Shown here: positions 1 through 4,214 of the stretch, piece by piece
Layout: each line of letters begins with the position of its first letter
How positions within the stretch are numbered: position 1 is the stretch's first letter
Origin: a virus
Taxonomy: Duplodnaviria; Heunggongvirae; Uroviricota; Caudoviricetes
IMG/VR virus record: IMGVR_UViG_2529292835_000008
DNA: 4,214 nucleotides
Strand: one strand, 5' to 3'
The notes under the pieces: generated by a model
The model's input: the letters and a program-made list of their open reading frames with translations, nothing else
Databases searched by the model: none
What the model was told of the DNA's origin: nothing
Program-made: the position numbers and the translations under genes

Positions 1-2
1 GG

Positions 3-266
3 ATTGGAGCCGGAAGAATGGCCATTGACGGGCTCAAGGAGGTTCAGGAATCAGTGATGCGCATTGAGGCCGGACTGAGCACGTATGAGAAAGAGCTGGC
101 GCTGATGGGCGAGGATTATCAGGACATTTTCCGCCAGCAGGTCAGGGAATCTGCAGAGCGGGAAAAAGCCGGACTCTCACGTCCGGTGTGGATAGCGCAG
201 GCGTATCAGCAGCAGATAGCGGAGAGTCGCAGGCCGGAAGAGGAGACAACACCACGTGAGACGTAA
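3..266 (+). CDS. B: Portal protein, C-terminal fragment (5' end lies upstream of the window)
   Basis: Frame 0 is open from the window edge to TAA at 264-266. The translation (...MAIDGLKEVQESVMRIEAGLSTYEKELALMGEDYQDIF...) matches my recollection of the lambda gpB C-terminus, and the position immediately upstream of the C protease gene is the conserved lambdoid order. Confidence 0.8.
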   Translation: MGAGRMAIDGLKEVQESVMRIEAGLSTYEKELALMGEDYQDIFRQQVRESAEREKAGLSRPVWIAQAYQQQIAESRRPEEETTPRET

Positions 267-1562
267 TCTTTCACACATTATTGCCGCAGCATTCAATGAA
301 CCGCTGCTTCTGGAGCCCGCCTATGCGCGGGTTTTCTTTTGTGCGCTTGCAGGCCAGCTTGGGATCAGCCGCCTGACGGATGCGGTGTCCGGTGACAGCC
401 TGACTGCCCAGGAGACACTCGCGACGCTGGCGTTATCCGGTGATGATGACGGACCACGACAGGCCCGCAGTTATCAGGTCATGAACGGCATCGCCGTGCT
501 GTCGGTTTCCGGCACGCTGGTCAGCCGGACGCGGGCGCTGCAGCCGTACTCGGGGATGACCGGTTACAACGGCATTATCGCCCGTCTGCAACAGGCTGCC
601 AGCGACCCGATGGTGGACGGCATTCTGCTCGATATGGACACGCCAGGCGGAATGGTGGCGGGGGCATTTGACTGCGCTGACATCATCGCCCGTGTGCGTG
701 ACATAAAACCGGTATGGGCGCTGGCCAACGACATGAACTGCAGTGCAGGTCAGCTGCTTGCCAGTGCCGCCTCCCGGCGTCTGGTCACGCAGACCGCCCG
801 GACAGGCTCCATCGGCGTCATGATGGCTCACAGTAATTACGGTGCTGCCCTGGAGAAACAGGGGTGGAAATCACGCTGATTTACAGCGGCAGCCATAAGG
901 TGGATGGCAATCCTACAGCCATCTTCCGGATGACGTCCGGGAGACACTGCAGTCCCGGATGGACGCAACCCGCCAGATGTTTGCGCAGAAGGTGTCGGCA
1001 TATACCGGCCTGTCTGTGCAGGCTGTGCTGGATACCGAGGCTGCAGTGTACAGCGGTCAGGAGGCCATTGATGCCGGACTGGCTGATGAACTTGTTAACA
1101 GCACCGATGCGATCACCGTCATGCGTGATGCACTGGATGCCTAAATCCCGTCTCTCAGGAGGGCGAATGACCAAAGAGACTCAATCAACAACTGTTTCAG
1201 CCACTGCTTCGCAGGCTGACGTTACTGACGTGGTGCCAGCGACGGAGGGCGAAAACGCCAGCGCGGCGCAGCCGGACGTGAACGCGCAGATCACTGCAGC
1301 GGTTGCGGCAGAAAACAGCCGCATTATGGGGATCCTCAACTGTGAGGAGGCTCACGGACGCGAAGAACAGGCCCGCGTGCTGGCAGAAACCCCCGGTATG
1401 ACCGTGGAAACGGCCCGCCGCATTCTGGCAGCTGCACCACAGAGTGCACAGGCGCGCAGTGACACTGCGCTGGATCGTCTGATGCAGGGGGCACCGGCAC
1501 CGCTGGCTACAGGTAACCCGGCATCTGATGCCGTTAACGATTTGCTGAACACACCAGTGTAA
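256..1562 (+). pseudogene. C: Prohead protease C (S49/ClpP-like), disrupted by three frameshifts
   Basis: The homologous protein is split over three frames: frame 1 at 256-879 (207 aa, stop TGA 877-879), frame 0 at 864-~913 (VEITLIYSGSHKVDGNP), frame 2 at ~911-1144 (YSHLPDDVRETLQSRMDATRQ...DALDA, stop TAA 1142-1144), then frame 0 at 1140-1562 (PKSRLSGGRMTKETQ...NTPV). Joined, the segments give about 436 codons, consistent with the 439-aa lambda gpC. The first candidate start is GTG 256, preceded by GAGGAG at 240-245; the lambda-equivalent start position (247) reads CAA here. Confidence 0.75.
1167..1562 (+). CDS. nu3: Capsid scaffolding protein Nu3, nested in the 3' part of C
   Basis: ATG at 1167 is preceded by a strong Shine-Dalgarno AGGAGGG (1157-1163). 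The 131-aa ORF MTKETQSTTVSATASQ...NDLLNTPV is in the same frame as the final C segment and ends at TAA 1560-1562, with no frameshift downstream of 1167. If Nu3 instead begins at the upstream Met at 959 (MDATRQ, frame 2), that longer form is interrupted by the stop at 1142-1144. Confidence 0.75.
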   Translation: MTKETQSTTVSATASQADVTDVVPATEGENASAAQPDVNAQITAAVAAENSRIMGILNCEEAHGREEQARVLAETPGMTVETARRILAAAPQSAQARSDTALDRLMQGAPAPLATGNPASDAVNDLLNTPV

Positions 1563-1571
1563 GGGATGTTT

Positions 1572-1904
1572 ATGACGAGCAAAGAAACCTTTACCCATTA
1601 CCAGCCGCTGGGCAACAGTGACCCGGCACATACGGCAACCGCGCCCGGCGGATTGAGTGCGAAAGCGCCTGCAATGACCCCGCTGATGCTGGACACCTCC
1701 ACCCGTAAGCTGGTTGCGTGGGATGGCACCACCGACGGTACTGCCGTTGGCATTCTGGCGGTTGATGCTGACCAGACCAGCACCACGCTGACGTTCTACA
1801 AGTCCGGCACGTTCCGTTATGAGGATGTGCTCTGGCCGGAGGCTGCCAGCGACGAGACGAAAAAACGGACCGCGTTTGCCGGAACGGCAATCAGCATCGT
1901 TTAA
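1572..1904 (+). CDS. D: Head decoration protein D
   Basis: A 110-aa ORF from ATG 1572 ([27 protein letters not shown]...[10 protein letters not shown]) closely matches lambda gpD, with a few substitutions. An SD-like AAGGGA sits at 1561-1566. The ORF track's ATG at 1566 would add 2 residues but has no spacing to the SD. Confidence 0.9.
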
Positions 1905-1921
1905 CCTTACCCTTCATCACT

Positions 1922-1946
1922 AAAGGCCGCCTGTGCGGCTTTTTTT
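1922..1946 (+). terminator. D-E intergenic GC hairpin followed by a T-run (terminator-like or mRNA-stabilising stem-loop)
   Basis: Stem 1922-1930 (AAAGGCCGC) pairs with 1935-1943 (GCGGCTTTT), loop CTGT at 1931-1934, followed by a T7 run at 1940-1946. A second T7 run at 1953-1959 lies directly before the E start codon. Confidence 0.5.
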
Positions 1947-1959
1947 ACGGGATTTTTTT

Positions 1960-2985
1960 ATGTCGATGTACACAACCGCCCAGCTGCTGGCGGCAAATGA
2001 GCAGAAATTTAAGTTTGATCCGCTGTTTCTGCGTCTCTTTTTCCGTGAGAGCTATCCCTTCACCACGGAGAAAGTCTATCTCTCACAAATTCCGGGACTG
2101 GTAAACATGGCGCTGTACGTTTCGCCGATTGTTTCCGGTGAGGTTATCCGCTCCCGTGGCGGCTCCACCTCTGAATTTACACCGGGATATGTCAAGCCGA
2201 AGCATGAGGTGAATCCGCAGATGACCCTGCGTCGCCTGCCGGATGAAGATCCGCAGAATCTGGCGGACCCGGCTTACCGCCGCCGTCGCATCATCATGCA
2301 GAACATGCGAGACGAAGAGCTGGCCATTGCCCAGGTCGAAGAGATGCAGGCAGTTTCTGCTGTGCTTAAGGGCAAATACACCATGACCGGTGAAGCCTTC
2401 GATCCGGTTGAGGTGGATATGGGCCGCAGTGCGGCCAACAACATCACACAGTCCGGTGGTACGGAGTGGAGCAAGCGTGACAAGTCCACGTATGACCCGA
2501 CCGACGATATCGAAGCCTATGCGCTGAACGCCAGCGGAGTGGTGAATATCATCGTGTTTGATCCGAAAGGCTGGGCGCTGTTCCGTTCCTTCAAAGCCGT
2601 CAAGGAGAAGCTGGATACCCGTCGCGGCTCTAATTCCGAGCTGGAGACAGCGGTAAAAGACCTGGGCGAAGCGGTGTCCTATAAGGGGATGTATGGCGAT
2701 ACGGCGATCGTCGTGTATTCCGGACAGTACGTGGAAAACGACGTCAAAAAGAACTTCCTTCCGGACAACACGATGGTGCTGGGGAACACTCAGGCACGCG
2801 GTCTGCGCACCTATGGCTGCATTCAGGATGCGGACGCACAGCGCGAAGGTATTAACGCCTCTGCCCGCTACCCGAAAAACTGGGTGACCACCGGCGATCC
2901 GGCGCGTGAGTTCACCATGATTCAGTCAGCACCGCTGATGCTGCTGGCTGATCCTGATGCGTTCGTGTCCGTACAACTGGCGTAA
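1960..2985 (+). CDS. E: Major capsid protein E
   Basis: A 341-aa ORF from ATG 1960 (MSMYTTAQLLAANEQKFKFDPLFLRLFF...DAFVSVQLA) is near-identical to lambda gpE as I recall it. The ORF track's upstream start at 1933 lies inside the terminator-like hairpin and is probably not used. Confidence 0.95.
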   Translation: MSMYTTAQLLAANEQKFKFDPLFLRLFFRESYPFTTEKVYLSQIPGLVNMALYVSPIVSGEVIRSRGGSTSEFTPGYVKPKHEVNPQMTLRRLPDEDPQNLADPAYRRRRIIMQNMRDEELAIAQVEEMQAVSAVLKGKYTMTGEAFDPVEVDMGRSAANNITQSGGTEWSKRDKSTYDPTDDIEAYALNASGVVNIIVFDPKGWALFRSFKAVKEKLDTRRGSNSELETAVKDLGEAVSYKGMYGDTAIVVYSGQYVENDVKKNFLPDNTMVLGNTQARGLRTYGCIQDADAQREGINASARYPKNWVTTGDPAREFTMIQSAPLMLLADPDAFVSVQLA

Positions 2986-2987
2986 TC

Positions 2988-3008
2988 ATGGCCCTTCGGG
3001 GCCATTTT
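2988..3008 (+). promoter_or_regulatory. E-FI intergenic stem-loop with a TTCG tetraloop
   Basis: ATGGCCC (2988-2994) pairs with GGGCCAT (2999-3005), loop TTCG at 2995-2998, followed by TTT and a pyrimidine tract. The stem sequesters the in-frame ATG at 2988. Confidence 0.5.
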
Positions 3009-3026
3009 CTCTCTGTGGAGGAGTTC

Positions 3027-3413
3027 ATGACGAAAGATGAACTGATTGCCCGTCTTCAGGAGCTGGGTGAGCAACTGAACCGTGATGTCAGCCTGACGGG
3101 GACGAAAGAAGAACTGGCGCTCCGTGTGGCAGAGCTGGAAGAGGAGCTTGATGACACTGCCGATCAGGATACCCCTCTCAGCCCGGAAAATGCGCTGACC
3201 GGACATGAAAATGAGGTGGTATCAGCGCAGCCGGATACCGTGACTGATACGGCTGCTCTGGTCACGGTTGTGGCACTGGTGACGCTGCATACCGATGCAC
3301 TTCACGCCACGCGGGATAAACCTGTGGCATTTGTGCTGCCGGGAACGGCGTTTCGTGTCTCTGCCGGTGTGGCAGCCGAAATGACAGAGCGCGGCCTGGC
3401 CAGAATGCAATAA
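3027..3413 (+). CDS. FI: DNA-packaging / head assembly protein FI
   Basis: ATG 3027 is preceded by SD GGAGGA (3017-3022). The 128-aa product MTKDELIARLQELGEQLNRDVSLTGTKEELALRVAELEEELDD...MTERGLARMQ resembles lambda gpFI, with several substitutions and a small in-frame length difference in the acidic central region. Confidence 0.85.
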   Translation: MTKDELIARLQELGEQLNRDVSLTGTKEELALRVAELEEELDDTADQDTPLSPENALTGHENEVVSAQPDTVTDTAALVTVVALVTLHTDALHATRDKPVAFVLPGTAFRVSAGVAAEMTERGLARMQ

Positions 3414-3424
3414 CGGGAGGCGCT

Positions 3425-3778
3425 GTGGCTGATTTCGATAACCTGTTCGATGCTGCCATTGCCCGCGCCGATGAAACGATACGCGGGTACATGGGAACGT
3501 CAGCCACCATGACATCCGGTGAGCAGTCAGGTGCGGTGATACGTGGTGTTTTTGATGACCCTGAAAATATCAGCTATGCCGGACAGGGCGTGCGCGTTGA
3601 AGGCTCCAGCCCGTCCCTGTTTGTCCGGACTGATGATGTGCGGCAGCTGCGGCGTGGAGACACACTGACCATCGGCGAGGAAAACTTCTGGGTGGACCGG
3701 ATTTCGCCGGATGATGGCGGAAGCTGTCATCTCTGGCTTGGGCGGGGCGTACCGCCTGCCGTTAACCGTCGCCGCTGA
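3425..3778 (+). CDS. FII: Head-tail joining protein FII
   Basis: GTG start at 3425 is preceded by SD GGGAGG (3415-3420). The 117-aa ORF MADFDNLFDAAIARADETIRGYMGTSAT...GRGVPPAVNRRR matches lambda gpFII in length and sequence, and ends at TGA 3776-3778. Confidence 0.85.
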   Translation: MADFDNLFDAAIARADETIRGYMGTSATMTSGEQSGAVIRGVFDDPENISYAGQGVRVEGSSPSLFVRTDDVRQLRRGDTLTIGEENFWVDRISPDDGGSCHLWLGRGVPPAVNRRR

Positions 3779-3789
3779 AAGGGGGATGT

Positions 3790-4035
3790 ATGGCCATAAA
3801 AGGTCTTGAGCAGGCCGTTGAAAACCTCAGCCGTATCAGCAAAACGGCGGTGCCTGGTGCCGCCGCAATGACCATTAACCGCGTTGCGTCATCCGCGATA
3901 TCGCAGTCTGCGTCACAGGTTGCCCGTGAGACAAAGGTACGCCGGAAACTGGTAAAGGAAAGGGCCAGGCTGAAAAGGGCCACGGTCAAAAATCCGCAGG
4001 CCAGAATCAGGGTTAACCGTAACCGGCTCATTTAA
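3790..4035 (+). CDS. Z: Tail completion protein Z homolog, ending prematurely at 81 codons (lambda gpZ is about 192 aa)
   Basis: ATG 3790 is preceded by an AAGGGGGA SD-like run. Residues 1-77 (MAIKGLEQAVENLSRISKTAVPGAAAMTINRVASS...KNPQARIRVNR) match lambda gpZ nearly exactly. Similarity is lost from codon 78, and an in-frame TAA follows at 4033-4035. Confidence 0.7.
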   Translation: MAIKGLEQAVENLSRISKTAVPGAAAMTINRVASSAISQSASQVARETKVRRKLVKERARLKRATVKNPQARIRVNRNRLI

Positions 4036-4072
4036 ACCGTCTGGTCTGTTTCCTCCGGCTCTACAAAAATAA

Positions 4073-4094
4073 TGTCCATCATTTTTAATGGACA
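4073..4094 (+). other. AT-rich inverted repeat (hairpin) in the post-Z segment
   Basis: TGTCCAT (4073-4079) pairs with ATGGACA (4088-4094) around an 8-nt loop CATTTTTA. It lies in a locally AT-rich stretch (4060-4100), unlike the GC-rich coding sequence upstream. Confidence 0.4.
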
Positions 4095-4101
4095 CTATCG
4101 T

Positions 4102-4214
4102 ATGAAACACCGGACCTGGATCACTGAAGCTTTACGTCTTCACTTTGAAGAACATTTACCCCGGGTTGTGGCCGGGCGTCGCCTGGGTGTACCAAAATCA
4201 ACTGTTTGTAGTAT
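4102..4214 (+). CDS. Partial ORF (5' part only) encoding a helix-turn-helix-like N-terminus; identity unknown (divergent Z continuation or a DNA-binding/transposase-like protein)
   Basis: Frame 1 is open from 4036 to the window edge, with ATGs at 4072 and 4102. Translation from 4102 is MKHRTWITEALRLHFEEHLPRVVAGRRLGVPKSTVCS; the motif RRLGVPKSTV resembles HTH segments of transposase or regulator N-termini. No obvious SD precedes either ATG. Confidence 0.3.
   Translation, partial: MKHRTWITEALRLHFEEHLPRVVAGRRLGVPKSTVCS

Follow-up and report, generated by a model that had tools for sequence, protein, structure and literature searches.

Apparent frameshifts in a lambda-type gene C of an Escherichia coli draft contig most likely reflect the collapse of two prophage copies

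In the lambda-type head module, gene C encodes an S49 prohead protease fused to a scaffold (Nu3) domain and is followed by D, E, FI, FII and Z, giving the gene order B-C-D-E-FI-FII-Z. The lambda record annotates the nested nu3 CDS at 5132..5737 (201 aa), and Nu3 is presumably a 131-residue product starting at Met309 of gpC. Genuinely defective lambdoid prophages of E. coli, IS-interrupted or truncated, also exist, and the IS lesions that they carry recur in finished genomes. Furthermore, short-read drafts can contain collapsed-repeat artefacts that simulate frameshifted 'pseudogenes', in which multi-copy modules are merged into a short, repeat-bounded contig, the sequence switches between copies SNP by SNP, and errors are confined to the columns that vary between copies. 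The usual outcome is chimeric substitutions or ambiguity codes, and both single-SNP switches and contig ends that fall within repeats are typical of a collapsed-repeat consensus.

The window analysed here is the whole stretch of 4,214 bp under study. By exact-sequence look-up it is the entire contig AQEA01000148.1 of GCA_000354775.2, a draft assembly of E. coli 2747800, from whose ORFs the proteins EMW66706-EMW66713 were deposited. It holds a lambda-type head module comprising the portal end, C/Nu3, D, E, FI, FII and a 5' fragment of Z, followed by the left end of an IS66-family element. Window positions 200-1600 are 97% identical in nucleotide sequence to lambda 4433-5775, and many lambdoid phages match likewise. 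The finished genome used for comparison is the complete ETEC genome of strain 120899 (NZ_CP025916), which contains two lambdoid prophages, copy A (locus L001; 579,660-583,640) and copy B (L009; 4,747,105-4,750,640), each with an intact 439-codon S49 peptidase gene C, together with a third prophage at 5.09 Mb (copy C, L003). Gene C lies between the portal gene B and the decoration gene D in the window, in lambda (L002) and in copies A and B. The features of the window, with the prophage copy that each resembles, are as follows.

1..315, plus strand: ORF 18-266, which closes a portal gene, then some 20 codons from the start of gene C, all of the copy C type (third lambdoid prophage); left end of the contig, probably chimeric.
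256..1562, plus strand: gene C, lambda-type (S49 prohead protease fused to a scaffold/Nu3 domain), 97% nucleotide identity to lambda C, Pfam Peptidase_S49.
863..864, plus strand: dropped column 1, wobble position of Gly206 (copy A, GGT; copy B, GGC); base absent in the window.
913..914, plus strand: dropped column 2, wobble position of Pro223 (copy A, CCC; copy B, CCT); base absent in the window.
1140..1142, plus strand: dropped columns 3 and 4, where copy A has GCG CGT (Ala-Arg) and copy B has GCA CAT (Ala-His); with both variable bases missing, the window shows GC-C-T and a new TAA at 1142-1144.
1167..1562, plus strand: 131-aa C-terminal in-frame ORF behind a GGAGG at 1158-1162, corresponding to the Nu3-type scaffold portion; free of artefact.
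1572..1904, plus strand: gene D (head decoration), intact; alleles as in copy A.
1960..2985, plus strand: major capsid gene E, intact, with alleles alternating A/B/A/B/A/B/A and B at the 3' end.
3027..3413, plus strand: FI, intact, of the copy B type; at window 3156 it has the in-frame 9-nt gap by which B differs from A.
3425..3778, plus strand: FII, intact, with mixed B/A/B alleles.
3790..4019, plus strand: 5' fragment of tail gene Z, resembling copy A and genuinely interrupted; similarity to lambda stops at 4019.
4020..4214, plus strand: left end of ISCro1 (IS66 family), tnpA from 4072; the contig ends inside this multi-copy element, whose copy in L009 is identical.

As deposited, gene C departs from the lambda C/nu3 pair in that four bases are lacking and the gene runs through three frames. 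Compared with lambda and with intact E. coli prophages, the region 256-1562 lacks one base after each of window positions 863, 913, 1140 and 1141 and has no single reading frame. This was established by a three-way alignment of the window, lambda and copy A of strain 120899, the comparison with lambda C that had been proposed as a check when the interruption was first noticed; it confirmed all three indel sites and agreed almost to the base with the original prediction that C is unreadable in one frame. At site 1, GGGTGTGG has become GGGGTGG through a loss after 863, and the frame 1 stop TGA 877-879 closes an ORF at 256-879 (207 aa). The single-base loss and the stop are as predicted, but the proposed contraction of a G4 homopolymer is not: the lost base is the T/C wobble base of Gly206, and the G4 run is itself a product of the loss, so no homopolymer contraction took place. 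At site 2, where a 1-nt loss had been expected at ~909-914, AATCCCTAC is changed to AATCCTAC by the loss of a base after 913. At site 3, GATGCGCGTAAA reads GATGCCTAAA; two bases are indeed gone and a new TAA arises at 1142-1144, but they represent two separate, non-adjacent single-base losses, after 1140 and 1141, rather than one deletion. The four missing bases cluster within 280 bp, and the split gene is assembled as ORFs 256-879, 959-1144 (61 aa) and 864/1167-1562. The C region had been reckoned 4 nt short of a 439-codon gene, and restoring the four bases does yield an uninterrupted 1,311-nt ORF. No other frame-breaking indel was found in the 3,953 bases of a global alignment to copy A, and the sole further indel there is an in-frame 9-nt difference in FI. 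This FI difference from copy A, at window 3156, is the copy B allele, a natural polymorphism in an acidic linker region and no error.

The nature of these losses is revealed by comparing the window with both source copies. Copies A and B are 97.9% identical over 6.2 kb, and from window 316 to the IS junction every base that is unlike A equals B and every base that is unlike B equals A. A dynamic-programming check on the A/B alignment, in which identity was forced at invariant columns and only A, B or a drop was allowed at variable ones, regenerated window 316-4016 without error; it passed through 3,629 invariant columns, took the A base 35 times and the B base 37 times, dropped 4 columns and kept copy B's in-frame 9-nt gap in FI. 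The reconstruction left no private substitution in window 316-4016. Over this span the contig is a mosaic made up exactly of A and B, with each absent base coinciding with an A/B SNP. Within window 700-1214, A and B differ at exactly four positions (T/C, C/T, G/A and G/A), and these are the four missing bases. The probability that four random positions would all fall on the 76 A/B SNP columns is (76/3714)^4 = 1.8e-7, and that of landing on exactly those four of 515 positions is 3.5e-10. In addition, gene E shows three single-SNP allele switches, at 2002, 2331 and 2436, which are in keeping with collapse because a mixed consensus is expected to alternate alleles.

The same behaviour was found in other drafts. 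The 61-aa fragment, whose existence requires site 3, is recorded on five contigs, and three of these belong to drafts of the same project: AQBU01000156 of p0305293.11 (L004), AQCB01000046 of p0305293.6 (L006) and AQCA01000149 of p0305293.5 (L007). By exact look-up, the 207-aa truncated product is recorded on AQEA01000148.1 only. Frameshifts abound in the prophages of the three sibling contigs and split portal, terminase, C, FI, FII, V and G. When indels were mapped on copy A coordinates, each proved to be a single-base deletion; within the stretch that both A and B span, all were on or adjoining A/B SNP columns (38/38 in L004, 54/54 in L006 and 13/13 in L007), no insertion was present in any of the three, and every substitution relative to A was again an A/B SNP. 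Positions deleted in the sibling contigs are positions that are substituted relative to copy A in the window, and a consensus step emitting allele 1, allele 2 or nothing is therefore suspected. At one and the same SNP column, A, B or a gap may be found depending on the isolate, and the pattern differs from isolate to isolate. From their shared sample prefix, the three p0305293.N assemblies are taken to represent sibling isolates, and because they share that prefix real mutations would not be expected to vary so among them. The same four columns of C are dropped in all four project drafts, though other SNP columns differ between them; an even read balance where A and B are most alike may account for this shared drop. 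Outside the project, 3,221 complete E. coli genomes with 4,552 homologous places yielded no instance of the four deletions, and the best complete-genome matches over a 316-bp stretch spanning the sites (316/320) are identical save for the four gaps.

Altogether, the four missing bases are almost certainly an assembly artefact caused by the collapse of copies A and B, and not a sign of prophage decay; the comparison of sequences yields near-identical copies in a related finished genome, an exact mosaic, and patterns that differ among drafts of one project, as is characteristic of a collapsed repeat. To judge from the exact mosaic, the prophages of strain 2747800 very probably include copy A (Z interrupted by ISCro1), copy B and the more distant copy C. 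A short-read assembler would have merged A and B into one 4.2-kb repeat contig, whose left end would be joined to copy C via shared sequence and whose right end would stop in the multi-copy ISCro1. At each A/B-variable column the consensus would then have put out the A base, the B base or nothing. Nothing would have been emitted at four columns, all in C, where the read pile-up was presumably heterozygous; each such omission mimics a 1-nt deletion, and the gene would consequently seem frameshifted three times. The columns may have been dropped through a gap call at balanced positions or, as a conjecture, through the later stripping of IUPAC codes (Y, Y, R, R would fit). The contig thus resembles described collapsed-repeat artefacts in the merging of multi-copy modules in a short repeat-bounded contig, in its SNP-by-SNP copy switching and in the confinement of errors to inter-copy variable columns, and differs from their usual outcome in that the variable base is omitted outright. 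A literature search on the source assemblies returned nothing useful.

Genuine pseudogenisation would mean that a resident defective prophage has truly lost four bases of C while decaying under relaxed selection; a gene split in a defective, decaying prophage was one of the two alternatives offered in the original prediction. That selection on C is relaxed is plausible, since ISCro1 in Z has made the prophage behind the 3' end truly defective, and identical losses do stand in four assemblies. These assemblies, however, come from one project, and they contain 13-54 further 'deletions', all on or adjoining SNP columns and in isolate-specific patterns. For the deletions to be real, all four would need to have landed on the only A/B SNP columns of window 700-1214 (P about 2e-7), with zero private substitutions over 3.7 kb, which is unlike decay, while C remained intact in both copies of the related finished genome and 0/4,552 complete-genome copies acquired the deletions. 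Pseudogene lesions should be independent of inter-copy SNPs, and here 4/4 lesions in the window lie on SNP columns and 105/105 in the siblings on or adjoining them. True loss in the resident prophage is therefore very improbable, and slow decay was rejected on the absence of private substitutions and of the deletions from complete genomes. Ordinary errors of sequencing chemistry where coverage is poor, for instance miscalled homopolymers or read ends of low quality, would require no repeat collapse and might be suspected from the closeness of the indels (within 280 bp) and from the position of site 2 in a C run. Yet a homopolymer is present at just one of the four sites, site 1 has lost a T/C that stood between G's, and random errors would miss inter-copy SNPs, include insertions and not recur at identical positions in four assemblies. 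Homopolymer and read-quality errors were discarded, a base run being present at site 2 only and 4/4 sites falling on inter-copy SNPs, and this explanation is likewise very improbable. The original alternative of sequencing or assembly indel errors holds as regards an assembly error, but the homopolymer that it pointed to is not the reason; the losses are neither homopolymer nor read-quality errors and lie at columns where the collapsed copies disagree.

Recombination between prophages could also be considered, with gene conversion producing a true A/B mosaic and faulty or aberrant mismatch processing removing the mismatched nucleotides and inactivating C. Such scars would account both for the mosaic and for the coincidence of deletions with SNPs, and, if true, would constitute an undescribed mutational signature of inter-prophage recombination. 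However, up to 54 of them would be needed in about 8 kb, different in each sibling isolate, and the process would have to produce never an insertion nor a private substitution and to be absent from thousands of complete genomes with multiple lambdoid prophages. To our knowledge, no repair pathway deletes exactly the mismatched base, and recombination scars are regarded as extremely improbable. Programmed ribosomal frameshifting, or another form of recoding that reads C through the three sites, finds nothing in its favour beyond the frame changes themselves. C is encoded in a single frame in all relatives, including lambda and both source copies, the net shift over three sites would be -4 nt, and a stop follows within 14 nt of site 1. 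The probability of recoding is practically negligible, and programmed frameshifting was ruled out by the single-frame homologues.

One of the five contigs bearing the 61-aa fragment belongs to another laboratory. This locus, L005 (BNGB01000001.1 of GCA_016587035.1, 3950-6000), is a lambdoid prophage on a 1.56-Mb contig. All its head genes are broken up, private substitutions are numerous, and insertions and multi-base deletions occur too, several of the lesions being at CCWGG motifs. One base is missing from site 2 as well, and two from site 3, where GCGCG has become GCG, giving the same 61-aa ORF; by a rough estimate the sharing of sites 2 and 3 by chance has p=0.005, and the DNA change at site 3 differs from that of the window. 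L005 may reflect either true decay or a noisy long-read consensus. The occurrence of the fragment on five contigs was considered as support for real deletions and rejected, three of the contigs sharing the same artefact and L005 being separately degraded or noisy with a different site-3 change.

The two ends of the contig are of different origin. Window 1-347 matches L003 6001-6347, in copy C of strain 120899, at 346/347 positions with a single mismatch at 342, and since this is another prophage of the same ETEC strains a composite contig is suspected. Copies A and B have 19 differing positions in 270-315, and the comparison suggests a switch from the copy C type to the A/B type between 315 and 342. 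Copy C is more divergent than A and B, with another portal C-terminus and a C homologue annotated in strain 120899 as a 1,506-nt CDS of ~501 aa. At the right end, the window is contiguous with copy A through the Z-ISCro1 junction, up to L001 9966, and NZ_CP025916 annotates that junction as a partial 'phage tail protein' followed by ISCro1. On the evidence of these matches, the contig is probably a three-way chimera, with copy C at the left, an A/B body and the Z-ISCro1 end of copy A at the right, and not a real recombinant.

The insertion in Z is real. The junction of ISCro1 with the tail gene Z of copy A (window 4019/4020; L001 9542-12827) is common to several complete ETEC genomes, including that of H10407. 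At its left end (L009 1-2600), copy B has its terminase gene A truncated by a second, identical copy of ISCro1; L009 1-2576 and the inverted stretch L001 9771-12346 match with 100% identity. The copy that gives the 3' end of the contig is defective, by ISCro1 in Z and not by the frameshifts in C. Copies A and B thus resemble genuinely defective E. coli lambdoid prophages, with ISCro1 in Z and in terminase gene A, respectively, both seen in finished genomes; such IS lesions recur in finished genomes, whereas the 'frameshifts' of C do not.

With either allele set restored, gene C forms a single open frame of 436 aa that is equal to A, B and lambda around the sites. The repaired protein contains a complete Pfam Peptidase_S49 domain (PF01343, E=1.4e-44, residues 147-294), and in the sequence alignment the region around the conserved 'NCSAGQ' motif is unchanged from lambda. 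The gene order B-C-D-E-FI-FII-Z, the S49 domain and, base for base, the internal GGAGG-ATG are shared with the lambda C/nu3 pair. The window's first ~20 codons of C come from another lambdoid allele (MRRNLSHII... versus MTAELRNLPHI... in lambda). Once the dropped columns are restored, gene C is in no way unusual. The fragments, for their part, match the S49 profile only at positions 3-59 (the 207-aa product) and 92-150 (the 61-aa product), and the former would hold only about the first 40% of the domain. The expectation that only a truncated protease of ~203 residues would be made is not supported, both source copies in the related complete genome having intact 439-codon C genes. The 207-aa 'truncated protease' is an annotation product of the artefact, and a cell is not likely to make such a protein. 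In the real genome of strain 2747800 gene C is very probably intact, and we infer that both actual copies there have intact C genes. The split C is most likely not a real feature, and the head protease gene an ordinary, intact lambda-type C/Nu3.

The biological weight of this result is slight, and its practical value lies in a caution about false pseudogenes in public drafts. At least 4 public drafts of one project (2747800, p0305293.5,.6 and.11) show single-base drop-outs where the merged prophage copies disagree, numbering 4 to 54 in each prophage region examined, and the sibling drafts appear to point to a project-wide origin of the false pseudogenes. Fragment proteins stand in NCBI as real products (e.g., EMW66706-EMW66708, ENG46426, ENH58090 and ENH47261), those deposited from the sibling drafts including ENG46426.1, ENH58090.1 and ENH47261.1. 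Surveys of prophage decay, pseudogene counts and 'truncated protease' families that use such assemblies would be misled. Indels coinciding with the inter-copy SNPs of a related finished genome offer a flag for this artefact that requires no reads.

The nested nu3 gene depends on where its start is placed. The original prediction held that the Nu3 frame stays intact, which is correct for the 131-aa ORF from ATG 1167 but not for the 201-aa nu3 annotated in the record. The latter starts at window 959, is cut at site 3 by the artefactual TAA 1142-1144, and appears as the 61-aa ORF 959-1144. The in-frame internal start is present in the sequence, with GGAGG and the ATG in a register identical to lambda. 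The protein EMW66708.1 is annotated as a capsid assembly protein, and the record of phage 434 bears a note beginning 'real Nu3 start ...'. The annotation was compared at window 959-1562 versus 1167-1562, at L002 3700-4305 and at L010 900-1505. The first ~60 residues of the 201-aa nu3, as annotated, still match the C-terminal half of the Pfam S49 profile (92-150), and the 131-aa ORF behind the strong GGAGG has no match in Pfam. A literature search on the true Nu3 start gave nothing decisive. From these coordinates, the widely propagated nu3 start may be too far upstream. Between D and E, at window 1921-1958, a GC-rich hairpin is followed by T runs (AAAGGCCGCCTGTGCGGCTTTTTTTACGGGATTTTTTT); by its sequence it looks like an intrinsic terminator, and the stretch is identical in the window, copy A and copy B.

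Follow-up and report, generated by a model that had tools for sequence, protein, structure and literature searches.

ISCro1 inserted in codon 77 of the tail-completion gene Z of a lambda-like prophage

Gene Z, which encodes the tail completion protein of this lambda-like prophage, is broken at codon 77, and the explanation we favor, with a probability of roughly 0.97, is that ISCro1 transposed into it. ISCro1 is a 2,699-bp insertion sequence (IS) of the IS66 family with the gene order tnpA-tnpB-tnpC. The break lies close to the end of the window, the whole stretch of 4,214 nucleotides that was analyzed, which carries the end of B, C/Nu3, D, E, FI, FII and the start of Z; in relatives the order continues Z-U-V-G-T-H. 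Judging from close relatives, the rest of the IS, its right junction and the 3' part of Z would follow beyond the window edge in this genome. The features around the break are:

3790..4035, + strand: truncated tail-completion gene Z (Z'), an 81-aa ORF that ends ...ARIRVNRNRLI and a stop
4011..4018, no strand: left copy of the target-site duplication, GGTTAACC, a perfect palindrome; the octamer flanks both IS ends in strain 120899 (L001)
4014..4025, no strand: tandem TAACCG TAACCG, composed of target TAACC (4014-4018), IS nucleotide 1, G (4019), and IS nucleotides 2-7, TAACCG (4020-4025)
4019..4214, + strand: left end of ISCro1, nucleotides 1-196 of 2,699, identical to the IS in strain 120899 and ended by the window edge
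4019..4040, + strand: left terminal inverted repeat (IRL), GTAACCGGCTCATTTAAACCGT, matching the reverse complement of the right end, GTAAGCGACTCGTCAGAACCGT, at 16 of 22 positions
4072..4214, + strand: 5' part of tnpA, sharing its frame with Z; PGAP places the start at 4072, and an ATG at 4102 is an alternative

The assignment of Z to lambda gpZ, the tail completion protein, rests on a family match and on a position between FII and U, both of which hold here. Z' matches Pfam Minor_tail_Z (E=3.4e-27) over profile positions 1-78 of 190, and no Z sequence is found past position 78. Aligned with the intact 192-aa Z of L002, it differs by one substitution in 77 residues, and identity ends after Arg77, so that 115 of the 192 residues are gone. 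The ORF is made up of 76 phage codons, an Arg77 codon that spans the junction, four IS codons (NRLI) and the stop TAA at 4033-4035, where the first-pass annotation had placed it. The third base of codon 77 comes from the IS (CGT instead of CGG), and retention of the arginine is due to chance only. PGAP describes the counterpart of Z' in strain 120899 as 'phage tail protein, incomplete, missing C-terminus'. The DNA comparison agrees with the abrupt loss of similarity to lambda Z after ARIRVNR that had been noticed from the letters. When window 3700-4214 was compared with 50,697 phage records, all 15 matches listed ended at query base 320 (window 4019), at no more than 99.1% identity, and none of the 92 matching records covered at least 80% of the query. 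Phage DNA runs through 4018 and the break falls between 4018 and 4019. One base, the G at 4019, can be read as target or as IS; the GTAA/TTAC symmetry of the IS ends assigns it to the IS.

The DNA past the break belongs to a mobile element. Over window 4021-4214 it matches the left ends of IS66-like elements in many E. coli records at 100% identity, and the annotation there makes it the beginning of 'IS66-like element accessory protein TnpA'. Of 5,426 complete E. coli genomes, 1,746 have matches at some level of identity, 5,336 places in all, on chromosomes and plasmids alike. The database comparison proposed for the post-break sequence returned ISCro1. The start of tnpA in the window was set from the annotation of strain 120899, in which tnpA at 7473-8150 corresponds to window 4072 onward; the frame translates as MSIIFNGHYRMKHRTW... 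and the NCBIfam profile IS66_access_TnpA, which starts at residue 13, gives 294 bits (cut-off 150). The IS66 transposase domains were scored on the whole copy of strain 120899, of which the window holds the first 196 bp only. That copy is 2,699 bp long, has GTAA...TTAC termini with imperfect inverted repeats, and carries tnpA, tnpB (8150-8497) and tnpC (8517-10088) in one orientation. TnpA contains Pfam HTH_Tnp_1. TnpB matches Pfam TnpB_IS66 (E=4.7e-40) and exceeds the cut-off of NCBIfam IS66_TnpB. TnpC matches Pfam DDE_Tnp_IS66 (E=2.5e-103), together with zf-IS66, LZ_Tnp_IS66 and DDE_Tnp_IS66_C, and reaches 478 bits with NCBIfam transpos_IS66 (cut-off 180). A DDE-type TnpC, tnpA and tnpB upstream of tnpC, an 8-bp target duplication and imperfect inverted repeats beginning 5'-GTAA together place the element in the IS66 family; ISfinder and Han et al. 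2001 reportedly give such repeats as a feature of the family.

The name ISCro1 was first given in Citrobacter rodentium, and the element is widespread on E. coli chromosomes and plasmids. The element shares with the known one its length, its tnpA-tnpB-tnpC order, its GTAA...TTAC termini and its 8-bp duplication, and PGAP calls the transposase of strain 120899 'IS66-like element ISCro1 family transposase'. It is ISCro1 by length, annotation and published description, and in these respects no difference is detectable. A published account (PMC12115866) gives ISCro1 a length of 2,699 bp, places it in the IS66 family and reports duplications of 8 bp.

The identical Z/IS junction is found in six complete chromosomes of ETEC strains and in one IMG/VR contig (L038). 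In all six chromosomes the whole IS sits at exactly the position seen in the window, flanked by the 8-bp duplication. The terminal inverted repeats and target-site duplication that the first-pass annotation proposed to look for are both there: in strain 120899, between GTAA...TTAC ends, the octamer GGTTAACC occurs at 7412-7419 and again at 10119-10126. The genes of that prophage read Z 5' pseudogene, tnpA, tnpB, ISCro1 family transposase, Z 3' pseudogene, U, V, G, T, H. The empty site, represented by L002, has a single copy of the octamer (AGGGTTAACCGGGGGG) and reads AG GGTTAACC GGGGGGAT, whereas the occupied site reads AG GGTTAACC (GTAACCGGCTC...2,699 bp...GAGTCGCTTAC) GGTTAACC GGGGGGAT. Excising the IS with one copy of the duplication yields the full 192-aa Z. 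Alignment to the intact allele confirms that the window from 4019 onward is not Z, the true continuation (GDLPVIKLG...) lying beyond the IS, 2.7 kb downstream, in relatives.

RefSeq relatives already annotate the Z::ISCro1 insertion as a pseudogene (CXW56_RS03000/RS02975 in NZ_CP025916, strain 120899). Insertion point, orientation and duplication are identical there, and so is the IS over the 196 bp in view. The prophage of strain 120899 is only 98.4% identical to the window, however, carries another allele before window 262 and has an intact gene C, unlike that of the window. The two were compared by gapped BLAST because of indels. The closest sequences to the window, drawn from complete E. 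coli genomes, IMG/VR contigs and metagenome loci, are 98.2-98.4% identical. The window, L038 and strain 120899 differ by clustered substitutions, which is the usual recombinational mosaicism. The IS right end on a second contig (L267) of the IMG genome that contains L038 is not the Z right junction.

On the favored reading, the DDE transposase would have cut the target with an 8-bp stagger, as is usual for the IS66 family, and repair would have duplicated GGTTAACC on either side of the IS. Z would be left with 77 of 192 residues plus the four IS-encoded ones, ending at the TAA within the IS terminal repeat, and the tandem TAACCG would arise where the duplicated target, ending TAACC, meets an IS that begins GTAACCG. 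The right junction expected in this genome is ...CGCTTAC GGTTAACC GGGGGGATTTGCC.

The short repeats noticed at the break find their place in this arrangement. The tandem hexamer at 4014-4025 and the further AACCG at 4035-4039 are both present as reported. The coincidence of the former with the breakpoint is not due to chance, the end of the target meeting the IS terminus there. Readings of the tandem as a target duplication or as a deletion scar were rejected: the final five bases of the target (TAACC) run directly into the IS terminus, GTAACCG. Exact tandem hexamers are in themselves ordinary, another occurring at 1490-1491 and composition-matched shuffles giving a mean of 0.93 per window. 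The AACCG at 4035-4039 is part of the conserved IS end and is found in the terminal inverted repeats at both ends. The IRL includes the TAA stop as well as an AACCGT block at 4035-4040, and both IS ends begin GTAA and have AACCGT at nucleotides 17-22.

Could the break have another origin? The first-pass annotation had proposed a recombination or insertion junction, and of its three versions the mobile element end stands, in the form of the ISCro1 left end, while the mosaic boundary and the deletion scar do not. A deletion scar is excluded, as Z picks up again immediately beyond the IS in relatives. A mosaic boundary, produced by recombination between the Z of one lambdoid phage and unrelated phage DNA, would suit a prophage of this group; lambdoid prophages are mosaic, and the window has such a boundary near 262-347. 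However, the post-break sequence is an IS terminus with many occurrences outside phages, 1,345 of them on plasmids, and the exact resumption of Z after the IS in relatives, with the 8-bp duplication and with Z restored once the IS is removed, makes this origin extremely unlikely. It had also been suggested that the region past 4020 might be a divergent in-frame segment of Z carrying a nonsense codon, and no second stop does interrupt the frame over the 59 codons between 4036 and the window edge. Those codons, however, are IS inverted repeat and tnpA, matching NCBIfam IS66_access_TnpA and lying in the Z frame by coincidence, and with the real continuation of Z found on the far side of the IS in relatives the probability of a divergent Z is close to nil.

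Short-read contigs often stop within a multicopy IS, as the window does, and a contig ending in a repeated IS might have been misjoined to the prophage, with no IS in the Z of the source. Against such an assembly artefact, the identical junction, with both flanks and a perfect duplication, is present in six independently finished chromosomes, and the same junction occurs in an IMG/VR contig that has the private gene C frameshifts of the window; a misjoin is thus very unlikely. Transposition of ISCro1 into Z accounts for the junction, and the window edge is probably a repeat-induced contig break.

Further copies of ISCro1 offer a view of how the element behaves after insertion. Among 61 copies with both ends in view, 39 have matching 8-bp duplications and 22 do not, which suggests frequent recombination or rearrangement between copies after insertion. 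In the genome studied here the far side could have been lost in this way. Four further prophage insertions carry perfect 8-bp duplications. In the draft genome of Escherichia sp. MOD1-EC7003 (NZ_PTRE01..., L003-L037) about 33 contig ends run into the ISCro1 left terminus, the element being massively expanded and fragmenting the assembly. In the same draft (L033, near 37-80) an ISCro1 sits within a related IS66-like element, 18 bp from the left end of the latter, which is itself flanked by GATTAACC, and in O103:H2 strain 129 (L041, 6813-6830) one ISCro1 adjoins a second copy that is without its first 6 bases. ISCro1 contigs also appear in metagenome-assembled genomes of unrelated phyla, 'Segatella copri' (L008, JAJXBQ010000315) and 'Clostridiales' (L028, SFGJ01000083), the latter contig consisting of nothing but the IS, at exactly 2,699 bp. 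Contamination during binning, not true residence in these hosts, is the most likely reason.

Why should the target so resemble the end of the element? Left flanks were gathered from public collections with the exact 26-nt left end of ISCro1 and supplemented with the E. coli loci, giving 214 non-redundant sites with the window's own left out; right flanks form an independent set (n=98), and the flank loci are L003-L299. Both sets reveal a two-fold symmetric preference, C-N-[G-N-T-T-A-A-N-C]-N-G. The preferred bases in the left flanks are:

Position -11: G, 76/214
Position -10: C, 89/214
Position -8: G, 93/214
Position -6: T, 103/214 (A/T 81%)
Position -5: T, 88/214
Position -4: A, 106/214
Position -3: A, 109/214 (A/T 83%)
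Position -1: C, 85/214

The right flanks are the mirror image, with G at +1, A/T at +3 and +6, A at +5, G at +10 and C at +11. In either set A/T is also enriched 16 and 19 bp beyond the duplication (-24 and -27; +24 and +27), at 71-79% against about 55%, some two helical turns from the target center. The C at -10 was present in 69% of a first sample of 35 sites and in 42% of the 214, which is still highly significant. The idea that duplicated octamers are palindromic as whole units was rejected, the mean being 1.03 complementary pairs against an expectation of about 1 (n=35); the symmetry is visible only in the position-by-position profile.

The site in the window, A-G-[G-G-T-T-A-A-C-C]-G-G, fits the consensus except at -10. 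It scores above 91% of real ISCro1 sites and ranks 63rd among 6,404 positions in the intact 6.4-kb prophage stretch (top 1%). Targets ending TAACC occur at 3 of the 214 other sites where base composition predicts 0.25, about 12 times more commonly than expected (p=0.002). Because ISCro1 prefers G-N-T-T-A-A-N-C targets, a look-alike junction is far likelier than base composition predicts, and a TTAA-type preference meeting the terminus of the IS therefore makes the tandem TAACCG a fairly predictable by-product.

Symmetric consensus sequences within the duplicated bases, together with flanking context, are a feature of IS231A and of Tn10/IS10. ISCro1 shares with these a two-fold symmetric consensus centered on the duplicated bases, along with symmetric A/T positions about two helical turns out; it differs in its transposase family, its 8-bp duplication and the consensus itself, here derived from sequence. 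No description of a target preference for ISCro1 or the IS66 family was found in the searchable literature. We tentatively propose that ISCro1, and perhaps IS66 elements more widely, may recognize a symmetric footprint of about 46 bp, (T)GC-N-[GNTTAANC]-N-GC(A) with A/T 16 and 19 bp outside each end, a proposal to which we give slightly less than an even chance. The outlying A/T positions suggest that the transposition complex may bend or wrap the target DNA.

In the 6.4-kb prophage stretch, two of the six best-scoring positions are sites that are occupied in other strains. Related lambda-like prophages carry ISCro1 at five other positions in the head-tail module, those two sites among them:

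L039 (E. coli EC1722-1): 3' end of U, TCATTACC
L040 (RMDEC332): 3' end of Z, GCATCAAC
L041 (O103:H2 129): within U
L042 (GZ2408C): 5' end of V, GGTTTATA
L043 (H10407): between D and E, GTTTGATC

All five are oriented along the direction of late transcription, in a search that joined same-strand pieces only and from which no orientation bias can be claimed.

For the prophage, the consequence of losing Z may be read from lambda, where particles without gpZ look normal and are mostly non-infectious (PMC11099176). The prophage is probably unable to make infectious particles, and at best would make normal-looking, mostly non-infectious ones. Z is not the only damaged gene. Relative to its closest relatives, gene C (S49 head protease, 256-1562) has 1-base deletions at 863 and 911 and a 2-base deletion at 1140-1141, which split C over three frames and leave the frame of the nested scaffold (Nu3) intact. 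These lesions are inherited mutations, since L038 carries them too; they are not present in the ETEC copies with the same IS insertion. Most simply, they arose after the IS insertion, an order that would fit the decay of a disabled prophage.

The window is mosaic elsewhere. A boundary lies at the B/C junction: bases 1-347 are 99.7% identical to another prophage of ETEC strain 120899, and 262-4214 are 98.4% identical to the Z::IS prophage. Position 262 is where all of the best full-length matches start, the first 261 bases being a different allele. In gene FI (3025-3392) a cluster of substitutions with a net 9-base in-frame length difference at about 3157-3163, relative to strain 120899 and L038, marks a variable allele patch.

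Disruption of a prophage structural gene by an IS is routine, and the finding itself is of little importance. For annotation it means that the prophage should be flagged as defective, with Z disrupted and C frameshifted, and that no protein should be called from the 81-codon ORF. If true, the footprint proposed for ISCro1 predicts insertion hot spots, and a quantitative target profile could help to predict those of an IS active both on resistance plasmids and in pathogenic E. coli.

Follow-up and report, generated by a model that had tools for sequence, protein, structure and literature searches.

A conserved inverted repeat upstream of tnpA near the left end of an IS66-family element inserted in a lambda-type gene Z

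The question raised by this locus is what an AT-rich inverted repeat does immediately upstream of the last, truncated reading frame in a stretch of viral DNA of 4,214 nt (the window; IMG/VR record IMGVR_UViG_2529292835_000008, Caudoviricetes) that otherwise holds head-to-tail genes of lambda type, from the portal end through C/Nu3, D, E, FI and FII to the start of Z. The initial annotation had offered three readings for the segment at 4060–4101: a promoter or operator of an inserted gene, a subterminal structure of a mobile element or a terminator for the truncated Z. The segment was evaluated by comparison with phage and bacterial genomes, by RNA folding and by alignment with related leaders.

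An IS66-family element in gene Z

Matches to lambdoid phages (98–99% identity) were found to end at position 4019. Locus L001 of Escherichia coli 504237 is identical to the window over 3752–4214, and there the remainder of Z was found on the far side of an element of 2699 bp, present as an identical copy; the Z part is labelled by PGAP in this genome as 'phage tail protein, incomplete'. From 4019 to the end of the window, E. coli genome annotations give the left end of an 'IS66-like element' with the accessory gene tnpA, and the segment 4000–4214 had 5345 matching places, spread over 1746 of 5426 complete E. coli genomes. Several copies of the element are present in an ETEC strain and dozens in Pantoea stewartii ATCC 8199. 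The terminal repeats fall in the range of about 20–30 bp and start with GTAA(G/C)CG; they are imperfect (GTAACCGGCTCATTTAAACCGT from position 4019 against GTAAGCGACTCGTCAGAACCGT at the right end, 16 matches in 22), and the terminal motif GTAA(G/C)CG...CCGTCT was kept in all relatives. The element is flanked on both sides by an 8-bp target-site duplication, GGTTAACC, and the copy in L001 presented the gene order tnpA, tnpB (IS66 Orf2) and tnpC (DDE_Tnp_IS66), within the length of about 2.5–2.7 kb that is typical of the family. Pfam searches of the same copy gave PF01527, PF05717 and PF03050 together with zf-IS66 and LZ_Tnp_IS66, the domains by gene being HTH_Tnp_1 for tnpA, TnpB_IS66 for tnpB and DDE_Tnp_IS66, zf-IS66 and LZ_Tnp_IS66 for tnpC, whose PGAP name is 'ISCro1 family transposase'. 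GTAA-type ends, an 8-bp duplication, the order tnpA-tnpB-tnpC and a length of about 2.7 kb are shared with the family members IS66, IS679, ISCro1, ISEc8 and ISEc23.

The DNA from 4019 onward is an IS66-family (ISCro1-group) insertion sequence that splits Z, and the AT-rich hairpin is insertion-sequence DNA, not phage DNA. The suggestion of a subterminal structure of a mobile element was thus borne out, as the segment lies near the tip of an element starting at 4019 (42–83 nt inside it, with the hairpin at 51–80 nt from the left tip). Ordinary coding sequence of a Z variant, the finding that would have spoken against the initial annotation, was not encountered, the phage homology ending at 4019. 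The terminator for the truncated Z had to be given up: Z is cut short by the insertion itself, its reading frame continuing into the element as far as a stop at 4033–4035, inside the terminal repeat; the hairpin belongs to the element, no plus-strand U tract was present in any relative, and the terminator scan was negative. The features of the locus are collected in Table 1.

Table 1. Features of the interrupted gene Z and of the left end of the inserted element (window coordinates)
Feature	Position	Strand	Sequence	Remarks
Z, 5′ part, lambda-type tail gene, interrupted	3790–4018	+		End of phage matches; PGAP; Z resumes after the element
Target-site duplication, left copy	4011–4018		GGTTAACC	8 bp; repeated 3′ of the right end, L001 7219–7226
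Left terminal inverted repeat (IRL)	4019–4043	+	GTAACCGGCTCATTTAAACCGTCTG	Pairs with right end GTAAGCGACTCGTCAGAACCGT at 16/22 positions
Weak −35-like hexamer, predicted	4042–4047	+	TGGTCT	Abuts inner end of IRL; 17 nt upstream of −10-like hexamer
−10-like hexamer (nAnnAT), predicted	4065–4070	+	AAAAAT	3 nt upstream of GTCC core
Hairpin 5′ arm	4069–4079	+	ATAATGTCCAT	Core GTCC, 4074–4077, complements the SD-like GGAC
AT-rich loop	4080–4087	+	CATTTTTA	With 4088–4089 contains TTTAAT; recurrent IS3-family insertion point in relatives
Hairpin 3′ arm	4088–4098	+	ATGGACACTAT	GGA, 4090–4092, only SD-like site, 9 nt before the start codon
tnpA, first 113 nt (IS66 accessory protein, HTH_Tnp_1)	4102–4214	+		Cut by window end; identical to L001

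The inverted repeat and its conservation

Both the inverted repeat and its base composition were found as initially annotated. TGTCCAT (4073–4079) and ATGGACA (4088–4094) form a perfect 7-bp repeat with an 8-nt loop, and 4060–4100 has a GC content of 0.29, compared with 0.57 in the whole window and 0.56 in its Z part. The stem extends to 11 bp (4069–4079 with 4088–4098) with one A.C mismatch, at 4072/4095. The folding energy that had been proposed as a check is modest on the plus strand (−9.6 kcal/mol, z = −2.3). Perfect 7-bp repeats with loops of 3–10 nt numbered five in the window against 2.2 ± 1.7 in shuffled sequences, and the 11-bp repeat with one mismatch was the single case against 0.42 expected, so that the window taken by itself is not significant and the evidence for the hairpin comes from its conservation in relatives. 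A search of 3900–4214 on both strands with the Rfam 15 covariance models returned no match at E ≤ 10. Two known protein sites were also considered and rejected, namely an IHF site in the loop, which did not match when compared by eye with WATCARNNNNTTR, and a LexA box (TACTGT...ACAGTA, in the Providencia fragment L004), in which the spacing of CTGT and ACAG is 16 and not 8.

The position of the hairpin relative to tnpA depends on the start codon. The ATG that PGAP takes as the start of tnpA, at 4072, is in frame and falls within the 5′ arm, whereas the N-termini of TnpA in relatives align at the ATG, GTG or TTG equivalent to 4102. The longer protein was rejected, given that the upstream ATG or GTG is out of frame in L002, L003 and L020, because the loop is 1 nt longer, and that an in-frame TAG intervenes in L016. 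An upstream codon that is out of frame or stopped, together with N-termini aligning at 4102, argues that the hairpin is leader and not coding sequence. The ATG at 4102 is the likely true start, and the start annotated by PGAP at 4072 in the ISCro1 subgroup is probably 10 codons too long. A short upstream reading frame, ATGGACACTATCGTATGA, with a stop that overlaps the ATG of tnpA, was observed in many relatives; it is absent from L007 and L015, is in frame in L042 and has no Shine-Dalgarno (SD) sequence of its own.

Relatives were gathered by means of the TnpA protein and not of the hairpin, through tblastn of plasmids and a scan of one genome per species. Among them the distance from the tip of the element to the start of tnpA is constant (81–92 nt), and an inverted repeat with a GTCC...GGAC core ends 3–10 nt before that start, at TnpA identities of 35–90%. 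Elements bearing this repeat were found in Escherichia, Citrobacter, Pantoea, Xenorhabdus, Erwinia, Mixta, Serratia, Hafnia, Klebsiella and Burkholderia. The GTCC/GGAC core is shared and the outer stem differs between subfamilies, reading ATAATGTCC / GGACACTAT in the window, GATAGAGTCC / GGACTCTATC in Klebsiella (L095), GCGTCCATC / GATGGACGC in Hafnia (L086) and GCGTCCGC / GCGGACGC in Burkholderia (L099). The spacing from GTCC to GGAC is continuous, covering 11–18 nt across subfamilies and 11–13 nt in the ISCro1 group, and the z-scores of the folds across variants range from −1 to −6. In the subgroup formed by Cedecea, Mixta and Pantoea formicae (L074, L077 and L089) three direct copies of ATGGACAC take the place of a hairpin; direct copies also occur in L013, which nevertheless still folds.

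Covariation was assessed in 14 subfamily representatives, in an ungapped alignment built outward from the core as anchor, against 500 shuffles. Pairing cells amounted to 84%, compared with 75 ± 1.6% in the shuffles, and cells changed on both sides to 14, compared with 5 ± 1.9, neither value being reached in any of the 500, while in slid registers only 25–40% of cells paired; the test overstates the significance of these values, because the GTCC/GGAC anchor was chosen by eye and the sequences are related. The outer stem pairs carry compensatory changes across subfamilies. Within the closest subgroup (ISCro1, 12 sequences) no covariation was found, since the arms are invariant: no variation occurs at 8 of the 11 pairs, and both arms, like most of the loop, remain unchanged while positions 25–47 of the element diverge. 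At the variable pair 4072/4095, A.C, A-U, G-C and G.U all occur freely in this subgroup, which weakened an early sign of compensation there. A hand count of wobble mismatches gave about six events that are G.U on the minus strand and about five on the plus strand; with no strand bias, the count is uninformative as to whether the constraint acts on RNA or on DNA. Judged from this comparison, the hairpin belongs to the region that controls tnpA in IS66 elements and is conserved there.

Promoter, ribosome-binding site and read-through

The view of the segment as promoter or operator of an inserted gene holds in so far as it is the 5′ control region of tnpA; the pair of hexamers that had been put forward is weak, and the conserved −10-like hexamer is another one, AAAAAT at 4065–4070. 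TCTACA stands at 4060–4065 as claimed. TTTAAT is present as well, one base to the right of its reported place, at 4084–4089 (4083–4088 reads TTTTAA), so that the spacer is 18 and not 17 nt. A sigma-70 promoter was taken to need A as the second and T as the last base of the −10 hexamer, a spacer of 16–18 nt and a minimum of 9 matches out of 12; the second base of TTTAAT is T, and the scan gave 0 sites. In the consensus scan of 3900–4214 no promoter and no terminator was recorded on either strand, and the predicted promoter of the window is weak (PWM score of about 4.5). The prediction comes from the relatives: in 16 of 19 leaders the hexamer placed exactly 3 nt upstream of GTCC has both A at position 2 and T at position 6, compared with 0–3 of 19 at other offsets and 9 of 19 at offset 0, which is an overlapping register. 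At the −35 position other subfamilies present TTGTGA, TTGAGA or TTGAGG, 16–18 nt above the −10-like hexamer. Transcription is predicted to start near 4078, the base that immediately follows GTCC (range 4077–4079).

In all 21 leaders, a search of the last 22 nt placed the strongest pairing with the 16S anti-SD sequence on GGA(C) in the 3′ arm. GGA(C) occupies −12 to −8, 7–9 nt before the start in most leaders and about 6 nt further upstream in the L012/L094 type. The pairing is weak (−3 to −5 kcal/mol over the leaders). GGA at 4090–4092 presumably serves as the SD sequence, in which case the 3′ arm covers the ribosome-binding site, as the distal arm does in the IS10/IS50 type, where it covers the SD sequence or the start codon.

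These features suggested that the hairpin sequesters the ribosome-binding site in the style of IS10 and IS50 and, with a promoter that starts inside it, insulates tnpA from outside transcription; this best explanation is held with middling confidence. The weak resident promoter, with its −35-like hexamer beside the terminal repeat and AAAAAT as the −10, would start near 4078, directly past the GTCC core of the anti-SD 5′ arm. With such a start the resident tnpA mRNA would lack the 5′ arm and would carry an open SD sequence and AUG (4102). Transcripts entering from outside, here those of the phage late operon, which would run through Z in the direction of tnpA, would carry both arms, fold the 11-bp hairpin and bury the ribosome-binding site. 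Because the read-through RNA would hide this site, fortuitous outside transcription would not raise the synthesis of TnpA.

The folding models are consistent with this proposal. In a read-through RNA covering 3990–4140 the hairpin was present in both the MFE and the centroid structures, and an RNA starting at 4078 (−3.7 kcal/mol, z = +2.1) was less structured than all 200 shuffles. Across variants the unpaired fraction of the SD zone was 0.00–0.38 in the read-through models, compared with 0.38–0.65 in most models starting at −24. The continuous arm spacing would also suit a hairpin better than a fixed dimer site. Points that speak against the proposal are the weak promoter of the window, the very weak SD sequence (−3 kcal/mol), the lack of covariation within the closest subgroup, the wobble count without strand bias and the subgroup that has direct repeats in place of a hairpin.

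Control of this kind is familiar. For IS10 (Tn10) 'fold-back inhibition' was reportedly described by Davis, Simons and Kleckner in 1985, and read-through control of IS50 (Tn5) is said to go back to Krebs and Reznikoff in 1986 and to Schulz and Reznikoff in 1991. In IS10 and IS50 the resident transcript begins between or within the arms; only outside transcripts can fold, and these are translationally silent. The IS66 leader has in common with them an inverted repeat at the left end with the distal arm over the ribosome-binding site (of the transposase gene in their case, a presumed one here). It differs in that the controlled gene is tnpA, an accessory HTH protein gene heading a three-gene operon in another family of insertion sequences, and in that the transcription start is a predicted one, with no antisense RNA or Dam control evident. 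The arrangement is also close to the left end of IS200, where inverted repeats stop impinging transcription and hide the SD sequence (PMC4513863). IS200 has its SD stem-loop in the mRNA made from the element itself and is therefore repressed constitutively, with a separate terminator hairpin further upstream, whereas the IS66 leader has a single hairpin and no conserved U tract.

Alternative readings, IS3-family insertions and meaning of the leader

A promoter within the loop would draw its −10 from TTTAAT and its −35 from TCTACA, start near 4096 and yield an almost leaderless mRNA, the repeat mattering only as promoter-flanking DNA. The loop sequence is conserved in the ISCro1 group, and the homologous site is a perfect TTGACA-15-TATAAT (score 14.6) in Pantoea stewartii L016, the only consensus-like case; it reads CTGACA-15-TATATT in L075 and, by eye, TTGACG-15-TATAAA in L095. 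These strong examples have a short 15-nt spacer, however, as if AT-rich loops matched TATAAT by chance; in the window the −10 is without the decisive A as its second base and the two hexamers fail the scan, the distance from the −10-like hexamer to GGAC varies (0, 3 or 7 nt), and the mRNA would be deprived of its only SD-like element. This promoter was considered quite unlikely; its transcript would also be without the 5′ arm and is not in conflict with read-through insulation. Still less probable is an intrinsic terminator on the minus strand, which would stop antisense transcription or transcription through the element, end an antisense RNA or act in both directions in the manner of IS200. 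The minus-strand hairpin of the window is strong (−18.3 kcal/mol, z = −4.6, with 0 of 200 shuffles as good) and is followed by UUAUUUUUG, 12 of 18 variants fold better on this strand, and the left end of IS200 supplies a precedent (PMC4513863). The U tail, on the other hand, is not conserved (0–5 U in the first 8 nt, mostly 1–4), the invariant last T of the hexamer, an A on the minus strand, fits a −10 box and not a U tract, and the consensus terminator scan was negative on both strands, with no U tract after the plus-strand stem in any relative. The variant with an antisense RNA was rejected, as the U tail is not conserved and no positionally conserved minus-strand promoter was found downstream. 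That the repeat arose by chance and has no function would agree with 7-bp repeats being as common in the window as in shuffles, but was judged extremely improbable in view of the position, core and pairing, which are conserved across IS66 subfamilies with otherwise diverged leaders.

Insertions of another element were observed at the same site. An IS3-family element of about 1.42 kb, with 337 copies in the E. coli collection and present in 199 genomes, occupies the hairpin loop in L003, L005 and L006 and, as a remnant, in L064; in L071 it sits at the centre of an L010-type palindrome. Five further copies were sampled, and each lies 4–5 nt past (G)TGTCCA: three are in other variants of the IS66 leader, two of which (L100 and L103) have the insertion site in common, and two are in unrelated genes; the insertion motif is used outside a known palindrome as well (L101 and L102). 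The terminal repeats of the element itself contain TTGGACAAC / TTAGACACC. Its OrfA has the same Pfam HTH_Tnp_1 fold as TnpA of IS66, at 26–28% identity. IS1397 and ISKpn1, also of the IS3 family, target palindromic units (PMC1525189) and likewise insert specifically into a short palindrome; their targets are REP/BIME, whereas the element described here targets GTGTCCA plus 4–5 nt, often in the loop of the IS66 leader hairpin. These insertions suggest that HTH proteins of the transposase type can read the TGTCCA/TGGACA motif.

The insertion pattern, the shared motif and the shared HTH fold mean that the hairpin arms may be binding sites for TnpA. The arms would then serve as a DNA operator, and the most plausible protein to bind it is TnpA, the HTH protein of the element itself, which would repress its own operon from sites that flank the transcription start and the ribosome site; the hairpin potential would be a by-product of the inverted (A/G)(T/C)GGAC(A/G)(C/T). 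This reading, the main rival of read-through insulation, is possible, although rather doubtful. It accounts for the direct repeats of the motif in L074, L077, L089 and L013, which a binding site explains and a hairpin does not, and for a GTCC/GGAC core that is invariant in all aligned subfamilies, with near-invariant arms in the ISCro1 group while the nearby leader diverges. Symmetric half-site changes would mimic the covariation, the lack of a wobble strand bias fits a constraint at the DNA level, and the IS3-family element, with ends of the same motif and an HTH_Tnp_1 OrfA, inserts beside GTGTCCA. Against it stands the spacing, continuous over 11–18 nt and without helical periodicity, which a rigid dimer would not tolerate; half-sites at no fixed distance are compatible with flexible or monomeric binding. 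No further copy of TGGACA/TGTCCA was found near either end of the element, which makes a role in end recognition unlikely, and subterminal transposase-binding repeats at both ends were rejected, no copy lying near the right end. A more specific form, in which the (A/G)TGGAC(A/G)C repeats are the operator through which TnpA (HTH_Tnp_1) autoregulates tnpA-tnpB-tnpC and the same motif is read by the HTH of the IS3-family transposase, is unlikely; at only 26–28% identity between OrfA and TnpA, shared specificity is not implied. If it were true, one insertion sequence would land on the operator of another, which would explain the homing of the IS3-family element into IS66 leaders. The invariance of GGAC including its C and the conserved loop seem to exceed the needs of a bare SD hairpin, and, together with the direct repeats and the absence of a wobble bias, they suggest that a protein may recognise the motif as such. 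A hairpin over the ribosome-binding site and a protein operator would not be mutually exclusive.

A literature search on IS66, ISCro1 and IS679 (promoter, leader, transcription start) gave no description of a tnpA leader, promoter or hairpin. As far as was found, this control device, of an ordinary kind, has not previously been pointed out for the IS66 family; the mechanism proposed is familiar for insertion sequences, and the finding is therefore useful rather than surprising. Elements of this family abound in prophages and on plasmids that carry virulence or resistance genes, and the expression and silencing of their three-gene operon are essentially undescribed. The conserved leader module, comprising a promoter beside the terminal repeat, an anti-SD arm and an SD arm, would provide a concrete and testable model of this control.

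Start of tnpA and folding of its leader

The start of tnpA in the window was placed by PGAP, the source of the genome annotation, at the ATG at 4072, giving a product of 225 aa; the relatives compared with it point to the ATG at 4102 instead, with a product of 215 aa. The window owes its upstream ATG solely to the A at 4072, and this base is also the sole mismatch of the 11-bp stem of the leader hairpin. A six-codon frame begins within the 3' arm of this hairpin and ends in a stop that shares bases with the tnpA ATG (ATGA). Many relatives of the ISCro1 group have the same arrangement, with GTGA or TTGA at the overlap; it was absent from three of the compared loci (L007, L015 and L042). Since the six-codon frame has no Shine-Dalgarno (SD) sequence of its own, it is probably incidental. 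In the predicted read-through fold, the leader segment CCTCCGG would pair with CCGGAC(C), a conserved coding segment right behind the tnpA start codon, and this second helix would enclose both the hairpin and the AUG. Within the ISCro1 group, CCGGAC was invariant and CTCCGG semi-conserved.

Coordinates of features in the window and in the compared loci
Feature	Location	Detail
Six-codon frame	window 4088-4105	ATG GAC ACT ATC GTA TGA
Second helix, leader arm	window 4051-4058	CCTCCGG
Second helix, coding arm	window 4111-4116	CCGGAC(C)
Isolated hairpin	L004 3005-3040	ATACTGTCCAT-8-ATGGACAGTAT
ATGGACA at tnpC start	L001 5617-5624	IS position 1098
IS3-family copy	L003 1586-3003	
IS3-family copies	L005 and L006 from ~1569	
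IS3-family copy	L071	
IS3-family copies	L100-L104	
IS3-family remnant	L064	in loop
Reverse-transcriptase gene	L005 2216-3068	
Gene C / Nu3 region	window 256-1562	
Deletion in gene C	window ~864	GGGGG to GGGG
Deletion in gene C	window ~912	CCC to CC
Deletion in gene C	window 1141-1142	2 bases lost, giving TAA
Difference from L001, B/C junction	window 261-320	substitution and indel cluster
Difference from L001, FI	window 3157-3177	9-bp in-frame deletion and substitutions
Hairpin behind D	window 1921-1948	AAAGGCCGCCTGTGCGGCTTTTTTT
Hairpin behind E	window 2988-3006	ATGGCCCTTCGGGGCCAT

Divergent leaders and isolated copies of the motif

In the leader of an IS66 subgroup from Cedecea, Mixta and Pantoea formicae (L074, L077-L085, L087 and L089), (A)TGGACAC(T) occurs three times in direct orientation and there is no inverted pair, so the SD hairpin cannot form there. 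Copies 1 and 2 include in-frame ATG codons (MDT...), and the tnpA start is therefore ambiguous in this subgroup. The leader hairpin, here with a perfect 11-bp stem and C-G at the position of the A.C pair of the window, was found on an isolated fragment of ~49 nt in a Providencia rettgeri plasmid (L004), adjoining an HTH regulator gene on the opposite strand. Neither an IS66 terminal repeat nor IS66 genes were found near this fragment, which is probably the relic of an IS66 left end. The motif ATGGACA of the hairpin 3' arm also contains the tnpC start codon in the full IS66-family copy of E. coli 504237 (L001), probably by coincidence, as it was not conserved at this place in L002, another compared locus.

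An IS3-family element in the leader hairpins

Most of the inspected copies of an IS3-family element sat in the hairpin loop of an IS66 tnpA leader, in both orientations and in three hairpin variants. This element, of ~1.42 kb, has a transposase with a programmed frameshift and the termini TGAACTGCGCCCCAGATCTTGGACAAC... and TGTAGTGCGCCCCAAAAGTTAGACACC..., and was carried by 199 of 5426 E. coli genomes, a single junction type by itself being found in 49. The insertion point lay 4-5 nt beyond (G)TGTCCA in all copies inspected (10 loci, with L100 and L103 representing one common insertion site). Two copies were hosted by unrelated genes, which contain GTGTCCAGC or GTGTCCATT. The target is similar to the reverse complement of a motif within the element's own terminal repeats. 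In a Salmonella Poona plasmid (L005), the IS66 leader is split by a degenerate IS3-family copy, and downstream of this copy is a gene for a reverse transcriptase that may come from a group II intron.

Deletions and mosaicism in the phage part

Four single-base deletions distinguish C of the window from the intact S49-peptidase gene (C) of L001 and split the window's copy into three frames; they represent either decay of a prophage gene or homopolymer sequencing errors. Two short G+C-rich hairpins, one terminator-like behind D and the other directly behind E, have no relation to the IS66 leader hairpin. The Z::IS junction was identical in the window and L001, and their differences at B/C and in FI are lambdoid mosaicism around this junction. 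The insertion would thus predate some of the recombination, or would have been carried along by it.

Follow-up and report, generated by a model that had tools for sequence, protein, structure and literature searches.

A partial reading frame at the edge of a prophage sequence read as the 5' end of tnpA from an ISCro1-group IS66 element inserted in gene Z

The partial open reading frame that closes the window (the whole stretch of DNA analysed, 4,214 nucleotides) is almost certainly the opening part of tnpA, which comes first among the genes of an ISCro1-group IS66 element that has inserted into gene Z of a prophage, with duplication of the octamer GGTTAACC and truncation of Z. Translation of positions 4102 to 4214 (plus strand, frame 1) yields the 37 residues MKHRTWITEALRLHFEEHLPRVVAGRRLGVPKSTVCS and is free of stop codons up to the window end; these 113 nt cover codons 1 to 37 of tnpA plus 2 nt. 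By our own estimate about 17% of random frames would contain 37 open codons by chance, so that length alone is not significant and the significance of this frame comes from homology. The 37-residue fragment matches the NCBIfam model NF038385 (IS66_access_TnpA) at profile positions 1 to 35 (E value of 3.3e-11). Its score of 43 bits falls below the cut-off of 150 because the fragment is only 37 aa long, while full-length TnpA scores 294.2 bits with the same curated equivalog model. A megablast search of complete Escherichia coli genomes with positions 3950 to 4214 gave 100% matches over the whole query in six ETEC-type chromosomes, and the annotation at all six loci shows 'tnpA: IS66-like element accessory protein TnpA' next after a truncated 'phage tail protein'. 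One of these six records, NZ_CP025916 (L001), is used as the reference throughout (window position = L001 position − 2051), and window 4011 to 4214 is identical to L001 6062 to 6265. Over its whole length the window reaches no more than 98.4% identity with any complete E. coli genome. One IMG/VR contig has the identical junction; it differs from the window and breaks 54 nt beyond the window end. From the identical copies elsewhere we infer that a complete tnpA-tnpB-tnpC would also lie beyond 4214 in the window's own source.

The gene that has been interrupted encodes the tail-completion protein of a lambda-like prophage. Codons 1 to 76 of Z occupy 3790 to 4018 (plus strand) and match positions 1 to 78 of the 190 in Pfam Minor_tail_Z (E value of 3.4e-27); the insertion point is between codons 76 and 77, and the truncated frame continues into the insertion sequence as far as a TAA at 4033 to 4035. 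When the insert and one octamer were removed in silico from L001, an uninterrupted Z of 192 aa was restored, matching Minor_tail_Z over positions 1 to 190 of 190. Homology to Z ends with the left target-site duplication, GGTTAACC, at 4011 to 4018, and the same octamer is present at the other end of the element (L001 6062 to 6069 and 8769 to 8776). The element starts at 4019 with GTAACCGG (a longer read of this left end is GTAACCGGCTCATTTAAACCGT), and the ATG at 4102 follows after 83 nt. The left inverted repeat, IRL, GTAACCGGCTCATTTAAACCGTCTG, spans 4019 to 4043 (plus strand), and 16 of its first 22 positions match the reverse complement of the right end, GTAAGCGACTCGTCAGAACCGT; the right end, IRR, reads GTAAGCGA, or GTAAGCGACTC as a reverse complement, and the termini begin with GTAA. 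The IRL block is kept in 10 IS lineages with a mean pairwise identity of 0.86. Positions 4019 to 4214 (plus strand) hold the first 196 nt of an element of 2,699 bp, whose remainder lies beyond the window and which is found in full at L001 6070 to 8768. A separate contig of 2,699 bp (L002) is made up of exactly this element.

The genes of the complete copy identify the family. In L001 the truncated Z is followed by tnpA (6153 to 6800, 215 aa from the ATG at window 4102), tnpB (6800 to 7147, its ATG overlapping the TGA stop of tnpA by one base as TGATG) and tnpC (7167 to 8738, 523 aa, a RefSeq 'IS66-like element ISCro1 family transposase'), and then by the 3' part of Z and genes U, V, G, T and H. 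TnpB belongs to the IS66 Orf2 type (PF05717, E value of 4.7e-40; NF033819, 129 bits against a cut-off of 50). TnpC matches DDE_Tnp_IS66 (PF03050, E value of 2.5e-103; NF033517, 478 bits against a cut-off of 180) and also zf-IS66, LZ_Tnp_IS66 and DDE_Tnp_IS66_C. Termini of IS66-family elements begin 5'-GTAA. The family is further known for tnpABC and 8-bp duplications (PMC6778807), and its elements are described as 2.7 to 2.8 kb long with terminal repeats and 8-bp direct repeats (PMC3281130). The element in Z has the tnpA-tnpB-tnpC order (in L001), TnpB and TnpC of the IS66 types, a TnpA matching the family model, an 8-bp duplication, imperfect GTAA repeats of about 20 to 30 bp and a length within the range of about 2.5 to 2.8 kb. 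An earlier note on this DNA, made from the letters of the window, had taken the frame to belong to a mobile element ending at the Z breakpoint some 80 bp upstream. The 37 residues that it quoted are exactly those of the translation, and the IS boundary, the inverted repeats, the 8-bp duplication and the distance of 83 nt agree with that proposal. It had named, as outcomes that would speak against its reading, an alignment of the frame to protein Z or a stop within a few codons, and had recommended profile searches of the full-length frame; the frame does not align to Z, it extends to 215 aa in the identical copies, and the profile searches led to the IS66 accessory TnpA model.

Our reading differs from the RefSeq annotation in the start codon of tnpA. 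RefSeq/PGAP begins the gene at ATG 4072, giving a protein of 225 aa that opens with MSIIFNGHYRMKHRTW (MSIIFNGHYR-MKHRTW) and in which the ATG at 4102 is internal. In the E. coli element this upstream ATG does open an uninterrupted frame in phase with tnpA, and 'MSIIFNGHYR' recurs among the gene calls of distant lineages, but several observations make it improbable as the true start. In an alignment that brought together 10 IS lineages by their left ends (Escherichia, Citrobacter, Pantoea, Erwinia, Photorhabdus, Xenorhabdus and Scandinavium), an ATG or GTG at the 4072-equivalent position is out of frame or blocked by a stop in six, the Pantoea frame reading GTG TCC ATC ATT TTT TAA. An ATG or GTG is present at the 4102-equivalent position in all 10 lineages. 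Downstream of 4102 the pairwise identity at codon positions 1, 2 and 3 is 0.79, 0.91 and 0.55, respectively, while upstream of it conservation tracks the inverted repeat and not codons. The NF038385 model starts 2 residues past the Met of 4102, at residue 13 of the 225-aa form; residues 1 to 12 of this form are disordered in the AlphaFold2 model (pLDDT of 40), and database gene calls are mostly of 204 to 218 aa. Given the broken upstream frames, the codon-phase conservation, the start of the profile and the disorder of the extra residues, ATG 4102 is, on the alignments and the predicted structure, the best-supported start of tnpA and better supported than the RefSeq start. The latter is probably an over-extension by 10 codons into a conserved stem-loop, and the recurring 'peptide' is probably the product of translating stem-loop DNA, the 30 nt concerned being noncoding.

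This stem-loop, or palindrome, occupies 4069 to 4098 (plus strand; ATA-A-TGTCCAT, an 8-nt loop, ATGGACA-C-TAT) and ends 3 nt before the start of tnpA. Three blocks are conserved in the 83-nt leader: IRL, the motif CTCCGGYTC and the stem-loop, in the general form ATA-r-TGTCCAT/N8-9/ATGGACA-y-TAT. The stem-loop is likewise found at L001 6120 to 6149 and just 5' of tnpA in the further loci L004 to L047; the pattern occurs only once in the 12-kb locus and was matched by none of 200 shuffled sequences. Its arms are 95 to 100% identical across the 10 lineages, above the level of the coding sequence, the TnpA proteins being only 53 to 92% identical to that of the window. A second E. coli lineage (L082) carries an ATGTCC...GGACAT stem with a 15-nt loop at 1135 to 1163 despite a different N-terminal module. 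The fold energy is −8.6 kcal/mol (z score of −3.4), and homologous leaders have z scores of −2.8 to −7.0. In a check for covariation the stem was invariant, one variable flanking pair (A or G with C or T) varied as expected of independent sites, and a single compensatory pair was seen, in an outer helix; this variation is compatible with an RNA hairpin and with a DNA palindrome alike. No Rfam family matched window 3950 to 4214 at E values up to 1, and a scan of the leader found no sigma-70 consensus promoter and no intrinsic terminator. We tentatively suggest that in ISCro1-group IS66 elements the stem-loop might be a cis-regulatory feature not described before: it could be an RNA hairpin that holds down the translation of tnpA, or an operator to which the N-terminal helix-turn-helix (HTH) of TnpA binds in autoregulation. 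The leader sequence CUCCGG (4053 to 4058) can also pair with CCGGAC (4110 to 4115, tnpA codons 3 to 5, in which Arg is always CGG), which would enclose the start codon; RNAalifold predicts this long-range helix with one compensatory pair, and support for it is weak.

The window ends within a predicted DNA-binding fold. AlphaFold2, run on an alignment of 25 homologues, models TnpA as two confident three-helix bundles, disordered linkers and a C-terminal beta-hairpin plus helix. A model of the domain on its own (domain-only model), built on a 101-aa fragment from the database whose first 78 residues are 100% identical, has helices at residues 6 to 15, 21 to 28, 32 to 44 and 57 to 68, with pLDDT values of 92 to 96 for the first three. 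Helix 2 ends at R26-L28 (...PRVVAGRRL), the turn is G29-V30-P31, and the recognition helix opens with K32-S33-T34-V35 (KSTVCS...). According to these models, and in line with the NF038385 match, the stretch encoded by the tnpA 5' end at 4102 to 4214 (plus strand) runs from helix 1 through helix 2 and the turn to the sixth residue of the recognition helix; the window is thus predicted to hold most of the first of two HTH modules of TnpA. Pfam recognises the other: HTH_Tnp_1 (E value of 8.5e-15) and HTH_23 match residues 102 to 159 of the 225-aa form, equivalent to 92 to 149 of the 215 aa, beyond the window. Pfam does not pick up the HTH of the window, which explains how its HTH character could be noticed and yet no family be assigned.

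The nearest structural relatives of the N-terminal module are regulators. A search of its profile against the PDB found the HTH of SorC (residues 9 to 50, E value of 0.0044), and the Foldseek neighbours of the domain-only model were SorC, operator-bound DeoR, LsrR, Rrf2-type regulators and sigma-70 region 4, with weak E values of 0.4 to 1 for this domain of 45 residues and probabilities of up to 0.96. DeoR of Bacillus subtilis on operator DNA superposed with an rmsd of 2.3 Å over 45 columns (probability of 0.93). A three-helix HTH fold is what SorC, DeoR, LsrR and sigma-70 region 4 have in common with the TnpA module. In contrast to SorC, DeoR and LsrR, TnpA is without a sugar-binding effector domain and occurs in the context of a transposable element, and sequence identity is about 20%; the resemblance to SorC, DeoR and sigma-70 region 4 is one of fold class and not of family membership. 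Searching PDB sequences with the full TnpA gave spurious matches only (a His-tag linker and a designed protein). The motif 'AGLSWPLP' ('GLSWPLP') is reminiscent of the N termini of IS21-family IstA proteins. A relation to IstA was rejected: IstA (8q4d and 8b4h) appeared in Foldseek at a probability of only 0.11 with a two-domain model and was outside the top 50 with the domain-only model, it was not listed in the PDB profile search at E values up to 10, and no IstA-type matches arose in the profile search of the database.

The similarity to regulator HTHs, such as those of SorC, DeoR and sigma-70 region 4, would speak for a reading of the frame as a stand-alone small transcriptional regulator or a prophage moron outside any mobile element. 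We consider this extremely unlikely, as the frame lies inside an element with inverted repeats and an 8-bp duplication at its ends, has tnpB and tnpC after it in every case, and recurs at many unrelated chromosomal and plasmid sites; moreover, a database search with the profile of the N-terminal module recovered matches limited to IS66-family TnpA proteins and fragments, including the second E. coli lineage with about 30% identity. There is next to no chance that the frame is the OrfA of an IS3-family element, for although the full protein contains HTH_Tnp_1 and has weak matches to IS2 TnpA and IS3 models, the score with the IS3 model NF033516 is 31.6 bits where the cut-off is 160, the genes downstream encode TnpB_IS66 and DDE_Tnp_IS66 proteins and not an rve-type OrfB made via −1 frameshifting, a duplication of 8 bp and termini in GTAA accord with IS66, and the 37 residues in the window lie outside HTH_Tnp_1. 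The earlier note had described a DNA-binding N terminus of HTH type, which the confident three-helix model bears out, and had likened it to IS3-type OrfA proteins and small regulators. The latter comparison needs refining: HTH_Tnp_1 is common to IS3 OrfA and the second HTH of TnpA, but this domain is not the one in the window, gene organisation and transposase type differ, the family is IS66 and not IS3, and TnpA is an accessory protein and not the transposase. The frame is best read, then, as tnpA of an IS66 element.

Ahead of the element, the window carries a block of lambda-like head and tail genes, comprising the 3' end of the portal gene, an S49 protease/scaffold gene (C/Nu3), D (decoration), E (major capsid), FI, FII and the 76 codons of Z. 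The protease/scaffold gene (256 to 1562) has frameshifting deletions at 863 (−1), 911 (−1) and 1140 to 1141 (−2) relative to the intact copy in the ETEC record L001. An independent IMG/VR contig (L083) has no indels relative to the window at these three sites, and because of this agreement the frameshifts are probably real mutations. The interruption of Z and the protease/scaffold frameshifts together show that the prophage is defective. Gene FI (DNA packaging) has a 9-nt in-frame deletion at 3156 relative to both L001 and L083. The portal 3' end (1 to 261) did not align by megablast with the otherwise closest prophages, whose matches begin at 262; a mosaic junction at the portal/protease boundary is suggested.

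The element itself is already known, very common and annotated in thousands of genomes, as follows from its IS66 family hallmarks, its correspondence to the known ISCro1 and its many plasmid copies. Window 3950 to 4214 was matched by megablast in 4,094 of 5,426 complete E. coli genomes (about 75%); in those ETEC records with the identical junction, each genome had 8 to 11 places that matched. Among plasmids, 2,448 records had any match and 963 a full-length copy at ≥99% identity. The intact open reading frames, the intact duplication and the many copies that are 99.9 to 100% identical suggest that the element may have been active recently. It is like ISCro1 in having the tnpA-tnpB-tnpC order, the 8-bp duplication and the GTAA termini, and the transposase of the identical copy bears the ISCro1-family name in RefSeq. 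ISCro1 was first named as an IS66-family element in Citrobacter rodentium ICC168, where 24 copies were reported (PMC3072379), and it is known from E. coli too, with 2,824 bp given for 'ISCro1' in EC958 (PMC8764528); the element in Z, of 2,699 bp, differs from the latter in length. A Citrobacter copy of the element has the same leader and a TnpA that is 92% identical. The founding and experimentally studied members, IS679 and IS66, have the same three-gene layout, 8-bp duplication and DDE transposase TnpC (PMC6778807). The model of a shorter type of IS66 TnpA (NF047595, 113 positions) aligns with no more than the C-terminal half of the TnpA described here (residues 102 to 219 of the 225-aa form); the latter has in addition an N-terminal HTH module, some 75 aa long, to which another model, NF038385, extends.

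The second IS66 lineage in E. coli, on plasmid NZ_CP065616 (L082, 1084 to 3783), is 2,700 bp long and is flanked by the duplication GAACAGCC. Compared with L001 6070 to 8768 it keeps about 95% identity from IS position 414 as far as the right end, while its left 413 nt and the N-terminal module of its TnpA are divergent (about 29 to 30% protein identity), with IRL retained. This divergence of the left end beside a nearly identical remainder suggests that the left end and the N-terminal HTH module may be exchangeable between elements by recombination. In the plant pathogen Pantoea stewartii ATCC 8199 (L005 to L081), dozens of copies from at least three related IS66 lineages are found on the chromosome and on p1, p4 and p5, which is a massive expansion of this IS group.

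The events at this locus are most probably as follows. An ISCro1-group IS66 element transposed into Z at codon 76/77, duplicating GGTTAACC and truncating the gene. TnpA, by extrapolation from its fold and from IS679, would be a sequence-specific DNA-binding accessory protein, which may be made together with TnpB by translational coupling via the TGATG overlap and may act with the DDE transposase TnpC in transposition. All three genes of IS679 were reportedly needed for its transposition in the work of Han et al. in 2001. By analogy with that element and from the modelled fold, we infer that TnpA may bind DNA and may be required for transposition; the IS ends and the leader palindrome are candidates for the DNA that it would bind. 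Motifs for binding the beta-clamp have been reported in the TnpB and TnpC proteins of IS66 elements (PMC3971601).

In summary, the frame at the window edge marks the left end of a well-known and abundant insertion sequence that inactivated gene Z, and its importance is mainly for correct annotation. Only the probable mis-annotation of the start codon and the conserved stem-loop in the leader are mildly new. A practical point is that in this ISCro1-type IS66 subgroup TnpA carries two HTH modules, of which Pfam recognises only the one that lies beyond the window.
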